Of a DNA stretch of 64,000 nucleotides, positions 1 to 64,000 are shown one piece after another. A program made the translations under genes and the position numbers. The notes beneath the pieces were generated by a model. The model was given only the letters and a program-made list of their open reading frames with translations. It searched no databases and was not told where the DNA came from. Every line of letters starts with the position of its first letter. Positions within the stretch are counted from its first letter, which is position 1. The stretch spans positions 65,844,001 through 65,908,000 of the forward strand of contig OZ024746.1 in NCBI GenBank assembly GCA_964016885.1. The letters are read 5' to 3'. Source of the DNA: Eledone cirrhosa. Its lineage: Eukaryota.

Positions 1-596
1 CGAACATCCATTGAATTTTAGGACATTTATATGAATATGAATATCAGCCATGCTAACATTAATATATTATAGGAACTTGCAATGATATTATCAGTAAAAC
101 GTGATAAGATCAGTATTTATTAGATTAGGAAAGAATTTCGTAATACTTTCATTTTAGAATATTAAGCAATTTATAATTAAATCGTGAATTATCTTTGCTA
201 ACACTTCGTGAAAGCAGAGGTGCATACACGTAGCTACTTATGCATATACAGTCTCATGCTCAGACCCACATGGATCTATACGTACATATTCACCCGTGGA
301 GTGTTTGCGCCAGTGTATGTATGTGTGCATAAGTATCTCTGTGTATATATATAATCTAGTAGGACAAATAATTGTAAATGCAAAAAAGATTTATTGATTT
401 TTAGCTAAATATGGATCCAACAAAATCATGCTATTCTATAGAAAAGAAAATTATAATTGCTCTTCTTCAAAAATTCTTTTGTGAAATACAGACTGAATAT
501 TTTAATATAACATTCGCAACAAACCACGATCCGTAATTCTGGAATCATGGTATATATTGCATAATGTGACGCCCCCAATCATCAGATTCTATAAAC

Positions 597-667
<71 letters not shown>

Positions 668-671
<4 letters not shown>

Positions 672-1357
672 AAATGGAGTGAAAGCAAGCATGGTGGGGG
701 GTCGTTTTCCTCATCAGTTGTCTACGTGGGGTCTCGGATATTTCTACGCTTTAAAGACGAGATATCCACCACCCAGGGCGTCAATAACTGGGTAAGTTAT
801 TGGGAAAACGGAGGAGGGAGGGAAGGAAAACAAAAGGGAAGAAAAGAGAAAACAGTGAAAAAACACTGAAAAACACAACAAACCAAGCAATGTGCGAGCA
901 ACTTAAGGTAAGAAAATCCAAGACCACACGATAACAGAACTTAAGTTCAAGACTGAGTGGTCAATAGAGAAAAGAAACACCTCTGAACCCCCTCGCTGAC
1001 CCTCTAGTAGTTCTTTTCTCACAACTGCTGGGATCAGACATGTGTCTTTTTTCTCTCGACCACTTAGTCATAAACTTAAGTTCTCTTATCATGTGGTCTT
1101 GGATTTTCTTACCTTAAGTTGCTCGCATATTTCTCGGTTTGTTGTGTTTTTCGCTGTTTTTTCACTGTTTTCTCTTCTCTTCCCCTTTATTTTTCTGCGC
1201 TCCCTCCGTTTTCTCAATAACCTGTCCAGTTATTGACGCCCTGGGCGGTAGATATCTTGTCTTTAAAGCGTAGGAATATCCCAGATACCCAGCAGACACC
1301 TGAGGAGGAAACTCCACCCCGTTCTTGCTTTCTTCTTATTCCCACTCCATTTTAAGA
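668..1357. mobile_element. Foldback non-coding element in (TA)n
   Basis: Arms ~668-980 and ~1042-1357 are diverged reverse complements (e.g. acccagggcgtcaataactgg / ccagttattgacgccctggg). Both ends abut (TA)n. Confidence 0.8.
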
Positions 1358-1601
1358 TATATATATATATATATATATATATAAGCAAAGGGATATCTAA
1401 TTTGTTGGTAATTCAACAAATATATATATTTATAACAGATTGGAAGGTTTTCTGGAATATAATATCAATGATATTAATAATAATAATAAATGGAGACTAT
1501 ATTTATTCTATTATATATATTTCAAGGGTATATCCAGGTGAAACTTGAACTGTTAAGGTCTCACTCCTGGATAAACCAAACTTTGTATAAACCAAACTTT
1601 G

Positions 1602-1661
1602 TATTTTATCTGATGAGAGCGAACCACGTGTTCGTACCCTTGAAATATATATAATAGAATA
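1602..1661 (+). ncRNA. Minimal type I hammerhead ribozyme (family A)
   Basis: Stem I tattttat/atagaata, core CTGATGA, partly decayed stem II, GAAA, palindromic tatatata stem III, AUA cleavage triplet. Confidence 0.7.
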
Positions 1662-1683
1662 AATATAGTCTCCATTTATTAAT

Positions 1684-1867
1684 TGTTTCTACTTTAGGCA
1701 CAAGGCCAGCAAATACCCAGTGCATTACTGGTACTTTATTTTATCGACCCCGTAAGGATGAAAGGCAAAGTCAACCTCGGCGGGATTTGAACTCAGATCG
1801 TAAAGGGACGTAACTATGTTGGAAAGCATGGCGTCCGACTCTCTACCGATACTGCCAATCCACCGCC
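1684..1867 (-). mobile_element. tRNA-derived SINE, full length, 19-bp TSD
   Basis: A box TGGCAGTATCGG, B box GAGTTCAAATCC, central gcctttcatccttacggggtcgataaaataaagtacc. TSD atagtctccatttattaat at 1665-1683 and 1868-1886. Confidence 0.92.
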
Positions 1868-1886
1868 ATAGTCTCCATTTATTAAT

Positions 1887-1940
1887 ATAATATATATATA
1901 TATATTATATATAATATATATATATATATTATATATATAT

Positions 1941-1971
<31 letters not shown>

Positions 1972-2184
1972 ATATATATATATTATATATAATATATATA
2001 TATATATAATATATATATATTATATATAATATATATATATATATATAATATATATATATTATATATAATATATATATATTATATATAATATATATATATA
2101 TATAATATATATATATTATATATAATATATATATATATATAATATATATATATTATATATAATATATATATATATAATATATAT

Positions 2185-2241
<57 letters not shown>

Positions 2242-2257
2242 TAATATATATATATAA
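1887..2257. repeat. Interrupted (TA)n microsatellite
   Basis: Pure A/T tract with recurring TATAA/ATTA interruptions. Confidence 0.95.
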
Positions 2258-2860
<603 letters not shown>

Positions 2861-3907
2861 AATGATTATGCGGGCCTGATTATAAATGACATTTTCGTTA
2901 AAAAATGGCATACATTGTTTATCAACACAATAGGTACCAGTAATATGATGTGCTTTATACACCAATACTAAAAATTAATTGAACAATATGAAAAGATATC
3001 CATAATCTCAATGCGTTTTTTTTGTTTTGTTTTTTTAGTTGATAAATGCAACGTTCGAAATAACTAGTCATGTGTTTGATAAAATAAAATAAAAAAGGAA
3101 AGACGAAAACTGTTCTTCTATAGAAATAACGGATATGTATAGCAATTCTTTACAAGATCTGACCAACTATATTACAATAAACAAAACTAAAAGAAAGATG
3201 TTCAATATATTACACAAATAAGTTTTGAAATTCACTTTAGTTTGAGTTGGATTTTGTTACGTTTTTATTTTATTTTGATGTATTTTGTTATTTTAAAGGA
3301 ATTTATTTGTATTTCCAAAGCCTATACCAATAATTTTTTTTTTCTCTTTTCCTTTAACATCGTTTTCCCTTTTTTGAAAACACGAAATTCTACTGATGTC
3401 GAAAGACTTGCTCCAGCGTGTTTCAGTTAACTACCGAAGCAAATTCATATTCAGTAAAATGAGAAAATAATTGGAGTATAGCGATTCTTTCATTAAAAAT
3501 AACATTTGATTGACGCAACGAAAAGACACAATCCTCTCATAGAAAGCTTCAAAACCGTAAGACATTTGTCACGTGATTGCGCCAAGTTTGGTGATGAAAA
3601 GAGAAAAAAACAGTAACTGCGTTATTATATTCTGCACACCCAACCAGTATTTCTGCAAAACCGAAAGATAATTTAAAAAAAAAAAAAAAAAATAGCACAA
3701 GAGAAGAATGAAAATAACGATTTCTATTATTGAACTTGCATTTCTCTTGGGCAAGTTTTCTGAAAAAGAACTTCCATATATTTTCATTCTATGTGTTTGT
3801 TTCCCGTTTCTTGGGTTTTAAAAGCAGAAGAAGCGTTGATATTTTCAATTTTCGAATGTTGAAATTGCTTCTCTCAAAGTGAGAGATAGAAATCGAGAAG
3901 AGCGAGC

Positions 3908-3951
<44 letters not shown>

Positions 3952-4290
3952 CAGAGAGAGAGAGAAGGGGGAGAAAGGGAGAGAGAGATGTGGATTAGGG
4001 GAGAACAATAGATGTATTGTGGAGTAGAGCAATAGGAATATATAACTAAACTTCTACATCTACACAGAAGATTGGGAGATTAAAACTATTTAATGATCTA
4101 TAAATACATGCATATATACATACATACAATGAAATAAAATATAATTGGATATCGGGTTCGGTTATTCTATAAATTATGAAAGCCTAATTTTACTAGTATT
4201 GATTGAGTTAAATGCTTTTTATTTATATATTTTCATGTTTCCTCAGTACTTAACTAATGATATATATATATATATATATACATATATATA

Positions 4291-4857
4291 ATTGATGGTT
4301 TTATGAATTATTAGATAACATATATTCAGTCTTTCTTCACCCTAGTCCGTAGAAATCAACCAGATTAATAATCATTTAAACGGAGCTCTAAGTTTAAAAT
4401 GTAACTATAAAGAAATAATAGACAAATGATACAGACTATTTTCCGCAAGGAACAGTCAGAAAAAATTTATCTAGTCTTTTCTCTTAGCCCTTAGAAATTA
4501 ACTAGACAAATAATCAATTAAACAGAGCTAAGTCTAAAATATAAGTTAGAAGACGAAAATGCATATACACTTTACCAACATTCCTCTAGTCCCGACTATC
4601 GATGGTTTCGGCCATACTTTGTGGATATTGATTATTTGTCTAGTTAATTTCTACGGGCTAAGAGGAAAGACTAGATACATTTTATCTGACTCTTCCTCGC
4701 GGAAAATAGTGAATATCGTGTGTCTATTATTCCTTCATAGTAACATTTTAAACGTATAGCCCCGTTTAAATGATTATTTATCTAGTTGATTTCTACGGAC
4801 TAGGGTGAAGAAAGATTGGATATATTTTATCTAATAATTCTTCAAACTTGCAATTTT
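4291..4857. mobile_element. Foldback element with internally duplicated arms
   Basis: ~4300-4517 and ~4628-4845 are diverged reverse complements. Each arm holds two related ~145-bp units. TA-rich flanks. Confidence 0.75.
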
Positions 4858-4992
4858 ATATATAGCTCTGATTAATAATTATTTGCTTAATTAAATTTTT
4901 CATTGAGCCACACCGTGAAAGGTAGCCACACTCATATATGTATCTGTGACTATGTCTAAATATATGTCTAAATATATACATACATCCCTATG

Positions 4993-5077
<85 letters not shown>

Positions 5078-5079
5078 TA

Positions 5080-5256
5080 TGTTCAAGACCCCCACGGCAG
5101 AGCTCAAGCCATTTCGACGGGTTTTTCTGGACACAATGGCTTGAGCTCTGCCGTCGGGGTCTTGAACAGTTTCCTATTTCACACTCTACTACCCTAAGTA
5201 TTGAGTACTCTTGTGCGTTATGGTCCATCTGGTTCCTTACCACACTTCCTTCGTTA
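5080..5256 (+). mobile_element. Family C element (hairpin of HHR 3' halves plus 3' tail)
   Basis: Hairpin gaccc.acggcagagctcaagcc...ggcttgagctctgccgtcggggtc. Tail shared with 5718-5795 (inverted), 46300-46390 and 34230-34256. Confidence 0.75.
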
Positions 5257-5526
5257 TATATATATATGACAGATGTATTTTAATTATGTCTCATATAAAA
5301 TAATACAACTGGCTATCCGCAAAATACGTATAGTTTGCACCCCAAACGTATAATTGGGATTATACTAAGGTATATCCTAATGTTTGTTGAGTGAGACGGA
5401 AGCCGGTCAGAGTATTGTTTAAAGCTTTCTCTGTTAATGTATTAAATATATATATATATATAGTGGTAGAACACTGGAAGGTAATATCCGTGGTGGAAGA
5501 GCACTCAGTCCATAGGACGAGTTAGG

Positions 5527-5596
<70 letters not shown>

Positions 5597-5717
5597 TTCT
5601 CCCGAATGAAACAGACTTGTCCTGTAAAAAGCATTTATATATTAAATATTTATATTCTGCTTTGTATTGAGTACCTTACTTACAGTGTTTACCCTCGATT
5701 GAACCCTGGATGAACTT

Positions 5718-5947
5718 ATATAACGAACGAAATGTAGTAAGGAACCAGATGGACCATAACGCACCAAAGTACTCAATAGTTAGGGTAGTAGAGTGGCAAT
5801 CACTTTTACCATATCAGGAATTACCCCCTGAGAAGTTCGGCTATTCACTTACCAGGCTAAACATTTTCATTTAGTCCAGAATTAGCCGTCGAAACGGCTT
5901 GAGCTCAGCCGTCGGGGCTTGAGCTCAGCCGTCGGGGTCCTACTTAT

Positions 5948-5950
<3 letters not shown>
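5718..5950. mobile_element. Family C element with HHR-like motif at 5823-5917
   Basis: acccc-CTGAGAA-(g..cggcta...tagccgtc)-GAAA-cggc ttgagctca gcc-GTC-gggg. Core degenerate; 20-bp duplication of stem III; inverted tail on the left. Confidence 0.7.
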
Positions 5951-5988
<38 letters not shown>

Positions 5989-6254
5989 CATATCTCAAGA
6001 TCAATGGCGATGAATTACTATTACGAGCTTTTTGATATGAAATCGTGTGTCGAAACAAATAATATTATACTCAACATCTATTGTTATCTCAACTTCTAAG
6101 TACACATATGTGTCTCTATTAAATTAACATTTATATTTATTTTTACATCTATCATCACGTTGTCGTATCTATGTATGTTTATCACTATTCGTGTATGGTA
6201 TTTCTACGTGGAAGCACATGTTCGTACTGCACTCTTTGTTATTGTTTTTTTTTA

Positions 6255-6301
<47 letters not shown>

Positions 6302-6770
6302 CTTACTTAACACTTTATATATGTATTAATACTACTACACCAAACGACCAGCCTTGTCCATTGTTCAACTTGTCAAATATAGATTAAAATAAGCTCTCCC
6401 AAAAATTCTTATTTAGATAAAATATGCCATATACTCATTTTATTCTCATTAAAAACCTTCTATATACTTGTTTACAAGCAAATTGAATTGCCATCTGTCA
6501 TATACTATCCCTTCTCTTCTTCCTTTCTTACAACTAATATAAATACTTTGATTTTTCTGATTTTTTCCAATTTATCCAATATCTCTGAAGAAGTGACAAC
6601 TGATTATACATTTGCTATCGAATACTTGCTAACATTTTACGATTACGCAAGCAGCGATAGATAGGTAATCCGTATGTTACATAAACATATGTCAATACCT
6701 TAATAAATTTCTTTATAAAAGCACTTTCATTTTATATTCATCTTTTCTATATATATATATATATATATAT

Positions 6771-7084
6771 TAGAAAGTGAGGTTTTTTTTTTACAAAATG
6801 AAAAATAACCGAGGTGTCCTACACGAGTGAAAGTATAAAGAAAAAGAGATGAAATCGAAAATGCAACTGAAGTCTTATTTTTAAAAAGAATATATATATT
6901 TATTTGGTTCCTTTACCGGTTTCGCAGTTCTTCTGCTTTTCATGTGAGAAAAACCACAGACCCTCCATCTCAACTCACCTTTTGAAAAGCAGAATAACTG
7001 CGAAACCGGTAAAGGAACCAAATAAATATATATATTTAATAAAAAAATAAGACTTCAGTTGCATTTTCGATTTCATCTCTTTTT

Positions 7085-7090
<6 letters not shown>
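6771..7090. mobile_element. Family D foldback element
   Basis: Arms 6834-6942 and 6983-7090 are near-perfect inverted repeats inside (TA)n. Related copies at 13870-14017 and 51781-51930. Confidence 0.85.
6978..7015 (+). ncRNA. Minimal hammerhead, U3-A8 core variant (family D)
   Basis: cctt-TTGAAAA-gcag aataa ctgc-GAAA-ccgg-TA-aagg. Palindromic ACCGGT stem III, GUA triplet. Confidence 0.75.
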
Positions 7091-7162
<72 letters not shown>

Positions 7163-7489
7163 GTTCCAGGGCTTTCACGGAATATATATAGTAGTTCCAG
7201 GGCTTTCACGTAACTAAAAACAATATATTGTATAATACGCCGATTTATTTAGTGTTTCAAACTTCTCTTCAATAACAGCTGATATATATATTTTGCACAT
7301 TGCAAACTCTGGTTCTTGCCCCAACGGGAGATGAGAAATTACACGAAAACTCAATGCTGAATAAATATTTATTCAATCTGCATAACAGTACTAAATACAT
7401 TTTCGTTGGATTGCCATTCACTGGAGTAGCAATATGCAAGCACATATCTCTCTAGCTTTCTATCTGCCGGTCTGTTTATTTATCTATCA

Positions 7490-7504
7490 ATCTATCTATC
7501 TATA

Positions 7505-7579
<75 letters not shown>

Positions 7580-7580
7580 G
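7490..7580. repeat. (TCTA)n microsatellite
   Basis: Tetranucleotide run. Confidence 0.95.
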
Positions 7581-9744
7581 TGTATGTTTCTTTGCTTATC
7601 AATCTATCTCTCTATCTAACATTGTATTCATTTATTTATCTAAATATCTACGGGCCTCCGTAACTATGTGACATAACTTTGTATCTAACTGCATCTATCT
7701 ATTTATTAATGTTCATTTATTTTACACACGATAAAGAGGCTTACAAATACCAAAACAATAATGATATTCAGTTCTTTAGGTGGTATTGTGTGGGATTGTG
7801 GTGTATTCACACCTTCGATTTATATAACAAAACTGATTCTATAGGCAAAAAATATTGCCAAACATGTTACAATTCAAAACGGACCAAATTCTGTAAAACG
7901 TATATAAATCTCTATTTTCTGCCCCCTTCTCTTTCTCCTGTATCTTTCCTCCTCCCCCCCTTTCTCTTATATACATATGTTTTCCACATATATATATTTA
8001 TATATACATAAACACATATACACACTTACGCAAGCATTTTAAGTGTTTCTTATTAGAGAATTTGATGACGCTTTCCATAAATGTTTGAAGGTGTTAAAAA
8101 ATAAACAGGTGAATTAACTATGGTGGTCTCAGCTGGTACCTGTTCTCCATTCTTGTAGTAGTGACCAGGAAGCGCACAACAAAGGTGGGTTCTGTGGACA
8201 ATGCACACCTATTTATAACAAGCGTTACTCAAGTAACATATCGTACTTTTGTGGCGTTGATGAGAGTACTATGTGCAATTTCAACAGTGAAATAATGTCA
8301 CTTTCGACGTATCGGTTGACTTGTTGCAGACGAATTTGGATTAAATGTTCAAGGAAAATTTACGATCCTGTCTCTGCCGACAGGAGGCAGGATGCATAAT
8401 CATTGCTAACAAGGAATTCACTAAACTGGAAGGTATGATTTGCATAACTAGTAAGCTGTTGCCAACTGTTTCAATTAATTTATCAATGATATGCTAATCA
8501 TTATGGTTTGCATAAAATTACATTGGATTTACAAAATGTGGTTCATAATGTTTCATAAACACAACACCTAGTCCCATATTACGTTTTCTAAATTGATTAA
8601 AATTACAATTAATTATAAATATAACAAATGCATTAATTACCCTTGCTTTTTTCAATACCTTTATAATGGTTGTTTCGACACTTATTGCATGAATAATCAC
8701 TACGTCTCGAAGGATTTTAATCTAACCTTAGTACATACGTGGATGTTTGACGCGGTGAGCCGAAAATATTTTTTTTTACAAATTGTAATTATAATGGCGC
8801 ATGGGAGGATGGGGAATCTATTAGTATCAATGAATTTTGTTCTAAGAAATGGCACGGGCGTGAACTCTTACATTTCAATCGTCGGAAAAATAAATTAAGT
8901 TATTCAGGGTAAAACCAGATCGTGGTGGATACGATGACCACTACAGACTTATTTATACCTTATTGGTCCTCCTAAATAAATCATTATCGACATGAAGTGG
9001 CTTGATCACAGAGGCATTCTGAGAAAATTCAGAATGATTATCATATGGTATGCTCAGGCTTCTATAATTGGCGTTTGTGATTGGAAAATAAGTTTTATTC
9101 AATTAATCTATTGCCGCAATGAATGCAAAATATGTTATTCTTCATCAAAATTAATTTCACAGCTGACAAGGGAGTACATTTTTGAAAGTTTAATTGACCT
9201 AAATTTTTAAGGAAATTAGGCAGCTGAAATGAGGCTGAAATATACATACAGCCTAATTATATATTCTTCAGTTCAGTTTATAATCATGTCATTGCTTCAG
9301 TGAAGAGGGACAATAAAACTAAAACTTATCTGTCAACATCGCTACCAAAAACCAGACAAATTCCCTCATGCATAACTTTAATTAATTTTTGTTCGTTTAG
9401 AATGTTGGGATTTTTATATTTTGGCCTTTGGGGAATAAATTTCAGTACCTCTAATAGATTTCATTCTCACTCCGGTTATATATTCGATCGATTAAAAATA
9501 ATTTTCATGTGACATATCAAACATAATAGTCACCCTTAAATATATAATCTGAAAAAAATATTTTGAAATTTTCTAATACTATTTTCAATATTTACACACA
9601 CACAAACTCGCATACAACCGTACGCACAAACACGCACACATACACACAGAGTTATGCAAAGACAGACACTTGCACACATACGTACACGCATGGATATATA
9701 GGCGGACAGAAAAACATATGCACACACACATATAAACATATCAT

Positions 9745-10150
9745 TATCATCGCGTTTACGTTCGCTTTTCCATGCTTTCATGTACTGGACGGGTTCTTCT
9801 CAGCTCGACAGCTCTCTTTGTGAGAGCTGCCTTCAATTTGAAGTCAGCTCTCACATCCTATGCTCAGGTCTTTCTTGGTCGTTCTCTTCTGCGGCTTCCT
9901 TCCACTGGGATTTCCTGGCATTTCTTCACCCATCGGTAATTCACATGTACATCATATATCCATACCAACACAGTTTCCTCTCCTGCACGCCAACTCGGAT
10001 TCCCCTTAAACACATCTTCTCACTCAGCTCATCAAAGCTCTCACTTTCTCTCACATTTAAATTGCACATCCAACGAAACATGGTTGCTTACTTTCTCCCC
10101 ACTCTATACATGTCCTTTGCAGTCACCGCCAATGTTTCACTATCATGCAG
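9745..10150 (-). mobile_element. Decayed RTE LINE 3' fragment
   Basis: Minus-strand translation gives FRWMCNLNVRE...LRGIRVGVQERKLCWYG, homologous to ORF 19359-19757. Confidence 0.7.
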
Positions 10151-12789
10151 CATCGTGCACCACACCGCCTTCCTTTTGTACGTAGGGAGAAACCTTTTTT
10201 TTTTAACGGTGGGAGTAGTTCTCTAAACTTCTTCCATCCTATACTTATTGAAGCTATTATATTCTCGGCGCAACCCCCCTCCTGCTAATTAGGTCACCTA
10301 TATAACAAAAGCTTTCAACCACGTCTATGCTTCCTTCATGGAACTGGAAAAGGTATATATTATTAGCACTCTTGCTCTTGATTTCTCCTGTGCATCTTCT
10401 ACATACAAAGTTCTCCCTTCCTCTTAGTCTAGTCGTTTTCCTACTATATATTTTATGAAACCACGATTTTACATTAGGAAAATTGTATGGTGTTTATGCC
10501 TACCCCTTTTCTGCATATTGAGCGTGGCCACTTGGGAATCTGGATCGTATCTTCTCTCTTATTCTCTAGCACTTTAGTTTAGGCTATCTTTCCTCTCAGA
10601 CTTTCTAATTCCACATTTAGTTTCCACAATCGGAATTTATTCCCTAGTTCTTTTGAAATAAATATTCATCTAATGTTTCGGTCTATGTACCGGAATAAAG
10701 ATATCCATACACCTACTTTCATAACAATAGAATAGCAAGTGTAAGTCACATGTCCCATTGTAGCAGGTTCAATAATGTGATATGTCTTATATATATGTGC
10801 ACATGTGTCCTATTTTCACATATTAGCGTATGCACATGATTCACATGTGCATATAATTCAAATGTGCACATATTTCCCATATGAACATATTTCATACGAG
10901 CACATATTTCAGATATATGCATATTGCATGCTGGTATAGAATTAATAAAAGACCAGATGAGAAAGAATCCTCATATTGGTATACAACTTTGTATTGAAAA
11001 TAAACCCTGTCTGATACAAGATAGAAGATTCTTTAAACATATATATTTGGATTGCATTCAATTCTGTTTATTCTACTTTGTCTAAATTATTTAGACAAAT
11101 AGAAGAACTGGACAATGTTCCAAGTAAATGAATCAATTATAGATATTTTGTTTGGCACCCCGCCAATTCACTATAATTCTTTAACGATTCCATCAGCGAT
11201 TTTCTGCGTTACTAAAGAATACATCAAAGTTATTTAAAATACATGAACTTTTTACATGCTATTTAAAATTTAATTTTGTTACCACCTCTACCTTCAAAAG
11301 TTTAACAGCTAATAGAATGCAGTAACATAATTAAACGATTTCTCCTCGTAATATTCTTTTCGGTTAAAATTACACACTGTTCCTCGATTTTATATTGCTA
11401 GACCACGCAGCAAAAAAGATTTCCAATAAGCGTAAACAAATGATGCAAATTGTTTTTATCAACAAGAAAATTATAAAATAATGGATGAATCTGATATTTT
11501 TTCTTTTCAAATGTGTTTTAAACATAGAGAACTGAAAAAGGTATATACTATTAGCTATATTTAGTTGCATTTATCTCCGTTTAGTATTAGTTATTTAAAA
11601 ATCATTTATCAGCTAGGCAAGAGGCTCAGGTTGAGCATTTGCTGCTTTTATTATCACACGTGTAGCAACTGGACACTCTGCAATGCAACACCAGTCTGAC
11701 TCATTTCCTCAATGGAGCTATGTGCGTGGATAGCATTACGATCTCGAGGAGTTTTAAAGGCTTGCATATTTATAGATACCCTAACAAGAGCTTGCCCTAA
11801 GCTGTAATAAACATTCTAACCAATTCCAATGTATTTAATGAAGTCAAATGTAGATTTTAACTATATCTAACAAGAGTATTGTGAGGTTGATCCTATGCAC
11901 GCAAGATTACTGTAAAAGAATTAACAGGTAAGGTATATTGTCACGTTTTTCTTGTTGGAGTATGTTTTTGTTGGTAGTTGTTCAGCTGTTGCTACTGGGG
12001 AGGTTGTGGTGCCTCAGTTGCTGTTGTCCTGCAGGGGTACCTGTGGTTCCCTGCCTTGCATTGAAGGGTAGAAAGCTCCCAGGTAGCCCGCCTGCTCACA
12101 AAGATGGAAACGATGCTTCTCTTTGTCACTTATGTGGAGTTTTACTCCATCCTACAAGCGAAAAAGCTCTGGGATCTTTCGATTGTTTCTCCCTTGATGT
12201 GGAAGCATGATCCCACACCTGTTTTCTGTTTTAGTACCTTTCTCCCCGCAGAAGGCGTAGCTCCCGAAGAACCATGCAGACCAGATTCCTCAAGATAGCT
12301 GGCTCTGGCAAGATTCCTCCATTTCTGCCGTTTCTTTCCATGTACGAGGGATATATTATGATTGTGTATGTCCGACAGGGGACCACAGACCATTTACGGC
12401 CAGGTCCTGACTCTTAAAGTTTACTGAAAGCGTACGAAATTGTCTGGTTCTAGAAATGTGTTGGATGTCCGGTAATTTAGTCTTCAGTATTCTCAATAAA
12501 TACTTGATTCAGATTTATTGAATCCGCAATGGAAACAGTTGTAGCAGTAGCGAAGATTTTAGCTTCTAGTTCTAGATATTGGGTAGAGTATGGGTCTTAA
12601 TTTCATAAGGTCGAATAAAGAAACGGTTGATGCGTGGTGAACTTGAGAAAGTCGTACCTACATTTCAAGTTGCTTCAATCCCTTAACTGGGGAGAAATAA
12701 GTATTGTCAGCAACAACATCCGAGGATTAAAAACGCGATTGAAAGGTGCCCTGACATGCACTCTCAGGCCTTGTGCCTATATAAGAGAC

Positions 12790-13010
12790 CATTATTGGCA
12801 GTATCGGTATGGTGTTGGACAGACTTTGCGGCTAAAGTTACGACCCTTTGAATGTTGAGTTCAAATACCACTGAGTTAGATGTGCCTTTCATCCTTATTG
12901 GGTCGATCGATAAAATAAAGTACCAGTAATGCATTGAGGTCAATCTAATCGAATTTCCCCTCCCCAAATTTTTTGGGCCTTTTGCCTAAATCAGAAACCA
13001 CCAAAATAAC
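12790..13010 (+). mobile_element. tRNA-SINE, older subfamily
   Basis: A/B boxes and central domain, plus an extra ~30-bp segment before the 3' tail. Confidence 0.8.
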
Positions 13011-13801
13011 ATAATGTGTGATGGTAAAAACGCAACTCTTGCTGCTCCGATTAATCTGATCATGATATAAGCAATCGTCGTCATAATCATATTATTCCTT
13101 TCCCTGTACTCCGCATAGTGATCATTATGTATAAAGATGAGAAAGAAAAGCTGAAATATAAATATAACACCTACCAACCAATTTTGCGTATTATTTTGGT
13201 TATTCAGAATAATCACTCCATTTAGCAGATAAGCGTAGCGTAATATATAGTAGCGAGGGACGAAGCAAAGTGATACAGTATCACTAACTATTATTATTCG
13301 TTTCTATATGGATTGTTTTATTAATTCACTGTACGTAAAAGAACAAACTAGGTGATATTTTTAATGAAACCACTTGCTAGCGCTTATCTATATTTGTTTA
13401 AGGGAAGAAGAAAATAAAAGAAATAAGTCAATCTATAATTATGCTATTCGTATGAAGAAGCTGATTTTTCAGAGAAACCAAACACATTTCTATATTAAAT
13501 GATTATCTAATTATTAGATCTTAGCAAAAGAATTGCTCAAAAATAGTATATTTATAAATGTACTGTCAATCAATTCTTCTTTATTGCGATTTCGCTATCT
13601 GTTCAATATCCTTTAAGCAAATTAGGTCAATAGTTGTGCCAAAGGTCAAGAACCAAGCAAATTAGATCTTATTCATTGTTCGGTTTCCATTTAAAGAGGG
13701 CCGTGCTAACGAAAGTTATGTATTTTTCTATTTATAACAGGAATTCACGTTCTAGTCTTTCGAATAAAATACGGCCAAGTGAGCATGAGTGTTTCATACC
13801 T

Positions 13802-13838
<37 letters not shown>

Positions 13839-13869
13839 TGGTGTGTCTGTGTGTGTGGGTGTGGGGGGG

Positions 13870-14153
<284 letters not shown>

Positions 14154-14154
14154 C

Positions 14155-14189
<35 letters not shown>

Positions 14190-14257
14190 AATATATATAT
14201 GTATATATATTAGTGAAAAAGATCAAAGGAACTATTATGACATTATAACAAGTTTAT

Positions 14258-14303
14258 TGCCGACAGCCGTATCGTCCGACAATATGGTGGGATTTTCAAG
14301 GCA
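14258..14303 (-). ncRNA. Degenerate U3-A8 hammerhead-like motif
   Basis: tgcc-TTGAAAA-stem II-GATA(for GAAA)-cggctg-TC-ggca, then AATAAA. Confidence 0.5.
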
Positions 14304-14493
14304 TATAACATGTGATTGTAAGATCATTATTTACATCAACGTATCACTCAAGACTAGCAGTTTCAAACTGCTAGTCTTATATTTCTAATATTTCTGCTCT
14401 GCTTACACGCATAGAGCTTAACTAGCTACCGTCACATATTTGGTAGGTCAGACGTGATCATCGCGATTCACATACGACCTACCATACATCTTG

Positions 14494-14531
<38 letters not shown>

Positions 14532-14683
14532 TATAGATTTTGAGAAAATGTTGGTTGTATACCAACACTCAGTATGCAGGCTGGAGCACTCGAGGAAGTG
14601 CGCAGGTTGGTTTGGTTACTCCGGAGTAATGTAAAATAAGGTAAAATAAAAAGTCGAATGTTTAAAATTCAGCTCCTTTTATT

Positions 14684-14738
14684 ACTGCAATATATATTTC
14701 GGTGACAGCTATCTTTCGATGTGACCTCTTCAGGCAGT
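14684..14738 (-). ncRNA. Minimal type I hammerhead ribozyme, intact core
   Basis: actgc-CTGAAGA-ggtcac...gtcacc-GAAA-tatata-TT-gcagt, then AATAAA. Confidence 0.8.
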
Positions 14739-14826
14739 CCGAATTAGTGTGGTATAGACAAGTACATATGTTGTTGAGGTGTATAATTATGTCAATACTC
14801 TGATATGCCCAGTTCCTGGTTGGGTT

Positions 14827-14880
14827 GTTATTTCACTGAGGAACTGGAATCATATGATTCCAGTTCCTCAGTGAAATAAC
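14827..14880. repeat. Perfect 54-bp palindrome
   Basis: gttatttcactgaggaactggaatcat|atgattccagttcctcagtgaaataac. Confidence 0.9.
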
Positions 14881-15169
14881 TATGAAATAAAAGCAATGAA
14901 ATAAAAACAAAGAACAGGTACCTTATATTGAAAAAAAATCATCATTTTACGATCGTTTCTGGGATATATATGTGTTTGTTGGTATGTATATCAGGAAAGA
15001 GAGCTCAACTATATATACAAGAAGTCCTAAAATTATATGTATTTATATTAAAATACGAACACCTGTATACAATTAGGAGCAGATTATGTAGATAAATCTA
15101 CCAAAATAAACGGATTGGACACTACCGTTTATTTTGGTAGATTTATCTACACACATATATCTTTTTTTT

Positions 15170-18100
15170 CTAGGGCCGGTAAAATTCGCGAGATCCATGA
15201 ACGAGTTCTCTCCAGCGATCTCTGTCCCTCATTATCGCTGTCTCCAACAGACCAGTGTCTGTCCTTAGGGCATCAACATACGTTAACCTTGGTCATCCTC
15301 TTCCAGTGTGACCATAAAGGGGCTCCCACAGGAACACTGAGTGCAATGTCAACTCTGCATGTCGGTGAGATGTCTAGCTAACCTCAGTCTCCTCTGTGTC
15401 ACTTCTGAGCTGACTTTTGAGAGGCTCCCATACAGCTCTGAGTTTTTAATCCTCAGTGTATACTGATTAATGTTCAGAGCCATCCTCAGCATTCTCGTGT
15501 ATCCGCTATCTGAGTGAGTTTCTTGGTCAGTGTCCAAGTCTCAGACCCGTACAGCAGCACAGACTCCACTACAGCAATGAAGAGGGGGATTTTCAGGTCT
15601 TTAGGAAGGTCCGACTTCCAAACCGATCTCAAGCTGTGGCACGCCGCCAAGCTTTGCTCTTCCTCTTAACCACATCATCTTCCGTATTCCCAATCTTTGC
15701 TCCCAAATACAGGAAGTCCTCAACCAATTCTAGCAGCTTCCTGCGTACATTAGTGATCCTCTCTGGCTTCTCAACATTCTCTACCAAATATTTTGTTTTA
15801 GTCTCATTCATTCACAGCCCCACACTCATCGACACAGTCTCAACCTCCTGCATCGAATCCTCTGCCTCCTTCACTGTATTTGTCACCAAAATTATGTCGT
15901 CGGCAAATTCAGCATCCGATATCTGTTTCGCCTTAACTCTCCTGCTCTGAGCCGGTGCTACAGTAAAGCCAGAGTCCTGGTGTTTCTCCAGTGCAAGGCG
16001 CATACAATAGTCCACTACGATGATAAAAAGGTAGGGAGCCAATGCATCTCCCTGGAGCACTCCAGCCAGTATCTCAAAGAACTCTGTCATCCCATCAGGT
16101 GGAATGACTTGGGCTTTGGTGTTGGTGTAGAGCAGTGATATAAGGTCCACTATCTTCTTGGGGATTCTATAAGCCTGTAAGATCTTCATCTGGCAGTGAC
16201 ATTCCACAGAATCAAAGGCCTTCCTAAAGTCAATGAAATCCATGACCGCAGGAAGGCACTTTGCTCTAGCTCCCTATAATATCCTCCTGAGCATCAGGAT
16301 GTGACTGGTGGTTCATCTTCCCTCTATGAAGCCGTTTTGGTTGTCCCTGAGCTTCTTCTCCATCTCGGGCTGGATCCTGTTAAGAATCATCCTGTTGAGG
16401 GTCTTTGCTATAAGTGACGTCAGTGAAATCCCCCTGTAGTTGTTGGTGTTAGAGAGATCACCCTTCTTTGGCACTGGGACAATGTTAGTGATCCTTCACT
16501 GATTCGGGCAACTCCTTTCTCCAGTGCCTGGGCCCAGGATGATATCATCAAAATCACACCTCTTCATCACCTCTGGTGCCACTCCATATTCTCCATGAGA
16601 CCTGCCCTCCTTCATGTTGTTATTGGCTCTCTGAAGCTCCTCTCTGGTGAAGGGCTTGTCTCAATATCCATTTCTTCAAACACCCGCCTGATCTCCACAG
16701 TGCTCTGGGCTGTGGAGGGCGGCTCTCCTAGTAGGGTTCTAAAATGGTCTAGCCATTTCCTCTTCCCCTCCTCGAGCCCTGTTCCCTGGATCTGACCTGA
16801 ACACCTTCTCTACCTCCCTGTGATCTCGTTGATGATCATCCAGCTCTCCTTACATCCAGACCTCTCTCAACCGCTCTCTCCACACTTCTGATCTTCTCTA
16901 TCAGTGCCTCCTCTCTGACCTCAGTGTAAGCGGTACAGAGTTCTTCCCTCATCACAACCACAGTCTCCACCATCTCCTCCGTAGGATCAGCATAGAATTG
17001 GCCCTTGGCAGCTTTCATGTGTTTTATGGTTGCACACACTTTTGGGTTTGCAGAGCTGACGTGCTTCCTTTTGTTCTTTCTCCTCGGCACCAGGGTCTCA
17101 CTTGCTTCCGCCACTGCATTGGTGAAGTTCCCGGACCTCCTCGTCACACTCTCCTCAGTCCATCCAATCTCTCTCTCCTCTGTCTCTCCACACTGAGCAC
17201 TGAACCTGTTCCTCACTTCCACTGTGAACCTCTCCTGTAGCTTATCATCTTCCTTGAAAGCTCCCCAGTAATAGATTGCTCTCCGGGGCTGAGCCTTGCT
17301 CTTCTTTAAGCTGACCCGGACCTCACTCATAACAAGCCGGTGGTCACCACCCAGTGTACTGAAATAGTTGTATGGTTCTGTGTTCAGAACACTATTCCGC
17401 CAGTTCTTCCTCACCAGAATGAAATGAATCTGGGACTTGGACAGGCACATATCTAAGATGTAGGTCCACATCTTCCCCGGATTCTTCCTAAACCTTAGGT
17501 TGGTCGCTATCAAGTTCGCCTCCAGCAGAGTGTCTCTCAGTAGTCTTCCATTTCGGTTGGTGTTGTTATGGAAGTACCAGCTAGGATTTTCACTGCCCCC
17601 CTTACTCAGATGTGCATTGGAGTGCCCCCAAACAAGCAGGATGTTGTGTGCTTGTGTGGTGTTGACAGCTCTACACACCTCCTCATGGAACTCTTCCGCA
17701 CTCACATCACTGTCTCCCTCGGCTTGATTATAGGCTGAGATGACTGTCAGCCTTGGGTTTCTATTGAAGGTCACCCTCAATACTCATGGGGAGACAGGTA
17801 TTACTTCTCTTTGTCAATAGACTCGTTTTTGTGCTGAAAACAAAACCCACTCCTTCCACTGCAGCATTGGTCATGTTCCTCACTGACGATGTGATGATGA
17901 GCTAGCTCATCTTCCCAAGCATCACACTTCTCGCGGGCTCATCCTGTAGGATCCTGTGCACTTGGAGCTCAATGATCTGTATACCACTCTCCTCGAACAG
18001 ATGTCCCAACTCCTCTCTCTTCTCCAGCGTCCGAATAGTCCTCACATTCAAAGTGCCCATTTTGATGGCTCTTCTGCAGGACAAAACTGCATTCTTTATA

Positions 18101-18451
18101 TTTGTCTCAGAGACAGCTGACCCATCATCCACTGGCCCTCCCTGTGGCTCTAAGCCAACCGAGTCATAACAACCAGACTGCTCCTTGACAGCGTAATTAG
18201 GGGCTCTAACCCTAGTGCTGTTAGATATACTCTCTATATTTATTTTCAATGGCTGACAATACCTTACCGGCGTCACTCGAATAAGGTAATTATTTAACCC
18301 ATAAATGGGGCGCTAACAGGTACTACTACGCTGGGCCAGAGCAGACCTAGGAATTTAGTCAACTAAGGCGTAACTCCACATTCCCCACAGCTCCTGAACT
18401 CCCGAATTGGAGCCTTGCCACTGGATATAGTTTAATGTCATACACAGGACA
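15170..18451 (-). mobile_element. Near full-length RTE-type LINE (APE + RT), frameshifted
   Basis: APE motifs (GTLNVRT, VISAY, GDHRLV) in 16836-18276. RT motifs FIDFRKAFDSV, GVLQGDALAPYLF, FADD in 15812-16243. C-terminal RLRLARH. Likely 5' UTR at ~18280-18451. Confidence 0.92.
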
Positions 18452-18490
18452 TACATATATATATATATCTATATCTATATATACATATAC

Positions 18491-18556
<66 letters not shown>

Positions 18557-18560
<4 letters not shown>

Positions 18561-18722
18561 GAATAATATGCTCCGAAATCATTAGACGTGTCAGTCGAAC
18601 CTGCGGGTCCAGAATCAGACAGATCCACACAATGATCGCGTCTCGAGCTGTCCGCCGGCGAATCAATTGTAACACAATAAATTGAGTTCAGAAGCATCAC
18701 TGATTTTTCGTTTTATATTATA
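18557..18722 (+). mobile_element. Family F element with degenerate HHR at 18588-18675
   Basis: gtgt-CAGTCGA-acctgcgg...ccgccggc-GAAT-caattg-TA-acac-AATAAA. Shared with 42791-42928 and 59829-60052. Confidence 0.65.
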
Positions 18723-18742
18723 TATATCTCTCTCTCTCTCTG

Positions 18743-18797
<55 letters not shown>

Positions 18798-18850
18798 ATA
18801 TATACATATACATATATATATATATATATACATATATATACATATATATA

Positions 18851-19775
18851 TCATCATCATCATCATCATCATGTTTAGCGTCCGTGTTCCACGCTTGCAT
18901 GGGTTTGGACGGGGGTTTTCCCACTTGAGGCAAGAGTGGTTGTCTTGCTCGCATAGGACTCTCTGGCGGGTTTTCTACAGTTGGATGCCCTTCCTAACAC
19001 CAACCACATTTACAGTGTGGGGCTGGGAGGTTTTTACCGTGTTGCCTACACGGCCACATTACAGCGTGGACTGTCTGGCGGGTTTTCTACAGCTGGATGC
19101 CCTTCCTAACACCAACCACATTTACAGTGTGGGGCTGGGTGGTTTTTACCGTGTTGCCTACACGGCCACATTTACAGCGTGGACTGTGTGTTTTTTTTTG
19201 TCGTGACACCTACACGATCTCATTTGTTTCGGCCTGGATGTTGTGGGACCAACATAACTTTACATTGAAAGGGGCGGTGTGGATGGGGTGGAGGTGGTGG
19301 GACGGGGGTGTGTTTTGATAGAGATGCCTACTGACTGTAGTAGGTTTTTACTTTTTATTTAGGTAAGGCGGGTCTTCTCTATTACTGAGTAACGCCAAAG
19401 GTCTCGGTCCAGTGACATTGTCTTGGAGAGGTGTAAGCGTGTGAGGTCGGAATTTATCAGCTCGTCCCATGTTTTTCTGGGTCTGCCTACTCCGTGGCTA
19501 CCGTCTATCTTTATTGCCCTGCACTTTGTTATACAGCTGTCGTCTTTCATGCGCATCACGTGACCGTACCAACGTAGCCTTCTCTCGAGTAAACAACATC
19601 TGATCCCTCTTATTTCTAATTTTTTCCTTAGTTCGTTTATGCTTTGCCGTTCATGTATATTACTATTGCACATCCAGCGGAGCATGCAAGCTTCGTTCCT
19701 CTCTAGTCTGCGTATATCCTCTGCACACAATGCCCAGGTCTCACTGCCATGCAGCATTGCTGTTCGTATGCATAT
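18851..19775 (-). mobile_element. 5'-truncated RTE LINE with (GAT)n tail
   Basis: ORF 19359-19757 (LHGSETW...RRLRWYGHVMR...GRPRKTW). 3' UTR with a ~115-bp tandem duplication (18957-19185). (TCA)n at 18851-18872. Confidence 0.9.
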
Positions 19776-19805
19776 ATATACACTGTTCGTATGTATATAT
19801 ATACA

Positions 19806-20755
19806 CTAGCCGAATTACCCATTTCTTTTGTGAGAAAATGATGATTGATTTTAAATCAGGGATATAATTTATGAAGAAAACTCTGCATTTCAATATTACT
19901 CAATGTAAAATATAATGCATGAAAAATTGGAAAATATTATTTTTTGTATTATATCAAATTAAAATTACATTATTAAATCTTATTCATATTTTGTTTCTTG
20001 TAAATAATTTTCAAAACTTGATCATTTCATTTTTGTGTAAAGCATTATTTTCAAATTAGAAATTCAAAATTTAATTTTCTTTTTAACATAATAGATACAT
20101 GAAAATATATTTCATATTTTGTCATAATGACGTACTTCAGGTAAAACAACATTTCTTGTCTCTTTTTGATTGGCTAAAACTTTTTGAAGTTCCAGTACTT
20201 GAAACAGCCACATAAAACAAACCATGACTGAAACATGAAAGTTTGACCTTGACTTTTATTGATGCTCATGGCAAAGCATGACCTCACTGGGACCTGCAGC
20301 ATTTTAAATGTAAAAGGCAACTCGCTATCACTTGGTATAATTGGAATACTCGGAATGAGAAGAGCTTGACGTTTGTAAGCCCCGAATATAATGGTTGCTT
20401 GAATCAAGTTCTCATGCAATCTTGTTACAACACATCTTGTTCCATTTATTTTCCAAAATTCTCACTATAAGAGTTTAACCCCCATTAGGGTGTCTTAATA
20501 TTATTGGAGTTTGCTGAGATTTTGCGAATAGGCATCATATTTTGTCATTTACCGATGGTCTAAATTTCATATAAATCGAAGGAACACATTTTTCAGCGGG
20601 GATTTTCTGCGGTGGTTTGTTTCCCCTGGGAAACCTTTGATTAAAATGAAATATACTTATCCAAGCAACCTGGGCAATGTACTTTCAGAATATATATATG
20701 GTTATGGGGTCTATCTCCAAAACAATAGGAACTACAACTTTATATATATATAGTT
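19806..20755 (-). mobile_element. Internally deleted Helitron with Pif1-helicase remnant
   Basis: NGTR...IPSIPIIPSDSELPFTFKMLQVPVRSCFAMSINKSQGQTF at ~20150-20445. 3' CTAG end at 19806-19809. Confidence 0.85.
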
Positions 20756-20847
20756 GCCGGTTCAGAGCTCGATGCTCACGCAGAGCAGAGAATAATATTA
20801 TAAAGAACAAAGAATCAGTGTTGCATCATGTCACATTTATTAACATA

Positions 20848-21576
20848 CTAGCAGAATGGCCGGCGTTGCTCGGGATTCTAAACATAGATTGGCATATCTA
20901 TCCCTCCTTTCTGAAACAGTACAGAGAAGTACGGATTACCTCGGCCTGGTGGTGTCTACATTTTGTGCTTATAAAAGAAATTCGTGGTAGATTACCAGGG
21001 GTTTAACTTAATTGGGTGCCTGATAGTAACATTTTCAAACCATGAAAGCCAAGATGATAGGGTTAAGTAAAAAGGCATTCGACAAACCGAGCATGTATTT
21101 ATTGTGCTATGGTACAATGAAAGCAATAGTTACAGAGCAGTAAGCATGTGGGACTGCAGTGGTGGAGAGTGGTGTTGTCTTACTCCTTTCAATGTTTCGT
21201 CGTATCTTCACCAATGGATGCAGAAGTCCTAATGAAAAGTGAAGGCGCCTTGGGTGAATAGGCAAATAATTTTACATTAAATAATCATACATTTTCAAAA
21301 GCATATAACTGCGTTCCCTCTCTTTTTTGTTGTTGTTTTTGCTTCTGTTTATATTTTGTTTTTGTGTATGGAAACATATCTGTACACGAATATATAATTA
21401 TATATATATATATTAAAATAACAGAGTAATGTTTAAGCCAAAAATCGCTTCTTTCACCCTAAACGGGATCTTCTGAAGTTAAAAAAAATCAATCTGTGAA
21501 CGCAGAAGTAAGTATTTTGAAAAACGTTACACAATATATATATATATATCTATACACTATATATATATATATATAC

Positions 21577-21674
<98 letters not shown>

Positions 21675-21967
21675 TATATATATATATATATATATATATT
21701 CATATATACACACACAGAGATAGTGTCATAATGCCAGACATACAGACATACAGACATATATTTTTAGGGCGCGACGTTCGGCTCCTAATCCGGTCCTTCG
21801 GGCATTGAACATTTGAAATATCTTTTGTTCAAAACACTTACAGGACCATAAGTATTACATGGGTAAAGCCTGAAAACAATCGGTTGAGTGGTTCTCGAGT
21901 TTTAGGGGGTCATACAGACAGACAGACAGATATACAGACAGACATTCTCTGTTTTAGATATATAGAT
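20848..21967 (-). mobile_element. Non-autonomous Helitron
   Basis: 3' hairpin cccgagcaacgccgg followed by ccattctgCTAG. Likely 5' TC at ~21967 after (CAGA)n repeats. Flanked by A and T. Confidence 0.7.
21412..21535. mobile_element. Family E fragment nested in the Helitron
   Basis: Matches the arm 45262-45382. Flanked by (TA)n. Confidence 0.75.
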
Positions 21968-22041
21968 TACATATGCATGGTAACGTATGTAATATGTTTA
22001 TAAATGTGACAAGATACAACACTGATACCTCGTTCTCTATA

Positions 22042-22650
<609 letters not shown>

Positions 22651-23226
22651 TAACTTATTGTTTTCAAATCAGTAGATAACTCACTTCCATAGAACATTGT
22701 CGTCTGCATTTTCCTCGTACATATGCAGCTTTTCAAAAATATACTTTGAACATTTGCACTCCATTGCGTTTATATCAATGAATATTGTGATGATCCTGAA
22801 CATTGCTAATAGAGTCTAGCAAAATCCTGGAACCGTAAATTATTGTATCTATGTTATTTACTTCGAACGGACATGAAATATGCTTTTGTATCGCAACACC
22901 TGATTGACCCAAACTTTCTTAAAATTCCGGCATTTATTTCATAGATACTTGTAAATAAATGTCTCCAACAAGCCTATAGATATAAATTCAGATGATTGCG
23001 CATTATCATTGATATGTTTTTATTTTTGTAGCAAAGACGAATATTGCCTGAGCAGGCTTTTAGTGTGCAATAGTGACAACTAGCCCTACATTCGTAATCA
23101 TTTGTACGGATATATTTGTGTTTATGAATGAGATTATACAAAAGCAAGCCCGTGAACATGTATAATCGTGTGTACTGCATTTCTCTGTGATATGCATCAC
23201 CCCCCCCCCCCCCCCCCCCACACACA

Positions 23227-23267
<41 letters not shown>

Positions 23268-23322
23268 ACACACAGGCACATGCACACACACACCCACACC
23301 CACACACACACACCCACGCGCG

Positions 23323-23357
<35 letters not shown>

Positions 23358-23444
23358 TTCCAGGAAGTGGAACGCGGAATTATTGTAGGTTCACCCAGGT
23401 GAGCACTCGACGTCAGTATCGAGGTGTAGAGCTAGACAGAGAGT

Positions 23445-23660
23445 AAAATAATAATACATGGACGAATTGTTACTCCTTCATTACCTTTATTTGTTGGTGA
23501 AATCTGTCATTACTATTACAGAGGTCTGATGAGCTTTCGATTCCAGAGTCAGGCCAGATCGATACAGATCGAACCATAAGCTGATCAGTAGCGAAAGTCG
23601 CGTCACGAAACAATAAACGTAATGAAGGAGTTACCATTCGTTCTTGTGTTATTATTATCA
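23445..23660. mobile_element. Foldback element with HHR-like motif at 23521-23610
   Basis: Arms ~23447-23510 and ~23603-23658. CTGATGA-gct...agc-GAAA-gtcgc-GTC, then AATAAA. Confidence 0.6.
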
Positions 23661-23662
23661 TG

Positions 23663-23715
<53 letters not shown>

Positions 23716-23991
23716 TTGTGTGTGCGTGCGTGATTCTGGATGAGTTTCGGAATAACGCGTAGCTTCTGCGCACAGATTACTGAATGTGCACACGTGGGGT
23801 GCAGTAATGAAACCACGTAATCCGGGTCCTAAAATTACTGCGTTCCCACACAACATCGTTTTTACCACTAGCCAACTCATAGCGTGGGCTCTGATATACA
23901 GACTTGTATTTTCTAAATATAAGCTCTGAAAAATCATGGATCGAGTGGAAATTCGGCGAGCTTAGACAAATTCAATTTATCTGGTTCAATA

Positions 23992-24626
<635 letters not shown>

Positions 24627-24823
24627 ATTTCGCTATTTGTGTACTTAAATGTTTGCGTTAGCTATAGTAATTGTCTGCGTTTTAACGTATTTGTGTGTTG
24701 TATTCGAACGTTTGTCTATGTTTTCTTAAATATGTGTATGTGTTTAAATACGTGGGTGTTAATGAAATTAATAGGTATTCAATGCATTTCTATTTTACTA
24801 TCTATCTATGTATTTATAATTAT

Positions 24824-26828
24824 GCGATACATCATAGAGAGGGTTGGGAACGAACCCGGCTTTGGTGGGGCTCTGATCAACTTGGATCAATCTAAGGCGT
24901 TCGATAGGGTCGACCATGGTTACCTGGATGCGGTGCTAGCGGCGGCAGGCTTCGGACCCGTTTTCAGGGGCTGGATCACTGCTATGCACAGCGGCCGCAT
25001 CTGCTCTAGGGTCAAGGTGAACGGCTACCTCTCGGAGCCGTTCAAAATCGCGCGGTCCATCCGACAAGGGTGCCCTCTCTCCTCCCTTCTGTATGTGTTG
25101 ACTCTCGAGCCACTACTGCGGAAGTTGGAGTTGTTGCAGGGCATCCCTTTGGAACCGGGATTGCGGAAAGCGGTGTCGGCCTACGCCGATGACGTAACAG
25201 TAATGGTGTCGACGGCCTCCGAAATCGAGGCGGTCGGCACCTTACTGGAGGAGTACGAAAAGTTCACAGGGGCTAAGCTGAACCGGGACAAGTCGATCGG
25301 TTTGCAACTCGGCACGTGGAGGGGCAGACCGATGCCCTCCGATAGCGTCGTCGGACGCTGGACGGAGGGCCCGGTGAAGTTGCTCGGGGTCTGGTTCGGA
25401 CCGGACCTCCAGGTGGAGAAAAACTGGGCGGAGGTTACGAACAGGGTGTTTGCACTGACCCAGAAGTGGGCCAGTTGCAAACTATCCCTGAAAGGTCGGG
25501 CGGAGGTGGCGAACACCTACATAGCGTCCGTCATCTACTACCGCCTGACCGTAGTGCCCTGCCCAAGGGAAACCCTCACCAAGATGGAGCGCGCGCTCTT
25601 CCAATTCCTTTGGAAGAGGCGGGCTCCTATGGTGAGGAGATCCATCTGCTGTCAACACCCTTCGAAAGGAGGGCTGGGGATGCCGTGGCTAATGATGCGT
25701 AAACACGCATTAAGGCTACGGCACCTCTACGTATTCCTCACCGGACAACCGGTGTGGGCCTCGTTTGTGAGACGAACCTTTCCCAAACTCGTCTCACTCA
25801 CCGAGCTGCAATCCTGGGTCAAGCAAAGACCGAGAAAACTGGGCGCCTGGCACACTGAGTGTGCCCAGGCGCTCACCGCCCTCTGGCAGGCGGATCCGGT
25901 TATCAGTGGAGACTCCACCGCAACATTCTATAGAGGGCTGGTACGCAGCAGGTGCGACGACGCCCTCGGAGAAGCCCTAGACATGGAGGAGGACGAACTG
26001 GCCAGCCTGTTCGGTAGGACATTCAGCCCGGGACCTATGGACAACTTCCAGAAGTCCCTGGCCTGGCAGTGCTACCGAGGGGCTTTACCCGTTCGAGAAA
26101 GGCTCTACAGACACGGGCGCCCGGGTAGGGACCCCGCCAAAAAGATCTGTCCCAGATGCGTGTGCGACGAGGAAACCGTTGCACACGCATTAGTACACTG
26201 CTCGGGCGTAGCCGATCTGTGGGGCTATGTCGAACAACTGCTGTCAAGGGTGGGACCGATCCGGTTGACCACCGAGTCGATTGTAATGATCAAGCCGCCT
26301 CCCCCCTTCAAAGATGAAGCAGAGGCGGTGTTTCTGTGCGTAATAGCCATGGCGAAAGAGGTTGTATGGTGGACGCGTCTGAAAGGACTGAGGTCGGGCA
26401 CCTTTCTCTCTGGCCAACAACTGGTCCGTTTCTTCCGATATCATTTCGGAAGAAGGATCAGGATGGAGAGAGAGGTGCTGCACCCCAGCCGTTTCTATGA
26501 AAGATGGGTGAAAGTGGCGAGAATGGCCCGTGTGAATGAGCCTTCACTCTACATCAGACTATAGGTGAGGAAGATAAAAGACCAAGGGAGCACCCCTTCT
26601 CTGTGCTCCTGAGGAGAAGGGTTGCACACTTTTTTCGGGGGTGTGTGCGACCCCCCAAGGCGCCTCCTCTCTATTGAGGATTTTGTTAAAAATTTTATTT
26701 TTTGTTATATCTTATTTTATTTTTATATTTTGTTATTGCCTTCTCCTTATTGAGGACGCCTTTTTGTGTAAACTCCCCCCTTTGTACTTGTCCCACTTTT
26801 GATGCCCTAGTGGCAAATAAAAGAAATA
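24824..26828 (+). mobile_element. Young 5'-truncated L1/Tx1-clade LINE
   Basis: Open frame to 26564 with [26 protein letters not shown] and a [14 protein letters not shown] zinc knuckle. AATAAA near the end. 21-bp TSD tatctatgtatttataattat at 24803-24823 and 26829-26849. Confidence 0.95.
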
Positions 26829-27454
26829 TATCTATGTATTTATAATTATCTTTCTCTCTATATATATCAGGTGAAAGGTTGCCGATAGGAAAACCATCTT
26901 CATCGCGTCATTTTACATAGAGTATATTACATAATACTTCTATTTGGCAATGGTCCATGCTATATATCTTATCAGTAATGAATGTGAATCATAATGGCTA
27001 CATGACATATCTGTAGACAGCAAGCTTATGACTGTTAGGCCGTTCTCTGTATGTTGCGTTGAAATGCATCGTGTGGATTGAACTTGTGTAATCCAGTAAA
27101 AAATTATTATATTTGCAATATTTTCATGGCGCCAAAAACTTGGATTAATTCCATAACATCCTACCTCCAAGACTTGTTTAATTTTATATAAACCTTGAAT
27201 GTTTCAACTTTATTAACTATGTAACAAAGCCAGTTCTTTAGCCAGCTCATTTATTATTCAAATAAATAAAATACGAAAGCGTCAGTGTAAATTATTGACT
27301 ACTTGGGATTTGGGAAAGATGTAATTTCATGGCTAGATTTAGATATTCACGTTGCGCATGCATGTGACATACAAACAGCGTCAGCTATTTGAACCGCGAA
27401 ATACTTTATTACGGATCTTTAAGAAATTTGTTTCGCGGATAATGTGCTAGAGCA

Positions 27455-27538
<84 letters not shown>

Positions 27539-29927
27539 TTGTCTGTATTTCTGTTTTTATAATCGTATATAGTAATGTATGTGTCACATATGATAGTGAA
27601 GTGAAAGACTGGGAATAATCTTTAGATTGTCTTTGAATGTAGTCAAGATTAATAACCACCACCATCACCACAACAACAACAATAGCAACAACAGAAACCA
27701 TATTTTGATTCATTTTGGAAAACCTCTTTCCTGAGCTTAATTGGGATTCGACAAATTACAGCCACTTGGTATATGAGTTTGCTAGCGGAAACAACAAAAC
27801 AACACTAGCTACTACTAGCATGTAAGTTACCCGACACAAATGCCTTTTTCCCCGTTTTGTTTACTGGAGTATCTCTATGTCAATTCTGGACTGTAATACA
27901 ACTGGATGTTGGAATATGCGCACCTAGAATTTCCACCAACACACACACAGGTTAGTCCATTATTAATCTGATCCACTATTCTAGTAATTGAATTTAAAAT
28001 TTCTTTCAATTCTCCAATCAATATCCAAATTATGAGGCTAACAGGATTTTGGTAACAAAAGTGAAGGTGAAAATTTGGTGGCAATTTCAATTACGTTAAT
28101 TAATTTTCCGGATCATAGAGGTCCATTTTGAAAAGGCCGGCTATTATTAAAACATTACTTGACATTAAATGTCTAAAGTCATTTCAATTATTTTATATTA
28201 CACTTAATAGTCCCTGTTGGTATTTGTTAATCCTCATCCATTTCGGATAATATCGCTTTCTTTTTTTTTATAAATTGCACTGCGGGATGTGTTTGACTTT
28301 AGCATTTGCATGACCTTTAAAATTGTGAGTTTCGTGTTAAATTACAAACTCCTCAGTATTAAAGCATTCTTATTTTTGATTCGCCTCTTATCTTTCTATA
28401 TCTTATGTCATTTAGCAAGCCGGGATCAATTCATTTAAAATACTACGTTTAAAGCTTCCTCCTACAAGAAACAATTACTGCTGTATTGCAGCACCGGATG
28501 AGACATTATCGATTTGTTATACATGTCAAACTAAAACACACATTAAATGTATCTTCTTAAGCTAAACTGATACGTCTATTCCATATATGAAAGAATAATT
28601 GAACTCAAGACAATGAGCTATATTACTTTAAAGTAGGTGTAATGCATAGACAAAGAAATACGGTGTGGCATAAATGAATGTGTGATTTGGTTTCGATATG
28701 TTCCATTCAATACATGTCACTTTTATCACAAAATCTGTTCGAAAAAGAACGAATGTTACATATTTTTAAGCTCTTTGACATATGATTTTTTGTATAAAAA
28801 GACAAATCTATATTATTGGCTTATATTATTGCATTACTGGAAAATCTATCATGATTATTACATTTAGATACACTTCACATGTTTAGAATCAAATCAATCG
28901 ACCGAAGCTTCTCGTTCGTTGAATGTTTTACACGCTGATGAAATGCAGACACGACTTTGGTTGGATGATGAGTTTGTAGAGCATTAGAACAAACGAGATA
29001 TTCCGATGACATTTTCCCAACCAAAGTCGTCACAAACGCTCTTATGTAGTCTTAAACTACAATATTTCCAATACTAAATTTACAGACGAGGGATATCAAA
29101 ATGAATATAACTAACGGAAGAATGACATAGTATTGGCGTAAGTCAGATACCACATATATCTATTCTCAAGTAATTACTATAAGAATATTATTGCATTGGC
29201 AGCGTCAATATCTACGTTTCAGTAGTTTAATGATAACGACATTATTAGGTGTATAACATGTTACCTATCATATAATTTCCCAAGCATAACATGATCAACA
29301 GACGACCTCATAATGATTAAAACGTTCCTCATATGTATCTGTTTATTGTCTTATAATATAGCAAATATCTCAATGAGATTTAATGGAATATGTTTCTCAC
29401 CTAAATCTAATTTTCAATCATTTTGATTCCCAGAATGAAATGGAAATTATAAATATGAATATTATTTTAAATTTAACCCTTTATAATATATGACATTTGA
29501 TTCTATATATCTCTGTTACATACAATATAATGATTTGCATTTATTGTTGCAAGAATAAAACACTAAAGTGAGTTTTTTGATTTCTACTTCTCTATTCCGG
29601 AGATAAAATAAAGATGAAATACTATTACACAAACAAAATGTATTTCTACGGTATCGATAAACCTTTCTGTATACGCTTGCCATTGTATTGGGATGCATAT
29701 ACGCCAGATATGTAAATATGCAGACCGTTATCCTTTGAAGTATTCTGTTGAATAATGGATCTATAGATTATCAGCATCCAAAATCTATTACGATAAGTGT
29801 CAATGACCTAAATTATTTCAGAAAAGGAGCTAACACTATGCACTCACACGCGCGAACTAATATATACAAGCCATACTATTCATCCCTCCCCTCTCTGTAT
29901 ACCTCTTTCTCTCTATCTCTCTCTCAC

Positions 29928-29973
<46 letters not shown>

Positions 29974-30852
29974 AGATACTTCTCCGGTATCTGTGAGATA
30001 TGGGTTCGATCACTCATAACCACTTTTTCCGTCCTTTAAGAGGTTTTACCCTAATATATATGTTATCTCATAGCACATCCGCGCTTGAGCACTCACACAC
30101 AAACATATACACACGTATATATATATATATATGTATATATTTATATATACATATGTATATATACATATGTATATATACATATGTATATATACATATGTAT
30201 ATATATATATATTATTTATGTTCATTCAAACAACACGAAAATGGTAACTTAAATTTAAAGATTGATTTAAAGCCATCTAGTCAAATTTTGAATGATGGAG
30301 AAGAAGGCTTGGAGGATTAAATTCGTGGCCTAATCATCCAAGATGGAAAAACTCATCAATTACATTCTTTCTTTCAAATTAAATCTATGTCCTCACCAGT
30401 CAAATACACTTACGCTCACTCACACACATACATATATCACTTACATTTTTTTTCCGTTTTACTATCTGCATATTCGCACACACCTTTCACTACATTCAAG
30501 CACACACATACATACATCCCACTAATTACACTTCCACGCAAAAACATGCATATAATCATACATTTCACAACACGCACGTTCGAAATTTTAACCTCTTTTC
30601 ATTTCATTTAACATCAATCTCCTTTCCAAACAATTAAATAATCACTGATCGATGGTTTAAGTCTCTCATAAGTATACTCCCTAGACAAAATATTTGGGAT
30701 TATCAAATTTGCTAAGGTAATATTCTTTTGTTATCTTCGCAAAATTGATTTTCTTGTATGGTTTTCTAAATTATTTAAATTTGTGTTTCCTGTTCAACAA
30801 TGCTTCAAGCAAATTACAACACTATGTTTATATATATATATGTATATATATA

Positions 30853-30937
<85 letters not shown>

Positions 30938-30962
30938 GCGTGTGTGTGTGCATGTGTGTGGG

Positions 30963-31002
<40 letters not shown>

Positions 31003-31068
31003 TGCGCGCGCGTGTGTGTGTGTGTGTGTGCATGTGTGTGTGTGTGTGAAAGATGTGCGTAGACATGC

Positions 31069-31100
<32 letters not shown>

Positions 31101-31230
31101 GTATATGTATTTCGTTTCTGAATTTGTTTAGCAAGATTCTTTATCTGAACACGTGTGCTGAAACCGATATTGTTATACTTAGGGAGGGTCATACATATAT
31201 ATAATATAAATATACATATATATAATATAA

Positions 31231-31271
<41 letters not shown>

Positions 31272-32900
31272 TCAACGCCTGCCACCCCAACGCCGTAGCC
31301 TTTTTCTCAAGGTACGTGGACGATATCCTCATCCTCACATCTTCCCAAGACACGGCGAACAGAATCTATGAGACGTTCAACAACACGGACGAGAACATTG
31401 ACTTCAGTGTTGAACACCCCAACGAAGACGGGTCACTTGCCCTCCTCGACTTCCGAATCAACATCACGGAACAGGGAAGGATCCACTGCAACTTCTGCCG
31501 AAAGGCAGCCTGCAGAGACCTATTCGTTCACTACAAGTCCGCCCTCCCTAACAGTGCCAAAAGGGGATACATCACGAACGGGATCGCGCGAATCAAAAAC
31601 AGATGCAGCGATCCCGCGAGTGGTGTCACTCATACCAAGCGATTCCTCGAGGTGCTGGAGACGAACGGGTACCCTACCTCGATCACAGACAGATTAGGAG
31701 ACACCAGACGCAAGAGACAGAGAAGCACCCAAGGCAAGTGCTTCCATAAAATGCCACACCTGGGCGAGAAAACCATCAACGCTATCCGCAAGGCTATACG
31801 GAGGGAGGGCCTCGACATCTACCTGGCCCACTCGGGCCCCTCCCTGCGAAAATGCCTCTCCAGGAAACTTGAAAAATCTACTGACACATGCTCCCTCAGA
31901 GATTGCCCGATACGCCATGCGAACTGTTGCCTGCGCACATACGTCGTGTATAAGATAGAATGTGACAGGTGCAACCAATACTACATAGGTAGCACAATTC
32001 GACCTTTGCACATCCGGATCAAGGAACACACTAAAACCAGGCCCTCGTCTTACCGGAAACACATAGACAAATGCGGAAACAAAGACGGAAGGCCCATTGT
32101 CACAATTCTAGCGACTGAAAGAAACGTCGGCACGTTACGTATCAAGGAAGCGCTTTTTATCAAACGACTGCAACCGCAAATAAACAACCGATCAGAGAGA
32201 AGCGAAATGAGATGGCTGGTTTAAGTTAACAAGCGATGCAACAACACACAACACACGCACACACACACACATGCATACACGCATACATACACACACGCAA
32301 ACGAGACAACTACACACACACACACGCACACACAGTAGCATTCCACCATACAAACATACTACACTGCCAATACAGAGGAACAAGGCAACAACACACGCAC
32401 ACACACACACACACACTCAAGCGAGACAACAACACACGCACACACACACACAGTAACATTTAACAAACAGGCAGAGAATGGACTGACAGCTAGCGCCATC
32501 CCACTCCCTCATTCGGCCGCTGACCTCTGTACGACCGACCCCATTTCACGCGCACGCGCGCTCTGCCGAATACCTCAGATATTCAAAACAACAAACAGCA
32601 AACGACGCGTTCCGCACTTGTTCGACAGACAACCTTTTCCCCCACCCCGGAAAAACCCCAGTTGATGGATGTGAATCCGAAATATATAGGGACTATTAAA
32701 TCTCTCCCAAGGTAACTCTCTCTTGTGTTGTTATTTTAATTTTATCCTTTATACTCTTCCCTTCATTCTACACATCTCACACATCTTATACACACCACGC
32801 TTCTCAACGTACACCCACTTACATCTCTCTCTCCACCACCGGACCTTGTTACCTGGAGATTTACCCATTTGCATTGTCGAGGCTTCCAAACGACTTAAAG
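31272..32900 (+). mobile_element. 5'-truncated Penelope-like element (RT C-terminus + GIY-YIG)
   Basis: RYVDDIL, LALLD, VVYKIECDRCNQYYIGSTIRPLHIRIKEH and IKEALFIKRLQPQIN in an uninterrupted ORF to 32224. TA flanks. Confidence 0.93.
32656..32691 (+). ncRNA. HHR-like motif in the PLE 3' region (variant core)
   Basis: ccc-CAGTTGA-t-ggat gtga atcc-GAAA-tata-TA-ggg, then ATTAAA. Confidence 0.55.
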
Positions 32901-34252
32901 ATATATATATACATATATATAAGTATGTATATGTATATATTTGTTTCTTGCGTTAAGAGCTTTGTTTACACCTCTAGCTACAGACATAAAATCTTCTAAA
33001 AGTCAGTATTGTTTGCCAGACTTCCTTAACCTAGTCTTTAGTCCACTACTCGACACCTGGAAGATGTGAAATTCGATTTCTTGCAGACCTCTGTGTTCAT
33101 CCGTATGAGATGAGTACAATGAATGCTATCTTTATTATCACACTGAAATACTAACGTCATTCACGTTCTTTGATACCTGAATTTTAGGTGTATTCGCAGA
33201 CGATATAATCGTAAAAAATGGAATTGCCTTTAGGTGATTTTTAGATAGGTTCATACATAATATATTATAGCCAATATTTCAATCAAACGTAGTGTAGCAA
33301 ACGTTGATCTAAATTTCATAAACCGCTTCTACAATTTTTTAATGCTTCTACATATTACGATTTACGCAAAACAAATGTTTTTTAGATTGTACTGAAAGCA
33401 GAAAGCATGCCATGTGTCATTTAATATGTGGTTCAGTTATCGTTGATTATTTCATTTCCATATAATGTATAGAAACTAAATCATCCTGGCGTAATTTATA
33501 TCTGTGAAGACTAGATGAAATGAAATTCTTCTCCCGGATTCCATCTTGTTGATATTATATACACAGATGAGAGAATATCTTCTATTGGTTGCATCAAAGA
33601 ATTATCTGAAAAAAATTGATTCCCATAAAATCAGAAACCATGATGAGCAGCAATTCTGAATGTTTCGTTTCGAAGAGTGGCGCTTTGAATTTTCGTTATG
33701 AACAGCCGCCCGCTCTCTGTCTCAGTTACTTTATATCTCTTTCATCCTCTTTCTCTCTCTCATTTTCTTCATCATTCCTTCACCCCCTTTCTCTCTCTCT
33801 CACAATGTCTTTCGCTTCCACGTTCACTGTAAGACTTACAGATTAAAATTTAAGAGAAATGGTCTGGGCCCATCGACCAAGAAGATAACTCAAGTAGATG
33901 AGGTTAGCTTGAAACTTGTTGTCATACAATGAATGTCGATTCTGTCCCTAATTCCACCAAGCTATTACCACAATTGTCTTCCCTTGCCTCTGCTATAAAG
34001 ATGAAAAGGATTATATTTTCAAGGAAAAATTCTGCTCAGTAAGGAACGAATACCACGCAACTGTAATGGATGACGTCGCTAACAGGTAAGGAGTAGCACC
34101 TGTACAATCCGTATAAAATGCGGCATAATTCACCCTCAACAATGTAACAACCACATTCAAATAATACTGGTTGTAAGACTTTACCCGCGTTATTACACCC
34201 CTATCACACACAGACCTTTATATATATATCGTTCCTTACCACATTTCCTTCG

Positions 34253-34344
<92 letters not shown>

Positions 34345-34471
34345 GTGCGTGTGTGTGTGTGTATGTATATATATATATTACATGTGTGTGTGGGTGTGTG
34401 TGTGTGTATAGATAAATATAATATACACATGCATATATACACACCCATATCTATCTATCTGTGTGTATATA

Positions 34472-34549
<78 letters not shown>

Positions 34550-34668
34550 GGGATAGTATGTTATTACTCTAAGGACCTACCTTATCGAGTGCTTTGCTAA
34601 CTCATTATTTCTTATAGTAGGCCGAATTTGCTTGCAAATCGCCAGAGATTCGATTTTACTAAGTATCC

Positions 34669-34785
<117 letters not shown>

Positions 34786-34895
34786 TATATACACATTAAG
34801 GAAGGCTAGGCTGTGTGACGAGTGTTAGAAGCGACACGAACAAAAGATGGACAGTTTCCCTTTGTCAGCTATTTACTATGGGTCACGTATATTTC

Positions 34896-35088
34896 GGCGC
34901 ATTTGGTTTGGCAGTATCGGTAGAGGGTCGGACAACATGCTTTGTAGCACAGAGTTACGCCCCTTTCTGATCTGGGTTCAAATCCTGCCGAGGTAAACTT
35001 TGCCTTTCATCCTTACAGGGTCGATAAAATAAAGTACCAGTAATGCACTGGGTAATTGCTGGCCTTGTGCCAAAAGTAGAAACAATTA
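34896..35088 (+). mobile_element. tRNA-SINE
   Basis: A/B boxes, central domain, gtagaaacaatt tail. Confidence 0.9.
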
Positions 35089-36649
35089 TATATATATATA
35101 TATATATATATATTCCATATTTTATTTATGGTTTAGTAATTCTATTTGGGGTCGTCATTTTATATGTAATTACTCAGAGAGTAGAAACAATGTGTGTTAC
35201 ATCGTATTGTAACAGGAAAATGTGCGATGTACTTTCCAAAGTTTATTTAGGTTGTCAAAGAACATATCATATTTTTATAATGTGTAGACGGAACCTCATT
35301 ATGGCATGGTCAATCCAAATTTTACCACTTGAAAATCGGGCGAGAAGCATAAACGGAAAGAAATTGCTCAACAGAATTTATTATAGTTCTATATCACATA
35401 GAATCTCTACTGGGAAATGGCATTCTGCTTGAGATGACAATTTCCTCTGGATATTCTCCAGATTGTAATGGTTCATCGAATAGTGTAAACTATGTGGAAC
35501 ATTTGGCTATAAATTTCAAAGAAAACAAATTCAGCTACTTGATTTTTTTTCATTTTTTTTTCGTTGCGTATACCATGTGTCAACACACACTGACTGCTAT
35601 ATATAAAATAAAAGAAAGTTACACAAATAATATACACTGAAATATAAAGTGGATTATCGAATATAGATTCCTACTTTAAACGTCTACACTTTGAACATTC
35701 TTTGTTCTGTGTTATGTTTTCCTCCAATAACATTGTATGAAGTTCAGAAAACAAAATGTATTAGATTTTAAATATTTTAATCGAATTTCTAACGTATTTG
35801 GAGCGTCATCATTAATTTACAGTTGGAAAGTATAAACACTGTTTAAGATATTTCAATATTCTGAAAGTGTACACGGCATAGGTTAGTAATTCTAATTATT
35901 ATTTGAATTTAAACTTTGAAAGTTAAGGGGAATCTATTGAAATGACTACGATGTTGTCTAAAGATAATATTCTTCTTTATTTCTATTTAACTGTAATTTT
36001 TAAAGCTCAGTGCATTCGATGATTTGTATTAATGTATACAGAAATATATTTTTGTAGACAGCATATTGATGTAAGGTTAATGTTCTTTTACCAACAATTG
36101 TTAATGTTCTTTTCTTTAAACGAAGTAACTAACAACTTTCTTTAATCATTCTTAATATGACATATTACTACGATTTCTCTCTGCTAAATCACATGCATTT
36201 ATGCCCTCTCATATTATTTTCTTTAGTTTACATTTGATAAAACAAGATCACTTCAAATGGATATGTAATTCTAGATATTCAAGGGGATCATTGGATAAGA
36301 GAAATTTCCAATGAGTGATCATAATCAATTTTTATATAATATGAATCAATATAGAAAAATCACCACGATGATTACCTGATTCATTTCTAAACTCCTGGTA
36401 GATATTTCCTATGCTCTGATTATACACGTATTACATGAGGTAGCTGTTCACAGCACAAACAGAGAAAAACATTATTTTCATAACGAAATGATTTTCTTTC
36501 ATTGCAAGGCCCTCATGAATTTATTAAACATAAATATATTGTATATGTGTTTATATACTTCTCTAATAACGAATATTCCCAATGAAGAGTTTTTTGTTAA
36601 AAATTCGGCCAATCTTTCAATGTAAATATTCGATGTACGTGCCATGATT

Positions 36650-36923
36650 ATAATTGTTTCTACTTTTGGCACAAGGCCAGCAATTATCCCAGTGCATTAC
36701 TCGTACTTTATTTTATCGACCCCGTAAGGATGAAAGGCAAAGTTAACCTCGGCGGGATTTGAAATCCCGCCGAGGTTAACTTTGCCTTTCATCCTTACGG
36801 GGTGGATAAAATAAAGTACCAGTAATGCACTGGGTAATTGCTGGCCTTGTGCCAAAAAGTAGAAACAATTATATTCCTTACGGGGGTCGATAAAATAAAG
36901 TAACAGTAATGTACTGGGTAATT
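36650..36923. mobile_element. Head-to-head SINE palindrome plus a third partial copy
   Basis: 36650-36760 and 36762-36872 are inverted about the B-box remnant gggattt-g-aaatccc. Confidence 0.9.
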
Positions 36924-37585
36924 AGCGTCGTCATGTACTCCGTGTTAAATTGTGATGTGATGGTAAACATGCATCAAGTATTAACAAGATATACGTTAGA
37001 TATATATGAGCTTTCAAATATTTGCCTTTTATTTGGGGTTATTCTTATTATTGTTTCCGCAAATCACTTTCTTTTGTTGCTAGGATTAGCTAGTTTCAGA
37101 CCAAACGTCTATTCAAATTTCGATTATATTACACAGATGTTTGAACGGGAAATAACATAAAAGCCGAGGAATTCGTGAGACTTTATAAAAAAAATCTGCT
37201 TCGTCCCCATTAACTGTATACCACTTCAATCATTTTGAAAAATAATATGATGAAAGGTGATTAATACGGTAAAGGGCACAAAGCATAATTGTTTTTATTT
37301 TATTTTATATATACAGTGGCGGTGAAGCTGGAGAGGGGAGGGGGGCATGCACCTTCCAATAATTATATTTTCTTCGCAAACTACCAAAACACATTTATTC
37401 GTATATACGCTACATGTGTATGTTATGTTTATCGAATGTCGAAGTTATTTTTACCATTTTCGAGTGCAAAGAGCTAAACTAATCATTACAATTATATTGT
37501 CCAAATTTGGACACCCCAATTCAGAAATGCTTCCACCGCCCCTGTATAATATACATGTACATATTTATGTGTTTGCATATGAGTT

Positions 37586-37642
<57 letters not shown>

Positions 37643-37659
37643 ATTATATATATATATTA

Positions 37660-37750
<91 letters not shown>

Positions 37751-37759
37751 GTATATATG

Positions 37760-37794
<35 letters not shown>

Positions 37795-39631
37795 TTGCAG
37801 ATGTGGCGGTCTGACTATGTCTACATCTGTGAACGTGCGTATGTATGTGTGTATTGTATGTGTATCGGTGATTGTGAATGTGTGGATATATTAGAGTTTG
37901 CGTGTGCGTGTGGCTATATGCATCCATGTATGTGTTTGATTATGTTTACAACTACGTACGTGTGTGTACATATCTGATTGCCAATACGTCCAAATACTGG
38001 CCGAAAATCTGGTGCAATTTCAATTCAACTTTAAAAGATACAAAGGCATGTGACTTAATTATATCTGCGGACACTATTTGGTAAATATAGCCTAATGACC
38101 TACCGATTTCAAATATCCACGGCGCCCTATGGTGCCCGGAACATCTTCATAGAAATTTCTTTGATGTTTTTTTATATTTTCTCTTTTCTAATTTTTATTT
38201 TTTCCCATTATGAGACCGCCGGAAGTATATTCCCTGCTTCCCTTCTCTCTCCCTATTAGTGACGCCTATACCAAACAAAAACTAAATAACATGACACACC
38301 ACGTGAATGTGAACTGACAAAGCCAGGAATATATATACCATTGTACTTAGATATCTTTCTTCATTAAGAAATCCACAAATTTCATAAACTGTCGTATCAG
38401 AGTTGAGCGCGATCGATACAAATCGATCGTTGAGCTGATCGATCGATAAACGCACGTCACACATAAATAAACATAATGATAATATATTGATCCTGCATTC
38501 TTACTCCACATAGGAGTTTATCAAGAAAACTATCCCTTCCAGAAGCCAGATCATTACGCCTCAAAAATAAGAAAATAATAGCAAAAACAAACTATAACAT
38601 CAAATAGGTTTATACAATTTTCTTGCATACCACCAGAAGTGATTAAAGGTAATTTTAAAACGTTAACTGTATTCGAAAAACTACTTGCATTTCATGCTGT
38701 TTATTTTCTTTCGTCTCTCAATCCAAAATTATAGAAACAAGATTTATTATTCACAAAATAATCTGTCACAAATGAAGGCTATGAAGTGGAAATAATACAG
38801 AAAAGTTTTAAAATTAAATGTCTTTACGTTACCGTCTCCAGGAAATCTTATTATAAAATGCCTTAATTCGTTCAATTTCCCGACAACATAATTATAAATC
38901 TTATGTCTGAATACAGAATATGTTATTTTGCTTAAATAGTTATATGAAAATTAAATACTGAAGAAAGAAAAATTGTTCTTTGAAACTCTGCGCATATGGG
39001 CATTTCATGCATATCACGTGTTTTTACTATTGTAATTAATTGAGAATTGGCCTATTCCCAGAGGAAACTAGAGATTAAATTTATGTTATATTTTCCAATG
39101 ATTTAATTTTAAGGGCACACAGAACTATTGGAATTGCGTGTTACAATTACAGATCCAAACTAAATGTTGAAGATCAGGTAACTTCGTACATATATGCCTA
39201 TGTCACAAAAATTATCACCGTATTAAGCGATCAAGTCTCAAGTGTCTTAACAGAATCTTCATGAAGATGGTTTTAGAATACGAAGTATATTTCTATAATC
39301 GAGAAGCTTTCCAACAACTGGTACATACGAGCTGTGTTAAATCAAAAACATGTTAGTTTAGTGCTATTAAATAATTATATCGAGAGTTACGCATTGATCT
39401 TAGCTACTTTCAATTAGAAAATAAAAATAAGAAATGCAGTGATCTCTGATGGCAGATGAATAACGTAAAATTACTCATCAAAAACTGCGCTGCTAAGAAT
39501 TCAAACTTAATTCGATGTCCAAAACAAAGAAGGATAAAATAAATTGTTCCCTAACTTTGTAGTTTCTTATTGTGTACTGCATAATTAAGATTTAGTAGAT
39601 TAATAAATGGGGATATTGTTATTGAAATAAT

Positions 39632-39811
39632 TGTTTCTACTTTAGGCACAAGGCCAGCAATTATCCAGTGCATTACTGGTACTTTTATTTTATCGACCCC
39701 GTAACGATGAAAGGCAAAGTCAACCTCGGCGGGATTTGAACTCAGATCGTAAAGGGGCGTAACTATGCTGGAAAGCATGGCGTCCCACCCTCTTCCGACA
39801 CTGCCAATCCA
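39632..39811 (-). mobile_element. tRNA-SINE
   Basis: Near-identical to 1684-1867. Imperfect TSD attgaaat(a/g)at. Confidence 0.9.
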
Positions 39812-40472
39812 ATTGAAATGATAGTAATCCCATTAGTAATAATATGTACGCAAATTTGGATGAGTAAGACGGTAATAAGATTGTGGGTTTGACCACATGT
39901 TGGTCAAGTATATTTTCTCATAGCTTTTACGTGACTTTTAAAACATATTAGAGTGATGAAATATTTACTATTTTCGAGTTGTATGATAAACTTCAGATGA
40001 ATAAAAGAAGTCTCCTTCATGTTGAGGACGAACGGACGATTATTATTCAATAATTATTAAATGTCTGAATACCAGGGTAGTGAAATCAAAATTTGATCTG
40101 ACCCGAATTTAATCCTAGATATTTAAGAAAACAATCTTGGCACCTGAATGTAATGTTTAGACACTGGCTATTTACCAATAGTATCAAATTTATGAGACCA
40201 AAGTATAAATAAATCATATTAATAGCGGATGCATTGTGATGCCTTCTTATGTTATTATATTGCAATATCGATGCGCAAATATACAGACTGCTGTCAGCTT
40301 TGAAACGCAGAAAGAAATCTGTTAGTTGAAAACCAACTACGTAGAACGACCTATAATAACCGTAGACATCAAATATGTACATCATCATCATAATCATAGT
40401 GAAGAATAAAACTGCATAAGTGAGGATGAGGGGAAAAATATATAACAAATGAGCAAAATATGAGCAAGAAAA

Positions 40473-40570
40473 CAAGAAGAAGAAGAAAAAGAAAAAGAAG
40501 AAGAAGAAGAAGAAGAAGAAGAAGAAGAAGAAGAAGAAGAAGAAGAAGAAGAAGAAGAAGAAGAAGGAGG
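40473..40570. repeat. (GAA)n microsatellite
   Basis: Trinucleotide run. Confidence 0.95.
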
Positions 40571-42605
40571 AGGCTACGATGATGATTACGATAATGATAA
40601 TGATAAATACAACGAAGAAGAAAATAATAACAAACAACGCAAGGAAAGACGGCGAAGAAAAGAGATCAAATATATAAGAAGAATCTGAAAAAGTTGAAGA
40701 AAAAGAAGTATAAGCTGTTGGTATTTAAAAATAAAGCTGGAAGAAAGGAAGAAATGATAGTAAAATGGGACGAAGAATACACAAAGTGAAAATGAAAAGA
40801 ATATCATTTCTGTTGGACAGGAATGATAAAATAAATAAATTGATAATAACAAATATATAATTAAATAAGCAGAGAAAAAATGTTACGAGAATAAAAAGAA
40901 AGGATTCAAAAACATAGACAATGAAAAGTCATGTAGTCGGAAGGGAGATCTTCGAATTTAATCAAGCGCTTAGAAGTTTTCTGACTAACATCACCAGTAT
41001 CACCTGAATAACCTTAGAAGAAATAAAGCTGAGAGAAGTAGAACAATGGAATTAAGTACACACCACTGCCAATAGCATCTTCATAGGCAGCTATTGTAGC
41101 TAAACAAGGAAAGGACGAGGAAAATCATGTCATTTTTACCTCCTTACGGACAACTGAAGAAGCACACCAGGTACAAACATAGAAGGGCCGAACTTCCAGT
41201 TATCGCCTCCATCTCTCACGTCCTGCCCATCTATCTGTATTATGAACAAATGGGGTCCCGCGTGCTGGCCGCCCTACGGTTCCGGTGGACAGAATTCAGA
41301 AGGTGTTTCCCCAGAGATGGTAAGGGAGATGCGCTTGGCAGTGGTGTTAGATTGTCCGGTAGTATACTTTGCGAAATTTGTTCTGATTCCTAACGGTCCC
41401 AAGTCAAATCCCGTCGAGGAGAAATTTACCATTCCTCGCGTCGAGGTTGGTAAATATAGAACTGTTTCACTGATGCCGTTCGAATCTTTTTCTCTCACGA
41501 CTTCTTTCACTCCTTTGCTATCTCTGTCTGCCTATCGTTCTCTCTCACCCCCTCTCTCTCTCCCTCTATTTCACCTAATCTCTGTTTCTATCTTTAAACA
41601 TCTTTCTGTTCAGACTTTGATTCAATCTGCTCAATTGGATTTGAAATACTAAATATGGTACACCTTCACCTCCATAACGAATTGCTGGATGAAGAAAGGA
41701 ACATATTCTTAATAATACACTGACACCACATCCATAATAACGTACGAATGACACCAGTACACTGAAACAACAGCAATAGGAAAGGAATCAATACCATTTC
41801 GAGAACCTCAGGAGCATTGAAGATGGTCATTAGAGAAGACAGAACAAAAGACCAAATTTTTCTCAACTTTCACCCTGTCTAGAAAAAGAGGCATAAGGAA
41901 ATTGTGGTCCAGTCTTCCCTGAGAATAGGAAAAAGATATAGGATGGAAATGGCTGGAGTGCCATTGATCGAAATATATTTAACCAGAGATGACTTTGACC
42001 GAAACAAGAACAATAATACACGTCTAACACCACAAAACTAGTACTCGCATAGTACTAACGTGACCCTCATGCCACCACACGTTACTAACACTACCCTCAT
42101 GCCACCACACTCACCTTCCAGTAGTTGTGTCACAAACTCACATTAATATTAGTCTTCATTTTTTCCATCGCTCTAGACACCTAAACAGTAATACTAAATA
42201 CTACCTTTTCCACTACCAGTATCAGCAATACCATGAGCATGATACGTCAGCTATGAATATAACATGCTGAATGAATTACCTGTATTTAAAAACAAAATCA
42301 AGTTTTCAGTACAATGGCTACGGCGACATGCAACACCACCATCACAAATAATATAGTTAACACCCGATTAACACCAACACAATAACCACAAACTCCATCA
42401 TCAATAACTGCGGTAGCTACGACTTTTATCATTAAAAGCACCCCTTTCCATCCCACTAATCTTCCATTCATTGAGAACAGGCAGAAATATATATTTTTAG
42501 AAAACATGCCGCGAAAAAACAATCAATATTTGGTATCAATACAGAGTGGCAAGCAGTACATTATAGAACAGTAACTATGTTGTTTATTTGCTTTTTGTAA
42601 ACACA

Positions 42606-42679
<74 letters not shown>

Positions 42680-42737
42680 TGTGTGTGTGTGTGTGTGTCT
42701 GTGTGTATGCATACATATATATATATATATGTGTGTA

Positions 42738-42790
<53 letters not shown>

Positions 42791-42793
<3 letters not shown>

Positions 42794-42926
42794 ATTGTAA
42801 CACAATAAATTGAGTTCAGATGCATCACTGATTTTACGTTTTATATTATATCATACTCTGTTCTGTAAGAACATAGAGTGCTCAACCGGCATACCGCCAA
42901 TGGAAGCATCTTAGCTACCATTAGAT

Positions 42927-42928
<2 letters not shown>
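42791..42928 (+). mobile_element. Family F 3' fragment
   Basis: Begins within HHR stem III (aattgtaacacaataaa). Tail matches 59927-60052. Confidence 0.7.
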
Positions 42929-42981
<53 letters not shown>

Positions 42982-43028
42982 TATATACACATATATATAT
43001 ACACATATATATATGTATATATATATAT

Positions 43029-43075
<47 letters not shown>

Positions 43076-43078
<3 letters not shown>

Positions 43079-43472
43079 GATATTAATAAATAGAAACTAT
43101 ATTTATAAAACCATATTTATTTCATTATATATATTTCAAGGATACCAAGTTACATTATGGTATGCCTTCATCAGACAAAATACAATATATAACAGTTTTA
43201 TAAATAGACATTGACGTAACCCTTTTAAAAATTGACCGTTGTTTTTGGAGGCCATCAGGATATAAAACTGTTATATATTGTATTTTGTCTGATGAAGGCA
43301 TACCATAATGTAACTTGGTATCCTTGAAATATATATAATGAAATAAATATGGTTTTATAAATATAGTTTCCATTTATTAATATCGTATATCTACTCCAAA
43401 TATTTGTCGAGTGCTTTATTTCAGTTATAAAAATATTTGCTTGTTGTATCCCAACAATTTAAATAAATCTTT

Positions 43473-43476
<4 letters not shown>
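43076..43476. mobile_element. Family A foldback, copy A3, two intact opposed HHRs
   Basis: Arms 43076-43203 and 43262-43388 are almost identical. HHRs at 43118-43182 (-) and 43281-43345 (+): tattttgt-CTGATGA-aggcatacca...tggtatcctt-GAAA-tatatata-atgaaata. Confidence 0.9.
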
Positions 43477-43562
<86 letters not shown>

Positions 43563-44129
43563 CATTTTGTCTGCCATAGTTAATAGTTAAAGTATGTTTG
43601 TATGATAGAATACTATCACATTCAAACCTTTCCTGTGGGTGTTATACATTATTCCAAGCAGCTCTAGCTTGAGTGCGGAAATGAACTAATGATTTCGCAT
43701 CACATGAATGTTAAAGTCATTTCATCTATGTTTGTAGTAAAATAAGAATCAATAATAATACTAATATAATTAGTAATAAACACGTGTTTGATTAGCTGAA
43801 TCGGAAGAGTGTCCGACAACATTCTTTGCGGTATTTATTTACGGCTATTTAGGTTCTGTGCTTAGTTGCCGGCGAAGTTAAATTCTATTTCATTTTCCCA
43901 AGGTAAATTTATATTTCCTCCTTCCGAGGTAGGTAAAATAATACACTGGTCTAGTCAAGTATGGGACTCGTAATTCAAAGAACATGAAGTGACAACATTC
44001 TGAGAGTGGCGGTAAATTGACTCTTGTATATGTCACACGAATAAATTCCGTGTATCCTGAATAATTGCCCATAACCTACAGCGGTCAATTCAAAATATTC
44101 AGCTTTATGTCTACTTTAAGATAAATCCA

Positions 44130-45000
44130 ACTAATTACTAATACAGCAACAAACAACCCAGTTTAAAGATGGAACGTCTACATCAGCGTTCCAACTAATA
44201 TATATAGCGGTCAAACCCTTCCACAAAGCACACCCTATTGTCTATAAAATATTGTTTATAGCTGTGAAAGTAGGGGAGTGTTACTTGGAACCCGCTGTTG
44301 CCTACGGCGTTTTTGTAGTACGGTACTTATCGAATAAGATGTTGAACGAAGAGAAGATGGAGATCTCCTATGTATTCACGTTTTTGAATATTGTCGTTGA
44401 GAACCAAGAACGTTTATTTATATATCGACATTTACTAATTCATTTTATGCTAGAATATCTGTGTATTAAAATGTGGTGTCTAAGAAAGCTACACAAGTAA
44501 GGTTAGTTACATCTGAAGTGTCAAGCCGTAGCTCAATAAATATATCCATGACACTTTTCCTGATAGCATCTAATGTATGGCCATCTTTATGATATGATAG
44601 TGCTAGGCCGTTATCTCGGTACAAAGCGATATTACAATCTTGGAACTTATTCTTCTGTCTGTTCCGTATCTGTATAATCCGATAAGAACTCATTATTTCT
44701 TCTCATATTGGCGTTGGATTGCCAGTATCGGTAGAAGGTCGGACGCCATGCTTTGACGCATAGAGTTACGGCCCTTATCATCAAATCCCGCCGAGGTTAA
44801 CTTTGCCTTTCATCGATAAAATAAAGAACCAGTAATGTACTGGGTAATTGCTGGCCTTGTGCCACAAGTAGAAACAATTATTTCTTCTCATATTTAAATG
44901 TTATATACCCGTGTCAGAGCTAGTTATTATCTACCTAATTGACATTTATTGGAAGCTATTGTTGGGGTTAGTTTCGAAGCATAATAGTGTGTCCTGTAGT
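44130..45000 (-). mobile_element. Decayed PLE RT fragment split by a SINE
   Basis: NIALYRDNGLALS...VAFLD, homologous to NIGVYRDDGLAVS...ANFLD in ORF 58627-58971. Confidence 0.7.
44710..44876 (+). mobile_element. tRNA-SINE with 18-bp TSD
   Basis: TSD attatttcttctcatatt at 44692-44709 and 44877-44894. Small internal deletions. Confidence 0.9.
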
Positions 45001-45261
45001 TTGTTTTGAAATTATACGTTGGATACTACTTCTAGGAAGTCTGTCAGAAAAGGTTATTTGAATTCGGCGTTGTTTAAACCATTTATTTTCTCCTTGGCCT
45101 TTCCCTCATAAATGTACAGCTATGCTTAAAAACGTGTACTCTAGGACAAAGTATATATATATATATAATAGTAATAATAAAAAACGTGAAGACTAAAATC
45201 CAAAGAGGGCTCCATAAGGATAATATATATGAAATATATAAGAACCCTAGAGCAAATATTT

Positions 45262-45695
45262 ATTAAAATAACAGATTAAAGTTTAAGCAAAGAATCGGTG
45301 CTTTCACCCTAATGGGATCTTCTGAAACTAAAAAAAATCAATCTGTGAACGCAGAAGTAAATATTTAGAAAAACGGTGCAACCGAAGGAAAACAGGAAGA
45401 CGATACTTTGGTTCGTGAAGACGTTTCCTGGCAATGGACGAAAAAAAAGCGAAGATAATACGTTTTTAAGTGGTGCGTGAAAACAATTTCACGCAAAGAC
45501 AAAACCACGTTAATGGTATAAATGGAGTCGTAGACTAAAATGGTATTTAGGAAACCGCAGGATTCTCAGTTTCGGTTGCAACGTTTTTCGAAATATTTAC
45601 TTCTGCGTTCACAGATTGATTTTTTAGTTTCAGAAGATCCCGTTAAGGGTTAAAGCTGCGATTCGTTGCTTAAACTTTAATCTGTTATTTTAATA
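45262..45695. mobile_element. Family E foldback element
   Basis: Arms 45262-45385 and 45570-45695 are inverted. HHR-like CAGAAGA-tccc..gggt-GAAA motif in the arms. Confidence 0.8.
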
Positions 45696-45852
45696 TATAT
45701 ATATATTTAATAGATATATATTTTAATATATTTTAATATATATATATTTTAATATATATATATATACACTTTGATATATATATACATATATATATCAAAT
45801 GTATATATTGAGTTACAAATTCAATTCCGAGCGTTATAATATAATTTAATAT

Positions 45853-46015
45853 AATTGTTTCTACTTTTGGCACAAGGCCAGCAATTATACCAGTATATTA
45901 CTGGTACTCTATTTTATCGACCACGTAAGGATGAAAGGCAAAGTTATCCTCGGCGGGATTTGAACCCAGTCCATAAAGGGACGTAACTGTGCTGCAAAGC
46001 AAGGCGTCCGACCCT
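45853..46015 (-). mobile_element. tRNA-SINE, 5'-truncated
   Basis: B box, central domain and tail present. Confidence 0.88.
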
Positions 46016-46227
46016 GATAAACACAGATATACACATATATGTGTTCAAATCATAAGGGACCTAAATCGCGATTTACGCCTCTTATGTACATTATATATAT
46101 CTATATATATCTTACGTTAAACATTTTTCATCTTCATGTAATAGTCACTTATATGTCTGAATTATTGTCGGCTTTTTGCATACATTAATTTCTTTATTTT
46201 TATTTATATATATAGAGAGAAAAGAGT

Positions 46228-46386
46228 ATGACCCCGACGGCAGAGCTCAAGCCATCTCGACGGCTATTTCTGGACTGTCGAAACGGCTTGAGCTCTGCCG
46301 TCGGGGTCATACGTTTTCCTATTTACCTAAATATTGAGTACTCTGGTGCGTTATGGTCCATCTGGTTCCTTACAACAATTCCTTTG

Positions 46387-46390
<4 letters not shown>
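46228..46390 (+). mobile_element. Family C element
   Basis: Hairpin 46228-46311 of HHR 3' halves, plus a tail ending at (TA)n. Confidence 0.78.
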
Positions 46391-46457
<67 letters not shown>

Positions 46458-46485
46458 CATACATATATATATATACATATATATG

Positions 46486-46558
<73 letters not shown>

Positions 46559-46582
46559 CATATATATATATACATATATATG

Positions 46583-46779
<197 letters not shown>

Positions 46780-47159
46780 GCATGTATATATAGTGTATTT
46801 TGCAATACACTGTATGCTTAATTAAAACCATTTAGAAGACCTTACGCTATTGTTTTAGAGTAGTGACAGTCTCATTTACTTTAAATTTTCAGCAAACCGG
46901 GGAGATAAAACTGACAGAGCTCTGTTTTGTACCTTTTGGTACTTATCAAAGCTAAGTACTCCACCTGTTTGCTGAAAATAATGAATATTTGATTCTTATA
47001 GAATTCTAGTAATAATCAGGAACTGATTATACAGAGCTGTTGCCGGTCAAGCAGATATTGAAAATTAGAATTGGTGCTCTGAAATAGCTATATATATATA
47101 TGAATGTATATATATAGTGTATTTTGCAATACACTGTATGCTTAATTATATATATATAG

Positions 47160-49500
47160 TGAAAACTGGAACGGAAACAAAAAGAGAGAGGCAGTCCAAA
47201 CAAAGGTTTATTAGTTTCACGCTCTTGAGAGGGGGGGGGGGTTCAGGCATAAGCCCTTCTTCAAGAGAAAGCGGGTGGGAAGAGAGTTCTGAGGGTGTGT
47301 GTGGAGTGCTGGAGAGGCATTTAGAAAAAGGGGGGGAACGGTGGAAGTTGTACAAATAAAAATAAAAATAAACATAAAGATAAACAAATGGTGGAAGGGT
47401 GTGGGGCGTGTAGGGGTGGTGGTGGGTGGAGTAGGGAGAGGGAGGCGGGGGGTCCGAGCGGGGAGGGCTGAAGATTGTGTAGGTGTACGTGTGTGTGTGT
47501 GTGTGTGTGAATGTGAGAGTTGGGGCAGAACAAGGTTCCATGTTCAGGAAGCGGTGTGAGTGTGGGGCGGGGTGTAGGTCGGTGTTTGCGTGCGTGTGTA
47601 TGGGGAGGGGTCAGAGGGATGGGGGGATTCGGGAGGGTGAGTGTGTACATGTGGGGGTACGCATGTATGTGTTGGTGTTTATATGTGGTGTGGATGTAGG
47701 TGGCGTGGTTCGAAAAAAATTGTGAGTGTATGTCCGTGGGTAAGTTCCTAAGGTAGTTTCGTGGAGTGTGCGATAAGGTGCCGGATATTTTTCATGTTAT
47801 GGAGTGGATCGCTGAAACGATGACCGGTGGTGTGTAATCCGTTGGTTGTGCTGGTCAGAGGGTCAAGGCAGGATGAAGGCATAGCAGTAGAGGAGAATGA
47901 CAGGTGGAGAAAGTCAATTTCTGGTGAGGACTGTGTGTCTGTGTGTGCGGAGGTGCGGTGGACAGGGGAGAGGATGGGTAGGTGTGAAAGGTGGAGTGTG
48001 AAGGGGGTCATGCGGGGTGGGGGGGTGTTATAGAGGTGTTAGTGGGATATGTGTGTGTGTGTATGTGAAGGGGTGTGGGTGGAGCGTTGAGAGGGAGAGA
48101 AAAGGTGTGGCGGATGGTGGAGGCAGTGTAGTGTACTGGTGTGTGTGTGAATGTTTGAATGAGTGTGTGTGTGGTAAAGGGGGTGTTAGTGGGTGTTAGT
48201 ATACTGGTGGTGGGGAAAGGGTTGAATGCGGGTGTGTTAGTGGGGGTTAGTGGTGGTTGGGTGTGTAGAGTGGGTGGTGTATCTAGATGTGGGTCTGTGT
48301 GTGTGGGAAAGTATGTGTTCGTGTGCGTGGAATCGGGGGGATGTTAGTTGCATTAGTTGTTGGGTGGTTGGAGGGGATGTGTGGGTGAGGGTTAGTGGTG
48401 GTAGTAGGGTGTGTGGATAGTGTGAATGCGTGTATATATGTACAGGTGGGTGTGTGCGTTTTAGGGGGAGGGGTGGGGATGTTAGTATTGTTAGTCGGGG
48501 AGGGTGGCCGGTATGGGGTGGGGGTGTTAGTATTGTTAGTTGTGGGGTGGGCGGTGAAAAGGCTAAAGGAATAGGGGAGGGGAGTTCAGGCCGGGGGGAG
48601 TGTGGGTATGTAGGGTGAAGATGGTGCGTTGTTCGACTGTGAGGCGGGTGGCAGGTGTTCCGTGGCATTGGAGTAGGCCACAGACTGTGAGGTGGTGGGC
48701 GGAATGTCCAGGGAAGCCAAAGTGGCGGGCGTTGGGGTAACTCCCGCCGAGACGAATGTCACGGACGTGTTCAGTGAAAAGTCCCCCAGGCGACGTCCAG
48801 TCTGTTCGACGTGGGTTGCACTGCTCTCCGTGCAGCGAACTCCATAGACTTGGTTGGAGCAGGTGCAGCGGAAGGCGTGCCGGACAGAGAGAGAGTGGCC
48901 GTTGGGACGCTGGAAGGTGGTGTTGTTGTTGATGTGGGGCAAGTGTGGCAACGAGGCCTGAAGCAAAGTGGGTTGGCGGTAGGGAGCTGCGGACGAGGAG
49001 TGTGCGGAGATTGCGTGCGCTTTTGAAGGTGGGGAGGGGTGGGGATGGAAAGATGTGGGAGGTGGAGGGGTCGGACTGGAGTCGTCGGAAGAGGCGGAGG
49101 ATGGTGCGGTGGAGGGGTAGAGTGGAGTGGTGGTAGGTGATGGGGAAGGGGAGACGGTGGGTGAGTGTGCGGTGGCGTGGGGTGAGCGTGGTGGAGCGGT
49201 GGTCTGCACGGGCGCGAGTGAGGGCGGTGTGGACTTTGGGTGGGGGCATAACCTCTGCGGATGAAATGACTGACTAGGGAAAGGGCCTGGGTCTCAAAGT
49301 CAGCATCTCGGCTGCAGAGGCGGCGGATCCGGTGGAATTGGGAGTAGGGAATAGAGTGTTTTGTGTGTGTTGGGTGGGGGTAGGTGAAGTCGAGGTACGA
49401 GTGGGAGACGGTGGGTTTGAAGGAGGCGGAGGTGACGAGGGAGCGGTGGGAGGGGTCGATGGCGACGGAGATGTCTAAGAAGTGGACGTGGGTGTTGGAG
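47160..49500 (-). mobile_element. Penelope-like element, 5'-truncated and frameshifted
   Basis: LPFPITYH...FKSARNLRTLLVRS linker and degenerate GIY-YIG (CTCSNQVYGVRC...QTGRRL...EHVRDI). Long CA-rich 3' UTR. Degenerate HHR TTGAAGA-agggcttatgcct-GAA at 47222-47268, followed by AATAAA. Confidence 0.85.
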
Positions 49501-51218
49501 ATATAGGTAATATATGTTCAATTTTGAAACGTGAAACGGAAAATGTAATTGGCTTCAGTGAGTGGAAATTTGAAATGAACGAACTATAATTATGGTCAGT
49601 CACTATAAAGAACAGTTGAAGCTACGTTAAGTATACATGGAGACGGAGAAATGTGAAGGATCTTGGATATGAGGAATACAATGTGAGGCAAAAAAGTATC
49701 TAAGGCACCTCAACATCGACATTCCTTAGTTTTGTTGAAAAGAACTCGTCACAATAGACTCATAGTGATTGTCTATTTAAACATTGTGAACAAAACAAAA
49801 GACACGGGACAGGAGGATTTGATGGTTAGATAAGGGCAAAATATAGAAAGTATTTAAGGTCCAAATAGCGGAACGATCCAATATATATACATATTTTTAT
49901 TTAAAATGTTTATTATCACTCTAATAAACATACGTTTCTTTTTTTCGTGCAAATAATGAAATATCTCCGAAATTAATCTAAGTCATTTATTGTTTTAAAC
50001 ATTTCACGCCTATTCGTCTATATTTCTCAATGTCTTTATTGATTATCTCATTACATCTACAGAAAATATGGTGAATCTCACTCTCTAATAAAACGAAGCT
50101 TGTCTTCAGTTTTTGCACGTACTTACCAAAATTGTAAGAATATTAAATTTTCGGCTAATGTCTTTTTCTCACTGCATTTTTTTCTCTAATGAGTTTTTTC
50201 TAGGCTCACTGCATTAATTATGTTAATAATTAGCTAATGCGCTTTAATGTGAATGGCGTCTGTGGCTAATATCTCTAAGTGATTTATTTTTAAAGAATAA
50301 TGGATCTGGTTGTGTTGCTGTGATAATCACTGTCCGGGGAAATTTAAGCAGCATACACAAGATAATACAGATTAATTAGATGGAAACTGCATTCATTTCA
50401 TCGTTAAATTTGTATATTCTCTCTATCCGCTATAAATACAATTGTATTGAGAAATGGCTAGGGTTATGAGTTTAATAAACAAAATGGACGATATATATTA
50501 TATTAATGTCTCATAAAAGTATAATTAAACACATATGGAAAAATATATAGTCGTTCTTCAAATGAACGGAAAAGCATTTACTATGAGGTATCAGAATAAG
50601 TCACTCCGGAAGATGAGGAAATAATACAAAAAATAAGAACGCAGTAGCAAAGCACTATAGTGAGAATAATATATATAACAATAAATAAATGATTATATTA
50701 GACATTAAATATATTTCCAGCACAACTTCATGTGTTTTAACATACAATTATGTTAGATTGTTTTTCATTGTTCTGGCCGTTAGTGGCAACCTGATGACTT
50801 TATAGCTGTTAAAATGTTTATATCCAACTGGTTTATGGCTGTTGAAAAATGCATAAAGATGAGAAGTTAATATAAGTATATTCATTACAGATTTAGAGAA
50901 TTGTTAAAGTAAAAATGTAATTTAAAAATAATGTATCTTCAACAGCCATAAATTGCTATATATAATGTACGTATGTACATTATATATAGAAATATATATA
51001 GAATACGTACGGATACACACATACACCAAACACACGCGCACACACGCATCATACACATATACACACACACTCATACAAACACACAAACACACTCACAAAT
51101 ATATAAGTATGAAAGAAAGATGTTAGTGTGAACATTTTACATTCAATTCTATTCATTCACTTAATGAAATACATTTAGCCGCTTGTTATTGAATGTATGT
51201 ATATATATACGTATGTGC

Positions 51219-51256
<38 letters not shown>

Positions 51257-51438
51257 TAAATCATGTCCTTAGAATTATTAGATAAAATATATACCATTTC
51301 CTCTCCCAATTACCATAATTAACCATATAAAAAAGCAATTAGACCAAGCTATAAGAATAAAGGCTCTTATGAAGAATTTTCCGACAAATAACCGCAACAT
51401 ATATATATCTATGACTTTATGTTTATGTATATGTAAAC

Positions 51439-51483
<45 letters not shown>

Positions 51484-51487
<4 letters not shown>

Positions 51488-51751
51488 AAAGTTCCATTTA
51501 AAATTGTTGGGATACAACAAGTAAATATTTTTTATAACTGATATAAAGCACTCGACAAATATTTGGAGTAGATATACGATCCAAAATTAATGGTTGCAAT
51601 TTAAAAGGGTACGTCAAAGCTTATTTGTAAAACTGTTATATATTGTATTTTGTCTGATGAAGGCATACCATATTTTAATTTGGTATCCCTGAAATATGTA
51701 TAATGAAATAGATATGGTTTTATAAATATAGTTTCCATTTATTAATATCGT
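51484..51751. mobile_element. Family A copy A4 with intact HHR at 51646-51710 (+)
   Basis: Inverted 3' tail at 51484-51580, then tattttgt-CTGATGA-aggcatacca...tggtatccct-GAAA-tatgtata-atgaaata. Confidence 0.85.
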
Positions 51752-51780
51752 ATATATATATATATAGATATATATATATA

Positions 51781-51930
51781 TAAAGAAAAACAGATGAAAT
51801 CGAAAATGCAACTGGAGTCTTATTTTAAAAAATGTATATATATATTTATTTGGTTCCTTTACCGGTTTCGCAGTTCTTCTGCGTTTCAAAAGTAGAATTG
51901 AGATGGAGGGTCTGTGGTTTTTCTCACATC
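51781..51930 (-). mobile_element. Family D copy with HHR at 51856-51893 (A9 to C)
   Basis: actt-TTGAAAC-gcag..ctgc-GAAA-ccggta-aagg. Confidence 0.8.
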
Positions 51931-52309
51931 TGGTTAGTCTCTGAATGTTACTTGTTTTATATGTAAATAAAGTGGCTCGAAATAACAGGTTTTTAGAGAA
52001 GTAATTTGATTGGTTGGTCAATAATTATAATAAATTTCGCGCCAGTTCGCGTTACAAAGTTCTTCAAACAAGGGGACGGGGGGGGGGGGGGGGGTTCAGG
52101 TGTTTTCTCATATATGAGTGTTTGAATTTCTTTTTACTTAAATATATATATATATATATATACATATATACAAAGGGAGACCGCAAGCGTCTTATATTTC
52201 AGTGTTGGATTCACTAATTCCATGTGAGAGCAATTGCTGCGATAGAAACTGCAAGAACAAGGCGTTCCCGTGTATATATATATGTGTGTGTGCGTGTGTA
52301 TGTATGTAT

Positions 52310-52383
<74 letters not shown>

Positions 52384-54051
52384 ACGCGTGCGTGTGTGTG
52401 CGTGTGTGCGTTTGCGTGGGAGTGTCCGCGGCAATACTTAGGTCTGTTTGATCATGTCTTTGTTTTACTTTTAGTTATGCAAAATATGCATTATCTTCCT
52501 GAATTAATCACTCATTTATCTCCCTCTATCTTTCACTCTAGACTACAAATATGGGCTTTCTTCTATTCTCATGTATAATATGAGGCATCGTCTGTTACTC
52601 TGGGGGTCTAAACAATTGATGTTTTGAGAGTATGTGGGTGGAAGTATTGGCACTGTACTGCTACTTTATTAAGCATATTACACTCCATATTTTAGGGTTA
52701 CTGAGTAGAATTATATACGTGTGTTTTCTTACGAGATCAACAAGAGAACATTGATTTTAATGTATATGTCCTTGTAAATTTACTATGTAAATATTTACAT
52801 TTCTGTTTACATACATAGGTGTAAGTATGGCACTGCGGTTAAGCTTAGGCTTCTGTCCTTTGAATGTGCGTTTGTGTGTGTGTGTCTTTGTTTGTGTGTG
52901 TGTGGTTGTGTGTCCCCATACTAATGATTCCTGCGCACATCTCTCACAACTAAGATGTTCGACAAAAAAAAAAAAAATGTATTGATGTTGTACTAATCTT
53001 GATATATATAACTGGATCGATATGATAATGTAAAGCAATGTGGTGCCACAGAATCGCAATCTAATAACTAAAACCAGTAAAAAATAAAAGAACAATAAAT
53101 TACTGATAAGCATATATATTTTGTATTTTAATTGTTTTTATTTGTGTGCAAATATATCAACCAAATATTTACTTTTCAAAAAATACTGAAGTCCAATTTA
53201 GTCACTAATTATATCGCTAGCTATATATCAAAACATCAAATTGACCTTTGGAAAAAAAAGTCACTTCACGCCTTGGAAAACTACTGCAAAATATCAAACC
53301 ACTTTTATTCGTTCCGCCATACATAAAAACTTAGATACTTCAATTACATTTTCAGAATGATATCTGTTCCTTTTTTCATAAATGTTTCCTGATATGATTA
53401 TTTCAATTTAACTTACATAATAGCAGATCAGCATGTATCGAAATGCTGAATCAATCATGGAAAGAAACTTTCCCGTATGTAACTCTGTTACATTTAACCC
53501 GAATGCTCTACTTTCCACTTTCATTCTCTCATCTTCAACGACCCTACCGCCTATCTATTTCTCATCCCCTTTCCCTCTCGAATTTCTCTGCTTCAGTTCA
53601 GTACTTTTAAGATATTTAGGATATTAAACGTAACTCGCAGGACAAAATAACAGTTAATGTAATAGTTGATATGAGTAAAATATCATTAAAACTATTGTTA
53701 TATAAACGGAATTGGGACGGATGAGAATATAACTTATATTAGTAAATCAAACAGTAATAGCACTTGGTACAGCATATATTTGTGTTTAATACTTCATTTT
53801 ATCAACAATTTAGAATGTTGCACACTCCCAGACTGAGTACGTTAGTGCCTGGGGTTGTGAGTGTCTGTATAACTGTGTATGTGAGTGTGTATTCCATTTG
53901 TTGGAATAACGGAATAGCCTGCAGGTTGAATGAAAGAGCAACCAGATTAGTATTCTATAGTGAAGCATATAGTTTAGGTAATCCTTAGGGTGTGTGTGTG
54001 TGGGGGGGGGTATGCGTCAAATATTTGGGCCTTTAAAATACGGAAGAAGCT

Positions 54052-54155
54052 AAGTACACTGGTGCAACGTGAAATGACTTATCTTGCTCAAGGACACAAC
54101 GTGCTGCCAGGGATACAACACCCAGCCTTATGATGTGAGGCAAACGCCCTAATCC
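54052..54155 (-). mobile_element. Decayed second SINE family fragment
   Basis: tcttgctcaaggacacaac motif next to a degenerate tRNA-like head. Confidence 0.5.
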
Positions 54156-54171
54156 GAAAGTCTTGCTCTTT

Positions 54172-54314
54172 CAAATATGTATAAGTATGTGTGTATACAA
54201 ATTATAATTTGTATACACACATACTTATACATATTTGTACATATACATACTTATAAGTAAGAATTTGTTCACTTTTATACGGGTTGATAATTATCAACCC
54301 GTATAAAAGTGAAC
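54172..54314. repeat. Two perfect palindromes (66 bp at 54172-54237; 48 bp at 54267-54314)
   Basis: Both are exact reverse complements with no spacer. Confidence 0.9.
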
Positions 54315-55189
54315 GAATCCCTATTTCTCTGCTTTCTCATAAAAAAAGTCTTTAGCTATATTGTGAAACAAATGAACGTTTTATGGTTAATACTTTGGAT
54401 CATAGGCAGCATATTATAGTGTAGAATGTTGTGGCAAATACCAAGTCAGCTAAATTATTTCGATTTACAGGTGTGTGTGAATTCATGTCCTCATCTAACA
54501 TTAATGTACTGAGTGATGAAACTACAACAACATCTCTCATTTCATTTCTTTGGTGACATCTTTAGATATCAGAAATTACAAAGGTCACTACAATGTTTTG
54601 CCATTAGACTAAAATAACACGAGAGACTACGAAAGCAATCTCACGTACATTACTTGGCTGACAAGAAATGCATTCATGAAACGAATAGGATTTTACATAA
54701 TGTCACAGTTTAAATATATTCTATAAAGTTCAATCTTTTGGTGAAAGAGTGCAGGCTTTAGCAGGGAAGGTAACTTACATAATTTTTGTAATGTGTGCTT
54801 TGTTGGTTATGGTTAAAACAAAGAATAATTTTTTTTTTTATTAATGCTAGGAAATAGAACAGAAATACACTGTAAACAAATTGGTGTTATTTTTTGGCCA
54901 CTGTGCAAAATAAAATACAGCATTATAGATAATGGGTTTTAAAATCAATTACATCGTTTTTAACTAAAATATATGCACAAAACAGAAATTGTGAAAAAAG
55001 AATTTAACTAAAAAAATGAATAGGTCTTATTTAATAATATATTACTTCTTTGATCCCTCCCTCGCTCTCTTGCTCATCGAAATCATATAGTGAATATAAA
55101 TGAATCAATCATTCATTTATATGCACTATATATAGTGGTAGAACACTGGAAGGTAATATATATGTGTGTCGATACTGGGGCGTGATACT

Positions 55190-55560
55190 GGTAATGAGGA
55201 CAAAGTTGAGAACAATGATCTGAGATCGCGTGTGATGAAGGGTACTAAATTTAAGAAAGCTGTTACGAAAAACGGGCCCACGGTAGATAAGTTAGTGTAG
55301 TAATCAATTGATGATTTCGTAGTTAAGACAGGTCTGAAATTTCATTTTCCTGGTGAAATCGAAGAAGTCAGTCGTTAGCTTGGTAAAGAACAGGGGAAAA
55401 GGGCCGGGCGTGATGATGCTGGGATCTTGCAAACTTAGGCCGAAGGTGAAGCAATTTTTGGATGGGTATCGAAATAAGTATATTATAGCACCGGAGTATA
55501 AAGCAGCAGGTAATTTCGTTATCATATGCAAAAAATAATCCCTATTAGCTTTGAGGTTAC
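55190..55560 (+). mobile_element. PLE pre-RT fragment
   Basis: NNDLRSRVMKGTKFK and YIIAPEYKAAGNFVIICKK resemble the KGxKF and DKAxxxxIxCK motifs of PLEs. Confidence 0.55.
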
Positions 55561-55585
55561 GATGTGATGTTAGTTATTACTTTTA

Positions 55586-55654
<69 letters not shown>

Positions 55655-55668
55655 CACACATACACACT

Positions 55669-55700
<32 letters not shown>

Positions 55701-55868
55701 AATGAAGTAATTCCGTCGGAAAAGGTCCAGGAAAAAAGAGTGCTCTATGTAGGTTACAGAGCTTAATAGTTATGTAATAAACAACCTAAGGCAATTATTT
55801 CATTTACCAGTGGTTTCTTAAAAGCAAACAAAGTTTGTTTTCAATCATCAGAATGAAAAAATCCTGGT
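55701..55868 (-). mobile_element. Family G element with intact HHR at 55798-55858
   Basis: tttcatt-CTGATGA-ttgaaaacaaac..gtttgcttttaa-GAAA-ccactgg-TA-aatgaaa. Confidence 0.82.
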
Positions 55869-56169
55869 GTATTTATTGACATTGGATTTTAAAAACAAAA
55901 ATATAATCTATATGAAAGTGTAGGTGGAAAAGGAAGAAGGAAAGGAAAAATAAACACACACACACACATACATACATACACACAATTACATACACACACA
56001 TATATACATACACATATATATACACACACATACACACACACACATATATGTATATATATATATCTACATACACATACATATACACATACATACATACACA
56101 CATGTATATCAACATATCCATACATACACATACACACACATACAAAACACGCACACACACACACACACA

Positions 56170-56227
<58 letters not shown>

Positions 56228-56309
56228 CATACATACAAACAATCATACATATATACACACGTACATACACACATATACACACGCATACATACGCATGCAC
56301 AAATATAGA

Positions 56310-56583
56310 TATATGTACACACACCGACATACCCACACACACAAATAATTATAAGAAAAAGTGTAATAATAAAAATACCGTCACATAAGAATAACAATGA
56401 ATTTAAAAAATATTATAAAGTTGACAGCGATACAGGCAACAAATAATGAACAAACACACGTGGTAAGCAATACACACAATTACACATACACATACATACG
56501 TAAAAATAAATACATACACACACACACACACATACACATACATATACATATACACACATACACATATACATACACACATACAC

Positions 56584-56626
<43 letters not shown>

Positions 56627-57036
56627 TATATTCATACATATACAGAAACACATACAAATACATACACACACATATGTATGTTGGTAAAACTCATTCTTAG
56701 ATGTATTCATATGAACCTTGTTTAACTCTTAAATATATATATACATATATATATACATATATATATATACACATACACACACATATATATACACATACAC
56801 ATACATACATACACACACACATATATATATAAGAAAATACATAAATAATATATATATATAAAAATTAAAAGATGGGATACGACAAATAATAAATAAATAA
56901 ATATTTATTTGTTGCCTGTATCGCTGTCAACTTTATAATAATTTTTATATTCATTTTTATTCTTATGTGACGGTATTTTTATTATTATACTTTTTCTTAT
57001 AATTATTTGTGTGTGTGCGTATGTAGGTGTGTGTAT
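56310..57036. repeat. Inverted repeat pair around a microsatellite spacer
   Basis: ~56310-56447 and ~56905-57036 are reverse complements. Confidence 0.8.
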
Positions 57037-57049
57037 AAAGAAAAGGGTA

Positions 57050-57155
57050 TAAATGTATATAGCTGAATTAGAGCACTCAACAAATTCCTGTAGCAAATGA
57101 TCAATGAAAATAAGCATTAAATCACTGTATGTAATTAAACATATACATACACACA

Positions 57156-57230
<75 letters not shown>

Positions 57231-57500
57231 GCACACACACACACAACCATACAAATACACAACATATACATACATATAGGTATAAATATACACATATAGG
57301 AAAAAGTATGACCCACGGCAGTGCTCAAGCCGTTTCTGAGGCTATTATATATATACACACACAAATACAACAGAAGCATATAAAATACAATTATTTACAC
57401 ACATACATATACATACAGATGTATAAACATACATACACACATACATATACATACATACATACATACATACATACATACATACATACATACATACATACAT

Positions 57501-57556
<56 letters not shown>

Positions 57557-59092
57557 GCGCAACGCATACACACACACACACAGAAATAAATATCTAAAAA
57601 TAAAAAAGGTGGGTATGTGAAGGGAAATGTAGAAAGTAGGGGGGGGGGGGTGAGGAAAATAAATAACATAGGAAAAGGTTTAAATATAAGGGGAGATAAG
57701 GGAGAAAAGGATTATAAGAGTACAGAAAGTGAATTCAGAAGGTAAAAAAATCGTAGTGGATGTAAGAACTAGAGAGCAGAGAAGAGGTTCAGGGTGGTTG
57801 AGTTATCGTAGGAATGTCAATCCAGTTACAGATCAGATGTGATTTCAGGTGAGGACAACATCTGAAGATCTCGGTCTTGGAGTTCAGGCAAGCTGAAGTG
57901 GCTTTCAAATTTTGTAAAATCCTAAATTTTTCAGTGGTACACAAAGAACAAATCTTTGTGCCCCTTTGGTACTCCCTCGAATGGTCTAAAATAGACCAAT
58001 CGATAGAGTACGGGATGTTTTTATCCTTGAATTCCCACACCTTATTTGCGGGAGAGCCGTTGCTGTTCTTTTATCGGAGTGTTTAAAAGAAGCGCCATGT
58101 GCATAAAACCTGGTTTTAAACCTCTCCTGTGTCATTCCAACATATCGTTCACTCCTGGCTGGCTGGTTGTTAATTAAAGGTGTCACTTTGGCATCATACA
58201 CAACGGATTTGGTGTTATATTTGCCCTGTAATGGGCATTCATCCGGCTTCCTGCAACTGTATCCTGGATTTATTCTCGTACGATTAGAATTAGTGATTTT
58301 AGACTTCATAGACGGGCAGCAAGAGTAACTGATTTTAATTACATTTCTATTAAATATCTCATAATATCTATGATTAGGAGGAAAATGTTTATCTAAGAGG
58401 TCAAGGAATTTCCTTCCTACATTAGTTTTGACAGTTATTTTCCTTTTCCTATTATTGTGGTTAGTTTTTTTTTTTTTTGGGGGGGGGGTAGGTAAATAAT
58501 TAATTTGTTCTGTAAATCCGCTGTTATTAAGGGCTTTATTATAATAAGAGGCGGGGCGGCTTTATTAAAAATGTCTAGAGACGAAGATAAGGTAGAAATC
58601 CTACGGCTAACGTTGGGAATAAGATTTTAAAAAACTATAGGGGGATGGCAAGACTCTTTGTGTATATATCTAAGATTTTCGTTAGGTTTATGATAAGGTT
58701 TAAAAGAGGCAGTAAGTAGATCAAGATTAATGTCAAGAAAGTTAGCATTGGTAAGGTTCGAATCTATAGTAATTTTAAGGTTAAGATTAGCAAAAGTATT
58801 GATTAAATCTTTACGGAATTTATCAAGGTTATGGCCGTAGATGGTATGAGAAACTGCCAAACCGTCGTCACGGTATACACCGATATTATGGGAAGGACAT
58901 TTCTCTTTGAGGGTGTGGAGAAGGAATAATCCTACTAAGTCACACACATCCGTACTGTCATATGAACCCATTGCAACATCAAAAGAGTTTTCAGGGTTTG
59001 ACTTTTTAACCCAAATACTTTCATTGGTAATGCAATGGCAGAGTGTATATATAAAAAAAAAAAACGATGTAGTTTCATTTACATGTATTTAG
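57050..59092 (-). mobile_element. Penelope-like element, frameshifted (RT + GIY-YIG)
   Basis: MGSYDSTDVCDLVG, YRDDGL, FLDINLDL, VVYDAKV...YVGMTQERFKTR and CSLCTTEK motifs. The 3' region at 57297-57345 holds a family C HHR half. Confidence 0.88.
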
Positions 59093-59297
59093 ATTTTTAT
59101 TGTGTATCGACCTGTTCGTGCGTTTTGCCGAAAATTGGCTCAGAGTCACCCATACAAAGTATGGTCCCAGTGTAAGGTCATCGCATCAGTAGTGACAATT
59201 CAGAGTTGCCGTCAACGGGTACCAAGTAAAGAGAAACAAATAAGATGATGAATGAATGTAGTCATACAAATCGTGATAATACACATAATAATAATAA

Positions 59298-59458
59298 TAG
59301 TTGTTCTTAATTTAGGCACAAGGTCAGAAATTTTTGTAGGAAGGGAACATCGATTAAATCAACCATAGTGCGTTATTAGTGCTTTATTTACCGATCCATT
59401 GATCCCGTAAGAATAAAAGTCAAAGATAACCTCGGCGGAATTTGAACTCAGAATGTAA
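59298..59458 (-). mobile_element. Older tRNA-SINE copy
   Basis: B box and tail, with the longer-subfamily insert. Confidence 0.75.
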
Positions 59459-59472
59459 AATGATATATATAC

Positions 59473-60110
<638 letters not shown>

Positions 60111-60113
<3 letters not shown>

Positions 60114-60297
60114 TATTGAAGTTTCCGTTGAAAATTGAAAAAGGCATAGGAGTGAAGAGTGCTGTATGTAAGTTACAGAGCTAAATTTAATGTATAATAA
60201 ACAATACAATATAATTACCTCATGACCAGACGTTTCCCGAATAAGACGAATACAAGAAACGTCCGCATTTGTTCGTCAGACAAGGCAAATTTCCTTA
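60111..60297 (-). mobile_element. Family G-related element with HHR at 60218-60285
   Basis: ccttgt-CTGACGA-imperfect long stem II-GAAA-cgtctg-GTC-atgagg. Tail similar to 55735-55785. Confidence 0.7.
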
Positions 60298-63281
60298 TAT
60301 ATATATATAATTATTGCTTATATATATATATATCATTTGTACACATGATATTACCCCGAACATTGAAAACATTATGTGCAGGGAATTTATTGAAAGATAT
60401 CACTCATTGAATTATTAAATATATTTGATAAACTCTTTTTTTAAATCATTACGATTGCGTCCACACTATAAATATTATTTTGCAATCTGCAAGCACAAAC
60501 AATAGTAATACACTGTTATTCATGTTTGTATAATATATTATATCCACTGTAATTGCTAAAATGCTTTAAGTGTATTTATTCATAAATCCATTAATGGAAA
60601 CTGCTTGGAAACGTATAAGTACTTTAAATGATTCTGATTTGATGAATATTAAGAACATCTTTAATTCTAAATCAAACTTCAGCTAAAGTTATCTAATTAT
60701 TTTACTTAGTTCAAAGGTAATTCGTTGTGGCTTGAAATATTTGTATTGAGTATTCACTTTGTATCAGAATTCCGTGTTAATTAAAAATATCAAAACATCT
60801 ATAGCAATTGTATTATTTAATCGCATGTTAATGCACTATATTACCTCCCAAACATCATAGTATGTAAATTCTCCGGGCGTAAAAGTAACAAACATAAGTG
60901 ACTTTTAGAGATTCTGAATTTGGCGGAATAATTCTGCTGAGATATTTATGTTTTAGGAACCTGGGGATATTTGTTTTAAAGAATCATTTATTTCATTTTA
61001 CATTCAGTCATTAAAACAGGCGATGAATTTCTTTTGCAAGGTTTTATATATTTATACTTTTATATTTATGTCTTTATCAATCAATGAATTAACTATAGAA
61101 ATATAGAAATATAAGAAATACTAAGATATGCTGAAGCGAAATCCAATTCGGGTGCAAAAGTAATCAAAAAGGGAACCATGCGCCATTGTTTGGCTGTTGG
61201 AAAGACACGAAGCAAGAAAAATGTAGCTGTTGGCAACATCATTATGCCCACCAGAAATGTCCCACTCGGCCCTCTCCTAGCAGCGTTAGATGTTGACAGC
61301 ATTGCCAACTCAATATGTTCACCGTTTAATATGTGGTGCCTGGATGAGCGGACACTGCGTAGCGTAGATGAGTCTGTCGGTGACGACATTCCGAACCTCT
61401 TCACAGTTCTATCACTCATCGGAATTTGGATTAACATTTCTAATTTAGAGGAGATAAGTGTGAGTTACAGTGAACATTAAAAATGATGACTGCATATAGA
61501 GTATTCAGTCCGTCTGTCTCAGTTGCTTCTTACTTCAAGGTTCAAAACATACATGCTGGCTCTATAGTTCTCTGAAAAGACACGACAGTGCACGCAGTTT
61601 AAAAACTGAGTACCATCAGCACTGAGTTGTCTACACATGTTTGAGTCCCACGAGCTAGAATAGCTCCTCCAGCGCGTCTACCTCACTATCCTCCGCGAAA
61701 ACACCTTTCCTATTAAGTACACCGGGGCCATTGAGTGACCAACACATGGGGAGAGTGGGAGAGACGGAGTGTGGGACAGTGGTTCCTTTGTGTTTGGTCC
61801 TGGCGTCATCACCATTATGTAGACGTTTAGATTACATTTAGTTACCAACATTTTTATTTCTAGAAACCCTTTGATATGAAATATATTACTGTTAATCTTC
61901 TCGAAGATTTAATTCTACTTTAGTATATGTGTAACTAGATATTAGAAGGTTATATATTTCGAAATATTATATTAATATTCATTTTTAGCATCATTGTGAT
62001 ATATAGAAGCTAATCTAAATGAGGCTCAAATATTTGTAGGCAATTGCGTTTTACATAGATATCTTAATATACAGTTTGAAAATAATACAAACATCAGCTT
62101 TCCTTAAATAAGTGCGTATATTTTAGGCTACTTTTTTACAATAAATTCTTAAAAGCTTTTCTAACTTTGTAATGTCTTGAACAGAAATGGTTTCGGACAT
62201 TTTCATTATTTGTTTAAGTATTTACCGGTTGCATACGCGGAACAAAATCGATATTGTAACGCATCAACTCATCAAATCAATTCGCCCAGAGAGAAGAAAC
62301 TCACGTTAGATGAGAAATACGACTTTATCAATATCCCCGCTATATATTCTGATATAAATGTTTGATAAATGGTTTTATAGATTTCATATGCTGTTTCGTT
62401 TTTGTAGAATATTGTCAGCTGCATTCCCCCAAGAAACACAGTATGTCTCTAAGTTGAATGACATCTACTGGTTTGATATTGAGTTCAGGGACAATTGTCT
62501 TTAGAAATCATAATCTCATCTATAATTACATATCGGTCATATTGATTTATAGCAAAACTATTTTAACTTGTCATTCATATAAAACATCAGTTGTATATTA
62601 AATAGATAAACGTAATGCTATATATTTATCAGGTGCCAAAACTACCGAAAACTAGTTAACGAAAATTTATACTTGAATTCCTACTTTATAAAATACAATA
62701 TAACAAGCGAGATACATATTGCTAACATACCTTTTATAGAATGAAGAGGCGGAAAATGATTAAACACATATCAATGTGAAACTAACTCTTGAGAGGATCA
62801 TACTTTTAAATGGATATCTTTCAATTGTTTTGTAATGATTATATAACTAATGATACTGGAGTTATCTTGTCTTAGCTAAGTTGTTAAATGACGTAAGTAA
62901 GGAGTTTATAATTAGAAGTAATAGCATCTGAACCGTCGGCACTTACATGATGTTTATGTAATTTATTTAAACAATACCAGCTAATGACATAAAGATTTGA
63001 TTCAATTAAATAAGAATATAATCTACTTAACGTTCGACAATGTATTATTTATAAATATTTTATGTACTCCAGAGAAACGGAAAAAGTGATCGACTCGAGT
63101 ATAATTTGATAGTATCAATGCAAGATATGACTGTTTATATAGTATAATGAGCCTAGCTAACAGCTTCCATACTCATGTTTTATAAACATCGTTTAGAGAT
63201 ATATGAGATACCAAATGTATCTACAAATGTTGACTATACATGGCTTCCCCTCTTTCTTTCCCTCTCTCTCTCTCGCTCCCT

Positions 63282-63389
<108 letters not shown>

Positions 63390-63440
63390 GAAACGGCCGG
63401 AGTTCAGCCGTCGGTCTCCTGATTCTTTTACTATAGATTT

Positions 63441-63668
63441 ATATATAAAGGAATAAACACAGTAACTTGTGTGGTAGAATTACAAGGGTAGTAATACCGC
63501 GTTGGTTTTACGAATATAAACACTGAATCAAACGGAAAATACAAGATACATATATATATATATCTTGTATTTTACATTTGATTCAGAGTACATATTCGTC
63601 ACACCAACGTGGTATTACTACCCTTGTAATTCTAAACACAATTTACTGTGTTTATTCCTTTATATATA
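63441..63668. repeat. Foldback element centred on (TA)n
   Basis: Diverged ~105-bp inverted arms. Preceded by a half-HHR GAAA-cggc..gcc-GTC at 63390-63412. Confidence 0.78.
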
Positions 63669-64000
63669 GTATAACATGCTCAGTATTTTTTACTTTGAGC
63701 TTAATTAGAGCAGGGTATTTTTATCAGTGTGTAAAATAGATAAACGCGAGGTATTTCCTTACCTCGTGTTTATCTAGTTTACCTACTCTCATAGGTGTTT
63801 GTTGCATATGATCCCATCTCCCGCTGAGGACTGCCTCCGGATTATCTGTTACAAACACAACATATATAAGTATGTATACGTACATACATATATGTATACA
63901 GACGTACAGTAGTATGTATATATATACATACATGCACACATTATAATAAATGTTCGGTAAACCCATACGTACATATATATATATATATATATATGTACGT

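Follow-up and report, generated by a model that had tools for sequence, protein, structure and literature searches.

A double-hammerhead hairpin in Eledone cirrhosa as a probable head-to-head insertion of a Hydra-clade Penelope-like element

Hydra-clade Penelope-like elements (PLEs), with Hydra-1_Obim and Penelope-13_HM among those described by Craig et al. (2021, PMC8557442), carry a C-terminal GIY-YIG domain, insert into (TA)n and have a hammerhead near their 3' end. In the parts of that work available, units of the clade are generally <3 kb, PLE tails measure 30-40 bp, the supplement gives Penelope-13_HM an inverted 5'-truncated copy with a hammerhead on each strand, and whether the PLE hammerhead cuts the template is named as open. 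The minimal hammerheads that metazoan PLEs carry (Cervera and de la Pena 2014, PMC4209133) combine a long stem II with a tiny palindromic stem III and come in many variant families per genome; their typical form, as given there, has a G10.1-C11.1 pair and an extra base after A9, and in Schistosoma opposite-strand pairs lie 100-700 bp apart. PLE hammerheads are described as weak monomers, dependent on a dimer or on protein (PMC4209133; PMC11167929). Inverted truncated copies with a one-sided tail, opposite-strand hammerhead pairs and a Hydra-clade example with both are already in print.

In the rotifer Adineta vaga, Penelope repeats have an inverted, shorter pseudo-LTR (pLTR), a one-sided tail, and a noted TATA and TCACT initiator, and the available account attributes the insertions to self-priming on an antisense template (Arkhipova et al. 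2013, PMC3846280). An internal pLTR promoter has been demonstrated in Drosophila Penelope, according to the part of the report available (PMC2377424). For PAc, an Anolis Poseidon PLE of another clade, the accessible text describes two internal start sites bracketing the tail, an AT-rich target with both strands cut and extended, and an uncleaved RNA template, hammerhead cleavage not being required (Frangieh et al. 2024, PMC11167929). Non-LTR retrozymes, as outlined in a preprint (bioRxiv 10.64898/2026.07.22.740005), are non-coding, hammerhead-bearing sequences from PLE ends that form tandem arrays spreading as units.

We analysed a 64,000-nt stretch of Eledone cirrhosa DNA (the window), part of a 3.0-Gb animal assembly rich in TA repeats. 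A sequence-only reading had counted four copies of a hammerhead-bearing family in it, and all four, here A1 to A4, were recovered. Where copies of this family run into (TA)n, they stop at one of two fixed sites. T1 lies 48 nt beyond the predicted hammerhead cut; T2 lies another 91 nt on, ~48 nt before an ATG. A3, at 43073-43476, is an inverted repeat with 130-bp arms and a 58-nt loop, its right side extending 91 nt beyond the left-arm end point. We consider it likely that A3 is a Hydra-clade PLE insertion in which two cDNAs, made on uncleaved RNA and primed from both (TA)n ends, were joined head-to-head. The features are as follows.

43038..43077, no strand: (TA)n target at the left flank of A3, read from the sequence
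43073..43262, minus strand: A3 T1 arm, from the initiator-like motif (start 2 nt inside) through the hammerhead to terminus T1
43118..43182, minus strand: A3 minimal type I hammerhead motif, core 43174-43168, predicted cut between 43126 and 43125
43203..43260, minus strand: A3 hairpin loop, leader sequence in the T1 arm only
43261..43262, no strand: A3 head-to-head junction, an overlap of 2 nt (TA)
43261..43476, plus strand: A3 T2 arm, with hammerhead, T1 site (43385), tail and fixed terminus T2 at 43476
43281..43345, plus strand: A3 minimal type I hammerhead motif, predicted cut after 43337
43386..43476, plus strand: A3 91-nt tail, 5' untranslated sequence
43477..43523, no strand: (TA)n target at the right flank of A3, read from the sequence
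1384..1886, no strand: copy A1 (approximate limits), short T2 arm on the minus strand and T1 arm on the plus strand with one hammerhead motif (1610)
22143..22598, no strand: copy A2, of another subfamily, T1 arm on the minus strand and T2 arm on the plus strand, core of the plus motif mutated
51484..51750, no strand: copy A4, tail-only T2 arm on the minus strand and T1 arm on the plus strand with one hammerhead motif (51654)

The A3 arms (43073-43202 and 43261-43390) differ at one of 130 positions, 43092, which agrees with the ~128 bp and roughly one difference claimed before. Each arm holds one hammerhead motif, and the minus- and plus-strand motifs are identical. Aligned to a natural copy of the element (L042), the T1 arm matches R4052-4243 at 97.4%, with 43078 as its final unambiguous base at T1, and the T2 arm matches R4111-4332 at 98.6%. 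In full copies, the tail sequence is followed by ~48 nt more to the ATG of the RT/endonuclease frame. A3 itself lacks a reading frame and is predicted inert. Among contigs of four sequencing runs compared with 43076-43476, none covers the whole stretch; one 62-nt contig crosses the A3 junction, with 29 letters on one side, short of the 31 required.

A later SINE-like insertion at 1684-1867, flanked by a 19-bp duplication (1665-1683, 1868-1886), breaks copy A1. Similar sequence also breaks family copies at three other loci (L031, L185, L293).

By sequence, the A3 arms are the terminal repeat (pLTR) of a PLE. Among the matches listed for the arm, 40 of 42 were 100% identical over 121 nt, and one T1 end has 2093 exact copies genome-wide. 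A 4.4-kb copy, L035, runs from pLTR through the reading frame and ~1.7 kb of AT-rich 3' region to a second pLTR, its frame interrupted by a stop and a frameshift. Two of the seven long-frame loci fetched, L193 and L194, have open 743-aa RT/GIY-YIG frames with all motifs (RWR, DKT, YRDD, CxCx5C, GIY/YIG, CxxC, CxH) and V-V-Y...Y-V-G near the C-terminus. At 97-99% identity the family is young, and some of its copies keep an open frame. We found 426 protein homologs at E<=1e-10, with 31-48% identity among the best matches listed; those of ~700 aa share the motifs of the element, the closest named matches are Argonauta hians proteins, and RWK or RWR occurs in all 14 aligned homologs.

The element protein gave no RT or GIY-YIG match and no meaningful family in Pfam, and its alignment gave 0 matches in a PDB sequence search. 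Because both searches were blank, the element was assigned to the Hydra clade by motifs and alignment, with references compared by eye; by this comparison it probably belongs there. The agreement with Hydra-1_Obim is motif by motif, and the protein motifs are those given for the clade (PMC8557442). A single frame holds RT together with a GIY-YIG domain at its C-terminus; RWR, DKT, the CxCx5C linker, CxxC and CxH are present; there is no CCHH cysteine pair inside GIY-YIG; insertion is into (TA)n and a hammerhead lies near the 3' end. Size departs from the clade description: with its long AT-rich 3' region the unit is ~4.2 kb, against a <3 kb figure that is descriptive, not strict. The 91-nt tail is likewise longer than that described for PLEs. 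Compared with the Hydra hammerheads of File S2 in the same paper (PMC8557442), the hammerhead here differs in its longer stem II, which contains a C.C mismatch, and in having a stem III of 2 bp. The layout of an endonuclease-bearing (EN+) PLE insertion unit, a pLTR with an adjacent inverted 5'-truncated copy and a tail at one end, was found in 35 of 36 pairs.

Three other classes were rejected. Naiad-clade elements have an N-terminal endonuclease and lack hammerheads. Non-LTR retrozymes share with A3 their non-coding, hammerhead-bearing nature and origin from PLE ends; no head-to-tail array of hammerhead monomers was found in the mapped loci, where dispersed inverted stubs have their own junctions. 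MITEs and fold-back DNA transposons have symmetric terminal inverted repeats and fixed internal sequence common to copies, whereas here the ends are unequal (T1 versus T2) and the centre varies between copies.

The A3 hammerhead consists of an 8-bp stem I, CUGAUGA, a long stem II, GAAA, a 2-bp stem III sitting in self-complementary AUAUAUAU, and AUA. CUGANGA, GAAA and NUH occur in order, and AUA reads as an NUH triplet with its predicted cut after 43337, as the sequence-only reading had it. Six hammerhead-like cores lie in the window (1610+, 22239-, 22408+, 43174-, 43289+, 51654+). The earlier count of six hammerheads therefore stands for motifs; one of the six is mutated (CTAATGA at 22408), so that CTGATGA is not fixed as had been stated. 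Both A3 motifs are intact. The Rfam hammerhead model gave 0 window matches at its gathering score, and the 7-mer CTGATGA was seen 12 times in the window against 8.6 expected, not above chance. The family as a whole greatly exceeds chance: genome-wide, the 48-nt A3 ribozyme stretch has 315 exact copies and a sister ribozyme type 7237 matches (reversed controls, 0 for each).

Pairing was counted in 94 aligned variants out of 95 distinct ones extracted, L065 being omitted for its much longer loop II. The hammerhead structure paired 95.7% of cells (slid registers, <=56%), and two-sided changes affected 144 cells against 41 in shuffles, a count below R-scape grade on related sequences picked by their core pattern. 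Compensatory change, claimed earlier for both stems, holds for stem II, where 6 of 9 pairs have two-sided changes; pair 5 shifts from G-C at 22 kb to A-U at 43 and 51.6 kb and reads GC 72, AU 15, GU 2 and unpaired 5 over the variants. It does not hold for stem I, where none of 8 pairs changes on both sides and 7 vary on one, by G-U wobble only. Stem III is invariant except for breaks, and the C.C mismatch at stem II position 4 is conserved. At 10.1-11.1, the variants have GU 50, AU 34, GC 7 and unpaired 3; A3 itself has A-U and no extra base after A9, and so lacks the typical PLE minimal form. The long stem II, tiny palindromic stem III and many variant families per genome are as in metazoan PLE hammerheads; the 8-bp stem I is unlike the minimal examples in the available account (PMC4209133). 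The alignment supports a hammerhead fold with covarying stem II, and it is in the parent lineages that the hammerhead is conserved. The monomer hammerhead fold lies 7-10 kcal/mol above the minimum of that sequence.

Mapping of the A3 subfamily covered 75 stretches, which gave 110 arms and 36 head-to-head junctions (short arms below 93% identity dropped). The ends paired at these junctions were T1/T2 in 35, T1/T1 in one and T2/T2 in none (P = 5e-10 versus a coin toss). Two samples drawn independently of the ribozyme, partly covering the same insertions, agree: the partner was T1 for 16 of 18 tail-anchored arms, the other 2 being truncated, and T2 for all 13 T1-anchored arms. Of 45 opposed ribozyme pairs in other subfamilies, 34 were clean T1/T2, 2 were T1/T1, one of these linking unrelated subfamilies, 9 were unclassified and none was T2/T2. 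All four window copies fit the T1/T2 pairing. True T1/T1 insertions outside this rule are L059 and L184, and many insertions show a single arm only in this mapping. Junctions vary from copy to copy, with an overlap of 0-5 nt in 27 of 36. In one sample partner arms differed by 14 nt in length, a difference we discounted since the short form had been selected by the query.

TATA microhomology was rejected as a general priming rule: the A3 subfamily has it at both T1 and T2, but in the 22-kb subfamily it is weak or lacking at T1. In the tails of all subfamilies, ACTC...GAGTGCT (window 43394-43415) is kept and may be a protein-binding or priming signal; a search of 19 tail sequences for conserved structure gave just a 4-bp ACUC/GAGU helix without covariation.

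We defined arms as non-nested where the T1 arm reaches >10 nt further upstream than the T2 arm and the tail is in the T2 arm alone. By this measure 23 of 35 pairs, A3 included, are non-nested; because each arm has sequence absent from the other, neither is a copy of its partner. This bears on the proposal that the inverted arm arises by fold-back self-priming on antisense RNA or on the first cDNA of the same element, which is how, in the portion available, palindromes at head-to-head junctions of rotifer Penelope were read (PMC3846280). Some junctions here are palindromic, L059 and L184 are T1/T1 fold-backs, and in the remaining 12 of 35 pairs the T1 arm falls within the T2-arm span, as self-priming would have it. 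The 23 non-nested pairs are impossible for a copy of the first strand, arms start in a pile-up at a sense-strand initiator-like motif (below), and two-site priming on a sense template is reported in vitro for another PLE (PMC11167929). We regard self-priming as an improbable origin for A3, and for the Adineta vaga attribution, too, the non-nested arms argue against an extension to this family.

Such near-identity of arms had been taken to mean a recent inversion. A rival built on this reading has a recent inversion, separate from insertion, produce a double-ribozyme hairpin acting as a regulatory switch or dsRNA source. One mismatch in 130 bp is what this would give, and burial of the ribozyme in the hairpin is predicted at 102 kcal/mol. 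Over 26 insertions, however, the arms differ by 1.69 positions per 113 nt within an insertion and 1.90 between insertions; the two values being alike, arm identity equals subfamily identity and mainly dates the spread of the subfamily. The layout is also seen in dozens of insertions, each time with new junctions, its ends differ in a fixed fashion, and ribozymes on opposite strands are unable to pair as a dimer in one RNA. The insertion is young, as the word "recent" implied; an origin by later inversion is contradicted, and we give that scenario hardly any credence.

RNA of either A3 strand is predicted to fold as one long hairpin (~-200 kcal/mol, z -23 to -26), in which the hammerhead fold lies 102 kcal/mol above the hairpin. 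Sequestration of the ribozyme by a dsRNA stem, suggested earlier, stands as a folding prediction for any transcript that might be made. Were host transcripts to run across short paired copies, long dsRNA could also arise from these.

Arm starts cluster at one position: 24 of 110 fall in R4050-4059, 10 nt from the A of TCACT, compared with 14 in the 150 nt upstream. This initiator-like motif is 138 nt upstream of the predicted cut, and the left arm of A3 starts within the pile-up. Samples chosen without the ribozyme had 10 of 60 starts in R4047-4059, and TCACT marks arm starts in two further subfamilies, in one of them with TATAAA at -31, an arrangement shared with the rotifer repeats. From these DNA ends we infer that the TCACT site is the RNA 5' end. 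As a check for a copied cap, G was found at ~7 of 21 exact starts after hand correction (automatic count, 7 of 20 non-C, P = 0.09), and a copied cap is not supported. Relative to the TCACT start, both arms were upstream in 9 pairs, both downstream in 16 and mixed in 10 (Fisher P = 0.03, marginal and post hoc). Among T1 run-off arms, 0 of 10 had a partner that reached upstream; among T2 run-off arms, 3 of 9 did.

Confined to the A3 subfamily, a DPE-like GGTCA at +28 to +32 may be chance. About 40 nt beyond the inferred start, the subfamilies retain a GGTA(C/T)GTCA-like motif (window 43207-43216, minus strand), a possible internal promoter element.

The predicted cut site behaves differently from the TCACT site. 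If the template were hammerhead-cut, possibly circular RNA, as put forward in the available part of PMC4209133, the ribozyme would set the insertion ends. The fold is conserved between subfamilies, arms of more than unit length occur (L042), and genome-wide estimates of junctions were ~49 at the predicted cut, 22 two bases upstream and ~25 two bases downstream (loci inspected: 30 of 112 matches, 25 of 25 and 30 of 44, respectively), an excess of two-fold at most, all of which a cut or circular template could explain. Yet the estimate at the cut falls to ~30, little above controls, once TA-run, later-insertion and duplicate cases are removed. Just 1 of 110 arm starts is at the cut (0.95 expected), both A3 arms cross the site, and a circle has no 5' end to yield the TCACT pile-up. 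We think this template less probable still than self-priming, and would give it little weight as more than a possible minority route.

The proposed two-cDNA route would run as follows. RNA would start at the TCACT initiator-like motif, and the GIY-YIG domain would cut both strands of a TA repeat. Priming by one DNA end would take place at T1 and by the other at T2, which lies 91 nt downstream; the two would often share a leader. Both cDNAs would then cross the hammerhead toward the RNA 5' end, stopping at or before it, and be joined via an overlap of 0-5 nt. Where both pass the hammerhead, two opposite-strand ribozymes and a hairpin would result, and where both are primed on the RNA leader, the product would be a 400-bp double-ribozyme hairpin such as A3. 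By analogy, this mechanism fits how the Anolis element behaves in vitro; that element likewise has two start sites around the tail, an AT-rich target cut and extended on both strands, and uncleaved template. PAc differs in clade and in having its sites inside the reading frame, those here lying in the 5' untranslated region 91 nt apart; its account, as available, reports no strand difference in start site and no one-end-each count (PMC11167929).

As a general rule, we lean only slightly towards the view that every insertion pairs a T1-primed cDNA with a T2-primed one, each from a different target strand, and that both are usually made on the same linear, sense, uncleaved leader RNA started at TCACT. 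If this is true, a single step would account for the inverted copy, the tail at one side only and the double-hammerhead hairpins; the rule would also count against antisense self-priming as the main route, and would leave the conserved hammerhead a job outside template preparation. The T1/T1 insertions and over-unit-length arms mean that other routes exist. Over-unit-length arms (L042, L193) need an extra step, by a tandem, circular or template-jump route. L042:2396-7372 and L193:701-5450 exceed one unit in length, and in both the leading repeat extends upstream of the inferred start; they are candidates for promoter-bearing source copies or for products of circular or tandem templates.

The one-end-each pairing count, the non-nesting argument and a tail this long were not found in the literature searched, which included few subscription papers. 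The A3 locus is mostly ordinary, and the family statistics are moderately interesting to PLE specialists. A young family with open-frame copies offers a clean test of inverted copies, one-sided tails and the role of the hammerhead in the template, and it gives exact predicted assay sites (RNA start, T1, T2 and the cut).

The window holds other elements. At 55700-59700, a second, unrelated PLE family has its own hammerhead (cores 55851- and 59616+) and the same layout, its left side being the tail-bearing arm and its right side the T1 end; at 57986-59088 there are broken fragments of RT and endonuclease, Hydra-1_Obim-like by eye. A long open frame at 24.6-26.56 kb (plus strand; RVT_1, E 1e-17; weak zf-RVT match) is a non-LTR retrotransposon fragment, and 15812-17783 (minus strand) is a broken LINE, one piece of which matches RVT_1 and another, weakly, AP endonuclease. 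Fragments at 31241-32224 (plus strand; GIY-YIG match, E 1e-4) and 48563-49517 (minus strand; no Pfam match) resemble other PLE clades. CTGATGA also occurs at 717 (minus strand) and 23526 (plus strand), each just upstream of a (TA)n run; the latter has a distant CGAAA and could be a further hammerhead.

What the first reader, a model, noticed from the sequence alone, without database searches (positions are those of the whole stretch)
57297..57345. Direct link between non-coding family C and a coding Penelope element
Downstream of the GIY-YIG ORF of the 57-59 kb PLE, the minus strand reads tagcctcagaaacggcttgagcactgccgtgggtcatactttttcctat. This matches family C (tagccgtc-gaaacggcttgagctctgccgtcggggtcatacgttttcctat; 5883-5940, 46277-46322). 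It points to a likely autonomous partner lineage for a short HHR family.
Basis: partly seen in the sequence, partly recalled or inferred. Interest (0 to 1): 0.75.

Follow-up and report, generated by a model that had tools for sequence, protein, structure and literature searches.

The report
Captured fragment between two Penelope elements
A short stretch in the tail of one decayed jumping gene matches a very abundant repeat, but that repeat is the end piece of a different, intact jumping gene of the same clade, so the match is most likely an old hitch-hiking fragment and is ordinary.

Summary
The motif is real at 57345..57297 (minus strand). It is a family-wide part of this Penelope-like element (here PLE-W, Hydra clade): 22 of 29 copies picked by coding DNA alone carry it, and so do 24 of 29 picked by downstream DNA.

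The partner inference does not hold. "Family C" is the terminal module of a different Hydra-clade element (PLE-C). All 11 of 11 further PLE-C loci carry the C core 980-1442 nt after the reading frame. One copy has an open 784-codon frame flanked by direct C modules. The 29 "C1" copies form a continuum of 5' truncations of PLE-C.

PLE-W and PLE-C proteins are only 32-49% identical, and their DNA shares only these 51 nt. That stretch is the last 51 nt of the PLE-C unit, and in PLE-W it is flanked by (TA)n. It sits where PLE-W's 86-92% identical sister family has a hammerhead.

Most likely this is a captured 5'-truncated PLE-C fragment that was then carried along passively.

The C module has hammerhead topology but no canonical CUGANGA box, and PLE-W holds only its 3' half. 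All 30 PLE-W copies examined have broken frames.

Genome-wide exact counts: C core 53,708; PLE-W junction 188.

The parts
57297..57345 (-). The motif. It equals the last ~51 nt of the PLE-C ('family C') unit: remnant of helix II 3' strand (TAGCCTCA), GAAAC, hairpin GGC-TTGAGCACT-GCC, GT(G) in place of GTC, GGGTCATAC, and unit end CCTAT. It is flanked by TA-rich microsatellite on both sides.
   Evidence: Present in 22 of 29 ORF-anchored copies and 24 of 29 downstream-anchored copies.
57789..59088 (-). 5'-truncated, frame-shifted coding remnant of PLE-W, a Hydra-clade Penelope-like element. RT part with YRDD: 59088..58627. Linker and GIY-YIG part: 58561..57986. Endonuclease C-terminus with CSLC and CPH: 58070..57789.
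   Evidence: frames. (86-92% aa identity to the intact 714-aa sister family, locus L126). (RWK, DKT, CxCX5C, CxxC and CxH in the family copy in L034). (homologues, Atlas neighbours with GIY-YIG/RVT_1/HTH_animal). Pfam itself found nothing.
57360..57788 (-). PLE-W 3' UTR that is colinear with the sister family's 3' UTR. Homology stops 15 nt before the motif.
   Evidence: L147 from -299 to +412 relative to its stop aligns to window 58093..57360 at 78%.
56745..57296 (-). PLE-W-specific block that follows the motif. Together with the motif it occupies the place of the sister family's first hammerhead. It includes a 133-nt inverted duplicate (56903-57035) seen at this place only in the window copy.
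   Evidence: Copies L037 and L063 lack motif plus block and join (TA)n directly to the sequence at about 56740.
55793..55864 (-). PLE-W's own type I hammerhead motif. Helix I: GGATTTTTTCATT / AATGAAATAATT. Box CTGATGA (55851..55845). 12-bp helix II. GAAA (55817..55814). Helix III CC-ACT-GG. Site GTA, with predicted cut between 55805 and 55804.
   Evidence: sequence. (descriptor parse: helix I 11 of 12 positions paired). Homologous modules in sister families. Not found by Rfam. Cleavage untested.
55701..55792 (-). Unit end (...CATAACTAT at 55766) plus a 65-nt 'tail' (...GGAATTACTTCATT), followed by the (TA)n target tract (about 55586-55700).
   Evidence: In intact sister copies the same tail runs on into the 5' UTR and the ATG.
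59560..59705 (+). Inverted partial copy of the PLE-W 3' end (reverse complement of the tail end, then the hammerhead module, then (TA)n). It lies upstream of the truncated body.
   Evidence: This arrangement is described for PLEs in PMC8557442, Fig. 2 legend.
5797..5953 (+). Family C copy of type C1: a 5'-truncated PLE-C 3' end, short form ending CCTAT(TA)n. It has an internal 20-nt tandem duplication (5896-5935) and is preceded at about 5739-5796 by an inverted piece of the PLE-C tail.
46218..46388 (+). Family C copy of type C2: two inverted arms of the C core plus the PLE-C-type tail, ending in (TA)n.
5076..5255 (+). A second two-armed family C copy with tail.

Best explanation
The motif is a family-wide part of the 3' untranslated region of a decayed Hydra-clade Penelope-like element (PLE-W), and it is most likely a 51-base fragment captured from the end module of a different Hydra-clade element (PLE-C), whose truncated and two-armed copies make up 'family C'.

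Shown:
- PLE-C units end in [hammerhead-shaped module ... CCTAT][about 90-nt tail](TA)n. In an upstream copy the same tail runs on into the 5' UTR and the reading frame.
- C1 copies are 5' truncations of PLE-C.
- PLE-W and PLE-C share nothing else.

Inferred:
- A 5'-truncated, tail-less PLE-C copy of the C2 sublineage was inserted by target-primed reverse transcription, or joined by template switching, into the (TA)n tract of the 3' UTR of the PLE-W progenitor. The site is where the sister family keeps its first hammerhead.
- Every later PLE-W copy inherited it as a passenger.
- In PLE-W the piece would not work as a ribozyme. The 5' half (helix I strand, CUGANGA box, helix II) is absent, and the donor module itself lacks a canonical box.
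For: (1) The motif is family-wide. 22 of 29 copies chosen by coding DNA alone carry it 480-1293 nt after the query end. 24 of 29 chosen by downstream unique DNA carry it in the same context, two of them truncated inside it. 15 of 29 motif-picked loci align without a break from the coding region through the motif.

(2) Family C is the PLE-C end. tblastn finds Hydra-type coding remnants next to C1 loci. Four extended loci are colinear with L202 over 2.3-3.35 kb, from the frame to CCTAT. The 29 C1 loci give a continuum of truncation points, four of them reaching into the frame. 11 of 11 further PLE-C loci have the core 980-1442 nt after the stop. L215 has an open 784-codon frame with direct C modules on both sides, and the upstream tail continues into the 5' UTR and ATG.

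(3) Only 51 nt are shared. The shared part ends exactly at the PLE-C short-form end CCTAT, which 12 of 29 C1 copies use. It is flanked by (TA)n.

(4) The proteins are 32-49% identical. Yet the PLE-W 'GTC' form of the motif equals the C2 majority in 43 of 43 bases from GAAAC to CCTAT (compared by eye). That is too similar for common descent.

(5) The sister family (86-92% aa) has a hammerhead at that place and no C core: 0 of 30 loci. 0 of 8 loci of other Hydra families carry the core.

(6) The donor is extremely abundant and inserts in (TA)n. There are 53,708 exact matches to the 22-nt C core, against 188 to the PLE-W junction.
Against: - No clean empty site was found. The two copies without the motif (L037, L063) lack a larger stretch between two microsatellites, so they could equally be deletions.
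- The motif comes with about 550 nt of PLE-W-specific sequence of unknown origin, which a simple 51-nt insertion does not explain.
- No target-site duplication can be read in (TA)n.
- Nested insertion and template switching cannot be told apart.
- All samples are the 29-40 best-scoring copies of much larger families, so the fractions may not hold for older copies.
- A role for the piece in PLE-W was not tested.
Confidence: 0.75

Rival explanations
1. One reading: PLE-W is the autonomous partner or parent of family C, and the shared motif is the handle by which its enzyme copies family C.
For: The motif is a fixed part of PLE-W. Both insert in (TA)n and both show inverted 5' arms.
Against: The shared part is internal, about 1.5 kb from PLE-W's 3' end. 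PLE-W ends in a different hammerhead and a different tail. PLE-C shares the whole module and tail with family C. None of the 30 PLE-W copies examined has an open frame over the 635 codons examined (longest 125-422 codons). The exact-match counts are 188 against 53,708.
Confidence: 0.05
2. Common descent: the motif is what is left of PLE-W's own first hammerhead, homologous by vertical descent to the PLE-C module.
For: It lies exactly where the sister family has its first hammerhead module, which also ends in CTAT followed by TA. It has the order GAAAC, hairpin, GTC, helix I strand.
Against: The proteins are 32-49% identical, while the non-coding piece is 43 of 43 identical to the C2 majority. 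The 86-92% identical sister's hammerhead at that site is unrelated in sequence. 0 of 38 loci of other Hydra families carry the core.
Confidence: 0.07
3. Functional retention: the captured piece is kept because it does something for PLE-W. It could be a hairpin recognised by the PLE-C enzyme, which would let the dead PLE-W family be copied in trans. Or it could be a half-hammerhead cut in trans by C-family RNA.
For: PLE-W copies are 95-97% alike although all 30 examined have broken frames, so some enzyme supplied in trans must have copied them. The core is the best conserved part of family C across sublineages.
Against: There is no test of function. The piece is not at the 3' end, where reverse transcription starts. 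The intact 714-aa sister (86-92% aa) is the simpler enzyme source. No canonical catalytic box exists anywhere in the C lineage to cut it.
Confidence: 0.1

Closest known systems
Hydra clade of C-terminal-endonuclease Penelope-like elements (Craig et al. 2021, PMC8557442; section 11 and search passages read)
   Same: Both PLE-W and PLE-C match the description: a single frame with RT and C-terminal GIY-YIG, the RWK and DKT motifs, the CxCX5C linker, CxxC and CxH around the endonuclease core, insertion into (TA)n, pseudo-LTRs, inverted 5'-truncated copies and a terminal 'tail'.
   Different: The units here are longer than the '<3 kb' given in the paper, because of microsatellite-rich spacers. The PLE-C module lacks the canonical CUGANGA box, whereas the paper reports canonical hammerheads throughout the clade. 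Its supplementary files S1 and S2 were not seen and may already list such families.
Non-LTR retrozymes as non-autonomous derivatives of PLE pseudo-LTRs (Li, Clavereau and Pollet 2026 preprint, 10.64898/2026.07.22.740005; abstract and section 14 read)
   Same: Short non-coding repeats whose sequence matches the terminal, hammerhead-bearing region of a coding PLE. Family C relates to PLE-C in this way.
   Different: Family C copies are dispersed, (TA)n-inserted, 5'-truncated or two-armed, not tandem arrays. No canonical hammerhead is present. No circular RNA was looked for. The PLE-W motif itself is only a fragment nested inside another element.
Nested or chimeric retroelement insertions (general knowledge, recalled)
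   Same: A 5'-truncated piece of one retroelement sits inside another and is inherited by all descendants of that master copy.
   Different: Here the donor and the recipient belong to the same PLE clade. The piece also landed at the position of a lost hammerhead, which made it look like a native module.
Type I hammerhead ribozymes of PLEs (Cervera and de la Pena 2014, cited within PMC8557442; not read here)
   Same: The PLE-C module keeps the order helix I, box, helix II, GAAAC, helix III, GUC, helix I. PLE-W's own 3' module (55864..55793) fits the full motif.
   Different: The PLE-C box reads CUGAGAA, CUUGAGAA or worse. The PLE-W motif has no box at all.

Membership tests
Hydra-clade PLE (for the 57-59 kb element) | C-terminal GIY-YIG endonuclease after the RT, in a single frame | tested here: inconclusive
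   By eye, the order is RT (YRDD), then linker, then VVYxAKV...RYVGMT. The homologues are 450-706 aa long, and their Atlas neighbours carry PF01541, PF00078 and PF26215. Pfam gave no hit for the pieces, even at E up to 10.
Hydra-clade PLE (for the 57-59 kb element) | RWK motif; DKG changed to DKT; linker CxCX5C; CxxC and CxH motifs in the endonuclease | tested here: met
   One search finds RWK, DKT, CSCRKPDEC, CSLC and CPH in the family copy in L034 and in the sister L126. The window copy itself reads YSCRKPDEC. Criteria are from PMC8557442, section 11.
Hydra-clade PLE (for the 57-59 kb element) | Insertion into (TA)n | tested here: met
   The tail ...CTTCATT is followed by (TA)n at 55700. The same holds in other copies.
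Hydra-clade PLE (for the 57-59 kb element) | Canonical hammerhead motif | tested here: met
   The descriptor parse of 55864..55793 gives CTGATGA, helix II, GAAA, helix III, GTA and helix I. Rfam models do not report it. Cleavage was not tested.
Hydra-clade PLE (for the 57-59 kb element) | Short element (<3 kb) | tested here: not met
   From the end of the frame to the 3' end alone is about 2.1 kb (57789 to 55701), largely microsatellites.
Hammerhead ribozyme (for the motif at 57297-57345) | CUGANGA box with helix I 5' strand and helix II | tested here: not met
   Upstream of the motif there is only (TA)n and unrelated 3' UTR. The donor lineage has CUGAGAA, CUUGAGAA or CCGAGAA. The CUGAGAA form has 512 exact genome matches, against 6 for the form with G at position 8. 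No CTGA.GA occurs in four PLE-C 3' regions.
Hammerhead ribozyme (for the motif at 57297-57345) | GAAA box, helix III and a GUH cleavage site | tested here: inconclusive
   GAAAC, GGC...GCC and GTC are present in one PLE-W subtype. The window copy and the other subtype read GTG.
Hammerhead ribozyme (for the motif at 57297-57345) | Match to the curated covariance models | tested here: not met
   No hammerhead family matched at E up to 10 in 57255-57400, 46190-46385 or 5700-5955. None matched at gathering score in the whole window.
Autonomous/non-autonomous partner pair (shared 3' end, as in LINE-SINE pairs; criterion recalled) | The short family shares the 3' terminal region of the coding element | tested here: not met
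   PLE-W versus family C: only 51 internal nt are shared and the tails differ. PLE-C versus family C: the criterion is met, over the whole module plus tail.
Non-LTR retrozyme | Tandem hammerhead-bearing units giving circular RNA | not tested
   The copies seen are dispersed, truncated or two-armed. No RNA data could be laid.

The most novel reading that the evidence does not exclude
The PLE-C end module is a working hammerhead variant whose catalytic box reads CUGAGAA or CUUGAGAA. It is kept at the ends of a Hydra-clade element whose core counts over 50,000 exact copies. The half-module fixed in PLE-W is then a substrate cut in trans by C-family RNA, which would make a split ribozyme shared between two retroelement families.
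Probability: 0.04. Interest if true: 0.6.

Novelty: new member of a known kind. Interest (0 to 1): 0.25.

Why it matters
The result corrects a tempting inference. A short shared motif between a coding retroelement and an abundant repeat does not name the repeat's driver. Here the repeat is the end of another element of the same clade, and the shared piece is most likely a passenger.

For annotating this genome, "family C" can be filed as 5'-truncated and two-armed copies of a Hydra-clade Penelope-like element. The 57-59 kb element can be filed as a decayed sister of an intact 714-aa family.

The wider picture is of more interest than the motif itself. Hydra-clade elements are very numerous here, and one lineage ends in a hammerhead-shaped module without the canonical box.

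Tried and rejected
- Rfam: the whole window at gathering score gave 0 matches. At E up to 10 there were 301 matches. The 150 listed are microsatellite look-alikes of microRNA families and the like; the other 151 were not shown. Four small scans found no hammerhead. These scans also miss PLE-W's own hammerhead motif, so a blank from them is weak evidence.
- Pfam on the PLE-W frames and on four homologues gave nothing.
- Single-strand folds of the C module and of PLE-W's hammerhead are no more stable than shuffles (z -0.79 and -1.02) and do not give the hammerhead fold as the minimum.
- Local alignment of the C1 unit against the pseudo-LTR ends of PLE-W and its sister scored no better than shuffles (z 0.2 and 0.9).
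- A scrambled hammerhead order, as in earlier notes of this scan, was considered and dropped. No CTGA.GA box lies in four PLE-C 3' regions.
- The idea that motif plus downstream block is part of a larger C-like element was rejected. In 24 of 29 downstream-anchored loci the motif always has the PLE-W context and never a full C module.
- Sequencing runs: no RNA holder was listed, only contigs with small shares, so no reads were laid.
- Look-ups of earlier findings by sequence and by place near the window returned nothing.
- One protein search timed out.

Full report
**Observation.** The same core lies at 5883-5953, 46218-46388 and 5076-5255. The 17-mer GGCTTGAGCNCNGCCGT matches 7 times in the window against 0.00 expected.

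**What the coding element is.** The frames at 59088..57789 (minus strand) are a 5'-truncated, frame-shifted copy. Pfam finds nothing in them. A database search gives 13 homologues of 449-706 aa. Their Atlas neighbours carry GIY-YIG, RVT_1, HTH_animal and DUF8422.

Section 11 of Craig et al. 2021 (PMC8557442) defines the Hydra clade by these features:
- a C-terminal endonuclease;
- the RWK motif;
- DKT in place of DKG;
- a CxCX5C linker;
- CxxC and CxH motifs;
- (TA)n insertion;
- canonical hammerheads.

A fuller copy of the family and its intact sister show RWK, DKT, CSCRKPDEC, CSLC and CPH. I call the window's family PLE-W. It is 86-92% identical in protein to an intact 714-aa family (L126), 59-66% to a 719-aa family and 37-49% to a 758-aa family.

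The genome is full of such elements. A foreign homologue used as query gave 85,819 first-look candidates, and many of the 63 scored have open frames of 714-758 codons.

**Architecture.** In intact sister copies the order is as follows:
- spacer;
- hammerhead (site GUA);
- 65-nt tail;
- 105-nt 5' UTR;
- ATG and reading frame;
- about 410 nt of 3' UTR;
- a first hammerhead-like module (CUGAAGA, site GUG);
- a conserved block;
- microsatellite-rich spacer;
- hammerhead;
- tail;
- (TA)n.

In L126 the two terminal repeats are 99% identical.

The window copy ends in the same way. A hammerhead motif lies at 55864..55793, with helix I paired at 11 of 12 positions, CTGATGA, a 12-bp helix II, GAAA, CC-ACT-GG and GTA. 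The unit ends at 55766, the tail runs to 55701, and (TA)n follows. An inverted partial copy lies at 59560-59705. The PLE literature describes such inverted copies (Fig. 2 legend).

**Is the motif part of the element?**
- The 101 nt around the motif have at least 1,557 candidates. The 40 scored are 90-100% identical.
- In 15 of those 29 other loci the alignment to the window runs unbroken from the coding region through the motif.
- Because that sample was chosen by the motif, I drew two independent samples.
- Picked by coding DNA only (57800-58200; at least 1,852 candidates): 22 of 29 other copies carry the motif 480-1293 nt downstream. One of these is a diverged form that the first regex missed.
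- The other seven lack it. Two (L037, L063) lack it through a larger gap between microsatellites. One stops at (TA)n. Four end earlier.
- Picked by downstream unique DNA (57040-57150; 832 candidates): 24 of 29 have it in the same context. Two of these are truncated inside it. The remaining five show no PLE-W-type motif upstream.

The usual form is ATAGCCTCAGAAACGGCTTGAGCTCTGCCGTCGGGGTCATACTTTTTCCTAT, or the same with GCCGTGGGGTC. The window copy has lost one more base.

**What family C is.** A search with 5800-5950 gave 2,200 candidates at 92-100% identity. Aligned, the copies extend far upstream. They end either at CCTAT(TA)n or after a further tail of about 90 nt. Of 29 copies, 12 are the short form and 17 the long form.

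tblastn with Hydra proteins hit coding remnants beside many of these loci. Five extended loci show a decayed Hydra-type frame (aa 28/42 to 752 of a 758-aa reference, 42-56% identity). It ends 1.2-1.3 kb upstream of the C core. Against L202 the other four loci align as follows:
- L204: 3.35 kb colinear at 89%;
- L201: 2.3 kb;
- L203: 2.4 kb;
- L200: only the last 0.4 kb.

Against that reference the 29 C1 loci give a continuum of 5' truncation points. Four reach into the frame, though one of the four is the reference locus itself. Many have an inverted arm upstream.

A search with the PLE-C frame found 79 scored matches, many with open frames of 784-786 codons. All 11 of the 11 loci fetched besides the query's own have the C core 980-1442 nt after the stop. 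L215 has an open 784-codon frame (first Met at codon 67) with the C module and tail on both sides in direct orientation. Its upstream tail runs on into the 5' UTR and ATG, and its downstream tail ends in (TA)n.

Family C is therefore the terminal repeat of its own coding element, PLE-C.

The C2 type (46262-46385; 1,596 candidates) is a two-armed derivative with the same tail. A PLE-C-lineage locus (L207) carries a C2-type core after its frame.

**How much do PLE-W and PLE-C share?** A C1 unit matches PLE-W only over its positions 379-429, the 51 nt that end at CCTAT. The whole PLE-C (frame plus 3' region) matches PLE-W DNA only there. The proteins are 32-49% identical.

The C2 majority line reads GAAATAGCCGTCGAAAC...GGGGTCATACTTTTTCCTAT. 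From GAAAC to CCTAT the PLE-W GTC subtype is identical to it in 43 of 43 bases (by eye). Upstream the two differ by one missing G and one G-to-A change.

The sister family's 3' UTR aligns to the window down to 57360, 15 nt before the motif. The sister's first hammerhead has no counterpart there. Homology resumes at 56719. None of 30 sister-type loci, and none of 8 loci of other Hydra families, has the C core after its frame.

Exact genome counts:

| Sequence | Exact matches |
|---|---|
| C core 22-mer | 53,708 |
| PLE-W junction 23-mer | 188 |
| C1 box with CUGAGAA | 512 |
| Same box with G at position 8 | 6 |

**Reading.** Two distantly related elements share a near-identical 51-nt non-coding piece. 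That points to transfer between them, not inheritance from a common ancestor. Several features fit a 5'-truncated tail-less PLE-C copy that landed in, or was joined at, the 3' UTR of the PLE-W progenitor and was then inherited:
- the piece is the 3' end of the donor's short form;
- it has (TA)n on both sides;
- the donor is extremely abundant;
- the donor targets (TA)n.

This step is inferred. No clean empty site exists, and about 550 nt of PLE-W-specific sequence next to the motif remain unexplained.

**Hammerhead question.** The PLE-C module keeps the hammerhead order: ACCCC, box, CGGCU...AGCCG, GAAAC, GGC-loop-GCC, GUC, GGGGU. It sits where other Hydra families have canonical hammerheads. 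Its box, however, reads CUGAGAA, CUUGAGAA, CCGAGAA, or is lost altogether. No CTGA.GA occurs in four PLE-C 3' regions. Rfam reports nothing. PLE-W holds only the 3' half. I predict no self-cleavage at the motif; this is untested.

**Autonomy of PLE-W.** None of the 30 copies examined has an open frame over the 635 codons looked at (longest 125-422). All four long loci are frame-shifted. PLE-W was probably copied by an enzyme supplied in trans. The intact sister family is the simplest source; this is an inference.

**Comparison with the literature.** Short repeats homologous to PLE termini are already described in Xenopus (preprint 10.64898/2026.07.22.740005, abstract and section 14). The Hydra clade and its (TA)n targeting are described in PMC8557442. 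I ran one literature search only, and I make no claim about what is not in print.

**Earlier notes of this scan** describe two-armed and (TA)n-inserted Penelope-type repeats, and scrambled hammerheads, elsewhere in this genome. I used them as leads only.

**Verdict.** The finding is an ordinary captured fragment, in a genome with an unusually rich Hydra-clade population.

Noticed in passing
genome-wide (G000); e.g. L126-L155, L205-L216: Hydra-clade Penelope-like elements are extremely numerous. Protein queries gave 85,819 and 89,990 first-look candidates. Many scored copies have uninterrupted frames of 714, 719, 758 or 784-786 codons.
   Followed up: partly
genome-wide; window 5076-5255 and 46218-46388: The 22-nt family C core has 53,708 exact matches. 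In the rows listed, many sit as inverted pairs whose starts lie only 30-50 nt apart, which means long hairpin-forming two-armed copies.
   Followed up: partly
L126, L147, L153, L162 (about 400-490 nt after the stop): The intact 714-aa sister families carry two hammerhead-like modules per unit. The one after the frame reads GUG at the predicted cleavage site, which the usual rule does not allow. The one before the 5' UTR reads GUA.
   Followed up: partly
L202, L206-L216, L215: The PLE-C lineage, including a copy with an open 784-codon frame, ends in a hammerhead-shaped module whose box is CUGAGAA, CUUGAGAA or CCGAGAA and not CUGANGA. The published description of the clade reports canonical hammerheads.
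   Followed up: partly
window 56903-57035: A 133-nt stretch that is an inverted duplicate of a segment lying about 500 nt further downstream in other copies. At this place it is present only in the window copy.
   Followed up: no
window 5896-5935: A 20-nt tandem duplication inside the hairpin of the C1 copy, absent from the other copies shown in the alignment.
   Followed up: no
tails and 5' UTRs of L126, L128, L215; window 55745-55737 and 46338-46346: By eye, a box GAG(C/T)ACT(C/T)T recurs in the tails or 5' UTRs of several otherwise unrelated Hydra families and in the family C tail.
   Followed up: no
PLE-W frames and homologues P0001, P0004, P0006, P0008: The local Pfam copy reports neither RVT_1 nor GIY-YIG for these proteins. 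That holds at E up to 10 for three PLE-W pieces and at E up to 0.01 for the four homologues, although the motifs are visible by eye.
   Followed up: no
window, many places (e.g. 24100-24600, 54170-54240, 59469-59550): TA/TG/TGTA microsatellites are so dense that a permissive Rfam scan lists about 300 spurious microRNA-like matches.
   Followed up: no
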